A stretch of 64,000 nt of DNA from Dimargaris cristalligena (lineage: Eukaryota), in assembly GCA_003614675.1 (NCBI GenBank), contig ML002208.1, positions 1-64,000 on the forward strand. The letters are read 5' to 3'. The notes under the pieces are model-generated. The model searched no databases. It saw only the letters and a list, made by a program, of their open reading frames with translations, and was not told the DNA's origin. Positions 1 through 64,000 of this stretch are shown here, in pieces (position 1 is the first letter of the stretch; every line of letters starts with the position of its first letter). Both the position numbers and the translations under genes were made by a program.

Positions 1-340
1 CCGGAGACCTCTCCTGTCTTTACCCCCCCCCCCCAAAGTTGTGTATCCTCTTCTCTTCTCTAAACTAATTGGTACTCTTACCCCCCCCCCCCCCATCCCA
101 AATTATCACTACGGTTGCACACGAATCTGTATGTGTAATGGTAAAATAGAAGGAATGGGCTGCAGTAGGCCCATCCATTGGCATACTCATATAAAATTCC
201 CGGCCCGGCTACCCACAAGCACTCGTCTGTATCTCGCTTTGTATCATCCCCCCTCTCGGATTTTGACACGGTCATTTCTAGTCTTCATATCTTGACACCG
301 ATTCTCCACCCATTCACTCCACCTCTTTATGCGTACCACT

Positions 341-2114
341 ATGCCGTCGCGCCGACTCGCCAGCACCTTGGCCGCCTTCGATTTCGACTGGTAATTCATT
401 AAACTTAAATATTTTGCACCTTTAGGTTTCCGCTCCCCCGATGGGCTAGTTGCTCGTCCGTTTGCAATATAGCTATCCCCGGTCACTGTCGGGGGGCACC
501 TTAACCTACCAAAGAACGAGCCGCTAGAAACATTGCTCCAGGGATAATGTAAATTATTCACCAACTATATACTAACCTATTCCACTAATCCACTGCTACA
601 TTAATTGGCCGTGGCCACATCCTACCCATTTTTAGGACCCTAATCGACGAAGACAGGTAAGCGAGACTGGTAAATATTATTTGAGCCCTACAATTCGGCC
701 TGAGTGAGCCATCGTTCCTTTAGGGGGATTGTAGCAAAGCCCAGCATCCCCGTTTGAAGAAGAAATCACTCGATACTTTTACCAAGTTTGACTAAGGTAT
801 TAATAGTATTCCCATCGACCCTTTATAACGTATTCCTAACGGCCAACCCCATTTCACGGTCGGACTCAACATATTCTGTTTAGTGACACCTTTCTTTTAG
901 ACACTCTCTCCAAACCCATCTCCGAGAAATTTCACGCTGCCGTGCGTGAATCGCCCTGGATTTACGCCATTGTAAGTGATATTATGTAATGTAGTATATC
1001 TACTGACGACTATCGTTTCAAATCATCGCCAAGATGAGCCGCCTTAATGCGGATGAGAAGGCATTATGTCTAACCCCAATTGCCTAATTTTTAACATACA
1101 TGTGCGCCTTTCTAGAATGAGAGCACGCAAGCGCTTGGCCGGTCCGGGGTGAGCAGAGCCCGGGTGGAGTGGGCCCTCGATAAATTACAAATGAAACCGG
1201 CTGTGGTCGAAATGCTTCACTACATCAAGGAGCAGGGTGCCGACCTGTACGTTATATCGGATGCCAATACTTTTACTATCGAACACGTGTTGAAGCGGCA
1301 TGGGGTATTGGATCTATTCTCGGGAGTCGTGGCCAATCCGGCCGAATGGACTAGTATGACGGCCTCCCAGCCGCCCCTCTTAACGATCAAGCCCTACAAT
1401 CCAGCCTCCGGTCCTCACGGTTGCACTCGGGAGTCGGTCGTGGTCCAGGGTCAGACATGCACATTCAACCTATGCAAGGGCCAGGTCATTGCCCGGCTTA
1501 TTCGTCAGGGAGGCTACCGCCATACTGTTTACGCCGGAGACGGCGCTAATGATTTTTGCCCATCATGTCAGTTAAATAGGTTAGTGGATTTTTCGGTTAG
1601 CATATCCCTTGTGAATTCACTTTGGTGATGACCCACTGTCACCACTTCTCCCACCAGGACCCCGATCTGTTAACATCAAGGTGCAGTGGTTTGTGGCAAC
1701 ATATGGTTGTCCTTAGTCGTAGAGCTTCCCCCACATTTCGCCCGTGCCAGTATTATTCCTCGACTAACCCCGTTTTGGTGGTGTATGGGGTCCGACTCTA
1801 TTTATATCATATCCCCTAGTACGGACTTTGTTCTTCCTCGGACCGGAAAAACGCTGAATGCTATCCTGAGTGACCCGGATTCGCGCGCCCAGATTACCGC
1901 AAAAGTCATGTACTGGTCGACTGTGGAGGACCTGGGCAGTGTAATGCGAATTTCACTATCCATGATTGCCGCCTTTCAGGAGCACATAACTATCCACAGT
2001 GACATTATTAGTAAGTACCCTTTAATAACATGGTTTGTAAAAAAAGTCTCGGCTTTCCCTCTGGGCTACACCAGGCTTAGCCGCGTTATCCTTCAAATAG
2101 GTCTTCAAGTGTAA
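341..2114 (+). CDS. PHOSPHO1/PHOSPHO2-like HAD phosphatase (pyridoxal-phosphate / phosphoethanolamine phosphatase family), 5 exons
   Basis: Reconstructed exons 341-390, 636-656, 884-971, 1116-1579, 1820-2114 with GT-AG introns and a continuous frame. The spliced protein gives HAD motif I AFDFDWTLIDEDSD, then ISDANTFTI, NLCKG, YAGDGANDFCP and DFVLPR, typical of this family. An alternative in-frame ATG lies at 329. The 3' end is uncertain (possible donor gtaagt near 2011). Confidence 0.85.
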
Positions 2115-3852
2115 ACCATCTTTCGAATAGCATTCGGATGTTTAATAGGCCCCCCTAGTGTCACTTGTTGGTTGATTGTTTCAAATGACTGTCTCTGATT
2201 CGCATACACATTGGCCATTACTTGGTTTACCGCCCCCTTGCATCTGTCAATACCAATAGGCACGAAAAATGGTGCCAAACGCACAGTCCCCCCACTCAAT
2301 ACCTAATGAATCAGTATCTTTGCTGAACTACAATCAGGCCGCTTTCGAAGGGCGCACTCCTATCGATCAGAAAATGGTTGCCAATTAACGTCGGATGCAG
2401 TTGACTGAGCCATGTCTGATCTGTCGCAGCGGTTAAACCCTTGTATTATGCATTATATTATTATCTAGTCTATTACCAAACATCACCCCCCAACCACTCC
2501 CTTCTGTATATTCAAATGCCATAGAATTGGATTTTAGATTTTAGGACCTTCTTAATGCAGGCACCTTTAGACCCTAGTTTACCAGCTCGAGTTTGGATCT
2601 ACAAGAACCCAACCTATTAATGAACCCTATGTTCTTGTGTAGTTTTGTATTACTCGCTGGTCGTTTACAACCGGCCGCAAACTCAATAAACCTTCAGCTT
2701 TTATTTTTTCACCCAATATGCATAGATAAACATACTAATATCTCAGATATAATTCCATCGGGCTGCACTACAATATCAATAATTTAGTAGTCTCGTAATT
2801 ACAATATTAATGTATTGAATAGAGTGGATAACCGTCAACTTTTCCGACATGCGACGGGTACCAGTATTTTCCTAGGGTCAGCACCATTGTCACGTAAGGC
2901 CACTGTATAAATTGAGCTGTGCTATTAAACATATTTTTAGCTAAATGGCCATTGAATCCTACGCTGAATGGCTTGTGACCACGTGAGCCGTTCACGACAT
3001 GGAACGAAAAGCTGGTGCACTAAGCGAAAGATGGACTAAATGTTGTAATCGAATCAAATATACATGATTGCCCATCTCGCATCCTGCATAACCGAAGACC
3101 TTGATGGCCTGTCGATCCAGGATTATGCCTAAACGCACTAGTACATATAACTGAGTGTGCTCGTAAGCCAAACGACCTGTTCCGCTGAGACATTCTTTGG
3201 TTTACTGTAGTTGGAAGGATACCCAACACGGCCACCACCATTATCTGCCAATGTTTAAACCGCTGGGTTATTATAAAGGGCCACAGCCACCTTTCCCATT
3301 AGCCTGTTTACGACTAGCTGAAATCTCCCCCTTCTCACCACCTGATGACGTCTCCTAAACAGCTGCCCGTGTCACGCCCAGGTCAATGGGTGGTCAGCCG
3401 AGACGCTGGTTTAAACCTTACCCTCTAAATACTACCCTTTCCCCTTACCGTACCATCTTTAACCGCCTCCTTAGAGAGAGCTCCATGGGCAATATCCTCT
3501 TAACTGTACCATTAACTTTGGGGGGATAGACATGAGAAATCGCGTTCACCCCCAGTAGTATCTGGAGTGGCTATTTAACGACCCGACCTCCCTCCGTACT
3601 GACTTATGTATTTTACCTACCAATTACAGCAGCTTATTCAAAGTCATTAATATTTAAATTATCTGGATTATCGATTTTAACCCCAGCTATCTACGCCTGG
3701 CTTAGGGTACAATTCTTTTACCTAATACTCGCATCTCTGTTTATGCAACAGATATCGCCCTCCCTTTAGCCTATTTGCGGGAAATTGCTGAGCCGTCCAA
3801 TTCCGGAATATCCACTGTGAGCAAACTCAGTAAGGGCCGCCTTCTTATTAGC

Positions 3853-4573
3853 ATGGGTGGTAGGTCGCCATATTCACTCAGTACTGTTTCCTGGCCCGCC
3901 CCTTGCGGGAAGCAAAGTATGTCGGGTATTGATGATTAATACCCGATGTCTATCCTAATATATTATCCCGATGCCTATCTATTTATGAGCAATATCATTT
4001 TTTTTTGCAGGAATGTGCACCCGTCACTGCCAGCCAGAGTACGAAGAAATGGTGGAAGAGTCCCATGGACCGACCACCTACAGTATTGACCGTGATAGTG
4101 TCTTCTCCAGCACCAGGCATATTTCGGATGAAACCGGGCGAGTCGTATTTGTGAAGAAAACCGACCGCCTCGGCCTACACAAGGAGTTATTTGATGCCAC
4201 CACCAACGAGGTGATCTGGGAGCATCGGTCGAAGCAATTCCTGATCCACAAGCGGAAATACGCCTATAGGCGACTGCCTATAAAGGTCACCCTATCCTTG
4301 GAATGGGGCCTTCATCGAACCAAGTATAATTTCCAATGGCAGGGTGCGCGCTATCACTGGAAGAATCCTTCGGTCTTTGGTGCCGACTACCAATGTACTG
4401 CCGATCAATCCGGTGAGGTTTTGGCTGAATTCAAGGGCAATTTATTATCGCGTCATGTCGGCAGTCTTACCATTTATCCGCTAGCGAGAAGCATGACCGG
4501 TTTCCCCGAGCTTTTGATATTCTCGTTGATCGACCTAATTGAACTACAGCCCAATTCAGTCAATTCCGATTAG
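3853..4573 (+). CDS. Hypothetical protein, LURP-one/tubby-C-like (DUF6593-type) beta-rich domain
   Basis: 186-aa ORF 4013-4573 with pattern KYNFQWQGARYHWK...GEVLAEF...VGSLTI...ELLIFS. It is preceded by a strong acceptor (t-tract + gcag ending at 4010). A putative first exon 3853-3916 (donor gtatgt at 3917) splices in frame. The family call is by resemblance only. Confidence 0.6.
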
Positions 4574-6811
4574 TAGCCCTCCCTTCCTCAAACCAATTTT
4601 CACAACCGGCCGGACGGTTAAAGCAATCCATCAGTAAAACTATTGCGAACCATTCATCCACAATTAAGGGGAAGGGGGTAAACCTGCCCCTATATGGATA
4701 TGGGAGAGGTTCAACCAGACTGTATAACGAAAAATTCATCGGACGAGGAAAATACTACTGGCTGAAAATGAATCACCCACTCATCTTCTCATTTTCTCAT
4801 ACACTTATCATTTAAATCCCCATACAGCTGGGTCGAATATCACCCATTTATATCCAGTAATAAGTACCGACAGGTGGCGACTCTACTCTCAATACCACTC
4901 CCGATCTTAGGCCTCTTAGTTGGGTGTGCGCCGTCTGTTTTCCTTACCACGTTCTCTGCATATTTTATACGACGAATTCCTGAATTAAACTGGTCTTATT
5001 TCCGTATTGCTTTTCTTTTTCAATCGGATACGTACACCAGCCCACGATTTCCGGTCAAGGGGGTCTCAGGGCCAGTCTTGTTGAGGAGGGGTTTTTTTAG
5101 TGACCAGCCGTAATAATTCGTTGGCATCTTCCTTTGCTTACCCTTAACAATCCCCACCGCATTACTATTCCACTCTATACTATCCGGTAGGGGGCGGGGC
5201 ACTGAAGGCCACCCCCATACCAAAATAAATAAGGAAAGTGTAATGTTACACTGCTGTCAAATTAATAGTTAAGTGTGTTTGTCACGGAGTCTATACTTCT
5301 ATGGGGCTATGAAACATTATCACTAAATCGCTCTGGGTCAATATGATGCTCTGCCATATGCTAGGGATTACGGAAACCCCCAGTGTCGTAATATGACCAG
5401 GTTTGGCCCCAACAGCTGGAAACAGTGATTAAACTATAGGTGTGAAACATGTCCCCACCTCCCCCGTGATAATAATCCATTACCCAAAACCTACTCGAAT
5501 ACATGATGATTGGGCGTGGAGGTTTCACCTCCGATATATCCGTCCCGCCCCAATGAGGGTTTTACTAAACGGCGCAGACGACCGCCAGCCCAAGTTAAAC
5601 AGTAAGGGCTAAGCACTCGAGTTTGAGTGAGTGTAGTTCCGCCAGTTACTACGATTGATAAACAACAGCTCTACCATTAGGTACTTAGGTACCCTTACAC
5701 TAGTAGACCAGCCTCCCTCTAACCAGACGCTCAGCAATGCTCGCTGGCTAGAAACCAACGAAACATCATTAGTTCAGTGTGACAGCCTAGAGTTGTAACT
5801 AATGCCCTGTCACCAATCCACTATTACCTAAATAAAGGGCCATTCCACCACTTAGTACTAATCCCAATGAGACAACGTCGTTGGACTAGCCTGGATGCCA
5901 AAAAATAAAACTCATATTTAAAAAATCTCGGTCGACTGTTTTAAAGAAATTAGTAAAGCCACGTACAGTACGCACCCACTATGGTAACATATGGATGAAA
6001 TTCAAACCAGCTGTATAAGGTTTTACGTAATACGTGTATGGGCGAATATGTGAGAATAGCTTTTAACCAGTAATATTGACCTCATCCAATGGATGTTTCG
6101 TTATACAGCCTGAATGAACTTCTCCCATATCGTATTAGGTCAGTACTTTGCACTTGAAAGTCTTTCCATATTATCACCTTGATCGTGACGGAATAGGCGG
6201 GATTCTTGGACAGCTGAATAAGACGAGAGTCCCAAATCACCAACTTTGTGGCACTTGATCGAGCCCTACTTATTAATACCGTTATAGGCGCCGGACAGAC
6301 CGACACTAACCGGATGGGGTTTTAGTAATCTTTAAGCGGGCGCGGTGGTATAGGATACCCTTACAATAGGTCGGAAGCCAGATGCTGGCGTTGAACCATT
6401 TAGTTACCTTTGACGTAACAAGTGACAGCAGTTGGGTTTAAATTCCAGTATGGTCCGCCTTCTACACCCGATTAAAAGGCCATTGCGATGCGAAACCCGC
6501 CACACCAAGTTTTACCAGTCGGCCCCCAGCCACAACGGTCTGAGACTTCCACTAACGTTTACCAAATGAACCGCCCCGCACAACAACACTACATATCTTG
6601 AGGGAATTAAATATTATCATCGAGCGACTGGGAGAACCCCTGTAAAAATATGCGCCATCGTTTTAAACGTAATCCCGCCACATTGTCTGAGATGGCCCGT
6701 TGAGGAGCGCCGAGTCCCTTTGATGCTGTGTTTCCCATATCTGCCAGATGCCCCCTTTATACCGCTGCCTGTTAACCAGAGCGATTCAAGACCCCATCGA
6801 ATTCCAGCGGA

Positions 6812-6819
6812 TATAAATA
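6812..6819 (+). promoter_or_regulatory. Putative TATA box of the chitin-binding protein gene
   Basis: TATAAATA 208 nt upstream of ATG 7020. Confidence 0.45.
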
Positions 6820-7019
6820 CGCCATCTAGTCCTCGGCGGTACAAATAATTATCACCTACTTCATTCCGTTGCATTTCGACTCCTTCCGCACTTATCCTTG
6901 GAACTATCGGCTGAATAGCTTCCCTTGTGAACCGCCTAGTATACTCCACCCATTATTATCCAATTGTTTGTCACTCGTAGACCTTTTCTCTCCCACCCAC
7001 AATATCGCCACATTCCAAA

Positions 7020-8267
7020 ATGCAGTTCAGCAAGATCACCATCACCTCCTTCCTCCTGGCCGCTCTAGCCGTGTCCACCACTTTCGCCGATGTGTCCACC
7101 AACGGCCAGTGTGACGAGAACACCTCCTGCCCCGACGGCTCCTGCTGCTCCTGGTGGGGATACTGCGGTACTTCTGACCTTCACTGCGGGGACAGCTGTA
7201 TCTTCCAGTGCCCCAGCGGTCGCAACGCCACCTCCCTCGAGGAAGGCCAGACCCGCTCGACCGACGGCCGCTGTTCCGAGAACGTGCTGTGCCCTCCCAG
7301 CAACTGCTGCTCCAAGTGGGGCTGGTGCGGTAGCACCACCGCTCACTGCGGCGCCGGCTGCCAGTTCCAGTGCAACGATGGCTCCGGCGGTCACGGTGCT
7401 GGTAACTGCACAGAGAACAACTCCGGCATGGCCACCATCACCAACAGCGACGGTGCCGTCGTAGTGGTGCCCACTGGCAGCGGTTCGACCGGTGCCCCCG
7501 TCTCAACTATCAGCTCCGCCACCGGTTCCCACTCCGGCTCCGCCTCGACCACCGGCTCCCAGTCTGGTTCGGCCTCGGCCACTAGTTCCCACTCCGGTTC
7601 CGCCACCAGCTCCCACTCCGGTTCGGCCACTAGCTCCCACTCCGGATCCGCCACTGGCTCGCAGTCCAGTTCCGGCTCCGCCTCGGCCACCGGCTCTGAA
7701 TCCGAATCCGGCTCCGCCTCAGCCACTGGCTCTGAGTCTGAGTCCGGCTCCGCCTCGGCCACGGGTTCTGAATCTACGTCTGGCTCCGCCTCGGCCACTG
7801 GCTCTGAATCCCAGTCCGGCTCGGAAGCGTCCACTGAAACCACCACTGTCATCATCGGCGAATCCTCGTCCGGCGCGGAATCCGAATCCGCTACTGGCGT
7901 CGTCACCGAATCTTCCACCGAACTCGTCACTGCCTCCCCGACCGGTGTCGTCACCGAATCCTCCACCAAGCTCGTCACCGAGACCGGCGCCGGTGGCGGT
8001 CGCGAGACCATCACCCGATCGACCACGGAATCCTCGACCCACTTGGCCACCCTGTCCTCTTCGGAGACCACGACTGCCTCCACCACCCAGGTCGTTACCC
8101 AATCTTCCGAGGCTACCGTCACCACCACTCCTCCCGTGATTGTGACCGAGTCCGCTACCGACATCATCACCCAGTCTGCCACGGACGCCGAAACCGAGAC
8201 CCACAGCGAAATCGTGATCACTTCCGTGGTTGTGGTCACTGGTACCGCCACGGTCACCAGTACCTAA
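7020..8267 (+). CDS. Secreted protein with two hevein-like chitin-binding (CBM18) domains and a long Ser/Thr/Gly/Glu-rich stalk
   Basis: Signal peptide MQFSKITITSFLLAALAVSTTFA. Two 8-Cys modules with CCSWWGYCG and CCSKWGWCG. Strong C-ending codon bias, low-complexity S/T tail, single exon. Confidence 0.92.
   Translation: MQFSKITITSFLLAALAVSTTFADVSTNGQCDENTSCPDGSCCSWWGYCGTSDLHCGDSCIFQCPSGRNATSLEEGQTRSTDGRCSENVLCPPSNCCSKWGWCGSTTAHCGAGCQFQCNDGSGGHGAGNCTENNSGMATITNSDGAVVVVPTGSGSTGAPVSTISSATGSHSGSASTTGSQSGSASATSSHSGSATSSHSGSATSSHSGSATGSQSSSGSASATGSESESGSASATGSESESGSASATGSESTSGSASATGSESQSGSEASTETTTVIIGESSSGAESESATGVVTESSTELVTASPTGVVTESSTKLVTETGAGGGRETITRSTTESSTHLATLSSSETTTASTTQVVTQSSEATVTTTPPVIVTESATDIITQSATDAETETHSEIVITSVVVVTGTATVTST
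7524..7823 (+). repeat. Intragenic coding tandem repeats (24-30-bp SHSGSAT-type units, then 4 x 36-bp SGSASATGSESx units at 7671-7814)
   Basis: Directly visible repeated tccggctccgcctcggccac units with mostly synonymous variation. Confidence 0.85.
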
Positions 8268-8948
8268 ATTGCCGGCCTACTAGAGTGATGTGCCTGGGAC
8301 GTTGAACCCGACCAGTACTCCACCCTCCCTAGTTTAGCCTTTCATGTAAACCTTGCCAGCCTGATGATTTGACTGCGCATAGCGCCCTTTAGCCACTTTC
8401 ACGACCCTGCCGCTATGGGCGTGATACTGTATCTTGGCATATAGCCCTGCTTATTTTAGGGCTGCGAGCCGCATATTTTTACATATCCCGATTAGCTTAC
8501 GCACTGCTTTATTTTGCATTAAACATACTAAATGTGTAAATTCTTAAATTAGACTTCAAAATGCATAGTACATAATAAATTTGCATTTAATGAATAACAT
8601 CGGAGTCAAAATCTAAAGGAATGAAATATTATCTACAGGTTATATAATAATGCCGGGATCCGTATGATACATGGGTGGATGGGATGGGCACAAAAATGGT
8701 TTTAACTAAACCGGTAAGTTCGAAAAAAACCCCCCGGATTTTCGATAAGGGGGGTTAAAGCTCATAGCTTAGTTATAATAGGACCCAGCCAAGGACTCGG
8801 GTATCGTCGCGTCACGCGCCCCCTTGTCAAATGCGGTGCTATTCATAAGAGTTACTCATCTAGCGAGTAACAGTGGACCTACCAAGTCGATCAACTTCCC
8901 TGACTATCCCTAAATGGGTCAAAAAAATATCGGCTATGATGATGCCTT

Positions 8949-10208
8949 TTAATTAAGAAGCGATTGAATACTGAGTTTCGGTGTGCGCATCGATGGGGTG
9001 GGTGACGGATATACGCCAAGAACCTGGGGCGAAGGCGAATGGTATGCCTGGAGACTTGTCGGGGTGATGGACCGGCTGGCAGTTAATGGCAACCTGGTTT
9101 CTATGGGGGTGGACTTCAGAATTGACGCCAAACTAGGCAGACCCCTACTAGCCGGTGGGTTTTCTTGCATCCGACTGGGACTCGCATTATTCGTAGGCGA
9201 TGGGGCGATTCTGATAGGCCTGGTATAAGGGGACCGGGGATGACCACAATTGGGTAGGGTGGACATAGGGTGCCCGAAGGGGGGAGGGTACGCCGAGTAC
9301 AAAACACAGCCGGGAGGTAATTGTTCTCCTGAGACAGGCTTTTGGGGATGATTACGGGCGGGGTTAGGCGCTGGCATGTTACCATGCCACATCGGCCGAC
9401 CCCCGGGTGCTAATCTTTCCGGCTCCTCAGTTGGAGGGGTCGGTGGGCTCCAGTTAGGCCGGGGCCCGATTGGGGGACAATGTGGTGCAGCCAAAGCGGG
9501 CTGGGGCCTGGATGAGGGGCTAATGCGGATATTTACAGGGGCGGGCTTAGGAAGTATAAGTCGTTGAGTATGTGTCCCGGCGTTCGAGCGCGAACCATCT
9601 AGGTGGAGCGGAGCCGGACCTGGGGATGACCAGGGAGTGTGGACACAGGCGGTAGGTCCGGAAGGGAGCTGATTGTTGGGGGTGATATCATGATCAATCA
9701 ATGACAAACTGGCCGGCGGGCTGGTTCGGCTAGCCTCGGCCTTCTTTTTGGCTGACTGACGTTTATTTTGGAACCAAATCTGGATATACCGGGGGCCAAT
9801 GCCCAGCTGGTGGGCCAGGCGAAGTTTAATGGCCTTCGTGGGCATGGGATTATCCCTAAATGCAGCATCAAGGACGGCCTGCTCCTTCTCTTTCAGGCGA
9901 TGCCGCTTCTGTTTAAAGGTGGCTTTACGGGAGAGGCCAAGCTGAAACCCCACGGGTCCTTCGTTAATCCACCCAATTTTGCGCTTTAATGACTCAGCTA
10001 CCATCGATAGCGTGTTGGGAACGATGGGCACGAGGCCAGGGATGGTAGGGGTCTGCGACGGAATGGTTCGCGAAGTGAATCTGGCCCTTGCCACACTGGA
10101 TAATAAAGGCGAACTTGCTCGGCGTTTCATAGGGACTAGATAGTTTTGGCGACGGGGGTGAGCTACTGCTGCACTACCGAGCAAGGGGCGCGATTGGTAA
10201 GCATGCAT
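8949..10208 (-). CDS. Homeodomain transcription factor (Yox1/Yhp1-like WFQNKR type) with Pro-rich tail
   Basis: KQKRHRL...LDAAFRDNPMPTKAIKLRLAHQLGIGPRYIQIWFQNKRQSAKKK is a canonical homeodomain within a 419-aa ORF. Confidence 0.9.
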   Translation of the reverse strand: MHAYQSRPLLGSAAVAHPRRQNYLVPMKRRASSPLLSSVARARFTSRTIPSQTPTIPGLVPIVPNTLSMVAESLKRKIGWINEGPVGFQLGLSRKATFKQKRHRLKEKEQAVLDAAFRDNPMPTKAIKLRLAHQLGIGPRYIQIWFQNKRQSAKKKAEASRTSPPASLSLIDHDITPNNQLPSGPTACVHTPWSSPGPAPLHLDGSRSNAGTHTQRLILPKPAPVNIRISPSSRPQPALAAPHCPPIGPRPNWSPPTPPTEEPERLAPGGRPMWHGNMPAPNPARNHPQKPVSGEQLPPGCVLYSAYPPPFGHPMSTLPNCGHPRSPYTRPIRIAPSPTNNASPSRMQENPPASRGLPSLASILKSTPIETRLPLTASRSITPTSLQAYHSPSPQVLGVYPSPTPSMRTPKLSIQSLLN

Positions 10209-13200
10209 GACTTGGAGGAAGGATAGAGCAGCCTAGTCTGTTTCGCTCGGTATCAGAGGGAATTATAAGGATACGACGGAATTGAAGGGGAATGGTGATA
10301 ATCGGGCACGGGAGATATGGAATTTGACTAATATGGCTCCTAAAAAGACGAAATAAGCGGACAAGTATCCCAATAGCCTCAATTACGGAGCAGCTTATTT
10401 TGGGGCGATAACAGGCTTGGTGTCGCGTAAGCCGAAGGGTTGGCACTGATTAGGTAGGCCAGGCGTGAGAAGGAAAGGGAAGGACAGATGTGCGGCATTA
10501 AAGTGTACGTGCGTACACCTAAAAAAATTGGATGAAAAGGGGGTAAGGCCGGACCAACTATAGCGAAAAAAAATTAAATATACAACCAACAAAGGGGGGA
10601 TGGGGTATTTATAGGGGGCCAGCACCTCCAACCGCGGCCCTTAAGCGGTGGCCAGTTACTGGGACGAGAAAAGGGTCCTGGTTGGCCGACTTAACTATGA
10701 ATTCCAACATTAGGACTAATGCGGGCCCAACTCCGTATACCTCCCTCCCCTCCATTTCCGCTCTTCCTTTCTCCTGCTGCTATGAGTAACACCTAGCCAT
10801 TGTACTAAATGCCTAAAATATCCCCAGCCGGCACACGCTCTCTGGACTCTACCTCTATCCAAAACAAGATAATCCCTTATCTGGGAGTCGAAACCAGCTT
10901 CCTAAAAGCACTGCCCTGCCACAGCTAGGGCTAAAAAACGCAACGAGTCTCCCCCCCTTTGCGGTGGAAATTATCCGGTTGAGGGAGGGAAGGGCGCGAT
11001 AATTAACCGCCCTCCCCCTTGGCCAGCATTCCCCCCTCCTCCCACACACGGTAGCTACCTCCGTACTGGTGGGATGCATTATAGTCGTGTAACCTCGATT
11101 GAAGCAAGCTAATGGCCTAAGCTACCCGCTGGAATGGTGAATTCGGAGATCAAATAGGACCCGTTGTCCATTAAACTACTGTTCCCTCCAACCAATTGCC
11201 TTTGGCCGGTCCCCTCGTCATGGCGAGGTCCTTCCCGAGGGTAGAACAGCGCCATTAATTGGGTAGACAATCCGCATGAAACCTATACAACAGGCCCATG
11301 GATTTGGAGATAGTAATGTACCGCCTCTCTGAGATTTATCCTATTATAAATGAGTAAAAGATTCGCAGTTGCCCTATTGGGCCAAGTGGCAATGAAACAG
11401 CGATGCCAGTGCCGGATAATGGCTATGGAATGGACCCTTAACTTCGATACAATGGACCCAGTCCTCCCCCCTTCCTTTACACTAAAATTATAAAAGGACC
11501 CAGACCAATAGGAACAGGGAATACTTGAGGATTAAAAGGGAAAATAAAGGGACATCAACCCAATGAGGCTGTGGCCCAAAGACGCATGCCACCAATAGTT
11601 ACATTGTGGGTCGAGGTCACGCCGAAACCGCCATTAGTTACTATGGTCATAGTATAATCGAAAAGAGCGTAGGTGAAAATGAGGCTTTAAATTTTACGGC
11701 GGGGACATGGTGTACCAACGACCTATTAATGTTATCCCATGAAGGGCCCCAAGTACTTTCAGCGAGACAAGTTAGCTTGGCGGTGTTCAGCTCAAGGCTT
11801 TAACTAGACCGCTGCTGGGAACCCAGCGTAGGTATATTTAAAATACTATGGATGTAGTGCCTATGGGTTGAGCGGATGCACATTGGATGAATCTGGGAAG
11901 CCCGCTAGGCGATGCGAAACCCCCTCCTATCACCGCGCCTTGTATTTTTATTTTTAAAACAAGGCCTTGGGTAGTTTACGCTGGACACCATTGTTTTTTG
12001 CATTGGCTAACCAACGGGGAAGGGTTGGCGGACTTTCCGTTGAGGGGGTCTGCTATTAGGAATTCTGAATCATAAACCAGCGAATACCATGCCTGTAAGC
12101 CTTCGTACCAATAACCAAGATCCCCAACCCCACTCTATCTCTTTAATCGTAGGTAAAAATGGCGAATGGCCCGGGCCATGGAGGATAATTAGAGGAAAGG
12201 TAGAATACACTAACCCAGTTGCCCGATCCCCATCTACGGACAGGTGCTATTATTCAATTGGGGTAGTCCGTTCGGTTGTTTCATGGATTCGGGCAATAGC
12301 CCATTAAACCAATGTGAGTGGGTGGGCTTTGTAACTACTCCGTAAATTGCCAAAAGAGTAAGTTGTGATAAAAAAGGCACGGTGGGATGGTTATGATAAC
12401 CCGCAAGACACCCATGTTAAACCGCCGACTAAAAAAACGGGTATTTGGTTTATGATAAAAAAGTGTTAAAAAATCCACACCGTACTTCTACCGATTAATG
12501 AGGCAACCTACCACTAGGGAAGACTGCTTCATTGGAAAAGGACTGGGACAGCTCCAGGGAGGCTGGGCAAAGGTATTGTATATCCAAAGTATACTTACAG
12601 GTCTCAACCGCCTTCCAGTATTGCCGACTAGCCTGTCCAACAATCCCTATACTGTAATAGCGCGGTTCATTCAAATTAAACGTATCCCAAAAATATAATG
12701 GGACCCAGTATGGGTTGTGGATACGAGTTTAGGGTTAGCAAGCATATCATATTGGCGGCCGCCGGTCGGCAAAACTAAGCTGGTACCTCTAGGTCGCGAA
12801 ATTCATGCGGCCGCCTGCCCAACTTGGAACCGTGTGCCCAGTCACTGCTGCTGAGGATAGGCGCACTTTCTATAGACATACGGTAACTTTTACTAATGCG
12901 CGTAACTAGCCAGCTACGGAGTATGTTTACCGCGTTGAACAACCACAGCTGGCGAATAAGCTGCCCCAAGTCGGGGGAGTTGGGCACATGGGCCACCACC
13001 TACGGGGGTGCACGGGTGTTCTATAATAGGTAATTGCAATAAAACCCCTTTTTATTTGTGAGATGACATATCCCCTGGTGAGTATATAGGTTTTTTCATG
13101 TAGTTTGAGACGGAAATCCCGAGCACAGTCCATGGTGTCTTGGCGCAAATGACCCAATGCCCGATAGTATTGTTGAATGACTGTGGCCAGGAGGTTCTGA

Positions 13201-16200
13201 CTTACTAATTTGGGAAGGGGAGGCCTGGTGGTCAATTACGTAACTAATGGGAACCGACATTACCTTCAAATAACTCTACGCCCTACACCATAAGTAATAG
13301 ATACAGGTCTATACTGCACGGTGAGGCATGCTGTTAACATTGGCATTGACATGCCCAGATAAATGTAGGGGCGGGGGTGAGCGATGCTAAATCGATGGTC
13401 TGTCAGGCATTATTTATTTTGGCAACATTGCAATAGAGGGGCTTGAGTAACGACCGATACCCAAGCTGAGCCACTAGCGAAAAATAAAATTAAAAAGAGT
13501 GGGTGGGAATGAAAACAGCGCTATAGAAGTCGCAATGAATTTAGCAGCATGCCCATTGATTGATTGCCTGCCAAGCGTACTAACCCGAACCCTCGATTGC
13601 GGGTCACGGGTCAGTGAAGTATTACCTACAATATTTCTCAGCCCAAACCCTGTCTCTGTTTCACATTGAAAAGCCCTTCTGGGTCACCCGATTCCCAAGG
13701 ATTTTGCCGCAATGTACAGCGGAAGCGAGAGAATCTCCGGGCTCTTCGCTGGCGTGATTAACTCGAATTACCTCATTAAAATTGAGCCGGTGTTTCCGGA
13801 TATGCGCAGGTGTATAGAAAACCGGCCTAGACAATACGGAGGGTCATTTGACACCCCTAATTTAACCATCTAAACCTCGCTGGTCTCCGATGCGGGATCG
13901 GAGCTAGGCCGGCAAACCAAATGGCTTGACTACACTTAGTCGATATCTCACTGGCATAATGGCCTTCTTGGGGCTAAGGAGAGGCAATGATGCCAACCGA
14001 TTAAGCGCATCTGTATCTCCCGTTTCCCATCAGATTAGCCATACCACCTGTCAAGGACGGAAATGTTGCCAAAAGCGGTCTTGATCAGGCAGCCGACCTG
14101 GACTATATTTACGTCTGCCCCGCTGGATAAGCAGTGACCCGGCCAGCGTAACTCAACCAGGGGGGTTAATGCCTGTGACCCCTTCCACCTATTATGGTTT
14201 GCCATGCCCGTTGCAGCCGAAAAAAAATATAGTAGATGCTGCCATAGAAACACCCCTTCCTCGCTTTTACACTGGCTAAACGGGACATCCCTTTAAAGCC
14301 AACTGGGCGGACAAACAAACTTGGACTGGCGGGATTTCCTCCTCTAATCAACTAGGGATCCATAATCCTTTGGCGTACCCGCCAATCCCTTCACCTTCAG
14401 GACCGAACCCACGGACCAGTGCTGATACCTTGGCATTCCCCAAGCAGGGCGGTGTAACCTGGCTCCCCTTTATAAGGTCCTCTCCACTCGGCCAAAATGG
14501 CGAACAGGTACCCGCACCCGCACCACACCCAATCAGGCCCATCGTCAGCCATGCCGGGAGCCCCTTGCACCTACCTGTTTAGGGGTTTGGTGCACCCATC
14601 ACACGGTAAGGTGGCACGCGAGCCCAACCGTGTCTTTAGGTTATTCCTGCCTCGCCTCTTTCGTTAAATCGATGTACATACAGGTGGATGCTCTTCGGCC
14701 CACTCCATCCAACAAGGCCATATGTCCCTCCCCCAGCACCTCTTACTATTCCAATGCGTAGGCCCCTATGTTATGTGTTCTTGGGCCAGCACAGCCCCCA
14801 TCTCCCCTACGGACCACTAACAGAAGTTACATAGAGGTTGGGAAAGGTTCCCTGACACAGCCCCATGGCTGTGTAGCCATCATTAATGTATTTAAGAGCC
14901 CTACCTATCAACACTCGCCCCAATTTTATCTCACACACTCACCTTTTCTCACTCACTTGGCTTGCAGGCTATCGGCCCTACTGTACGCCAGAATGACCTG
15001 ACCCCTTGAGGGCATAGTGCAGCAATTCTACAAGGCTATTGTTTCCCACATAACTGGGCGGTTAGCCATCTTTCGTTGACGGCAGACCTCGCCGGGAGTA
15101 CGAATTAATAAGACCAAGTCCGCTGACATCGGGTAATGCCCAAACCCATAACTACAGACAGCCGACCCCCCTGGTTGTCCTACGGTAATATATATTTCAT
15201 CCTTAGTTTTAGGTATGTTCCAACCCCCTTGGGACCCCCGCGACATTAGTCCGGTGATGGTATCCTATTAATACCATACCAATTTGGCCTTTTACAGAAA
15301 CTCCGACCAAGCGATTTGCTGGGAGATAGGTGCGTAATTAAGAATCTGGAGCAGTGGGGTTGGGAAAGGGGGCGCTGTCATTTGACGATCTTGTAGCGAT
15401 GCCCGCAGCTTTAAATCACCCGTGAGATCATGAAAAACATCGACCCTTTTCAACTGATGGAATCCGCCTGAAACGCTGGGTAGGCCTAAGCCTCGACACA
15501 TCCAATGATACTTTGGCTTTTGGGCCGGAATTAGTATTATCGTTTTAAAATCGGCCGGGCTTACATAATGGGTAATTTCTCCAACGACTTTGCCACCATA
15601 CACACATATTCCCTATACCAAAAAAGTGTGGTCTACAGTGGAATTGTACACCTGGGTAAATTCCTACTAGCACAACTAGCCTGGTTAGCCAAGGTGTCTA
15701 TACTATTATCTCAGCGTAAATCAAACGAGTCTAACCACAACTCAGTATTCAACAGTACAATTGCTGGGTCAATTGAACAATTACGCGGTTTATTTTAAAA
15801 CAAAGCCGCCAGTCCACCTGGACGTACAAAAAGTATGAGACAATTAATCAGAAAGTCGACCGAAAAAAGAAATACATAAAGCAGTTCCAGTAGAAAGGCA
15901 TCAGGCTATACTAAACTTGAAAAATGGGAAATGTTGGTTCCTTAACTATGCGCGAGACAGGTAGATGGCCCCCTCTTAACAGAAGAGGCCTCCTGAACGT
16001 GCTACTCTATAGGAACTGGAAATCCAACGCCGGCTGGTCCGCTCCTAACGATAAAAGATGGAAGAACGAGACACCGACAAGTATAGAACCTCCCAGTGCC
16101 CCATCCTGCCACCTCCCACCGAAAAGCCCAACGCGAACCTGATTCAGAACGAGCCAGATCCATTGGGTATATTGGGCACAAGGGAAACCGGAGCCAGGCA

Positions 16201-17334
16201 CAATCGTTGGCCATTGCTCTCCCACATCGGTAACGTTCCTGGTTCATGGAGGAAAAGGCAACCGTAATGGTGCGATCCAGGCACTGACTTCGTATGTGGA
16301 GAATAGTATTGAAAAGTAATCGAGAGGCACGCCATATCATCATTCCCCACTCACCCGCATCCAGATAAGCCTAACTACCCCTGCCCCGGCCTGAGGTTAA
16401 TAAAGCACCGCAACGCGAACATCGGTAGACACATGGATTGGGCACCAGGAGACCAGAGCGGGACGGAATCGACTTACCAAGTTAGGCGGCGGAGGGGAGG
16501 GGAGTACTATGAAAGTGCAACCGGTACGGTTTCAAAGCTAAAGAATATGGAGTAAAAGAGGAGGATCCCCTACGTCCAGCTACTTATAGCGCGTGTTTTT
16601 TTTCCAGTTCTTGAACTCTCCTAGCCGTCTCATCCAAACCGTTCCAAAGAAAAATATATTAGTAGGAGGAGAGTTGTACGTTTTTTTTCCTAGTTTGCAG
16701 CCAATGGGGTGAGTAGCTCAGAAGAGCCTATCCACCACGGGGTCACGTGATTTCGATATCATATCAGGAAGTTTACAACACCCCCCCTCTCCCCTACTCT
16801 GCCCAAGCTAAGAAAGCTACCCCGAGTGAGGTAATAATCCCCCAGAGGATTCAGCCCAAACAGCCTGTTATCCATGATTATATGGATGAGTGGCATCCAT
16901 AGCAGGTCCCTAACCAAGGAATAGGCCTTCAGTACTCGACTATGCATCGGATCAAAGAAAGGAAAGAGTTTAACGATCACTAAATTACCGGACTGGGTCG
17001 GATAAAATAAACGGCTATAGATTGGGGGGGGGGGTTATGAATTTATAGACATTTTAATTTGTAGGAGTGTCAGTGCGACCTTAGCCAAGGCAGCAAAAGG
17101 AGGAACTAACGGTCGAGATATCGAAAAGTTGGAAATCCAAAACAGGGGATTCAGCAGCAGCGGGGGGTTGATAATGTCGATAAAGGTAGACTGTCCTGTC
17201 CTCCCCCCTTTCACGCCACAGTCTGGGCATCAGGGTGTCAAATAGAGTAGTGTCGAGTCGAAAAGAACCAACCACAGGATAGATAAATCAGACAAGCGCA
17301 TTATATTCGCACTAATTAGAATGGCTAGATCCAT

Positions 17335-18870
17335 TTACAATTCATCGTGCACCTTGGCCTCTTCGTCAGCCACGTGGGCTTCTTCGATCACTTCCTCCTT
17401 GGTGGCTTCCTCGACTTCCTTCTTGGCCTTGGGTTCTTCCTGGGCGGGCTCGATATGAGTACTGAGGAATTCCTCGAACGACTCCAGCGACCGGTCGCCC
17501 TTGTATTCCACGACATCATTGCTGTTCCGCTTGACCAGTTTAATGGTGGGGAAACCCTGGATCTGGAAATCGGCGGGGCGGACCGGGACGTCGTTGTCCT
17601 GGCCGTCAATCTTGGCAATGACAATCGAGTCGTGCTCGGCGTACTTCTCACCCAGTTCTTCCCAGATGGGGGCCAGCTTCTTGCAGTGGCCGCACCAGGG
17701 GGCGTAGAATTCGATCAGGACGTCCTTGGTGGGGTCCATAACGATCTTCTCGAATTCGTCAGCCACCACAACCTTAACGGGACCGTTGTTGTCTTCGGGA
17801 ATCGGACCGGACTTGATGAAGGGCTTCACTTCACCGGCGACGAACTTGGAGAAGAAGTCGTCGGCCTCGGCGGCCGTGACGTTCTTGCTCTGATCCATGG
17901 GGTACTTGAGGCCATTGGTCTCCTGGATACCCACACAAGGCCATTGCTCCTTCAGATTCAGGTGCTCGGCCTGGCGGGCGTATGTGTTAGCGTCGGTCAG
18001 GACAAAGTTGACCTTGCCGCGGAACTTGCGGGCGATGGGCACGAACACGTCGGTCATTTCCTTCTTCATCTCGTCGTCAATGTAGAAGACGAAGGCCAGG
18101 GGGAGCTTGGTGCTCATGTAGGCCTGATAGTTCTCCTGGCCAATGTCATCCAGCAGAGGCAGGGAGTTGACCTCGATAAACTTCTTCAGTTCGGCGGAGT
18201 CAGCCAGTTGAGCGGCGTCCTTGAGAATGAAGGGCTCGGGGGTATCGCGGTTGAAGATGGCGACGGCGGGGGCCACCAGGGACTGGGCCTTGGCCAGGGC
18301 AGAATCCAGCACGGAGCCGAAGGTGAGGGTGTTGCGCAGGCTCTGGGCCACGCCCTTGAAGGCGGCGTACAACTCGGACTCGGCATCGTCAAAGATACCA
18401 ATGATGACGGACTTTTCGCTGTCCTTGAACTTGGCGAAGGTATCTTCCAAAAGTTCAGTCACGGCGGGGCGCTTCTGGCGCTTCATGTAGGCGGTGATAT
18501 CGTCGGCGGTACGGCCACCGTTGTAGGGGCTGGGCTCCAGCTTGGAGAAAACTTTGAGAGTGGGGAAGCCCTCGACGCCAAAGCGGGCGCACAGGTCCTT
18601 CTCATCGTCACAGTTGACCTTGGCCAGGGGCACGTTTTCGGCCTTGAGTTCGGTGGCGGAGGTCTCGTAGTGGGGGGCCAGCTGCTTACAGTAGCCGCAC
18701 CAGGGGGCGTAGAATTCAATGAGGGAAATGTCCCAATCAGACACAGTGGAGTCGAAGTTCTTTTCGGTCAATACCACAACGTCAGAGGCAGTGTCGGCCA
18801 GGGCACGCTGGCTAAGCAGACTGGTGGCCAGGACTCCGAGGAGGGCGAAACGGGCGGTGCTGAGCTTCAT
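17335..18870 (-). CDS. PDI1: Protein disulfide isomerase (a-b-b'-a'), ER-resident
   Basis: Two thioredoxin sites EFYAPWCGYCK and EFYAPWCGHCK, GFPT cis-Pro loops, acidic tail and C-terminal HDEL. The true start is probably ATG 18870 (MKLSTARFALLGVLA signal peptide) rather than the GTG at 18996. Confidence 0.97.
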   Translation of the reverse strand: MKLSTARFALLGVLATSLLSQRALADTASDVVVLTEKNFDSTVSDWDISLIEFYAPWCGYCKQLAPHYETSATELKAENVPLAKVNCDDEKDLCARFGVEGFPTLKVFSKLEPSPYNGGRTADDITAYMKRQKRPAVTELLEDTFAKFKDSEKSVIIGIFDDAESELYAAFKGVAQSLRNTLTFGSVLDSALAKAQSLVAPAVAIFNRDTPEPFILKDAAQLADSAELKKFIEVNSLPLLDDIGQENYQAYMSTKLPLAFVFYIDDEMKKEMTDVFVPIARKFRGKVNFVLTDANTYARQAEHLNLKEQWPCVGIQETNGLKYPMDQSKNVTAAEADDFFSKFVAGEVKPFIKSGPIPEDNNGPVKVVVADEFEKIVMDPTKDVLIEFYAPWCGHCKKLAPIWEELGEKYAEHDSIVIAKIDGQDNDVPVRPADFQIQGFPTIKLVKRNSNDVVEYKGDRSLESFEEFLSTHIEPAQEEPKAKKEVEEATKEEVIEEAHVADEEAKVHDEL

Positions 18871-18997
18871 GATGCGGAGTTTAGAAAAGGAGGAGTTGGG
18901 ATGAGATGGGATGAGGAAGGATGAAACAAGAGGGACGAAGGCAGAGACGAGGGATGAGGGGAGGTAGGAAAGGAGGGGAGAGGGAGGGAAAGGCACT

Positions 18998-19004
18998 CAG
19001 CGTG
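18998..19004. promoter_or_regulatory. Possible UPRE-like element (CAGCGTG) upstream of PDI
   Basis: Exact match to the core of the yeast Hac1-bound UPRE, about 130 nt upstream of the PDI ATG. A 7-mer can occur by chance. Confidence 0.3.
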
Positions 19005-19711
19005 GGGAAGGCTAACTGAGAGTGGGGGGCATACAGTACAACAAGGAGAAAGAACAAGAAGAAGCGATGGCCACAGTAGGGGGAATGAATAGAAATAGGA
19101 ATAGGGAGGAGTGGCAGCGAATCATCGCATATTTAAACCCAATGGGGGTAGCGTGAAGTGTATGCGCATATATTTGATCCGAACCGCCAACTAGCCCTTA
19201 CAGGGTTATCGAGCCGACCAGACTCGGCGGTCAGCAAGAGAGCCCGCAGGTCGACCACGTCGAGGTCTCTGGTTGGTGACGACCGTCTAATCCAAACCTG
19301 GCCCAATGATTGCCCTGAAGGGGGGGGGTCTCTAGGTCCCCGTGATATATATTGCAATACCCCTTCGTCATGACCAGCGTGGAATTTGGAATGTGTACAG
19401 TAGGAAAAGCCTTGTCCTTGTATTCGCTTAGTCAATGTCCCAAGCATTACATAAGCCGTCCTAAAAATACCCCACATTTCCCACCCAATAGGTTGGCCAT
19501 ATTGTTCTCCGGCGTCGATCCATTGGGGGAAAAACAGGCTGCCATCAAACCCAAGAATACTACTTACTCCTCCACGCTAAATAAACCCTGCGCTATAAAT
19601 AGCCTACTCTACTGGTCTAGTGGTTTATTGTCCACGGTCCTTTATTAAACTACCGAGATTGGGGCCCATTCATTCGGTCGGGGAAGGCCGCCCACGTTCT
19701 TCACCCCTCAT

Positions 19712-21327
19712 TTACGGACTTCCCAGTTCCCGCTCTAATATCAGGTCAATGGCCTGGTCAACATCCTCCACGACGTGTCGGGCTTGGAGCTGGGGGTCGT
19801 GGGCCACCTGGTGGGGGTGCTGGTAGATTCCCGTGCGCACTAGGATACTGTGCCACCCCTGCCCGTTGGCCCCCCTTACGTCCGACTCGGGGTTGTCGCC
19901 AATGGCATAATAGGTCATCGGTGGCGCGTACGCCGGCAGGCCATGCTCTCGCGTGAGGTGCTGTCCCCAGCCGCGCAGAACATCTAGTGCATAGGTGTAG
20001 GTAGCCGCATGGGGCTTGCCGAAGAGCTGGTACTCCAGATCGTGGCCCGAGAGTTGTTTGTATAGGGCCTGGAGGGCCAGTCGGAAACAGCCCTGGGCGA
20101 ACCGCGGCGTCGGAAACTCGTTGCTCCACACAATGTCCGGGTTGGAAAAGTACACTGGAGTCGATTGGGGGCCCTGTCTGCCATGGACCTGTCCCAGTGT
20201 TCGGCTCGGCGACTGCAGAATATCCGTGATGATTTGCAGATCACGGCCCCAATCGCGGCTATCATAAAGCATCATAATGGCATCGATCGGCTCGCGACTG
20301 TAGTCGCATTGCTACACGAATGAAAATAAACATTGAACAGTAGTAGACGTATGTTGCATCTCATGAGGCTTTTGTTTGGCCGGCTTGGGATGATCGACCC
20401 AATAATCCTTTTGCACCACTCAATGGTATCCAAAAAGAGAAACAACGGAGCCAAGCCTCGATCATCGCCCCCTACCCTATACCCATTAAATAGGTGAGGA
20501 TTGGCGACCCCCACCAGTTCGGGCATTGATCAATATCATCCGACTTACCGGTTCCGCGTACGGCTTCGCATCAGTAAAGGGCCATACAGAAGGGTTCCAA
20601 GCGATAATATCTTCGGGAATGGAGACTTTCGTGAACCCATAGTGGGCGGCCACATCAGCGCACCTCCGACCTGCTCCACCGACCACCAGGATGTGGTGGT
20701 CCTGGTGTTTCTGGAGCAAACTCTTCATGGGGCTATGCGAAAGTACCACTTGGTTGGGAGAAATGTTGACGCCGAGTTCGGCCGAGATTTCGTGGGCCTT
20801 CTCGGCCTCCGTTACCCCACCCCCGTTCGTCAAGAGAATATACGGAAGTTTCTTGCCCCAGCGATTGGCCCCGTTCATTTTTTTCATGGCGACAATGGCC
20901 GAGGGGATCGCACGCTTGCCCTAATGGACATTGGTGGAAATATATACAGTTTACCCCAACGGGTGATACTCCCATTACTATCCTAATTAGGTATATACCG
21001 CTGGGTTGGCGATAGTGGCGGCCTTTACCACGCATCTCGGAACAATGCCAGGGGGTGCAGGATATAAGGAACCTGCTAATTCATTGCCGATTCTACATGA
21101 CTAAATTCACAAGCCCCAGACTATTAATTAATAACAGGTTCAAAGTCAAGGGTGGGTTGGTGACTGATTGAATACTATACCTTCGTTAGAACCCCGTCAA
21201 TGTCAAAGGCGACGGCACAGCCCAAGTGCCAGGATTCCCCGGGACTGGCATGGTGGTATCGAACTCCTCGAAATGGCAAGTCCTTGGTGGCTGTTCGCAG
21301 CGATCGCAGGCCTAGACGGACGCTCAT
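19712..21327 (-). CDS. HAD-superfamily subfamily IIA hydrolase, CECR5/HDHD5-like, probably mitochondrial; 3 exons
   Basis: Exons 21327-21181, 20920-20549, 20311-19712 splice in frame. Motifs AFDIDGVL, LLTNGGG, SHSP, DSRDWGRDLQI, SNPD, FGKP, IGDNPESDVRGAN and SILVRTG. The Arg-rich N-terminus resembles a mitochondrial presequence. Confidence 0.93.
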
Positions 21328-22011
21328 TGTCAATGTCAGTGGGTTGAAATGTAGCAGTCGGCTACGGGGGAGTGAGGAAAGGAAATGGCGTGACAAGCTG
21401 CATTGCCGTCAGAGGTTTTGTATACTGAGATCGAGGCACCCCTCCCAAAGTGATTCGTGGTTTCGAATGGGGCCAGCCTTAAGCTATCCCATGGGGCATA
21501 GTCCACAGGACTACTAGTACCTCGCATTCCCCAAACTGAGGACTCCCTTGGAACCAACTACCCTTATGATATCTTATTGTACACTCTAGTATTAAGGCAT
21601 ACGTTCCATCACTGTCTTTATAAACACTCAAGGGAAGAACATATCATACATGAACCTATTGGCCGGTGGGTTCGCTAACAGCATGCTCTTTCATTTCCGT
21701 CACCACTCGGACCCGTTCACAAAAGTGCTTTTATAATTGCATGTATTGGCAGTTGATGATATTGCAAAGGTTGTGTAAAAAGACAATGCCACGCGCTTGG
21801 CATTTGCTAAATATTCAGCTAAATATGGATGTTGTCCAGCACAATATAGGCCAGTCCAACTGGGAATAGCTACTACTCCAAAGCAAGGTAGAGGCATCCT
21901 AAATCAAATACCGTAGAAGTGGCGCACTGACCAGCGGCCATCGTGCCTGATATAAATAATGAGCTCATTAGTAAACGCGAAATTCGGTATACCCGCGGGT
22001 CCGGTCGGCAT

Positions 22012-22722
22012 TTAGCCCTGGAAGAAGACCTTGTTCTCCTTGGCCAGCTTTTTGGCCTGGGTGTTCTTGAAATTCAGGGCCTGGTCGGACGCACTGGCTT
22101 TTTTAATGGCCTTTTTAGCTGAAAAGATCTGGCCCCCTCCCCCACGGCGGAATAGACCCCGGCGGAACCGCGCGGGGGTGGTCGAGCGACGGGCCAGAGT
22201 AGCGTACGGGCCGTTGGGTCCCACCGCCGCCGACCAGGTCCGACGGTACAGGGGGAGCACCATGAACGGACCCGTCGATTGGCCCTGGGGATAGCTCGGT
22301 CTACCTCCGTAGCTTGGGGCTCCATAGCTTGGACCCCCGTACCGGCTCGATTGAACCACCGGACGGCCTCGGGGAGGGGAGTACTGGTAGTTGTCGAACC
22401 CGTCATAGGAACCCCCTTGGTTGTGCTTGGCGTAGCCATCCTGGCGACTCCCTTGGCTTCGGGTTTCGTACTCGCCGGAGGGTGCCTGGTTCTCGAGCGG
22501 GGCGGTAGGGGTCGCAAGCGGATTAGTATCCGAGAAAACCGGTGCTTCGGGGGTACTATCGGCGAGGTCGTCGACCACCACCGGGGCCAAGGTATCAGCC
22601 AAGGAGGGTTCAGCAGGCTCCGCCACCGCGGGATCGAGGATTGGTCCAGCCACGCCGGGGGACATTTGGGCGGCCCAAGTGGCCGAGGCCAAGATCATAA
22701 GGGTAACGAGGATGATCTACAT
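22012..22722 (-). CDS. Secreted-type orphan protein (acidic/Pro N-half, Gly-Tyr repeats, basic C-terminus); likely start ATG 22722 is followed by an in-frame TAG
   Basis: 228-aa ORF from ATG 22698 with coding-like codon usage. Eight codons upstream, ATG TAG ATC ATC CTC GTT ACC CTT extends the hydrophobic core into a full signal peptide. Confidence 0.65.
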
Positions 22723-23625
22723 ACTGCCGCTATAGCGTTAAGGGGGGAAGGGGGTTGGTTATTGGGATAGGTAGAGGAAATATATGTGCGGGTGGTGAAG
22801 CGAAAAGAAGGTTCACTTCTTGGAAGCAAGTCTCGATTGGGCGATGGATGTTCAACTGGGTGGGCCAGGCCAAGCACTTATATGCCTCGTCGCCATATGG
22901 ACCTAACAATGGCCGCCTTTTCCGTAACGGAGACTCACAGCAATGTTAGAGACCACTCGCCTCAGCGGAATAGATCTCTGGTCCCTATCCATGTACAGTT
23001 TATCGCAATGAGTGATAAACAAGCGGGCATAGCCTGCTCACAATTCGATCCCAATGGCCTGTCAATTATTTAACCCAACCTTTATAAGGAGAGACTGGTC
23101 TTTTATCTCAGTTTGGAAACGAATTGTCTACCAAAGGCCGCTTACAAGAGCAATGGCCAGCGAGGGCTTCAAAGCGGACTTTGATCATTGTCTCACGTAA
23201 AACAACCAGATCTGTATCAGTATGTGTTAAAAAAGGCCAGAAAGGCGGGCGGGGGTTGATAAACGAAGAGGTGCACATACCCTGACAGGGGCTATCCCAA
23301 CCCTTACCAGAATTCAAATGCCAGGAAAGATAAATGAGGGATTACATTAGCAGTGTCTCCAGAAGCAATATCCCCACCAATCCAGTCAGAAAACCAGGTA
23401 AGGCGGCTCTAGGTTGACCATAGAGCAATACTGACCTACGGCCCATGTGCGTAAAAGGTGAATAATGACGGACGAGATACCCGCTATCAAATGCGATGCT
23501 TAAACTACGAATAAGAGGTCAAAAAGGAAGGGCTCGGCAGATTTCTGTTGTTATTTTTTTTTTAAAAAAAAATCAAAAATAAAAGTAGCGTTGTGAAGAA
23601 TACGGCTGATAACAGCGGGGGCCAC

Positions 23626-26600
23626 CTATGCTGTTTCTGTAGGGGTGACTACCGAATCAATCTCCATGGATTCAGACTGGCCTTGTGGCGCGGCCGGTTG
23701 AGCCGAGGTGGGCTCAGGCGACAATGATTCGTGGTTACTGGGCTCAGTAACTGTGAATAGCGACGGGAATTGGTCTTGTACTAAGAGGGCCACAATTGCC
23801 GCCCTGACCTTATCAGCCAGAGTGGAGGAGTTGAAAATATCCTCGGGTAGCTCAGGGGAGCTAGACGGAAGAAGCTGGGATAGATCCAACGATTGTAGAA
23901 TTGCAAAACACCGCCAAGTATATATCACGGGTTAGACAGGGTCTAGGATAGAGACCAGGTGATAACGGATGGGGCCACACCCCCTCCTCATATTAACTGG
24001 TTTACGTGCTGGCGGAGTCCTCGGGCGATTGGGGCGGAGATGGCCGATCCGACCCAGGAAGACTACTTCGAGTTTCGTTCGAGGATCCATCACATCGCAC
24101 AAGGCCATTCTACGAACAACATCGTGAATTAATAGAGAATCAATGATATACTTACAGTGGGGTTGGTGTGATGTTGGTGGTGGGTGAGGACAAACCGGCA
24201 AAAGACGAAGCGGATGATCAGCTGACGTAGCAAATGGTCTGACAAAAACTTCTTGATCCCTTTATCAGTGACAGCATCCGTGAGTAAAGTGTAGATATGC
24301 TGCTGGATGGCCTCAACGGCATCCAGAGCCGATTTCCAAGCGGCGGGTTCTTGGCGGTTAACCCCCGTGAGGGAAGCCAGGCCGAGGGCGGGAGAGTGGA
24401 GGAATAGCGTGAAGAGATTCCCCAGCTGGTGGGTGTCTTTCTGCGACGACTCGGTGGGTGACATAAGGCAAATGAACGGCTGGTTAAAGATACGGGGTAT
24501 ATTTTTGAAGACTACGCTGTTCGTGCTCTCGACAATCAAAAACATGGATTTCCGAGTGAACGGGATGAGGTCGGCGGGATGGAGACAGTTGGACACCTGG
24601 GCCACATCGCTGCCGTCGCCCGGCTTATCCGACGAGGATTTCGAGCTGCGGGTGGCAATACCCCCCACGAACCCGTTCTCCAGAGCCGCATCGGGCTTAG
24701 TAACCTTAACCCCAGGCGCGGATAGGTAGAGCAGGAGGGCGGTTTGGTCACTGGTATCTTTGAAGGCCTGGCTGATGTTCTGCATGAGGTTGCTATAGGT
24801 CGGGCGGAAGAGGAGGTGCTTGTGGGGGTTCACGTGGCGGAGTGCACCCACCTCTTTAGCCGCTCCATGATTGGGCGGATCGGAGAAGATGTCGCTGGGC
24901 TGGTTACTGGTCATTATAATGCTCTGGGCTGCAGTAAGAGCCGGATGGTCATCGGCGGAAGTCTGCTTGCTCAGCGTGGAGTTCAGCCGGGCCCGGACTG
25001 CGGCGCTGGCCTTGGCCATACACGGCTCAAACTCCAGGGCCTGAGTCATACGGTAGACGTCCACAGTGAGTTCGGAGAATTTGAATTGGCTGGAATAGCC
25101 CCCCACCAGGACCGCCTCTTGGAGGTGGAATCGCGGGGGCTCTTTCGGGGAAACGGGGGGCTCGCTGGCACGTAGGGGAACCGACAATAGTTGGCCCGTG
25201 GGGGAACGGGGAATGACTTTTCGCTCGGCCTGGATAATTGGGTTCGGTGGTAGATTAAGTTGTAGATTACCCCCGTGGCACCGAGTTAGATCAAACCATA
25301 TAGAGAAACGCGGCGGTGGCGGTTGGTATTAGATTAGGGGATACCGGAATTAATAAAGATGGGGATATAGTGGCGCAAGGGGGTTAAACTATAAATCACA
25401 AAAAAAAAACCATCCCAGCAAACTCAAATCACTCAAATCCGGCCCGTATTGAGCAATGAATGGTATAATGTAAGGACGTCTACAAGGGGTATATAGCATA
25501 CCTCAAGGAAAGTGGAAATTTCCTGCATCACCAGCTGCCATTCTTTGGAATCGACGGGGCGGAATTTGCGGGAGTACTGGTCAATCATGGCTTGGGACTC
25601 AGTGAGCAGCTGTAGGGCCAGTTCGTCGTCATTCAGAAGCACACAGGCCACGATGAAGCGGGCGTAGAATCGGATCTTCTTGACCAACAGGGCGGGGCTA
25701 TTCGTGCAGTAGATGGGAGAAGCGAGGATTATTTAGACATGTGCGGTAGTGGGGGAAGGTTGGCTTTAGCAAGACTGGTAAAAAGGGGTGAATTACTAAG
25801 CACGCATCAGGTGGGGCGAGGGCGAGTGTTCCCCCTCTGGCTTACTTTTTAGCGTCGGTGATGTCCCGGAAATAGGCCCGTTCCCGGATGGCGTAGTAAA
25901 AAATGTAAGACTCGAGAAGATAGTTGGTTTCGCTGGTGCGCAGGTAGTAGTGGTAATACAGTTGGCCGATTTTAGAGGCAATCTCACCAATCTGCCACCG
26001 CTTCAGGCCGAAATTATCACTGCGTTCCAGTACCGCGCGGTACTGCTGTTGGTAGCGCCAAATCCTGGTGTATGTTTCAAATGTTTTCTTGAAGTAGTCC
26101 TGCCAGGGCCGGGTGCCGAGCGGAGTGAATTCCTTCAGGCCTGCGAACTGCTGATGACTCTTTTCGAGCATATACTCGAAGCCATCGCGGATTTTCTTGG
26201 GATCCAAAGCGAGCTTCTTGTTCGCATCAGGATTGGGGTTGGTCGTGGCGAAGTGGTTTCCGGTGGCCCCTGCGGCAGCGGTTGCGGCGCCGGCATGGGG
26301 GGAGGTCGTTTTAGACTGGGTCGCTGACGTGGAGTTGGTTGGGGCGATGGTATCAAAAGTCGACGGCGGGGTGGTTGCATGCGAGTGATTAGGGGAGGTG
26401 GTGGTGGTCACGGGTTCGGCTAGAGTGGCTGCGGCAACGAGGTCACCCAAGCTGCTGCCGTACTTACGCGGGGGAGCCGGTATGTCGAACGAGGCGTGGG
26501 AGGTCAAGGGAACGGACGGGCAGTCCGGGGGGCTATGGGACCGACTCTGCTCCTGCGTCGGGGGGTTGAGGCCGTTTTTTTGGCGTTTTTGGTAAGACGT

Positions 26601-26801
26601 GGCCAAAGAGTCAGACACGGGGTCGTGGGTCGGGGAGCTGGTGGACGAGGCGGCGGGGGTGGTAGGTCCGTGGTGGGGGGGCTGATCGGAGGGGGTGACG
26701 TAAGAGCTTGCGACGACGTCCGGATCCGGGAGGACAGCCGCGCCGGCGGTAGCGGCTACCGGTTCGTCGTCGGTGTGGAACAGCTGCTTTCGCTTGGACA
26801 T
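23626..26801 (-). CDS. SCAI: SCAI-like protein (suppressor of cancer cell invasion family), 4 exons
   Basis: Exons 26801-25846, 25697-25502, 25229-24156, 23874-23626 splice in frame. Motifs GLKRWQIGEIASKIGQLYYHYYLRTSE, RFYARFIVAC, KFSELTVDVYRM, NPHKHLLFRPT and LHPADLIPFTRK match SCAI as recalled. Confidence 0.9.
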
Positions 26802-27269
26802 GGTCGCTGGAGAGAAACGAATATGTGCGGGCCCAGGTGGTTCTTATTTCTATTAGAAAACAGGGGAGGTATGGAAAGGGCTAGTGGAGGCGAATGCGGC
26901 GCAATCAAATAGAGTAGATGCAACAGTCTGAGGGGAATGCACACTAAAGGGAAACCTCGTCTTGTGGTGAACACCGAGGGTGAAGCAGACAGGGTGTATG
27001 TATGGGGGGGAAGGGGAGAGAGAGAAGAGGCGAGGAGAGGCAATGGTGGTATTTAGAACCCTGACTGACGACCGCCCGCCCTATTGGACCAGGAGTCGCC
27101 GCAGTCTGGTCTGAGGGGTTGTTGGATATATGCTGCTAGCTCACTCCACCCTATTTCACTGCAACCACCACTGAGCCTTCTTGGCCCACACAACCTTTCT
27201 TATAATACTAAACTGCGCCAACCATCTTCAGCGACTATCTCTCTCCGCTCAATTAATTTTTAAGCCACG

Positions 27270-27968
27270 ATGCGGCTGCTTCCGTTGTACTCCGCTGCGG
27301 GGCTACTGGCCCTCTGCCTGGGGACCCTGTCCATTTCAGCAAGAACCCCATTCCAGGTCCAGGACCCCGAGAGCCCACTCCACCAGCCGGCTTTTACCGT
27401 TCCCAGTGCCCTGACCGATACTGGACGCGTCCCAGTGGAGTCCCACTCGGGCCCCCTGCCCTACGAGTCTTGGCTACAGCACACCCTCAACTTTACGCAC
27501 CTAGCCCCGGTGATTCGCCAACTGGAATGGGTCCATCCCGGGCCCTTGCTTAATCGAGGTGAAGCCCATGTGACGGTGGTGACTCCCCCCGAATTCGACC
27601 GGATACTTGCCCCGGTGGGCATCACCGTAGCCGACCTGGATGCCCTGGCCCTCCAGGCCGGCCTCCAGCACGTGCCCTTCAAGGTGCTCTGTGTGGGCCG
27701 CCAGCGACTTGTTTCGCCGGAGAAGGCAGCAGACACCCTGGAGGCTTACAACCTCATTGTCCAAGCCGACGCGTGGCTGGACCTCCGTTGGGACATTTGG
27801 CGTTTGTTTGTCCAGCGGAGCGGGGAGCCTTCGGCCTTTGACCCTGCCCACTTTTGGCCCCACATTACTCTAGGCTACTCTCACCGTGACCTATTTGTCG
27901 AAGATGGTATGTACAAGGGCATCAACTCCTGTTGGCGTCCAGTCGAGATGACCACCACCAATGAATGA
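27270..27968 (+). CDS. 2H phosphoesterase superfamily protein with N-terminal signal peptide
   Basis: Two HxT motifs (AHVTV at 27567, PHITLG at 27861) 98 codons apart. Hydrophobic leader MRLLPLYSAAGLLALCLGTLSISA. Single exon. Confidence 0.8.
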   Translation: MRLLPLYSAAGLLALCLGTLSISARTPFQVQDPESPLHQPAFTVPSALTDTGRVPVESHSGPLPYESWLQHTLNFTHLAPVIRQLEWVHPGPLLNRGEAHVTVVTPPEFDRILAPVGITVADLDALALQAGLQHVPFKVLCVGRQRLVSPEKAADTLEAYNLIVQADAWLDLRWDIWRLFVQRSGEPSAFDPAHFWPHITLGYSHRDLFVEDGMYKGINSCWRPVEMTTTNE

Positions 27969-28262
27969 CCAGTAAACCCCTACCACTTCTGTATCTTATA
28001 TTTTTTTTCGTATTAATTACCCTTATTTTTAAAAACCACCGCAGACCTGGCTTAGTTTGTTGACAAATCTGTATTTACTATTAAAAACAAAAATAATCAT
28101 AGCCAATCAAAGGGACATTATTACCGACGACACTCGCGGTGAATCTCTAATTTAAATCGATAGATTGATGAGATAACTAAATGTGAAAAAATAGGAAAGA
28201 GCTAAATACAGTTTTCTATTTCAAAAGCACCATGGAACGCTGCAACCCAATGGCAGCAGTAC

Positions 28263-29734
28263 TTAGAGGCTGAGCAGCTCATCGTGACGGCGGTAGTATT
28301 CGTCGAACCGTAGCTTGGCGTAGTTCATGTAGTCAAAGTCAATGTCCGAAAACCCTGCCTGGACCATGGCCCACAGGGCCCAGTAGAAATGACTGGCCAA
28401 GTAGAATTTGTTAACTTCCCGGTAAAGTTCGTAAATCTCATCATCGGTGGCTGCCTGGCCGTCGTTCGCGGCCTTCAAATAATGACCCAGCCAGGTCAGC
28501 TGGAAGGCCTGATCGGGGTACAGGTTGTACTGGCAGTCGAAACCGGCAAATTCGGCAAAGTGATTGCCAATGTCGAAGCCCCGGTAATTATAGGAAGCGT
28601 ATTCGTGATCGATAAACGACACCTTATCCTCGGCGCGGTTGTAAATAATGTTGGCCGAGAGCAGGTCGTTGTGGCTGAACACCACCGGAGCATTGAGACA
28701 TTCGAGTTTGTCTTGCAAGTGGTCCAGTTCGCTTCGCAACTTGTCCAGACTAAACAGCTGATGGAAACGGTGGCTGGGCTCCTTTTCGGAGTAGACGGCC
28801 TCGACTTGCTCAAGCCACTTTCGCAGGGTCACGAACAATGTGGAAGTTTTGGGACCAGGGATTTCGACCTTGTGCCAACCAGCTATCCGTTTGGCCACGA
28901 GTTCGGAGATGTGGGGATCACTCATTTGCGGCACCTTGACGATGTCGCCGGGGACATAGCCATACACGATGCCGTTATTGAACTTGCCGTAGAGGGGCGG
29001 GCATAGACCGAGTTGGGACAGAATGTAGATATTCTAATGGGGATGGGATATAGTTCAAGAGAGTGGGGGATAAGGATTGAAGTTAGAGATTGCATTTAGC
29101 CCGAGTTCAATTGTGGATAAGTAAGGCTGTGGGATCCACCGCCCCACTCGTCCCTTCCTTTTGGGTATAATTAATGGTTCAGTCGATGATCTAAGCCAAA
29201 ACCTTCGATCGGTGGGACAAGCCACAGCATATGTGTGTCACCACGGTATGGTACAACATATAGCGACTAGAGAGAGAGAGAGGATCGGCCCCTTTGGTCA
29301 AATAATACCCCTTCCACTGGACCCGATGGCTGAGGGAGGGTTTGTTTAACGATAAGATATCGCACTGACCCACTCAGACCATGGTGGAAGGAAAGCCCGG
29401 GATAGAGTGCATTCCGATTTATTAAAGGGGTGTTTGATAAGATAGAGGGGCAAAACTCTGCACTTACAATAAGTTCCTGGTTGCGGTCAATAAGCACCTC
29501 CGAGTTCTTGCCGTAGGCCCGGATAAGCACGGACGTGCCATTCCGGCGGTTGGTACAGCGGACCAGCTTGTTGGTGATGCCGTCCTTGCATTGAATCAAA
29601 TCCAAGTCAGTGGGCTTCCAGGCGGGGAAAAGGGCCAGCACGGCTTTCTGGGAGTCGACCAGGAGATGCTTGTGGCTAACGGTGAGGGGGAGCACCGTGA
29701 GAGAAGGGAGCTCCAGGGTGGGAATGTGTGTCAT
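28263..29734 (-). CDS. Ethanolamine/choline kinase, 2 exons
   Basis: Exons 29734-29468 and 29033-28263 (434-nt GT-AG intron). Motifs GITNKL, LIRAYG, IDRNQE, Brenner motif SHNDLLSANII, IDHEYASYNYRGFDIGNHFAEF and SHFYWALWA. Confidence 0.94.
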
Positions 29735-30781
29735 GGCAACTGGATGCGACGAGGTTACGAGGTTGTTAGACAAGGGTGAAAGTGCGCGTTGGGTTGGGGA
29801 ATACGGAGACGAATAAGTTAGAGAGGAGGTAAAGAAAGGAAAGGAGATTAGTGGCCGGGGGTTGTGGTATATACGAGAGGGGATGGCACTCATTAGGTTC
29901 AGGAGGGAAAGAGCGGGTGAGGCTACTACTACTATACTATGCTTACTCCTCAGATAAGAGAGTCGCTCATTAACGCCAAGGGAGTGGAGCCAAGTAGGTA
30001 GGTGTTTGATATCATCCCCAATGCAACCACCTATTATATTTTGAGGGTTGGCCAAGCCAGCAATGGCGGCGATGTTTGCGCCACAATGGACATTTATCAG
30101 CCCATATCAAGTGGCCGTGGATCCTTCCTTCTGAATGTGGGCCTATTTCACCACTTGTTATATATATACCAACTACACTGTGACTCTCGCGTGACCATTA
30201 TTGCATCAACTTCGCGCTTGCGTATTCTGTGCTCCGCCAACTAGGCCTTCGTTGAAGCTGCAACCTAACTAACCCCAATTGGTCCCTGCGTATTCCCCCG
30301 GGGCTTGTTGCATAGTGATTTCCGCCTGGGCTGTTTCCCACCCCGCTCGCCGGTTACTGGAACAAGCAAAGGTAAGTGCTAATAGACCGACCATATCTTT
30401 ATTTCTACAACCCAATTCATTCAGGGCCCCCTTTACTTGGCCCAAATAGGCCTATGGGATTTGGTGAGTTGGTGATACCAATGCACTTATTTGCTGCCTC
30501 TGACCAAGGCAGGGGAGGGGGCTTTCTGGGTTAGATCCCTGCGAGATACCCTGATTCATGGTCGAATATCCCATTTCCATGATTACGTAAAGAACCCAGC
30601 TAAACGAACCACTTTAGCCACTGAACCATGGTAAAGAGGGGCATCCATTCCTCTCCTCTTACAAACACTCCCTGGTGCTGTCATTCAAAGTACTTTAAGT
30701 TTTCCGCAAACCCGTTTATAATCATAAGGCACAGTAGTTACAACTGGATTATACCGTTGCAGCATTAGGTTGTAGAAATCA

Positions 30782-30789
30782 TATAAATA
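30782..30789 (+). promoter_or_regulatory. Putative TATA box of DPBB-like gene copy 1
   Basis: TATAAATA 194 nt upstream of ATG 30976. Confidence 0.45.
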
Positions 30790-30975
30790 ATACCTTAAAT
30801 ATTCTCCACAACATAATAATCCCAAGGCCAATCAACCACACCCACCTGCCTCTATTTTGTGACCAACCAACCAGTGCATTAACTTGTCGCCACTGTGTAG
30901 TGCCTACCTCGAATCCTCCTCGTTAATTTACACCATCGCAAGCCCTCGTCTGATTTTCCCCCACCCTATACCATA

Positions 30976-31482
30976 ATGTTTCCCTGGGTTCTGGCCGTGG
31001 CCCTGACCATTATTCCTCGGGCGGCTCAACCCCATCCCATTTCCCACCTAGTCCGCCGTGGTGACCCTACTCCCATGCCCACTTTCGACAATCCCCAGAA
31101 GGGTCTTATTGTATCGTACGGAAATATACAGGCAGGCACGGTGGAAGGCTGTGGCGGCACCTACAATTTTCCCCAGAATCTCGCTTAGGTCAGTCAGGAT
31201 TTCTTTGGCGATGATAACTCGGCGTGCGGCCAATTCGTTGTTGTCCAGGCGGATAACCACAGCGAATGGGATAACCGCCGACTTGTGGTCCCTATTGCTG
31301 GACACTGCATAGAGTGCGAGAACTCCATCCACCTCTCCCAAACTGCCATGAATAAGGGCTGCTTCAGCTCGGCTTCGACCCCAGATCGAGGAATCTGGTA
31401 CTTGGCCAGGGGATCAAATTTCGTGAGGGTTTTAGTACTCCACTTCCACTACTCGGCAAAGGCACTTGGAAATACCCAATGA
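30976..31482 (+). pseudogene. Secreted RlpA/expansin-like double-psi beta-barrel (DPBB) gene interrupted by an in-frame TAG (31186-31188)
   Basis: ORFs 30976-31188 and 31285-31482 share one frame with a single stop between them. Reading through gives signal peptide-RRG...EGCGG...LA*VSQDFFGDDNSACGQFVVV...VVPIAGHCIECENSIHLSQTAM, the Cys pattern of fungal DPBB proteins. Confidence 0.65.
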
Positions 31483-32907
31483 AACGGTTTTTAAAGGACA
31501 TGCCTCTGCTTTGAGAAGGGCTTGCGCTATACTCCCTAGTCCAACAATAAACCATTCACACTATAGTACACATTCAATATTATCACACTAAAGTCCCAGT
31601 GAGTTCTTCAGCATGAGGGGTTCCGGATAACTACGTGGTCTGCTGACTACAAAATGGGTTCCATTTATGCACGTAACCGTGGTGTGTGGTCCCTCTTATT
31701 GTTGTTTGTGGAAGCCTATATCCGCCAATTTATTAATAATATAACCGAAACTAATATTGTTACGTTCGGGCCGAGTTGGGCTAGGACCTGCCATGACAAC
31801 CGAGCAGGGTTTCGAGTGGGATGATGACTAGGTATGTAAATTCAAGTATAAGGCTTTTAAAATAGTATTTTAATAAGACATAAGGCTCACCGGCTGATGT
31901 AAATCAATTTCTAATTTATAGCCTAGGGTAATTAACATGCTGATAGGGTCGGTAACCGTTCTTCGCCCCTTGGGCAGCGTCTTTACGTTGGGAGGATCAG
32001 GTGACCTCGGCGTCGCTAGTAGAGTCGTTGTCCCCTTCCAATGGTTGCAATATCAGGCGGGAAACTATAGCTAGTGTGAAATGTTAATGGCGTTAAAATG
32101 GTTTTATATTTCTTAGAGTATATTATGTATTATCCTGATTATGCCGAAAAATAATGCCCCCCCTTGCAAACCGTTCCTGGGTATATCCATGACTTTCAGT
32201 CTATTCAACCTTGGCAAACTCTGCCTTGAATTTTCATTTCCTGGCTTCCAGCTACAGTGGGGCGTGCGACAGGGTGGGCAAGGTACGCTTCCATTCCACA
32301 TTACCTATACTTCCGCAGATCCCACCTAATTGGATCGAACTCTCCTCCCAAACACCCCAATGAATTGGTCAGGGACCCTGTTGGGTTGCGCCCAGTTCTA
32401 GTCACCAACGAGGGGCTATCCGGTTAATTGTGTCCTAACGGATAACCCCAAATCGTGGTTTATCTATTTTAGTATATATCCCACCAATGGTATCTTCCCA
32501 TGAACGACCTGGAATATATCGTAACAATCATGCAGTTACCCATTTCAACTGAACTTTATGAATTGGCTCGGTTAGTGGCCCAAGCAGTATCGAATCCATG
32601 TTGGAAAACTCCAAATAAGTTGCCCGGATATAGGACCAGAGTTCCTACTGCAATGGTTTAGGCATAATTGAATTTAAGCCTGTCCCATGACCTAACTAAT
32701 ACAAAGACAGTTGCTTTAAGAATACACCAGAAGTTAACCACCGAATATTACCCAGGTCGTGAACTGGGTTGCTCATCCCATGGGTACTCAATGCTACTCC
32801 CAATTACCTTGGAGTGAGTATTTCCCATCCTTGGGCAACTAATTATCCATAGTGCCGGTATTTTATCATAGGTGAACTAGGCCTCCGTTTAATCGGACTC
32901 GCCGTCA

Positions 32908-32915
32908 TATAAATA
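32908..32915 (+). promoter_or_regulatory. Putative TATA box of DPBB-like gene copy 2
   Basis: TATAAATA 193 nt upstream of ATG 33101, almost the same spacing as copy 1. Confidence 0.45.
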
Positions 32916-33100
32916 GGCTACACATTTCTCTCCTACCAGATAAATTCAGCAACCCTCTAACCCTCCCCGGTTTTCCTTCACCCATACTTCCTAATCGACC
33001 CCCGCGCTTTATAGCTCTGGCCTTTAACCCGCCATTTACCGAGACCCGCTACTGTACGTTTTCGTCCCATTAACCATCCCATCACACGCGCGTCGATAAC

Positions 33101-33335
33101 ATGTTCCGCAACACTCTAGCCGTACTAACTCTGGTCGTCGCCACCGCCCCCCCTCATGCTACAGTGTCAGCCGATTCTTCGCCTAGACCACCAGGACGGC
33201 TCCACCGTCGGGGTCTGCTCGCAATGTAATACAACTAGTATCCAGTCTCCTCAACTGGCTGCTAATGGCAATGCTAGCGATACAGCCGAAGCCCTGGGCC
33301 GTGGGACCTGGTACTATTCGGATAGCTGGTTCTAA
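33101..33335 (+). pseudogene. Internally deleted, frameshifted paralog of the 30976 DPBB-like gene
   Basis: Frame 1 reads MFRNTLAVLTLVVATAPP...LHRRG (stop at 33227-33229). Immediately after RRG another frame reads GVCSQCNTTSIQSPQLAANG...LGRGTWYYSDSWF*, which aligns with GHCIECENSIHLSQTAMNKG...DRGIWY of copy 1. Confidence 0.6.
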
Positions 33336-34531
33336 TGTCACTTCATGGCTGATCACCGGGATGGCGGGTTTCCGCTTATAATTATGGAGCCGTAATCATC
33401 ATTTTACCATTGCCTTATATGGCAAGTTCAGGAATTAACAAAGGGGGCCCGGGATAAACTACCCTTTATAATTGTTTCACATAGGCTCATTCTCTAAGGA
33501 GGCCTAGTTTTGTTCCTCAAATCTAATAAAGCTATTTTATAATACACTATTGGGGTCCTAAATTAGAGCGATTTAGTTTATTGAAAGCGGAATTGACAAA
33601 GTAAAATAAATGGTATATGATATAAAAAATACCAGGGATGATGAAAAAGCCATTCCCTAAATGAAATACACAAATGGGTTGGTTAGATATGTGATAAAAA
33701 CAACAGTACCATAGACTGTCAAGGTGAATGAGGGGGGTTGAGCGGACTCCTACGCCCCATAGTTGACTCAACCGCACATGACTAGGTGGTATACTGAGAG
33801 TGAAAAAAAAATATGTATAAAATATTAATAATATGTGGATGAATGTGTGTATATAAAAACGGGTTGTATGTATAAGGTTGGTTGACGCACAAAAAATAAA
33901 CAACAGAAGAGGCAGGGAGGGGCAACAACCTAGGAAAGAAAGGACACGGAATACCGCACGTGTCGACTCTAAATGATGAAGAGTCCTCTAGGTAGAATTC
34001 AGAAAATAAACAGTAAATCTTACAGCAGAAATAATAATAAGTAAATAAAAAAGAGGAAGATGACGGTTCCAAGTTTAAAAAATTACCATTGATCCGGAAA
34101 TGGGTACATGTGGTCTCAAATTCAGACATGGATCGAGAAAACTATAATTCATGCTGTGGAATGGCTGCAGACAAACGAAATTACTTGAAAGAAGAAAAAA
34201 AACAGGGAAGAAAAGGCCCAACCATTGCTACTTGAGCTATAAACCGGAGTCAATTCAGAAGGGGTTCAACGCAACCAGGGGGGGGATAAGCCATAGAAAA
34301 TGGTTTCGTTTTTACAATGAAAATAAAAGGTGATTATAATGATAGGAGGGAACATGTCATTAGGTGAAAGTACAGGACAGGTGGTGAAACTATATGAGTC
34401 TAAGTTCAATAAAGCGGGTCTGAGCAGTACTGCTAGGGGGGAAATGGGAATGCTAAGGGCATGGATTGGGGTCGAGGACTCGGGATAAGAGTGTAACTGG
34501 AGGGGGGAAATGGATACAATCATGTACAGAT

Positions 34532-37500
34532 TTACACATGGGACTCGGTCGAGTAAGAGGATGACGGGACCGAAGCATGCAAAGAAGGTTGGAGGCATGC
34601 GGAGAAGTTAATGGTCGAGGCCGGAGACGGTACGAGGCCGGACTCGTAGCAGGACACCGAGGCCAGGGCCGAGTCGGCCGGGGGGCTACTGCCAAGGTGG
34701 ATGCCGGATAGCGAGGCGGAGGGGGCGCTAGGCGAAGGCACCGCCGAGATGGGCGTAATCGGGGACGACTGCAGAGGGGACGGAAGAGCCGAGACACCGA
34801 CGTAACCACCGGCGGGCGAGGGTAGGGGGCCCTGCTGCTGCAGAATCTTTTCGACCTTGGTAATCAAATGCTTACCGTAAGTAAACTTCTTGAGGCTTTG
34901 CAAATGGGGACGAATCTTCATAACCAAGAGGTCGCGCAGGTCCCCATCGACAGCATCCAGCATCTTCTGGACCACGTAGTTGGCGTACTGATCCTTCATC
35001 ATGATGGTGAGGGCGTTGGTCCCATCAGGCCGGGTGGCGATGACTTCCTCGATCAGAAGCTGACGCTGATCAGCCGAACCAAAGGTCACGCAACGCTCAA
35101 CCACATTACTGGCGAACTTGTGCTTGGATAGTATCAGCACATTGCCACGCACCTTACTAACCACCATAGCGCGGTCCTCTGGTTTGCTATGTTCTAGAAC
35201 ATGTTGAATGACGTAGTTGCCATACTGGTCCTGGACCAGGGATGAGGTGAAGCGGTGGAGCTCGTCGAGGAGGGCCTTGGTCTGACCCTCCGGGCAGTAT
35301 TCGAACATACGCTGAATCACGCGGCAGCCGTAGGGGTGGGTGGCTAGGGCATAGACCTGTCCGTGGAAGGCCTGGATGATGAACTGGATGTGTTCGGAGG
35401 GCACTCGCTCGATGGCCTTCTGAATTACGTGATTACCGTTCTGATCCTTGACGCACTTGAGGATGCTGCCGTCCAGCTCCTGTACCATGAGGGCCTGCTG
35501 TTCAGTCAGGACATGCTCCAGGGCTTTTTGGACAACCCGACAGCCGTACATCTGCAGGGAAAGAGACAGGACGTGGGATTCCATCTGCTTGGCCAGAAGG
35601 TACTTTTGGCCCTGGTTACCGTGTTCGAAGAACTTCTGGATGACGTAGTTACCGAATACGTCGGTCATCAGCTGGAGGGCATTGGGCAAAATCTCTTCAA
35701 AAACCAAACGCTTCTCCTCGCTAGTGGCCGTCTCCAACTTCTGCTGGATGAAGCGGGAGCCGTGTTGGTCACCGCTGAATTCGACCATGCTGCCCACAAT
35801 ATCCTTCAGCTCGTACTTCTTGTTCTTATTGTTGCGGAAATCCTCCAGAAGGGGACTGCGAATGCTCTGGGTGGGGTCCATGCTAAGCAGACCCATCACG
35901 CTGCCGAGCGGGGAAGGGTGGCCGTGGCCCAGGGCATGCAGATGGGCCGAAGTATAGGGGTTGGGGGAAAGGGTGGCAAGGTGACCATGCTGATCCAGGT
36001 ACCGACGGGAGCCGGGCGGGGTGGGGAGGCCAGCGGAGGTTAGAGGAGACGACGGTGCGGTATTATAGGCCGACATGAGACTGGCCGGGCTGGCATTGCT
36101 GCCCAGGTACTCGGAGGAATGCTGGCGCAACAGGAGAGTCTCGCGGGCAGCCAGGGTGGCCAAGTAGGCCTGGGCGGCAGGGGAGGTCTGGGCCAGATGG
36201 TGATGCGGATGGTGAACCAGGTGGTGGTTGGGGCCTGTCAAGGGGGAGGGGGGATAGGCGTTGGGGTTGTTGGTGGAGAAGGGCTGGGCGGAATGGGGAC
36301 GGAAGTACTTGCGGTCGGAGTAGGACTGGGAGCGAAGGGCAGCGGTGTTCAAGGTTAGGCCGTGATCCAACAGTCCATTAGCCGAGCCTGGGTGGTTGGC
36401 CCGCTTAGCCGCCAGGTAGGAGGCGGAGGGTAGGCCAAGTTCGGGGCCGTGAGTCATATAGGGGCCGACAAGCCCATGATCGAGGCCGCCAGTGGGGGAA
36501 AGAATGGGTCCGGTCGAGCCATCGGGGCCGTAGAGTCCACCACCCACGCTCACTTTGAGTCCATCGGAATACACGGGCGAGTCGACCCGGTCCAAAAGAG
36601 AGGACACGCCCCCCTTATTCATAGAGGGAAGGGTGGTGAAGTTGCGGGAGTTGTAGAAAGAAAGGGATGGGGCGCTACTCTTGGGGGGATAGCCACCACG
36701 CAGTCCCGCGTTATGATAGGCCTGACCATCGTGTCCCATGCTCAGTCCATGAATACCCAGGGAACCACCAGCGGATACGGGAATATCATTTTCCAGCGAG
36801 GTGTGGTGGAGGGAGTGAACCAGGTCGGCGTACTCGTCTTTAACGGAGGTGGCTAAGTTGGAACGGGAAGTAGTGGGCTGGCGGGGAGCGAGGTGACCAG
36901 GGGGTGTAGATAAGGCCCGTTGGGGGACGTCCAAGCGAGCGCGAAGCCAGGCTGAAGCGGGGTTGGCGGCACCCAGGTGAGAGGCCACCGGGTCGTCATC
37001 ACCCCCGTCGAATAAAGAATTGACCATGGATTGGACGCTAAGTCCCGCCTCGTCGGACTCGCCCTGGTGACCGCCGGAGCCATGGTTGCCCGTAAGAACG
37101 GAGGAGAGCCGGTGACGACGGCTTTCGTGCAAAAAGTCACTCAAGTTCAGCCCGTCTGTTGAATGGTCCTCGGCAGTGGCAGTGGGGAAAGTACCGTGGC
37201 CATGCGGGGGAAATCCAGCGGAGCGGCAGCGAGCACTACCGACCACGGTGGGGGACGGGGTGCGGGTATAATCAGCGGGAAAGCTCTCAACGAACGGGCG
37301 GCGGGCCTTATCAACGCCCATGGATACGCCAGGAGTGGTTGGAGCAAACAGACTGGCAATCTGGTGGTCGGCGATCTCCTTATGGGCGTCGGATGACAAG
37401 TTGAAGGCATCTGAGGCCAGGGGGTTGCGCTGAGCATTGTGGAAACGGGGTTGGAGAAGATAGTTGGGGTGATCAAGATCGTCGCCGCCTCGGAAGGGAG

Positions 37501-37963
37501 ACGACGAGTCGGTCCGTCTAACGTCGGACGAGCCCCACATGGGCCAATTAGAGTCCAGGCGGTGCAAGGTAGCGGAGGTCGGCTCGGGCCGGTTGAGAGC
37601 ATTACCGAAGCCCAGCTCAAGGGCCCCGGAACGCGACGATAAGTCGTAGGTGTCATTGCCATCAGGGCGAGCAGGCGGGGCACTAATGGGGCGGTGATTC
37701 ATATCCATCAGGGAAGCCATATGGTCGGACCCATTAAGTCCGTGTAGGCCATTACCATTCTGGGGCGAAGGAGACGAGGAAATGGGGGAGATTCAAGCAA
37801 ATAGGAGTGTGTGTGTGTGTATAGGGGAACATGTTAGCCAAAGACGAGAGGGGAGAGAGATTAGCGGAGAATATGGGTGAAGTGGATAGAGATGATTGTT
37901 AGATGGCGAATTACTTACCGACTGAAGGGAGTAGGGATGAACCCGCTGGGACTGGGCGGCCAT
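34532..37963 (-). CDS. Pumilio/PUF RNA-binding protein (PUM/Puf3 class), 2 exons
   Basis: Exon 1 37963-37919 ([15 protein letters not shown], donor gtaagt) and exon 2 37759-34532 are in frame. Eight PUF repeats with recognition motifs SRFIQ, NYVIQ, CRVVQ, NHVIQ, CRVIQ, NYVIQ, SNVVE and NYVVQ, ending in KFTYGKHL. Long disordered N-terminus. Confidence 0.96.
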
Positions 37964-38271
37964 GGTGGAAGGGGCAGGGTGTCACTGGCAGTCAGGAGCA
38001 ATGATGGATTAGTAGATGATGATAGAACGGGGGATATATATAAGGGCAGGGAAGGACCGAGGAAAGCGAGGCAAATAGGGAGGGCAGGAAAAAGAGAGGA
38101 TGCCCAGGGGTAACTTATGCAGCAAAGGTCTACTATATACTAAGTGGTATATCGACAAAAGGGAGGGAGAAGAGGGGAGAGGAAAGACAGGGGGGAAAGG
38201 AGGCTACATTAACGCTAAAGGGCTGGGGGGAAGAGTGTGCGTCGACAAGAGGGCTCGGTCGGAGTGTGAAT

Positions 38272-38289
38272 TATATATATATATATATA
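38272..38289. repeat. (TA)n microsatellite in the Pumilio upstream region
   Basis: About 9 TA units; a (GA)n run also occurs near 38410-38422. Confidence 0.8.
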
Positions 38290-41000
38290 GTGAAGGGAAT
38301 TGAGGCCGACGAGGAGAATATTAGGGGAGGGCCAGGCTACTGATATTTATACAGGGTAGGGCAAAGGGAGTCGATGGCGAATAGAGCACAGCAGTACCCA
38401 AAAAGAGGGGAGAGAGAGAGAGCGGCCGTGGGAGCGTACACTGGAGGAAAAAAAATGGCCGACTAAGCAAGTCAGTATGGGCCAAGTTAAGTACGTAATA
38501 GTTAGGGGGGAACCTAGTGCAGCAAAATGGCAGTGACTAAGGCTGACCTAGAGGTGGCCGTACGACTCGCAATAAATACCGAGAAGACTGTCCAACCTGG
38601 AAGGTCGCAAGTGTCGCGCAGTAGGCTATGGACGGCCGCAGGTGCAAGAGTGCCACGGCGGGTCTAAAGGTGCGACGGACGTGGCACCTTGGTCGGTCTG
38701 TGTGACAAAGGGGGCAGAGAGAGGGTGGACAGGATCCGCTGGGCTAAGGTACAGAAGAGGCCACCGTATGAACGGCAGGCGTAGAGGTCGGAGGAACGTG
38801 TAAACGGAGGGGCTAGAAGGGAGTGGATTTCGCAGCTGGCGAAGGGGGAAAGAAAAGAAAATAAAAGGAAAAGAGAGCCGCGGTCGACTCACTAAGCGAA
38901 CCAGTGGCAATATATGCTAAGGCGGAGAATCCAAGGTGTGTTACACACACTGCGGGAAAATTAGCCCCACCAGACAGGTAAAAAGCCTTGGCTGGGGTGT
39001 ATATATGCACGGTTGGCTGGCCTTGTCTAGTGGTTACTGAAGGTCAGAGTCAAAGCACCGTACTGTACCGTAGGGTTGGTTTGGACGCACTGCGTATGGG
39101 TATCGAGGAAGTCGCGATATCCACCGGGTTCCCGAAAAAGGCGTGGACGGAAGGCGGGGTTAGCGCTGCACAGAGGCGGTTGGAGGAGACGAGTGAGGGA
39201 GAGTGCGAATGCCCGTCAGATGAAGCGGGATGGGAAGGAAGATGGGCAGAGCAACGCAGATGGAAGAGCTAACCCAGAAGGAGTCGGGGATTATTACTGT
39301 TGCTATAGAGAGAGAGAGGTAGAAATGCTATATGCGAAAGAGGCGCATTGGCATATAATCAGAACAGCATATAGTCAGAACACCGCGTTTGTTTCTGGCC
39401 AGGCAGGCGGGTTCTTTAAATGGTTGCTGGCCACTCTAAACAACTTGATCCACTTCCGGCTTCTTTTACAAGTGATTGCTCCTTGTCCTTGTCCTTGTCC
39501 TCGTCCTTGGTCTCCTTATGCACTGTTGCTGACGGGGCACACCAGTGGAGGTTTGAAACAGCAGTGTGGCCACCGGGCAGCCAGCCCAGAGAACGGTTAA
39601 TCTTTACATTCTCTCCACCCATTGAGCCACACCAGCGCTGGATTGTCTTCAGGAAGTTCCACTAGCCTCCTCTATCGCGGCAATCCTTCTTGCCTTGGTC
39701 AAGTCTCCATTGATAACAACAACTGGCCCTCCTGCCTAGGCCAAACAATCCCGAACCCCTTATAATTCCAGCCCAACTCAGCTCAGTCCAGCTCTAGTCC
39801 ATTTCAGCCCTCCTCAGTCCACTAGTAACCCGTAAAAATCCCGCGCTTGGTCCGCCGTTATTCGCCACTGTCGTCGGGTGCACTCCCTCCCCGCGTCGTG
39901 CATTGGGGGGGCATGGCCGACCACCGCAGGACACATGCTGTCTTACCCCATTAGACCAGAGATTGTCCCACTGGAGATTCATTATTAAACGGTGGGAAGT
40001 CGGATCTTTTCCCCCCCTCTCTCGCTCTACCATAGAGAAATAAAATAGAAGTGAAGGTAGTAGTGGTTTCCTTCTCCCCATATTCCCAGTGCGCCCAAGT
40101 AGACCTGCCAACCACCATGTCCTAGCGTATTCCACCGAGTGTAGCCATGCTCTCCTAATAATAATATCCTACGCCATCCGCACCACCACTGACCAACCTT
40201 TCTTAAAAGCTCCTTGCCTTAATCTCCCCGCTCGCACCCCTGGGGCGGTCATATTGTCTACTCGTCCAGCGTATCAACTGTTCCCAAAACTAACCGTCCC
40301 GACCACACTGTTTAGGTCTATTTCTCCACAGCATTGTCCACCTCCTCCACTCAGTCAGTGGTCGACTGCTTTATTTAGGGGGCCCAAACCTCAGTGCGGT
40401 CACTATAGAACGGCCATTTATCTACCAGTCCTTGAATGGTGTGGTAATGTGGGGTGGGGGGTGGTGCAGGCCATGGGTGGGTGTTGGGCTGCAGGAGAAC
40501 ACCCCGACCTCTCCTGTCCAAGGCTCACTTCCAAAGCACTATCCTGGTTTCATTTTATTGGGGTGATTAGAGTGACGAGGGAATGTGGTTGCAGACCAAA
40601 GGGTCGCCGTCTGGGTTAATGGGACACTACTCCTTCGCGCCTCAGCTACCTAGATTATTCTGCCAAACTTGTACTCAACAACCGCCGGAATGACGTCGGA
40701 TTCCATTCCTAACTCCCCCTAGTACCTGGCTTTCATTTAGCCTCAATACCCCCCCCTCATTAATCCACTATGGCTTCAGTGGGGAACGGGGGGGGGGGTA
40801 TGCAACGGAACTCCCCATATATCCTCACATTCTAGATTAAGTCAGGCGAGTCGAGTTGGGTCGAGCAAAATACTGATGCAATAGGCCTGACGGCGGCCGC
40901 CCCATGGGTGGGTCAGTTAGCGGGCTGCTCCTACTAAAGAATACCGCCGGGTTTAGGGGGCCGTGCGACCCGCCCCCGGCACTATGCATCGAGGTGCCCA

Positions 41001-42135
41001 CTATGAGACCACCGGCTCATCGTTAGCCGACGAGTCGTCCGGCTCCGGAAGGCGGTGGAACTCGCAATCAGTCATCATCCACTGGTCTGAATCACCCGAC
41101 CCGGCCACTTTGGATAGTGTCACAATCACAAATCGTCCGTCACGCAGGGCACCCGGATTAACCACCGGCACACGGCCCGACCGACCGAGACCCCAGGCGT
41201 GGTGGGAGTGGCCGTGGATATTAAGAGCAACGGGGTGTAATCGGGACATATTCTCAAGCACTTGGCGCAACGCCGAGCTACCATACTCCTCACGGGATTC
41301 TGGGCGACCGTCCGGGTCCGAGTTCGTTTCACAGGTGACTATTTCAATAGGCCCAATAAATACACGAATGGAGCAGTTTGGCAATTCAGCATAAATGCGA
41401 GGGGAGAATAGCTGCATTGAACATACCGTAACCGTAAAAAGTTGAACAACCGGGCGAATTATTTAGCGGAACTGGGTTTTAAAGACCCTAATTAACTAGC
41501 AACTTACCGCAGTTACTCGGGCCGTTATGGGTAAGCCACACCACAGTGTGGTTTGGCGATTTGGTGCCGACTAGTTTGTCCACCACGAGGCTCAAGTCGC
41601 GTTCCATGGATCCTTCATCGTACGGGAAACCGTCCCAGATGCGGGGGTGGGGGGGCTGGTACCCAACCACATCTACGGAGCCCCCTAACCCCGCTATCCA
41701 AAGGTGCGGCCGCAGGGCCAGTACATGGCCGTGGACCGAGACGACTTGCGGACCAGTCGGCAGGTCCCCCGTTAATTCAGTGGGCTGGCAGGTCCATAGG
41801 GGGGACCGAGGGTCAAAGGCGTACCAGGGGTCATGGTTGCCGGGCACCACCAGGACCGGGAGGTTTAAGCTGGCAAAGGCAGCAATCACCCGTTGGTAAG
41901 CCACTACATCGGCTGGGTCGTCGGTGGGTGGCTCAAGGGTCGGGTCGCGAGTGAGGTGGGCCAGCGGCTGGAGGTGGCGGGGGTGGTTAACGTTGAGTAA
42001 ATCCCCGCCCACCCAGACAGCGTCCAGGGTGGCGGTAGGAGTCGTTGCTAGCCAGTGACGTAGACCGTTTAATTGGGCCCAGCGGCAGTGAAAGTCGGAC
42101 ACGAACAGAAAACGGTAGCTTGAATTCGAAGGCAT
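41001..42135 (-). CDS. Calcineurin-like metallophosphoesterase, 2 exons
   Basis: Exons 42135-41508 and 41338-41001 (phase-1 GT-AG intron). All five motifs are present: SDFH, GGD, PGNHD, THNGP and IHGHSH, plus GSSALR and VVNPGAL. Confidence 0.88.
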
Positions 42136-42546
42136 GGCGACCAGGTAGAGTATGTCTCACGGGATTACATTGGTGAAAGGCGGGGCGTCAATTGGGCTCG
42201 GCCAGTCCTCCCTCTACCCCCTCAAAACCTCCCACCCCCAGGTGCTAGGGCTATAGGACCAGGGGGATATGTCACCCTATGAAGCGATAGATATCTCCAC
42301 AGCCTCCATTGTCCCATCTATTGATCGCGCATTGTATTTTTTTTTTATGTGGAGGATGATCTTCATCACGGGGTTTGGCGGTAGGTAGTAGTAGTAGTAA
42401 GCCACACCACCGACTTATCAACGTCTCACTGGCTTTGGCGCCCGGGTCCTTAACTAGTCACAGTAGGCCCCGCCTTTGCTTGTTGAATCAGCTCTTCATT
42501 CCACGCTTGTTCTATATCGTTTGTCAACGCTATTCTTTCCTTGACC

Positions 42547-43145
42547 ATGACCCATCTCCTCCGCTCCTCCGCCCTGAAGTCGGCTGCCGTTCGGGTAAGC
42601 TATATCCTGCCAACTCCTCTGCCGAGAAGGGCCTTCGGATCCTGCCAAAGAGCCTCTCCGCGATATTTCACCGGTTTTTAGTCTAAACCTAACCATTTTG
42701 CCTTCTTCCACCCACTGCCATGCCGTCCACGTAGCCCTTTTCCTCCCGGCTCTTCAGTTCCACTGCCCAGCGCTCCCTGGTCAACCAGATCACTCTGGTT
42801 GGACATGTCGGAGCCGATGCCGAGTCCCACGAATTCACCAACGGAAATTCCGTGGTCAACTTTAACCTGGCCACTACCAGCCACCACCGTAACAAGGACA
42901 ACGATATGGTCGAAACGGTCCAGTGGCACCGCATTCGCAGCTATGGTGCAAATGTTGCCTGGCTCCCCGAGAAGATCAAGAAGGGTGCCTTGGTGTACGT
43001 TCGCGGTAGCCTCCGCTACGACAGTTTCACCGACAAGGACGGTAACGAGCGTACCGCCACCTACATCAAATCTGAACAAGTCAAGAAACTCCGGGACCCT
43101 GGCACGAAGCAATACGAGGCGGGCGAAGCGGCTTCTGAGGATTAA
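42547..43145 (+). CDS. RIM1: Mitochondrial single-stranded DNA-binding protein (SSB/Rim1), 2 exons
   Basis: Exons 42547-42594 and 42735-43145. Presequence-like MTHLLRSSALKSAAVRPFSSRLFSSTAQR, then SSB OB-fold motifs VNQITLVGHVG, FNLAT, QWHRI, KGALVYVRGSL and DKDG. Confidence 0.92.
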
Positions 43146-44968
43146 AGCTTGGTCCGTCTGGATCTCCTCTATCCCTCAGGATCAATTATTGTGTGAGGCA
43201 TTCAAATGCATTTTATCCACCCGTATTTTACATTATTAAACTTATTGAATCATGTTTTATCGATTACGTTTAAAGCTGGGTGCATTTCAATAGGTGCAGG
43301 GCGGATTTTCTGAACGCGATTCACCAATAATAACCAGGAAACCACCTTAGCCCTCCTCATTGAGACGCACTGCTTAAGAGTAATTTCTTCAGTGTGATAA
43401 TATAGCTGAATAAAACCCCGTTTTCTGGCTTATTATAGTCCAAGCCTGATGTATGTTCATGGACGGCAAACACTAGACCCGCAACACCCCTCCGTCCCAA
43501 CAATCATGCATTCCCAAATCGATCATTTACACCGCCAGTGATAGTCTCGCACCATAATGAAAAAAATAATAATTAGGAAAGTCGAATTTATTACAAGATG
43601 ATTCACGGTTTATATCCGAAAGTAACATAATAAGAGGTGATCGATGCGACGACAATCTGCTTCGGTGGGATGGGAGTATATCAAGAGAACGAAATTGTTC
43701 ATTAGTACAGCGTCCCTAACACACCGGTTAACTGGTACCGATCAACTGAAGAGGAGTATCAGAAAGGTTAAGGCTATCCAGGAGCCGTTCTCAACATTCA
43801 GGTAAACCTGTCTGCTGTCCCTATCTACTATTTAAGTCATCAGGAACTCCGAGTAGTAATAATGGTAATGGATAATGGGCAATCAATACTTACCTGGTGA
43901 ATAAATCAATGAGGAAACATAATAGTGGAACAAGAAGGATGAAGGATCACTAATTTCGGCTGAACCCCCGATGCTTTTATAAGGAACGAAGGTCATATTC
44001 GAGAGGGCAACGTCGAAAAAAAATATTTTTTTGTTTGATCTGGTCGGGTGGCGAGCTAGTCACGTGAGTTTAGAGAGTGGGTGAAAGGTTTGGGGAAGTT
44101 AGTATAGTAGCCTCGCCATCACAGAGAGGGATGGCTTGTTTACGGAGTGGTTTGACGAACCACACAACGGCAATTCCAGATGGCTTCTCACACTTCTGCC
44201 TTCTCCCCCTTATGGTCACCAAATTATACTGTACCGTGTGGGCGGGGCGGGAAGCAGAGGGGGCCACGCGACTCCTGCGCGCACCCCAGGGGGCTGGCCA
44301 GGCGAGTATGTTCGTTGATGCAGTACGGACCGACATAGCCAGGACCTTCCAAGGAAGAAAGAGGGAGGTTTTTCAATTCCAAGGCTTGGGATGGGAAAGA
44401 TAGATCACGGGTATTCGAAACCTATAGCATAGGGTTGTTTACATCAAACGGGAAGGGCGAGGTCTAAACAAATAGACGGCCGTTGTACGAACTGGGAGGC
44501 CCATTATCCAGGGCCATCCGAGTAGCAACGGCACAGCTGGATCGCACGGGATGCAGGCCTCGCTGCACACTCCACCTCCTCGACCCCCACCACCAACACT
44601 TCAACTCAGCTAAGTCTCTGGCCGTGTGGTTGGTTAGGCCTGACAAGTCCATTCCTCCTCCTTTACACTGATTTCATCTGACTGTCGTGTGATATAACCT
44701 TTTCCTTTTGTCTTCCTACTCTGCCATTGTTTCTTGGCTTGCGCCCTATTGTTGAAAGTCTGCCTCGTTCTATCCCGTTTTCTGCTCGGTGCGTCGACTC
44801 CGCCCTACTTTTAATTTCCCGACCCGACTCCCCCCAGTCACAGTCCGCTTTTGTTCCGCCCGCCTCTGGTTCCGCCCCGAGACCACCCCACCGGATCCCA
44901 TCTCCTGCTCCGCAGCGCGGGTTCCTGCTTTTATTCCCCGACCCTCTTCCCCCCAAGGAATCGTTCCA

Positions 44969-47419
44969 ATGCACAGCAGCCATTCCCACACCCTTCGCCC
45001 CAGCTCGCGCCCAATACAACCCGGGGCCAGCCAACGCCGACGGACCCAACTCTCTTTCCAACCGCTATCCCCGACCCAGACCTTCCCCCAAAATGGCCAC
45101 TCCGACTTCTCCCACCGCCAGTCTTTAGGCGGGGCGGCCATTGTAGCCCCTACCGACTACAGCTCCAAGACCGGGCTAGGGACCCGTCGGAGTGTGAATT
45201 TAAATTCCTACGGTATCCCGAAACAGCCTATGCGCCGTCGCAATAGTATAGCCGCCCCCGCCAAACAGACCGCCCGGCTCTCCTACCAGGGGCCCATTGG
45301 CAATGAATTCGAGGCCAAAATCCGGGTGTGTGTCCGGAAGCGGCCGTTAAACTCCCGGGAACTTAACCGGGGTGAGACTGACATCGTCCAGGCCACGGGC
45401 CGTCGGAGTGTCACCGTCCACGAACCCAAGGTCAAGGTCGACCTGACTAAATACGTCGAGCAGCACCATTTCATCTTTGACGAAGTCTTCGACGAAACCG
45501 TCACCAACGATGAAATGTACCAGCGCACCGCCCAGCCTCTGGTGCGTTTCATTTTCCAGGGCGGTAATGCCACCTGCTTTGCCTATGGCCAAACCGGCAG
45601 TGGAAAAACATATACCATGCTGGACCCTCGGAACGGTCTCTATGTCTTGGCCGCCTCCGATATCTTTGCCATGCACACCCAGCCCGAATACCAGCACCTC
45701 ACCGTGTTAGTGAGCTTCTACGAAATCTACCAGAGCCAGCTCTACGACTTGCTCAACAACCGTAAGAAACTGCATGCGCGGGAGGACCACCGCCAACAGG
45801 TGTGTATCTCCGGCCTCCGTGAAATCGAGATTGAAAACGTCGTGGACCTGATGGAAGTCTTCGAGTTCGGTAATTCCGAGCGCAGCACGGGCTCCACGGG
45901 TGCCAACGCCGATTCCTCCCGCTCCCACGCCATCCTCCAGATCATGCTCAAAGACGACCGCGATAACGATCGCCTCCACGGCAAATTTAGTTTCATCGAC
46001 TTGGCCGGTAGCGAGCGCGGGGCCGACCGCGGGGAGTCCGACAAGCAAACCCGTATGGAAGGATCCGAAATCAATAAAAGTCTCCTCGCCTTGAAGGAAT
46101 GCATTCGGGCCCTCGATATGGACAAGAAGCACACCCCCTTCCGGCAGAGTAAACTGACCCAGGTGCTCAAGGACTCCCTAGTCGGTAATTCCCGTACCTG
46201 TATGATTGCCACGGTTACGCCCAACATCTCCAATAGCGAGCACTCGCTTAACACCCTGCGCTACACCGATCGGGTCAAGGCCATTAAAGGTGAGCGCGGG
46301 ACGTCGGACTGCCGCGATACCGATTCGGCTAACACGGGCCAGGGGGATGACGAAGGGTATGACGACGCCCACTACTACGGGGAGCCCGACGACTGGGACG
46401 ACGGTGACCGAGCCTCCCACGACCCCCCTGAGGATTACGATGGCGACCTCTACTACGACTGCGAACAGGACACCATCGATACGGCGTCTAACCCGTCCTC
46501 CAATGGTGGCCACCCGTCAAGTGCCCCCAACTCCGGTCGGAGCGGCGATCGACAGGGTTTTAACAACATTTTGGACGAGACGCCCTCTTTCCGGGACCTA
46601 AACATTCACCGCCCCTCGCCGTCCCCACCAAGTGACTCGTACGCGCGCATCCGCTCCCCACCCGCTCCCGAGCCCGTCAGCCATATGGCCCCGCCGCGGC
46701 GCTACAATCTACGGAGTCGGACCAGCTCCAACGCTACAACGCCGGCCCCCGTAGTACCACCTTCGGCTCACCTCACGTCACCTTATGATGAACCCTCGGT
46801 CCAGTCGCCCGACCTGTCCGATCCCTCCGCTTCTTCACGGGCCGCCCGTCGGCTACGTCAGCCGTCCATGCGCCGAGTGGCTACCGCCGACTATGCCAGC
46901 CCCCCTGATGATTCGGCCCACCCCCAAACCCTCAGTCAAAGTTTCAATGTGCATTCCTCCTCGGTGATGCCGCCACCCCGCAGTCAACGGCGGCCCACCT
47001 CTTACCGCACCCAGCCCTCACCTAACGCCATGGAACCACCGGTTGCCCAGAGGTCGACGGCGGCCCCTTCCCAAAAAGTATACTTTGATCTCGCCGAAAT
47101 CGATGAATTTGTTAAACAGCACCGCCTCCAAATCCGCGAGACCTCCGATTATTGTAAATTGGAGACCCGTTTAGTTGCCTCATACACCCTGGGGGCCTCC
47201 TCCGGACCCAGTCCCCAGGGATCGCTACGCTCCCACAAGTACTACGAAGGGGATAATGACGGCGATGACGCCAAGGTGCTGGCCCAGATGCACTCGGCCG
47301 TCTCCTACCTTGAGCAATTGGACGAAATTTTGGATAAGAAGCAAAATGCCGTCGTTCAGCTGCGTAATAGTATCCGGCAATTAGTGTACAGCCAAAGTCA
47401 AAGCCAGAACCGCCAATGA
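44969..47419 (+). CDS. Kinesin-13 (MCAK/KIF2/KIF24-like microtubule depolymerase), internal motor domain
   Basis: IRVCVRKRP, kinesin-13 signature KVKVDLTK, P-loop GQTGSGKT, SSRSH, DLAGSE and KECIRAL. The first ATG is 44969; the ORF-track start at 44789 is GTG, and an upstream exon cannot be excluded. Confidence 0.95.
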   Translation: MHSSHSHTLRPSSRPIQPGASQRRRTQLSFQPLSPTQTFPQNGHSDFSHRQSLGGAAIVAPTDYSSKTGLGTRRSVNLNSYGIPKQPMRRRNSIAAPAKQTARLSYQGPIGNEFEAKIRVCVRKRPLNSRELNRGETDIVQATGRRSVTVHEPKVKVDLTKYVEQHHFIFDEVFDETVTNDEMYQRTAQPLVRFIFQGGNATCFAYGQTGSGKTYTMLDPRNGLYVLAASDIFAMHTQPEYQHLTVLVSFYEIYQSQLYDLLNNRKKLHAREDHRQQVCISGLREIEIENVVDLMEVFEFGNSERSTGSTGANADSSRSHAILQIMLKDDRDNDRLHGKFSFIDLAGSERGADRGESDKQTRMEGSEINKSLLALKECIRALDMDKKHTPFRQSKLTQVLKDSLVGNSRTCMIATVTPNISNSEHSLNTLRYTDRVKAIKGERGTSDCRDTDSANTGQGDDEGYDDAHYYGEPDDWDDGDRASHDPPEDYDGDLYYDCEQDTIDTASNPSSNGGHPSSAPNSGRSGDRQGFNNILDETPSFRDLNIHRPSPSPPSDSYARIRSPPAPEPVSHMAPPRRYNLRSRTSSNATTPAPVVPPSAHLTSPYDEPSVQSPDLSDPSASSRAARRLRQPSMRRVATADYASPPDDSAHPQTLSQSFNVHSSSVMPPPRSQRRPTSYRTQPSPNAMEPPVAQRSTAAPSQKVYFDLAEIDEFVKQHRLQIRETSDYCKLETRLVASYTLGASSGPSPQGSLRSHKYYEGDNDGDDAKVLAQMHSAVSYLEQLDEILDKKQNAVVQLRNSIRQLVYSQSQSQNRQ

Positions 47420-50400
47420 AGGTGGCCCTTCCCAGATCGTCGATTGCTGTGGTATTGCTTGCTACTACAGTACTTTCCGCGGTCATTTTTATTCGTCAAC
47501 ATGACGTATTAGCGGTCGTCCAACCCCGCTCCTCCCAATTCTACACGCACATAATAGGCGAAACAATGCCTGTCCAAACAACCTACATACTTTAATTGTT
47601 TTTACTCTATTTTACCATTCCAGCGAATTATATATTATTCATCATCAGTGCATCCCAACCTCCCCCTACTCACTAATATCTCTCCACTACTTTAACCACT
47701 TGTATACGCAGCCCAATTCCCCCCCTCCCCGGATATCTAATATCACGGACTTTCTCCAATGCCTTGCATTCAGCTCTGTTTTATTTTTTTCCCAATCGTC
47801 ATTTATTTTGAACGATTATTTAACTGCTTTATCCGGACCAACGGGGTTGGACTTGTTCCAAGTCCTCCCGACCTATTCATTCTATTAGAATATATCGCCC
47901 ATAAACACCTTTCGCCCCAAATTCTATTATTAACGGGGTTGGCAGTGGATGTGGGATTATAACAAATTCGCATTCTTGCATTTGCATACAGCTTGGGATT
48001 GTCTGCAACAGGGTGACTGTACACATGATCCCGATCGTATAAATTGGACACCATGTAATAAACGGTCCTTTAGGTTTATGGCTTTTAGGTATTAGATCCA
48101 GGGGCGGGGGATAAGTGACCCCCACTGTGGAAAAAGCCATTGGCGTCGTTTGGCCGGCCGGTTGATCATAGGCTAATAAACCGGGAATCCATACCTCCCT
48201 CTGGAAAGAAAGGGGTCATATAAGGGTAAACACTGGCGTAATATAGCACTCAAGTGGGATTCACAAACCACTCACCCCTGAATGGTATCAAGCCGATTAC
48301 TCCTGTTGGCAGGTTCGGAGAAGAGGGTGTAGGCTTTCGGACTTGGCTGTTCAGCAACGCCGAGCCCCTGGGGATGAGTGATCAGCCCCCTAGTGCCTCT
48401 CACTTTAGCTACCCCGCTAGTGGCTTGGATAGTTCTGTAAAACTCCCCTGATTATGAATAAGACACCAGTCCCTTAAGTCCGCCCCGCCAGCCGGTTGCA
48501 GCTCCGGCCAGGGTGTATATTGTACTACCAATAAGATTGGTCTTGGACTCTGGAGACTAGGAAATTCTTTTGAAAAACGATCATGCGGGAACTATGGCCA
48601 GGCATCGGCATAAATACCAAGCATCACCCTGTACCAGTATGCCGGTATTTCCGACAAAACAACTATTAAATGGAGTTGCGACACCGCCTCTCATCCCCCG
48701 AATTTTTCAATGGACGATCCGTACCCATTCCTTGGCAGCCACACCTAGGGTTAAAGACCCATTGATCGGAATGCATCATGCAGTTATGTCAATCACTCCC
48801 AATGTCTGGCATATGGCGGCCACCCAAAGGACAAGAGGAAGTCCCCCGTCTCAAGTGAGTATCAGGCGTTGTACTTCACCCCTAGGGGCAACGTACCTAC
48901 CTATACCCTCCCCCCCATCAATGTATCTCAGGGGTTCCGGCAATCGGACTTGGTTGATGACCTGCACCGGGAATAGCCGAGCCCCTATTGCCATTTCTAC
49001 CCCAGCCCCAAATGCATCAATGTGTGCACGGTATAGAGCAGGTGGGACAGATCTGGTGGAGGGCATTTTCATGGCTGATAAGATAGAGAGGGTGGCGCCG
49101 AATTTCCCTGGCCATTTAGACGCCCCTGGCGGACTTACCGACCTGCGCCAAGACCGATGCCCCGTCAGTGTCTCTACATCGCGAATATCGGTTCTTTGTA
49201 CAGCCGGCTGAACCCGTGGCAATTACAGATGGGGGTTATAGGGGACCACCGACTATCATGGACTATAGCCAGCGCAATGAATAGCGACCTCCTTTCCCAG
49301 TGGATCGATTGAAAATGAGCCGGCCGTACCCACGAGTCGTGCATCTGAACACAGCCAGCTGATTCCCGGTATTAACGAAAGACTATCCCAAACGGACTAT
49401 CCAACTATACGCCGGTGCGGCTATTACATTGCGTGGGTGGACTGAAAAAGGAAAAATTGGAATAAATGGTGATGAACTGTAAGGCCGACTGCTCATTTAA
49501 GTACACATGCAAAATTCACGGGAGCTGCATGGCCAGATGCGTAAACCAATCACTATCCAAACGCCGCTCTGGGTACGAAGCACCGCCGGAGATTGCAGGA
49601 GATGAAGACCATATAACACTGCCTTACTCAGGAGAAAGAGGTGGGGGGGGGGTGAAGGGGATGCGTCGGTAGGCTGGAGCGGAAAAGAGGGGCGCTGGGC
49701 CAATTTACTTATTTATTTTTATTATATTTAGATTAATATCCCTAGAGCTGGTCAACGTATGAAAAAAACCCAGCGGCCCACGGGCATTGCATGGTGTAAA
49801 TTAAATGGGCGGGGATTGGTGAAATGCCTCGCAAGACCGAATAACGTTTTACCTTCAATGGCCAATAGGTCCCCCCGTAAGTTGATGCCATAAGCTCTTT
49901 ACCTACCCGGCCGACTTCATCCTTCAGTGGAGGGATACGCCCTCCTTTGCAATTGTGTGGTAGAGAGGGCCCCCCCGGGATTGAATCGCGCTGCATCGTC
50001 ATTTCAAGGGGACTTCTCCCGACTGGTTCTACCCAGGGGCTAGACCACTTGGCCAGTCCGTCGCCTAACACCGAAGAGCAGAGGTACGGCGACATCTGAC
50101 CGCCGCCCCTAGTTCATTGGTCTCGCGGGCGATGAGTCTCGCCCTTGGTGTGAGTGGTATTTTCTTATCAGGGGTAGCATTGTACCGTATATTGTATGAC
50201 CAAATGAACCTTGGAATACCACTGAATTGAGAGAATTCCTATAGTATACATAAAAATAATGGCGAAACAATGGGTGCGGGTGCTTGTGTGTGTCTGTGTA
50301 TGTGAGTATGTGTGGGTGGGTGTATGAGGAATAAACCGGACTAGAATATAGGTGAACAATCATAATTAATTTACTGGTTCTAAGGCGAAGGAAGGGGTAG

Positions 50401-53400
50401 CACAATAGAGGGGTCGATAGTAATATCGAGCCAATCTAATCATTCCCTAGATATTGGGTGGTCGTGTGTATGAGAGGGAAGGGTGTTTTTCCAGTTCATT
50501 AAACATGACCCTCCCTATTTGTTGGTGGAAAATTGGGGAGGGCGAACATGGTACCCGTCCGCTTGGTGAACTGCAGATGGGGGGGAGGGTCTATCGTGTC
50601 CCTGAAGCCTTGCCATGACGGCCCAGGGGCTTAATTTAACACCCCGTCTCTTTAATAAACCCAACCCTAGCCTCCTCCTCCGTCCATGCTAATAGCCCTA
50701 GAATTGAACAAATATTAGTGCGGGGAATCCAGTTTGCGTAGGCATATATGGGGCTGGGTGATTGGGATTCGTTGAATTAGGTTTCGGGAAATGGTTAGGC
50801 TATTGGTGCTGTCCTTCACGTAATAGCCAGTACGGGGTCCGCGTCTGCACCCAGAAATACGTCGGGTGACTGGAGGTATTTGATGATGATAATAGAGCGG
50901 CTGACATATGGCATAGTATCCATAGAACTGGCACGCGGAACCATGCTCTTATACAGTAGGCCACGTTTGTCCAGTATACACCTAAACCATTTATTTATCT
51001 CCACCCATCTATATGGTAGTCATCGGCATTCCTATTAGTATCATCAGTGTTCGTATCGCTGAATCCAGTGGCCTTCAGCAAATAATTCACCAATCATGGC
51101 ATGGACCATTTGGTTTAGGTTGACTAATTTTTATTAGAAATTGTATACACTTGGTATTGCAAATACACGTAGTCGGATGCTAGGCCAATACTGAAACTCG
51201 CATCCGGACTATTCTTCTAATATCGGCAGCAGTACATTTCTATTGAAAGATGCTTCTACGAATACTCGGTTACGTTTCCATTGCCGCTATTCCATCCCTT
51301 CATTCACACCACCCACCCGCGTTCCGTTGGCGGTAACCCCCAAAGTTTGTAGACCTGATTTACCCTTTTATGAAAGGTAATGAGCAGGTCCACATCAATT
51401 GGCATATTTTTCACAGACATACACATACCCCTTATAAATCTGCACTGCCATGCGGCAGCCTTCCCCTACCCGCCGCCTATTTTTACCCACTCACCGGGAT
51501 CTTTGGCTGGGGTAGGAGCCCATTTCGGATTGGCCTTGAATACCACAACCAGCCTGCTGTCGAGTCATTATACCCCAGCCACATATCGACGTATCATACG
51601 AAAAAAATAAAGTACAATAATGGATTGAATGGCAAATGATGCTAAAACGGGAGACTGTAATTTCCCGAGATCCCGTATCTTGCGAAGTGGTTGTGGGTAT
51701 ATTTTCCCTACCACTGTTCTCGGTGGATGGTATTATTATGTATTACCAATTTATTAAATATGCTCATATGATACATTCAAGGTCAGCTTATCGGGATTTA
51801 GAGCAACGGTGTGAAAAACTCTAAAGCAACTTCTGACTGACAGTCCCTTTGCCGAACGGTACTGCGTTGGACCTTTACTCACCCATACTCTCCCTCCCAA
51901 AGCCCAACTGACTTTTGGTAGTTGAGGCCAGGGGTTCGAGCAGTGCCCTAAACTAGTATTACATACTACGTCGTATTGTATTTGGGCGTGTCTGTGGGCC
52001 AATGTTCCCCTGTGAGAACCGCGCCGCAACAGGGGTTCAAAGAAGTCCTTCTGGCCCAGTCTGACCCGCGGTCGCTGCAGCACTGTATTGGGGCATGTGC
52101 ATTATTTAGTGATGAGGGGAGAAAGGGGGGTGTGGTGATGGTCGTTTCTCGGTCCTAGGTAAGGTGAGTCGAGTCTTGTTTTAGTACTGCTTAGGGTTGT
52201 TTCCTATCAAAAACAGGCATAAGCCTGATTCTGTTACGGCAGTATACTAGGCGGACTCCCCAGCAGTGATGCTCTCTGCAGCGAACACCAGCCGCTGAAT
52301 AATTCCGGGGTAGTTATTATTAGGTCAGCTGGTCTAGTGGTGCGTGGGGGAAAGCAACCGGCTTACCATCCTTGTGGGCACCTGGGTATTTAGTATATGG
52401 ACCATACTCGTAGTTTTTAGAATATGGAGCCATTGGTGGTGTATATTTGAAGGGGTGTTGTCGCTCAATTCCTCGAGTTAACTAGCCATTATTCATTAAA
52501 GGAACTACCAACCTCTGAATGGGATATTCATCCTGAGAGTTGACTGATGTATGGCCGCTGGTGACCTATAATTTATTATCTTAACCTTTGATTGAATAGA
52601 TTTAGGGGAGGCAACAGGACATGCATGATGTGATTCAGAGTCTGAAAAAGACATCCCTATTCTTTCCCGAAAGGTCTGAGAATGGGGGGGGTGATAACCC
52701 GGCAGTCCCCATCAAGGGTTGTCACGAGAATATTTGGCTACGTGGGCTTAGTCGTTTGACAGCTTCGCCCAAATGAAGGTTGGTAATAGTTCGCCCAGAA
52801 GGAGTCACACTGGTATAAATTCTTTGTTAGCCAAAAGGACTGGGAACTTTTGGTGGCGACAACATACTCCTATTTTACGCTCTCTAAACGGGACCAGCTG
52901 GTCCCTTTGTGAGCAGCCGAAGTAGATTCTAACCTAATAGGAGTCGACATATGGTCATTTATGCCCCGGCTGGGCGGACATGTCAACTCCGCTTGCAAGT
53001 GGCACAGATTTGTTGCAACAATCATCTATACAGCAACACCCGGGGTGGCAGGCGCAAACATGGCCGACTCCCGTTAGAAGAGGGGCTAGTTTCCCCCATT
53101 CCCTCTTCCCTTGGATTATATAATATTGGTTTAGGCGGTACTTCCGTCTTGAGCGCCTACGTTGCAGAGGGCCTATTAGTGCAAATCCTAGCTGTCAAAA
53201 ATATTAAAAAGAAGAGAACTGATTATCTCAGGATACAAAGGCAATCCCTTCGTCACTGGTCTAGACGGGTCGAATTCTCTTTTAACGTGTTCTTCTTTTG
53301 GCCGGGACATGAAAGGGAAGGGGGGTGTTTGAACTGTTCCATTCTAAAAGACACCAGTCTGGGTGATAATGGATCAGCCCTGGCCATGGTACCAGCTCAG

Positions 53401-54433
53401 CGCCGCGGCATTAGCCAATGGAAATGGTTGGTGGAGTTCAATTTGTAGCTCATTTTTCTAACCTGCTAAATAAGGGCAGAGTGGAGCCACCACATCAGGT
53501 ATACCAAACAAGTACCCCTCTCCCTTCCGCCCAAAGTCGATTTTGACAGGTTGACAGCCCTAAACCAGGTGGACTGGTCCAAGGGACAGTATTCCTTTGT
53601 TTAATCAGATTACAATAGATTCCAAGACGGATGGTCACCTTCTGGATAACCGACCGCACATTTTCTCTCTCTATTCTAGATGTACTTTGTTTTGTGAAAG
53701 TACTCAAGGGCACCCTGGCCCATTTCTGTAATCCCCTCCGTGAATGGTATCTAGAACTCTCCACTTTAGGCCAGCTGAGGCCCAAGGGTGCACTGGAGTT
53801 GACTGAATTGCCCGCAGTTTACTCGAAACCTGCTCCTTTGCTAGGAGCGTCATCTCTATGCATATCACCGGTTTTCAGGTGGATTCAGCCCGATAAAGTG
53901 GGAATGCTGTGGTCTACTCATATTACCCCCCCCCAGCCGCCTACGAGTCCAATGGAGTGCGCCAACTCCACCGGAAGACATTCATTAAGGAAAACGCCGT
54001 GATTGAGACAACCCACCGGTTTCACGACGCAAGATGCATGGTGCATCCTACGGTATCCGGATAAAGTGCTGGTCTTTCATCGGCAAGGACGGCACGAAGG
54101 ACATTAATTAAAACCAGTGGAAAATTGACACCCATCCTAGCTTTAAGAACTAACTTGGCTCGAATGGTTTAAGAAGCGGAAAGTGGAGAGACTTCAGATG
54201 AACCATTGTCAATGGCTCAATTAATCCATATTGAAGCGAGCAGCGTACGTCAAACAAACAGGGTCAAAGTGTCTTGCGGATTGTCGGAAAAAGCACAGCA
54301 TGTTGGGGTGGGAACAAGTATAGACAAGTTGACTGGGATGTAGACTGGTTATAGTGAATGGTTGGCCATTGTATTGGCTGGACGAAACTGGTGGATAGGT
54401 TTTTATTCTGTTTACTGACTTTAACAAAGAGCA

Positions 54434-54471
54434 AGAGAGAGTGTGTGTGTGTCTGTGTGTGTGGGGGGGGG
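54434..54471. repeat. Compound (GA)(GT)(G) microsatellite
   Basis: agagagagtgtgtgtgtgtctgtgtgtgtggggggggg. Confidence 0.7.
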
Positions 54472-56167
54472 ATAAGGTCAATCACCTCGTTTTCTTCCAA
54501 CTGAGTTCAAGGGGCCCCGGTATCTTCCCATATCTATCTACTCGGTACAGACCCTTCCTTGATTAAAGTGGGTATACGAAGACCGAGGTGGGGTGTTCGG
54601 CTGCTACGAAGGAAGTTCTTCACCAAGGCTGGGAACGGAGTCACTGGATATATTTCAGGGAGGGACGGCCGACCATCTACTGTAGTCACTTTTCCCAGAT
54701 GGACCCTCTCGCCTAGGTAACAAAGACCGTATCTCCCACCCTCCCCGGTTCAGTGGAAGGTAAACTTGGTTCCTTTGATTTCCAGATTCGGAAAAAAATA
54801 TGGTTAATGTTTATATATTGGCTTGTGGAGAAGATAGGGATGTCCCACATAGTTCAATTTAGGGGCCCGAGTGGTAGAGCCCAATTTGAGGGTAAAGCAC
54901 CCCACAACTTAGACTGAGATTGCTTTCCGTGTTTGGTAACCCATCTCTTGACTGTTGTATTTCAGAAGGATCGGCTTCCCTTCTGACACGTCAATCATTT
55001 CACGGGAAAACCTAGGGAGGGGGGAGAAAAAGGGATAATGTTTCTTATTTCGCCAATACTCAGGTGTGGTTAAGCTACGGGGGCGTTTGGATACCAAACC
55101 TGGCATGACCGTTGTTGTCCCTCCCCCTTACCGTAACGTTTCGTCGGGATTCTTGTCGCCCCAAAAGCCCCTATTCCAATATATATATCTGGTTTAACAC
55201 ACCGCCTAAATCGACCAACTAAGCTACTTATTGGAGGTCCGCCCATTTGGGCCAAACCGTTGATGCAGTAGGCCTGGAACTCGAGTACCAAATCCGTACT
55301 TATTACTGGTTATATTAGACCAGGTACATCTTAGGGGTGGGGAGCAGTGTTGGCTTTCATTATCAGCCGCAAGCCACAGATCCCTTCCCTTTCTTGATAG
55401 CCGGATGCCAATATACGGCGGATTTGTTGGGTTTCCCCGGTGGGTCAGGGTAATTCCCAATAATTGCATCAATGTGGCTAAAGGGGCCCTGTAGCGTATC
55501 AGTGATGCCTAAAGGTCGGGGTTCTCCAAAATCTGCGGATATAACCGCCACCCCAGCAAATACGCACGGTTCGCGCAATATTCCATATAGGCGGCCCGCT
55601 GTTTGATATGTAGAAGCCTCTTAGTGCAGCATTACAAAATTAATCATGGTATATATTTAAGTGGCCTACTCCAGGGTATATCACCTTCGCACTTGTAACA
55701 AGCCCGGATGGGCCAGTGGAAATATTCACCATTATACTAAACCATAAAATTCTAGAGATCCACCACATCGCTGATAGGTATGCCTTTCCTTTCCAAAAGG
55801 GCCCCGGCGGAAGGGCAAATCCCCCCGGTATAATGCGGTATAACACGCCACCTTACTCAGGGCATTCCGTACCGGGCGGTGTAGAATAGGAAGGGCGAAT
55901 CCAGGGCCTGGCATTGCCCGCCCGGATCTTTGGTACAACACACTCTCGGTTCCCGAATATGCTCCAATATTTAAAGTAGCCAGCCTTTAATTGCCAATCT
56001 CATATTCAATGAGGAAGGGGCTCGGAAATACAATTAATCGAAAGGCGAAATGGCAGTACACCTACGTCTACTTTCCAGATACGCAAGCACACACACACAC
56101 GCACACAAAGAGAGAATGTTATCAGGATATATAAAAAATGAAGATGCTAATACGGGATGGAAAGGTA

Positions 56168-57151
56168 TTACGGTTGATTCCCGTACATAATACGTATGCC
56201 GAGGAGGGCTTGTCCCTTACGCTGTTGCAGAATTTTGGTCAACCGGGCGGCGCTGGTGGTCGGTGATGGCACGCTGTGTTCCCGAACGATACGGTTAGCA
56301 ATATCCGCTGGGTTATCGTGCTCGAAGACCTTGACTCGGTGTAGCGCCCGGTTGTGTAGCTCTACGTCCGCGGTGAACAGGTGGCGGCCGCGACGGTGTG
56401 AGGATGGGGGTTGGCCTGAATGATGATGGGAAGGCATTGGATAGGAGCCCGAAAGCGGGGGGAGACCCAGGGGTAGTGGGTTGGTAGCCACCGCCCGGAT
56501 GGGTGCGGCAGAATAGGTCAGGGTGGGGGTGGAGCTGGGTACTCGCGCCAGAGGAACGGCTTTCAAGGCGGGGACACTGGAGGTGGGATGCGTAGCGGAG
56601 TCGCTAGCCAAAGGGGGTTTGCTGGAGGGGACGAATGGTCGTACCAGCCCCAGCTTGGTGGATTTGGGATACGAGGGGCTATTCCGGGCCGGTAAGCTAT
56701 TCGGGAGAGTTTCAAATAGGGAGGCGGTCGGGGGTAGTTCCATGGGCGGGTCCAGCGGCGGAGTATCGGGTAGTCGAGGGAAACTCACTACCGAAGACTC
56801 GGGGTAGGGCGAATAAGGAGGGGCGTCAAACGAAGTGGCCGAACCCGGCGGAGCGTCGCCCGCGGTAAAAGCCGGCCGGGGTGTCGGGGTGGTAGGAGCT
56901 GACTGCTTGGCAGAACCGGGCGGGGGAGGCGGTTGGACCGAAGCCTTCAATGCGGCTATGTTTTTAACCACGGAGGGGTCATTGGGGTCGCGAATGATAA
57001 TGGTCTGGGAGGTACGCTTGATGAGGGTCGGCTTGAATGCGGGGGCGGCGGCCGAGAGGAACGAGAAGGCCGGGGGCGACTGGTCGGTCAATAAACTCGG
57101 ACGGGCCTTGGGACCTAGGGCCCCGGGCGGAGTTTGGGTGGTTTGAACCAT
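56168..57151 (-). CDS. Pro-rich orphan protein with N-terminal PABP-interaction-like motifs and a small C-terminal globular domain
   Basis: 327-aa ORF starting at accATGG. LSAAAPAFKP and KRTSQTIIIRDPN lie near the N-terminus; the C-terminus is LFTADVELH...RVKVFEHDNPADIANRIVREH...LTKILQQRK. Confidence 0.8.
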   Translation of the reverse strand: MVQTTQTPPGALGPKARPSLLTDQSPPAFSFLSAAAPAFKPTLIKRTSQTIIIRDPNDPSVVKNIAALKASVQPPPPPGSAKQSAPTTPTPRPAFTAGDAPPGSATSFDAPPYSPYPESSVVSFPRLPDTPPLDPPMELPPTASLFETLPNSLPARNSPSYPKSTKLGLVRPFVPSSKPPLASDSATHPTSSVPALKAVPLARVPSSTPTLTYSAAPIRAVATNPLPLGLPPLSGSYPMPSHHHSGQPPSSHRRGRHLFTADVELHNRALHRVKVFEHDNPADIANRIVREHSVPSPTTSAARLTKILQQRKGQALLGIRIMYGNQP

Positions 57152-57237
57152 GCTGAGCGGGTACAGATGGTCAGCGGCTCACGGGTTTACTTGGAGTACC
57201 AATGGAAAAGGACTAGACTGGGAGGGGCTGTGAGATG

Positions 57238-57302
57238 AGCGTGGGGGTTAGACTGGAGAATGCTGGAAGCGTGGGGGTTAGACCGGAGAATGCTGGAAGC
57301 GT
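57238..57302. repeat. 30-bp tandem duplication (about 2.2 copies, 1 mismatch)
   Basis: gtgggggttagac(t/c)ggagaatgctggaagc at 57241-57270 and 57271-57300. Confidence 0.9.
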
Positions 57303-60300
57303 CGACGTAAGGGAGCACGGGGAGCCTAGCCAAGGATAGATGAAGGAGAAAAAAATGCGGAAGAGCAATGGCAATTAATAGTAGAACCTAACGGCGGCAT
57401 GCCCGAGATGAGACGGCTTCCCGCTCGAAGACAGCCACAGGGAAGTGATTATTAGGGGAGATAGAAGCAGTGTATAAGTTCACGGCCCCAGGCTTGTGCA
57501 ACCCAGTCGTCTCCGGCTAAAGGTTTGCGGCCTTTAGTGCGGGAAATGGACATGCCATGTCTAATTGGCACTATCTGGCCGCCCTTTTGGGAATACCAAC
57601 GGCCTGGTCCGAACGACTACAAGGCGGGGAGTTTTTTTTTTCACAAGTATTTATATATATATATATATCTATGCGGGAAATCGGGCGGGATCATCATGGG
57701 CGACTATATAGGAGGAGACTTTGGATTCGAGGCACACCGCTCAGGTATTTCCCTACTCTTAAAGACCCCCCTCTCCCCCAGGCCCTTTGGCAATGAGCCC
57801 TTCAACAGGTCCACGCTTCGGCCTATCTCGGTTGGCTAAATTAAAGGCAAAACTAGCCGGCGTTTCCGTCGGGTACTAGGATTGCTCCTTGCTATTTCTC
57901 CGGTTTCAACACTTTTTGGAAAACACTCCCATATCGACTTCTATATTCACCCCTAAATAATTTATGTTCGTCAACTGGTGGATCTCGGTTCCTAGAAACC
58001 GATCTCTCGATTGGCTGTGGCATTGCACTGATCCCAAGGGACAGTAGTCCTCCCAGGCTCGTAAATTCCGGCTATTTGTAGAACTCCAAGGGTTGTTCAG
58101 TTCTCGCCTTCGGCATTTGGCCAACCAACCCCCCTTTAAAACGCCAATTAGTCGTTAGAATTTCCAAGTGATTAATAAAATGCCCCCCAGTCATATTCGG
58201 AAAATAATCCGGGATCTCATTGGAAACATCTCGAGGCCTCCGACTTCAAAATTTGTTGATATCAATCGGCGTTACTCCGAGAGAGTCACTTCCAATTCCC
58301 TTGAATAAGACAGTCTCCGACTGTTTAATATTCCTAATAGTCGGATGTTAGGGATAGCAAAGGCGGATTTTCACAGTATATAGTATTCCTAATCTCAGGC
58401 TTAAGCGCCCCTGACCCTGCACTTATTTTAACAACTTCCCGGCAGTTGACTTGCAACGAATTGGGAAATACATTATCTTCCAAATATTAGACTAGTATTA
58501 TGTGGACCAGGGTCTCCCATAAAGAATGGCCGATCCCTATTTCTTTGGCGAGAGAAAATACCGAGCAGCTTCTCCTGCTATGATTGGATTCGGGGTTTAA
58601 ATCAACCGGCTCGCCATATTACTAGAAATTTTGATGTGGATGGCGCCCAGTTTGCAACTTGCAAAAAAAACTGCCTTTCGTATATGATACATCGTTTTTT
58701 TTATACATCCTCCCCCGGTTTTCATTCCTTGCTCCCCGGCGGATATGTACAGAGAGGGGGGGGGTAAAAGGGGGTGGCGTAAGTCAATATCCGGTCGCCT
58801 TCACTGCGTCGCAGGACCCTTAATTTAATCCAGGCGGACAATCAAAGAGGCAGCTGACACCCCCCCCCCCGCTTACAATCCCCGTACCCTGAATATCCCT
58901 CCTCCATTTTGACTAAGCAAATACAGGAATCGGGGTGTTAGTGCTAATAAGGGCGAGCCACGGTCCATAATGACAGACTTTCGAGGTCTCCGCCCCCCAC
59001 TGTGGGATTATTAATAATACGGAGCTGGTCTGGCCAATACTGTCGATTTCGTCAAGACATTGAGTCATGGCAGATGCCTACCAAAAAGTAAAGGGTGCTC
59101 TGCCACCGTCGTCTATGCCCTATTATTACCCCCCTCCTTCTTCAGATCGGGTCAGTGATATTTTTAGATTGGCTTTTAAGCTTCAGCGGCAGGTATTTTT
59201 AGATTTTGGCTTCTCGACATGCCATACAAGAGGCCCTCAGTCGGATTGAATCCAACAATGCCCGCCAGGTTGACCAGCCGCCGCTTCACCATTCAGCGTT
59301 GCACCTCCGTCAGCGTCCATTACAATGATTTACCGCCTATAGACGCACCTCTGCCTCCATGGACTGCGGGTCGCTAACCAGGTTTCTACCGACACTGAAT
59401 GAACGGCGGTTAGCCCAAACTGGGTGGTATTCGGGCCATTTTCCGTCTTTCTAATGGAAAGCATCCATGACGTGGGGGAAGGAGTGGGGCGGGATTTCCG
59501 GGCCCTTAATTCAACAGGGTCGGGTCAGTCGCAGAAACCTAGCCGCCACGTGGGGAGTGCTGTCAGGGGGAGGGGGTGTTGCGGGACACGCAGCGAATAT
59601 TAATAACCCAACTCAGGTGTAGGTAGACGTCTCGCCTTCCATCTATATTCCTCTCACTTTGGGAGAAGAAGCCACCGATCAAAAGCCTGCGGCCTGCAAG
59701 CCTATTCAATTTCTAGAACAGGCTTCCGAAGTTCGCAAAATGTTAATGCCTCGGGCCAGCTTAGATTGCCACACCATGTGAGCGGGATGCTATAGGGACT
59801 GGAAATCCACCCAGAGGGTTTCTTTTTATTGGTACACTTCCATAGAAGAGGACCGGAGGGTCGAGCTGAATCTAAGCCGCGCTAATTGGGAACCGGTGGA
59901 CCCACGGTCGATTCCAGTCACTGACTTGGGGGGGGGGGCATTCGCCCAGAGAGTATACCTAACTGCCTAATCGGGCCAAACTGGAGTAGACCGTGTAATC
60001 CCTGACTCCGCTCAGCATGTTTCCAAACACCAGGTGGCACTGCGTAATGTTTGCCTACTCATCCCTCGCTATTTCAAGGGGGAAATAAATGACACACTCG
60101 TCGAGACCTGGCCCCTTCACTGCGCAACGTGGCCGGCTCCCGAGTGACGCTGGTATGGTCGGGCGGTTACCCAACTGTGCATGCCCCCCACACCCAGCCA
60201 AACAGCCATCTTAAATTGAAAAGTGGGGGGAGGGTAACGAAGGTCGGGTTTGTTTTGCATCTCCATTTATGGGGGAAGGGTTAATTGGTTTGGGGGTCCT

Positions 60301-63021
60301 AAGAATAGATATTAAGTAGACTTTGGCTAATGGCCAGGGACATTGGATGTGTATGGGTTGCGTGGACAATCACCCAGCAACAGCCCACATACTTTCGGAA
60401 CAGTGGATGCGTGGTATAACCCATTGTATTATTATATACACATTGCCATAGCCAAGCAGCAGGTAAATCCCGGCCGATTCGTTACGCGGTGTGGTAAAAG
60501 GGGGCCCCCTCGTTCAGACTCGCCCAAGAAGGCCAAATGAGCAACCTGAACCGGTGCGAGTCAGTTGGCTTCGGGAGGGAGTTCAATATATACAGTAGAC
60601 TTGCGACACAGTCAGGGTGTCCTTTGCCTATTCTACCAGGCTCAGGCCGTGGGACTTGGCCGACCCATTTTTGTTCACGCACAACGTGGCCATTTCCAAA
60701 ATAAAATAAATAGGTGGTGACTCTAATCTACAAGTTGTCCCTTGGTAGATTGTCGTGTGCTGCATAACACCGTACTAGGCCACCCGGTGATTCAACCTAC
60801 CTACACCGAGTGAATAGCTTATTAATGTAGCCAGGAGTGTATTCTATATTAATCCGAGAGTCGTTATCGCGATACTCGGCCAAGGACTGTGGCCATAAAA
60901 ATATACCTGGTCACAGGATGCTGTGGAAGCACCGTAAATGACGACAATAGTCTTGGACCATCTTTGACTGATGTATGGTTCAAGGGCCAGTAATAATCAG
61001 TGTGAGGCGGGGGGCCATAATCAATTCGGCGCCTTCTACTTTTCGCTTCCAACTTTGCGTTTCAGTCCGTAAAGGAATCAATTATCCGCCCCCCTCCCCA
61101 ACCGTAGATAATCTAATGGCTTGTCTGTTAACCTTGGTTTAGACAATTCGGCGGTTGTCCTTGGAAGGCATGCTAGGCCTGGGGGATGTGGGGAGGGGGG
61201 ATTGCAATAAAACGGAAGAGACCAGCCGCGGCTGCCCCCCAGATCCGAGTGTATCGACAAAAAGGGGAAGGACGTAAACAAAGCGGCAACACACACATAA
61301 TCAGCGACCGGGTAGTATATTAGAATGTGACCAGGTGGGCAGTATGGGAAGAGAAGTTCACGATTAGAGCCATTCAGATGGGAGGGTTGTGGGGGCCATC
61401 AGGTCGAAGAGGGACTGAAAGAGAAACAGAGGTTATGACTGGTACCGCCTAGTACAGCCCGCTGCACTACTGGCACATCTGACCAAAAAACACTAATTAT
61501 GTAAACGGGAGGAGGGGGAGGAGAGAAAGCGAAAGGTAATATTAGGGAAATAGATTACCCGCTCAATAGAGCAACTGAACCCTATACCACTGGACTAGAA
61601 TATAATTTACTCTATGATCAGCGATAGGGAGATGAGAGACATGTATAGAAGCTTCTCTCTAATTCACTGCTTGTAGGGAGGAGGGATTACCAGGTGCAGG
61701 ATGGTTCGAGGAATTCACTCCGTGGCCGTGCAGCCCCTCGGGGGTTTCTTGAAACGGTACCAATTCAGTAATTAAAGAATGGGCCCAAACCCAAGTGTGT
61801 CGTTCATTGGGTGGGGCGCACAGTTTAATGAATGAATCGTCTTTCCAGACGGTGCGTAGTCGGAGGTCGTCGGTCAACTGAGGCTGCGCAACGGTTAATT
61901 TATGTGCCTTTGCGATGCTTATGCGGTGGCTCGGATATTGGCACCCTTTCCCCTCTTTCCCTTTAATCACTACTACCTAGCTTGCCCAAGGCGCCGGGAT
62001 TGCCCCCCCCTGTGGGTCACGGCGATTAAGCTGAGATATTGTTATAGCAGTTGCCAGTTTGGCCACCCGGCTGCAAAGGGTCAGGATTGGCGGAGGTGGG
62101 AGTGGCATGGCCGATCGGGGTTTGGATATTAGAGTGTACTTATTTTACCGTGGCCCAGGCAGGGAATAGATTATCCATCTATGGCAGTTTTTTTTTAGCA
62201 TTACCCCATTTGACTCCAGCCCCCTCCATATACGTCCATTACCTAACAGTGGGCCACCCCGTTGATTACGATAATGTTGGGGGAGGACGGGTATACCGAA
62301 CATTCTTTTTCTCCCCCTCCATGAATGATCGTATGTATACGTAAATACAGATACAGAGCAGTGGCCGTGGGGTTCTCGGTCCTCGTCGGACTTGGACAGT
62401 GTGGCTACCGCGAAATTAATACTTGCTGCTACTGTTGTTGGGGCCGAGGCTGGATGACCAAGGCTACAGTCCACTGAATATTCCTCCTTTTACTCCGGTC
62501 TTGGGCCCCATAGTGGCATTATGTGTATTTTTTCCGACTTGGTCATAGACCGGTATCGCGAAGTGTGAATATAAATTAAAGCACTGAGCCGGCGGAGTGC
62601 ATTCCAATGCACGAAACGGTAGTCGGGTATCGCTAGGTGCCGTACACCCCCGAATGGGACTTGGCAAGCAGGCGGAGTGTTCTTCACCCCTTGGAAACCC
62701 TCAACTCGTCTCTGATATCAGCAATTGCTGCACTGGCTTTCTCCTCCACCTCTTCATCCCCCCATCCCCATATCCCCTCACCGCTGGCTAGGTTGCATTC
62801 CATAGGGCCATGGCTGATCGCATCCGAGCTAAGGATACCCCCCCACCTCCCACTACCAAGGACATGCTAATATAACCAAGTATATACGCATCCGGGCACA
62901 TAGTTGGGCCTGTTATCTATTGCCCTCTCATGTGGATTGCTCCGCCATCACACTTGATAATGTCATTGGGCTTGGTAGAGTAAATAAGAGTTTATACCCC
63001 CCTAAATAATAAGGAAATATA

Positions 63022-63042
63022 TAATAATAATAATAATAATAA
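63022..63042. repeat. (TAA)n microsatellite
   Basis: About 7 TAA units. Confidence 0.8.
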
Positions 63043-64000
63043 TTGCAAACTCGCTGACTACAGCGGCTGGGGATGCTACTCTTTTGATGACAAATAAAAT
63101 ACATGACAATAAAAAGATACGCCATCGATCCCCCCCTAGTTTCCCAACGTAGTACGAGGCACATTTCTAGGCGCAGAGTTTTATGGCACTCGACTGGTGC
63201 TGGGTATTGTTTGGGGCAATATAGGTAGGCCATTCTATATAATATAGTGGCAATTGCAAGTGTAGAATATATTTTGGCTACTAGCCCTGGCAAACAGTTG
63301 GCCTACGTCACAGTATTGGATAGTCAGTGTTTGGCAGAGTACCATATGATTATTGTAGATCCAGCTTCATCCCTGTCAACGTGGGCGATAATCAAAGCCG
63401 GGAATTTGTAGGGCACGGACTGGGGCAAGAGTGTAGAGACGCCTTCCTATTTAGACTGCACTGCGAAAGAATCGGTGATCAACGCGAATCATGTAATTGT
63501 CGAGGGTATTGGGAGGTAATCGTATACTGGAAAATATTTCCGCCTACTGAAAGAGGGGGTCATACTGAAAACCGACTGTAGGGTATACAGTTCTCGGGAT
63601 TTTCTGGAAAGTAGTTATTGGGGATACAGTTGGGTCTAGCCTGTACACCCCTCTTCCTCCCTCATACTATCTTTTTTAGGGATAGCTAGGACTCTATATT
63701 TAGGCGTGACCCAACTCCCATGAGGTGATGCAAACATCGCAACGACTTTGAGGGAGAAACAGCTCCATTAGCTCACCGAGTGCAGCGGAAAAGAGAATGG
63801 GTGGAAGATATCGCGATTATTAGATGGCGTATAAAGAAGAAAGACGGGAGGTGCATAAATGAACCAGATTGTATAGGGTCATTGATGCTATCCTACAATT
63901 GTGGCCAGCTGCAGGTCCGAATGGGTCCGCAACGCCAGCTGACTCGTTGCACCAGCCGGTGCGCGACTGGAAGACCAGAAATGCTTAATGCAATGGTGGT

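Follow-up and report, generated by a model that had tools for sequence, protein, structure and literature searches.

A Dimargaritaceae-restricted protein of Dimargaris cristalligena with a conserved PAM2-type motif, an unconserved resemblance to eIF4G and a C-terminal domain resembling the CCT-like fold

The analysed DNA of Dimargaris cristalligena, a stretch of 64 kb referred to here as the window, harbors a single-exon gene on its minus strand. The gene and the features delineated within its product are as follows.

56168..57151 (stop codon included), minus strand: single-exon gene for a 327-aa protein, from the ORF listing and its translation
57029..57064, minus strand: candidate PAM2 motif, residues 30-41 (SFLSAAAPAFKP), from invariant columns, regular-expression matching and profile searches
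56981..57019, minus strand: eIF4G-like stretch, residues 45-57 (KRTSQTIIIRDPN), from a 7/11 match to the human motif; Dimargaris-specific
56756..56797, minus strand: conserved linear-motif island 1, residues 119-132 (SSVVSFPRLPDTPP), from column conservation
56714..56734, minus strand: conserved linear-motif island 2, residues 140-146 (PPTASLF), with P140, P141, L145 and F146 invariant
56177..56389, minus strand: C-terminal folded domain, residues 255-325, from AlphaFold2 models, conservation and structural matches

The open reading frame runs from an ATG to a stop codon and is preceded by an in-frame stop located nine codons upstream of the ATG. Its product differs from the hypothetical protein KAJ1994724.1 of Dimargaris cristalligena at only one of 327 residues (P238L). 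Orthologs of 200-272 aa were found in Dispira parvispora and Tieghemiomyces parasiticus, with the alignment covering both the amino- and carboxy-termini, and a partial sequence of 171 aa from Dispira simplex aligned over the N-terminal part. As both termini are common to three independently annotated orthologs, the idea that the ORF is a fragment of a larger gene is disfavoured. The ORF at 56168..57151 is a real and complete gene for a largely disordered protein restricted to the Dimargaritaceae.

NCBI places three genera in the Dimargaritaceae, namely Dimargaris, Dispira and Tieghemiomyces, and the relatives found originate only from these. A word-index search, in which 8000 candidates were scored, returned at E≤0.01 only the protein itself and that of Dispira parvispora. 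An exhaustive phmmer search of 1.84 billion representatives yielded three proteins at E≤0.001, one of them being the query, a profile of alignment A1 three proteins at E≤1, and a profile of the C-terminal domain run against longer proteins three proteins at E≤10, all of them from the Dimargaritaceae. No Pfam family was matched by the whole 327-aa protein at E≤10. The term 'orphan', used for this protein in the preliminary description, is too strong in that a small family exists, though it is confined to the Dimargaritaceae. This family of fungi is early-diverging and mycoparasitic, living on moulds.

Retranslation of positions 56981-57064 of the minus strand gave exactly the residues 30-57 (SFLSAAAPAFKPTLIKRTSQTIIIRDPN) from which the preliminary description had proposed two adjacent PABP-binding motifs. 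The first of these, LSAAAPAFKP, does fit the PAM2 pattern L[NS]xxAxxFxP, with the key residues L32 (position 3), S33 (position 4), A36 (position 7), F39 (position 10) and P41 (position 12). The determinants of PAM2 are given as Leu 3, Ala 7, Phe 10, Pro 12 and Asn or, less often, Ser at position 4 (PMC2854688), and the consensus as LNxxAxEFxP (PMC7356810). The pattern L[NS]xxAxxFxP occurred a single time in the six-frame translation of the window, and shuffling of the 327-aa protein produced it in 519 of 200,000 trials; composition-matched shuffles of the family proteins produced it in 179 to 519 per 200,000, depending on the protein.

In the ortholog check proposed in the preliminary description, the motif stood out as a conserved island within the disordered N-terminal region of all relatives retrieved (6/6 sequences from three genera). 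Of the 12 PAM2 columns seven are invariant, whereas only 11 of the 99 columns on either side are (residues 1-29 and 42-111; Fisher p = 4.5e-4). The invariant positions include L32, S33, A36, F39 and P41, and L32, A36 and F39 are found in all six family sequences. The region is devoid of secondary structure in the model, with pLDDT values of 44-53 (10-residue block means, residues 21-50). Position 5 is occupied by Ala in Dimargaris and Dispira simplex, by Val in Dispira parvispora and by Pro in Tieghemiomyces, while position 9 is Ala in Dimargaris. Pro, Val or Thr is usual at position 5, where a Pro-to-Ala change in Paip2 lowers affinity 5-fold and does not abolish binding, and Glu is preferred at position 9 (PMC2854688). 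Owing to the Ala residues at positions 5 and 9, the Dimargaris site may be a weak one.

A scan with the Pfam PAM2 model (PF07145), proposed in the preliminary description, brought the Tieghemiomyces ortholog near the cut-off but gave no match for the window protein. Residues 15-30 of the Tieghemiomyces protein scored 19.5 bits (E 7.5e-4) when a 41-aa piece was searched and 15.9 bits (E 0.01) when the whole protein was searched, the gathering cut-off being 20 bits. At E≤10, the model matched neither the window protein nor its 40-aa peptide nor the protein of Dispira parvispora. A profile built from four motif segments and searched against 177,635 distinct PDB sequences ranked the PAM2 peptide of PAIP1 first (1jh4_B, E 0.013; the peptide is also present in 3ntw) and also recovered the 'superPAM2' peptide 8smo_B (E 0.31). 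Four sequences of phage head-decoration proteins (E 0.047-0.13) were placed between these two; they score through a chance LSAKAPA match without the Phe, and hence the discrimination of the profile is modest. Searched singly at E≤10, the 40-aa and 30-aa Dimargaris peptides matched no PDB sequence.

The known PAM2-bearing ligands of the MLLE (PABC) domain include PAIP1, PAIP2, ataxin-2, eRF3 and PAN3, as well as the fungal proteins Upa1 and Upa2 of Ustilago maydis. Paip2 is a small PABP inhibitor with both PAM1 and PAM2, and known MLLE competitors such as Paip2 are small and mostly disordered. The Dimargaris motif resembles known PAM2s in being a 12-residue motif within a disordered region and in having Leu3, Ser4, Ala7, Phe10 and Pro12; it differs from the PAM2 partner proteins in that no homology exists outside the motif. 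Similar to Paip2, the Dimargaris protein is small and largely disordered with a PAM2, but it lacks homology to Paip2, has a different order of motifs and a folded C-terminal domain, and its proposed second site is unconserved. The PAM2 core of human PAIP1 is reported as LSVNAPEFYP (PMC12102759); LSPNAPEFRP of Tieghemiomyces shares 8 of the 10 core residues with it, and Ser at position 4, as in S33, is likewise found in PAIP1. The MLLE of fungal Pab1 has been described to bind PAM2 canonically, and the substitutions L132A, F139A and P141A in Ustilago Upa1 each abolish binding (PMC11572963). Upa1 and the Dimargaris motif have an identical L(+7)F(+2)P spacing.

Three residues (T42-L43-I44) separate the PAM2 from the eIF4G-like stretch, as had been noted earlier. 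The N-terminal PABP-binding motif of eIF4G, PAM1 (human residues 174-184; PDB 4F02), binds RRM2 of PABP (PMC12709193). For human eIF4G1 this motif is given as KRERKTIRIRD, the mutation of which ablates PABP binding (bioRxiv 10.64898/2026.04.06.716749), and KRTSQTIIIRD is identical to it at 7 of 11 positions, a degree of likeness for which PAM1 membership has no set threshold. The human peptide of the preliminary description ends in a further 'PN', and the string IRIRDPN was not found by full-text literature search. As a conserved island, the eIF4G-like stretch did not hold up: KRxxxTIxIRD is present in two of six sequences, both from Dimargaris, and absent from the four sequences of Dispira and Tieghemiomyces, where the aligned residues read KGRRTRPGES (Dispira) and TFGPRSRNTT (Tieghemiomyces). 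None of the 16 alignment columns over residues 42-57 is invariant. With no invariant column and the pattern in only two of six sequences, the stretch bears no sign of purifying selection. It is disordered in the model, with pLDDT below 50.

The absence of a MIF4G domain (Pfam, E≤10) and of a YxxxxL-phi motif (0/6 family sequences), remarked upon in the preliminary description, was confirmed; in lacking both the MIF4G domain and the eIF4E site the protein differs from eIF4G. A relaxed eIF4E-binding site was considered in YPESSVV, which is present in four of the six sequences, but the Tyr is missing in Tieghemiomyces and the candidate was rejected. Judged from the sequences, KRTSQTIIIRDPN is a Dimargaris-specific, unconserved and probably coincidental resemblance. 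The earlier proposal of a bivalent PABP binder or eIF4G mimic fails the ortholog check at its second site.

Two further islands lie between the N-terminal motifs and the C-terminal domain. The most conserved stretch of the entire protein is found in island 1, where 10 of the 12 columns over residues 121-132 are invariant; this island (VVSFPRLPxTPP) holds an invariant Thr-Pro pair, T130-P131, and its region is disordered in both the Dimargaris and the Tieghemiomyces models. Within island 2, the Dimargaris model has a one-residue strand bridge at residue 143 that is missing from the Tieghemiomyces model. Docking of PPTASLF onto the C-terminal domain was considered on account of this bridge and of fold alignments that start at residues 141-145; such docking is not claimed, since the Tieghemiomyces model has no such contact.

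The C-terminal domain is a small unit of predicted β-β-α-α topology. In the AlphaFold2 model of the Dimargaris protein, the block means of pLDDT over residues 251-320 are 80-95, and the elements comprise strands at 257-264 and 270-276 and helices at 281-292 and 297-323. The Tieghemiomyces model, which was built on alignment A4 with the sequence P0005 left out, showed the same β-hairpin and two helices, confidently folded. Twenty-seven of the 71 columns of the domain are invariant. The top structural match in the models of both orthologs was WNK1 (5g3q_B), with Z 7.0, rmsd 2.5, 68 aligned residues and 19% identity in one model and Z 7.2, rmsd 2.0, 66 aligned residues and 21% identity in the other; Z values below 8 are, according to the structure-comparison tool, common for models without true relatives. 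Also among the top eight matches were WNK2 CCT-like 1 (6fbk_A, Z 5.6 and 6.5 in the two models), WNK3 CCT1 and SPAK CCT, and the top-scoring chains include 5o2c_A (Z 5.2 and 5.8) and 7o86_A (Z 5.1 and 5.8). Unrelated β-β-α-α units, namely the VCPIP1 VCPID, SMARCB1 repeats and PFU, scored within 1-2 Z units of the WNK matches. Among the clusters whose structures resemble the model of this protein in the ESM Atlas are those labelled C2orf68, WNK2-like and NRBP, and the Pfam family CCTL2_WNK was present in 68% of the members of the WNK2-like cluster. C2orf68, WNK and NRBP belong to the CCT/CCT-like set of a preprint (bioRxiv 10.64898/2026.04.15.718729).

Several other comparisons of the domain were negative. 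Foldseek gave no match in the PDB at E≤0.001 (best E 0.38), and the best score in the feature comparison of the ESM Atlas was 0.82, under the 0.9 level for a lead. No Pfam family was matched at E≤10 by any of the four C-terminal domain sequences, OSR1_C (PF12202), CCTL2_WNK (PF24889) and UPF0561 included. The profile of the domain retrieved five weak and unrelated matches from the PDB sequences (bL20, RILP, uS17, PTPS and IE1) and no CCT chain. The C-terminal domain, listed as unknown in the preliminary description, is modeled as a small folded unit resembling the CCT-like domains of WNK and SPAK. The Z values of this fold match are moderate, and a link at the sequence level is absent.

CCT-like systems comprise OSR1/SPAK, WNK1-4 and NRBP1, along with C2ORF68 and FERRY3, whose CCT-like domains are putative. 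Their fold consists of an antiparallel sheet of three to four strands and two helices, while both models described here have two strands and two helices; the WNK CCT domains are stated to have three strands and that of OSR1 four (bioRxiv 10.64898/2026.04.15.718729). The Dimargaris protein is like the CCT-like proteins in that its C-terminus forms a small globular unit attached to a long disordered stretch, and the conserved acidic residues E277 and D279, which follow strand 2, lie at the site to which the preprint assigns the electrostatic anchor of the CCT-bound motif. In CCT domains, strand 2 and helix 1 flank the groove that receives RFxV/I-type (basic-aromatic) peptides; no RFxV or RxFxV is present in cis in any of the six family sequences. 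Kinase context is lacking in the Dimargaris protein.

The explanation that we favour, and consider about evenly balanced between right and wrong, is that the protein is a lineage-restricted PAM2 adaptor on Pab1-bound mRNPs and not an eIF4G mimic. The gene, the range of its family, the conserved motif and the modeled C-terminal fold are observations, while we infer that the motif binds MLLE, that the C-terminal domain binds a peptide and that the protein serves as an adaptor. If known complexes are a guide, the two hydrophobic pockets of the MLLE would receive L32 and F39, with P41 packing against the domain. Docking of the PAM2 would bring the rest of the protein to poly(A) tails, the tethered part being VVSFPRLPxTPP, PPxxxLF and the β-β-α-α C-terminal domain, and the latter, CCT-like as it is modeled, would probably bind a putative peptide partner. 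The same PAM2 evidence would serve equally if the motif occupied the MLLE of Pab1 as a plain competitor displacing Pan3 or eRF3-type ligands, with the C-terminal domain needed only for stability or dimerisation, and the small size and mostly disordered nature of the protein are like those of known MLLE competitors. Such a role is hard to square with the three further conserved elements, i.e., residues 121-132 (10/12 columns invariant), PPxxxLF and the C-terminal domain (27/71), and we regard it as clearly improbable. The LSxxAPxFxP island may instead be conserved for another partner or function, its PAM2 likeness being coincidental. The HMM evidence is all sub-threshold (19.5 vs 20 bits) and comes from one ortholog only, the window's own protein has neither a Pfam PAM2 nor a PDB match, the Dimargaris copy departs from the preferred residues at positions 5 and 9, and motifs of five fixed residues would be expected to arise by chance at proteome scale. 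Against coincidence stands the invariance of positions 3, 4, 7, 10 and 12 in three genera whose flanking residues have diverged. In addition, the PDB sequence ranked first by the motif profile is a PAM2 peptide whose structure was determined in complex with the C-terminal domain of PABP, and the least degenerate family member, that of Tieghemiomyces, comes close to the PAIP1 core. We consider a coincidental likeness rather unlikely.

The bivalent arrangement, in which the PAM2 and the adjacent KRTSQTIIIRDPN would clamp PABP through MLLE and RRM2 and, in Dimargaris if not elsewhere, compete with eIF4G much as Paip2 does, draws on the 7/11 identity to KRERKTIRIRD, a motif whose mutation is reported to ablate PABP binding, and on the position of this disordered stretch, three residues past the conserved PAM2. 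It has to contend with the occurrence of KRxxxTIxIRD in two of six sequences, with the 0/16 invariant columns over residues 42-57, and with pLDDT below 50 and zero matches of the peptide in the PDB. It also presupposes a human-type motif in Dimargaris eIF4G, and a 7/11 match to one of many short motifs would be expected occasionally when many windows are scanned. The clamp is, in our estimation, very improbable. Equally slender are the prospects of its evolutionary version, in which the TIxIRD element, similar to that of human eIF4G, would have been born de novo in Dimargaris after the split from Dispira and Tieghemiomyces, three residues downstream of an ancestral PAM2, giving a two-site Pab1 clamp competing with eIF4G; if true, the protein would be a translation regulator of recent and convergent origin, with a CCT-like peptide-binding domain attached. 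The eIF4G-mimic claim is not supported.

A full-text literature search retrieved no paper pairing PAM2 with CCT-like, C2orf68 or UPF0561. Should the motif of the proposed adaptor bind Pab1, this early-diverging family of mycoparasites would have a PABP partner specific to its lineage, and the protein would exemplify the combination of a PAM2 with a domain of CCT-like fold. Proposals of CCT-like domains beyond the WNK pathway are very recent, e.g., in FERRY3, a component of an mRNA-transport complex (bioRxiv 10.64898/2026.04.15.718729). A CCT-like domain tethered to poly(A), if true, would give one more, modest hint of a role for this fold in mRNP biology.

The ORF at positions 56168–57151 (minus strand) comprises 327 codons from ATG to stop, with an in-frame stop 9 codons upstream of the ATG, and the annotated 327-aa hypothetical protein of Dimargaris cristalligena differs from it by one residue (P238L). 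Translation of positions 56981–57064 gave residues 30–57 as SFLSAAAPAFKPTLIKRTSQTIIIRDPN, identical to the peptide read in the preliminary description, which had proposed a bivalent poly(A)-binding protein (PABP) binder or eIF4G mimic carrying adjacent PAM2-like and eIF4G-like motifs. The observation was confirmed, and its interpretation is upheld in part. A 30-bp unit, AGCGTGGGGGTTAGACCGGAGAATGCTGGA, is repeated at 57238–57302 (2.2 copies, 97% match), 87–151 bases upstream of the ATG, presumably within the promoter or the 5′ leader.

Relatives were sought by a word-index search, by phmmer run exhaustively against 1.84 billion cluster representatives, and by two profile searches, and all four placed them in one fungal family only. 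The word-index search retrieved P0002 of Dispira parvispora (272 aa, E 8.2e-25, 36% identity, 91% of the query covered). At E ≤ 0.001, phmmer returned three proteins, namely, the query, P0003 of Tieghemiomyces parasiticus (200 aa, E 4.3e-18), and the partial P0004 of Dispira simplex (171 aa, E 5.5e-4), and the profile searches added no relatives to this combined set. Dimargaris, Dispira, and Tieghemiomyces are exactly the genera of Dimargaritaceae in the NCBI taxonomy, the sole family of Dimargaritales. Since relatives were found in these three genera only, the protein belongs to a Dimargaritaceae-restricted gene family, for which the earlier label “orphan” was too strict. The full-length orthologs begin 15–35 residues ahead of the PAM2-like motif and have a common tail, ...LG(T/I)RI(M/L)xG; this common start region and tail speak for a complete single-exon gene rather than a fragment of a larger gene. 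P0005, a near-identical copy of P0003 in T. parasiticus, lies on a different contig (109,669 and 90,739 bases for the two); 4 of 200 aligned residues differ, and its annotation has a 43-residue N-terminal extension absent in other family members. P0005 could represent an allele, a recently arisen duplicate, or a protein whose start was annotated too far upstream.

The window is eukaryotic DNA, and its other long ORFs also include kinesin motor, homeodomain, and choline kinase domains, besides the following:

6981–8264, plus strand, 428-codon open frame with two Chitin_bind_1 (chitin-recognition) domains
17329–18921, plus strand, 531-codon frame without a Pfam match
17338–18996, minus strand, protein disulfide isomerase, open frame of more than 500 codons (Thioredoxin match, E 1.8e-58)
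24132–25328, minus strand, C-terminal part of SCAI (Pfam SCAI profile positions 202–528)
25845–26843, minus strand, N-terminal part of SCAI (profile positions 2–105)
34535–37792, minus strand, PUF gene candidate, eight Pumilio (PUF) repeats (E 1.8e-85) in an open frame of 1086 codons

The PUF frame represents a second mRNA-binding regulator in the window, with no evident link to the 327-aa protein. The two SCAI frames presumably form a single SCAI-family gene interrupted by intron(s). The two frames starting at 17329 and 17338 each exceed 500 codons and cover nearly the same stretch on opposite strands; the plus-strand frame is probably a non-coding antisense frame. The chitin-recognition frame could be of interest, the fungus being a mycoparasite.

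The AlphaFold2 model of the 327-aa protein (four-sequence alignment) had a mean pLDDT of 56, with order confined to residues 255–325 (block pLDDT 80–95); residues 1–254 contain 22% Pro and 14% Ser. The C-terminal domain is modeled as two strands (257–264 and 270–276) and two helices (281–292 and 297–323), and the Tieghemiomyces ortholog model showed the same ββαα unit. Conservation was unevenly distributed.

Invariant alignment columns along the protein (counted where three or more sequences are present)
Residues 1–29: 2/29
Residues 30–41 (PAM2-like): 7/12
Residues 42–57 (eIF4G-like): 0/16
Residues 58–111: 9/54
Residues 112–146: 16/35
Residues 147–254: 9/108
Residues 255–325 (C-terminal domain): 27/71

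Four conserved elements were recognized, namely, the PAM2-like motif, a VVSFPRLPxTPP island, a PPxxxLF island, and the folded C-terminal domain. The VVSFPRLPxTPP island (residues 119–132; window 56756–56797, minus strand), which has FPxLP at its core and contains an invariant Thr-Pro, exceeds every other part of the protein in conservation, PAM2 included; 10 of 12 columns are invariant in residues 121–132 (VVSFPRLPDTPP). We take it to resemble proline-directed kinase sites and EVH1-type ligands.

None of the four C-terminal domain sequences matched any Pfam family at E ≤ 10, and a domain profile searched against PDB sequences gave five weak matches, all unrelated. The fold was compared with 48,161 chains in an exhaustive VIA search.

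Structural matches of the Dimargaris C-terminal domain model
5g3q_B, WNK1 (rank 1): Z 7.0, rmsd 2.5, 68 aligned, 19% identity
6fbk_A, WNK2 CCT-like 1 with RFXV peptide: Z 5.6
9mpr_G, VCPIP1 VCPID: Z 5.4
3l3f_X, Doa1 PFU-PUL: Z 5.2
5o2c_A, WNK3 CCT1: Z 5.2
6kag_A, SMARCB1: Z 5.2
7o86_A, SPAK CCT: Z 5.1

The independent Tieghemiomyces model similarly matched 5g3q_B (Z 7.2, rmsd 2.0, 66 aligned, 21% identity), 6fbk_A (Z 6.5), 5o2c_A (5.8), and 7o86_A (5.8), and Foldseek also ranked 5g3q first, with E only 0.38. Look-alike clusters of the ESM Atlas model of the protein were labeled C2orf68 (UPF0561), WNK2-like (Pfam CCTL2_WNK), PFU, and NRBP. This is the same company as the CCT-like set of a preprint, which names C2ORF68, FERRY3, and SMARCB1 as candidates beside the known WNK, SPAK/OSR1, and NRBP and describes CCT domains as peptide-binding modules with acidic anchors and a groove between strand 2 and the next helix (bioRxiv 10.64898/2026.04.15.718729). 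In the Dimargaritaceae family, an invariant E277-H278-D279 directly follows strand 2. The modeled domain is designated only as “CCT-like in fold,” and not as a CCT family member, because Z is below 8, a range common for models without true relatives according to the search tool’s own note, because two strands are modeled as against three in WNK CCTs, and because other small ββαα units lie within 1–2 Z units of the CCT matches.

PAM2 is a 12-residue motif with Leu or another hydrophobic residue at position 3, Asn “or less often serine” at 4, Pro, Val, or Thr at 5, invariant Ala at 7, a preference for Glu at 9, invariant Phe at 10 (“the single most important residue”), and usually Pro at 12 (PMC2854688); the canonical consensus is LNxxAxEFxP (PMC7356810). 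S30, L32, S33, A36, P37, F39, and P41 are invariant in the family; therefore, every PAM2-defining position is fixed while the flanks drift (7/12 versus 11/99 columns; Fisher p 4.5e-4, related sequences being treated as independent). The pattern L[NS]xxAxxFxP was present in all six family sequences, occurred only once when the window was translated in all six frames, and arose by chance in 179 to 519 of 200,000 shuffles per family protein. The PAM2-like claim for LSAAAPAFKP, the Dimargaris copy, was thereby sustained as a conserved island. The copies in Dispira are LSVKAPAFKP and LSAKAPAFKP, and that in Tieghemiomyces, LSPNAPEFRP, is identical at 8 of 10 residues to the PAIP1 core LSVNAPEFYP, contained in a peptide ligand of the PABPC1 PABC domain (PMC12102759). 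When a profile built from the four aligned motif segments was searched against 177,635 distinct PDB sequences, seven matched at E ≤ 10, and the best (E 0.013) was the PAM2 peptide of PAIP1 (1jh4_B, likewise present in 3ntw). Four phage head-decoration sequences came next (E 0.047–0.13), with a chance LSAKAPA match lacking the Phe, then the designed “superPAM2” peptide 8smo_B (E 0.31) and, last, one unrelated protein (E 1.3). In the Pfam PAM2 scan, Tieghemiomyces residues 15–30 scored 19.5 bits (E 7.5e-4, 41-aa piece) and the whole protein 15.9 bits, both slightly below the 20-bit cut-off, and the Dimargaris and Dispira parvispora proteins gave no match at E ≤ 10. Fungal Pab1 MLLE binds PAM2 canonically, and L132A, F139A, and P141A in Ustilago maydis Upa1 each abolish this binding (PMC11572963); these residues and L32/F39/P41 are spaced alike, as L(+7)F(+2)P.

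The PABP-binding motif of human eIF4G1 is KRERKTIRIRD (residues 174–184), whose replacement by alanine ablates binding (bioRxiv 10.64898/2026.04.06.716749); a review places this PAM1 at residues 166–200 and names PABP RRM2 as its partner (PMC12709193). KRTSQTIIIRD is identical to it at 7 of 11 positions. The resemblance is real, but it is confined to two of the six family sequences, both from Dimargaris; the alignment shows KGRRTRPGES in Dispira and TFGPRSRNTT in Tieghemiomyces at this position. The stretch, devoid of invariant columns, is without structure in the AlphaFold2 model, and PDB sequence searches with the Dimargaris peptide gave zero matches. As it is not conserved in orthologs, the eIF4G half of the earlier hypothesis fails by the refutation criterion of the preliminary description itself; the stretch could conceivably be a recent gain specific to the Dimargaris lineage. 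Pfam found no MIF4G domain, and the YxxxxL-phi eIF4E-binding motif occurred in none of the six sequences, as had been described. The odds of an eIF4G mimic are low.

On the favored reading, the protein would act as an adaptor on Pab1 mRNPs via predicted PAM2–MLLE docking. PAM2 would dock it on the MLLE domain of Pab1 at poly(A) tails, where other factors would be recruited by, or would regulate, the conserved motifs of its middle region and its C-terminal domain of peptide-binding type. The main mechanistic alternative is a pure MLLE competitor, which would share the docking step. A non-PABP role of the motif is possible; Ala at PAM2 positions 5 and 9 is the weak point of the Dimargaris copy, and all HMM evidence for PAM2 is sub-threshold, against which stand the family-wide fixation of the motif and the PAIP1 match. 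A full-text literature search found no published account of PAM2 joined to a CCT-like fold, C2orf68, or UPF0561. PAM2-bearing PABP partners are already known as a heterogeneous class, and the 327-aa protein is plausibly a new, lineage-restricted PAM2-bearing partner of PABP.
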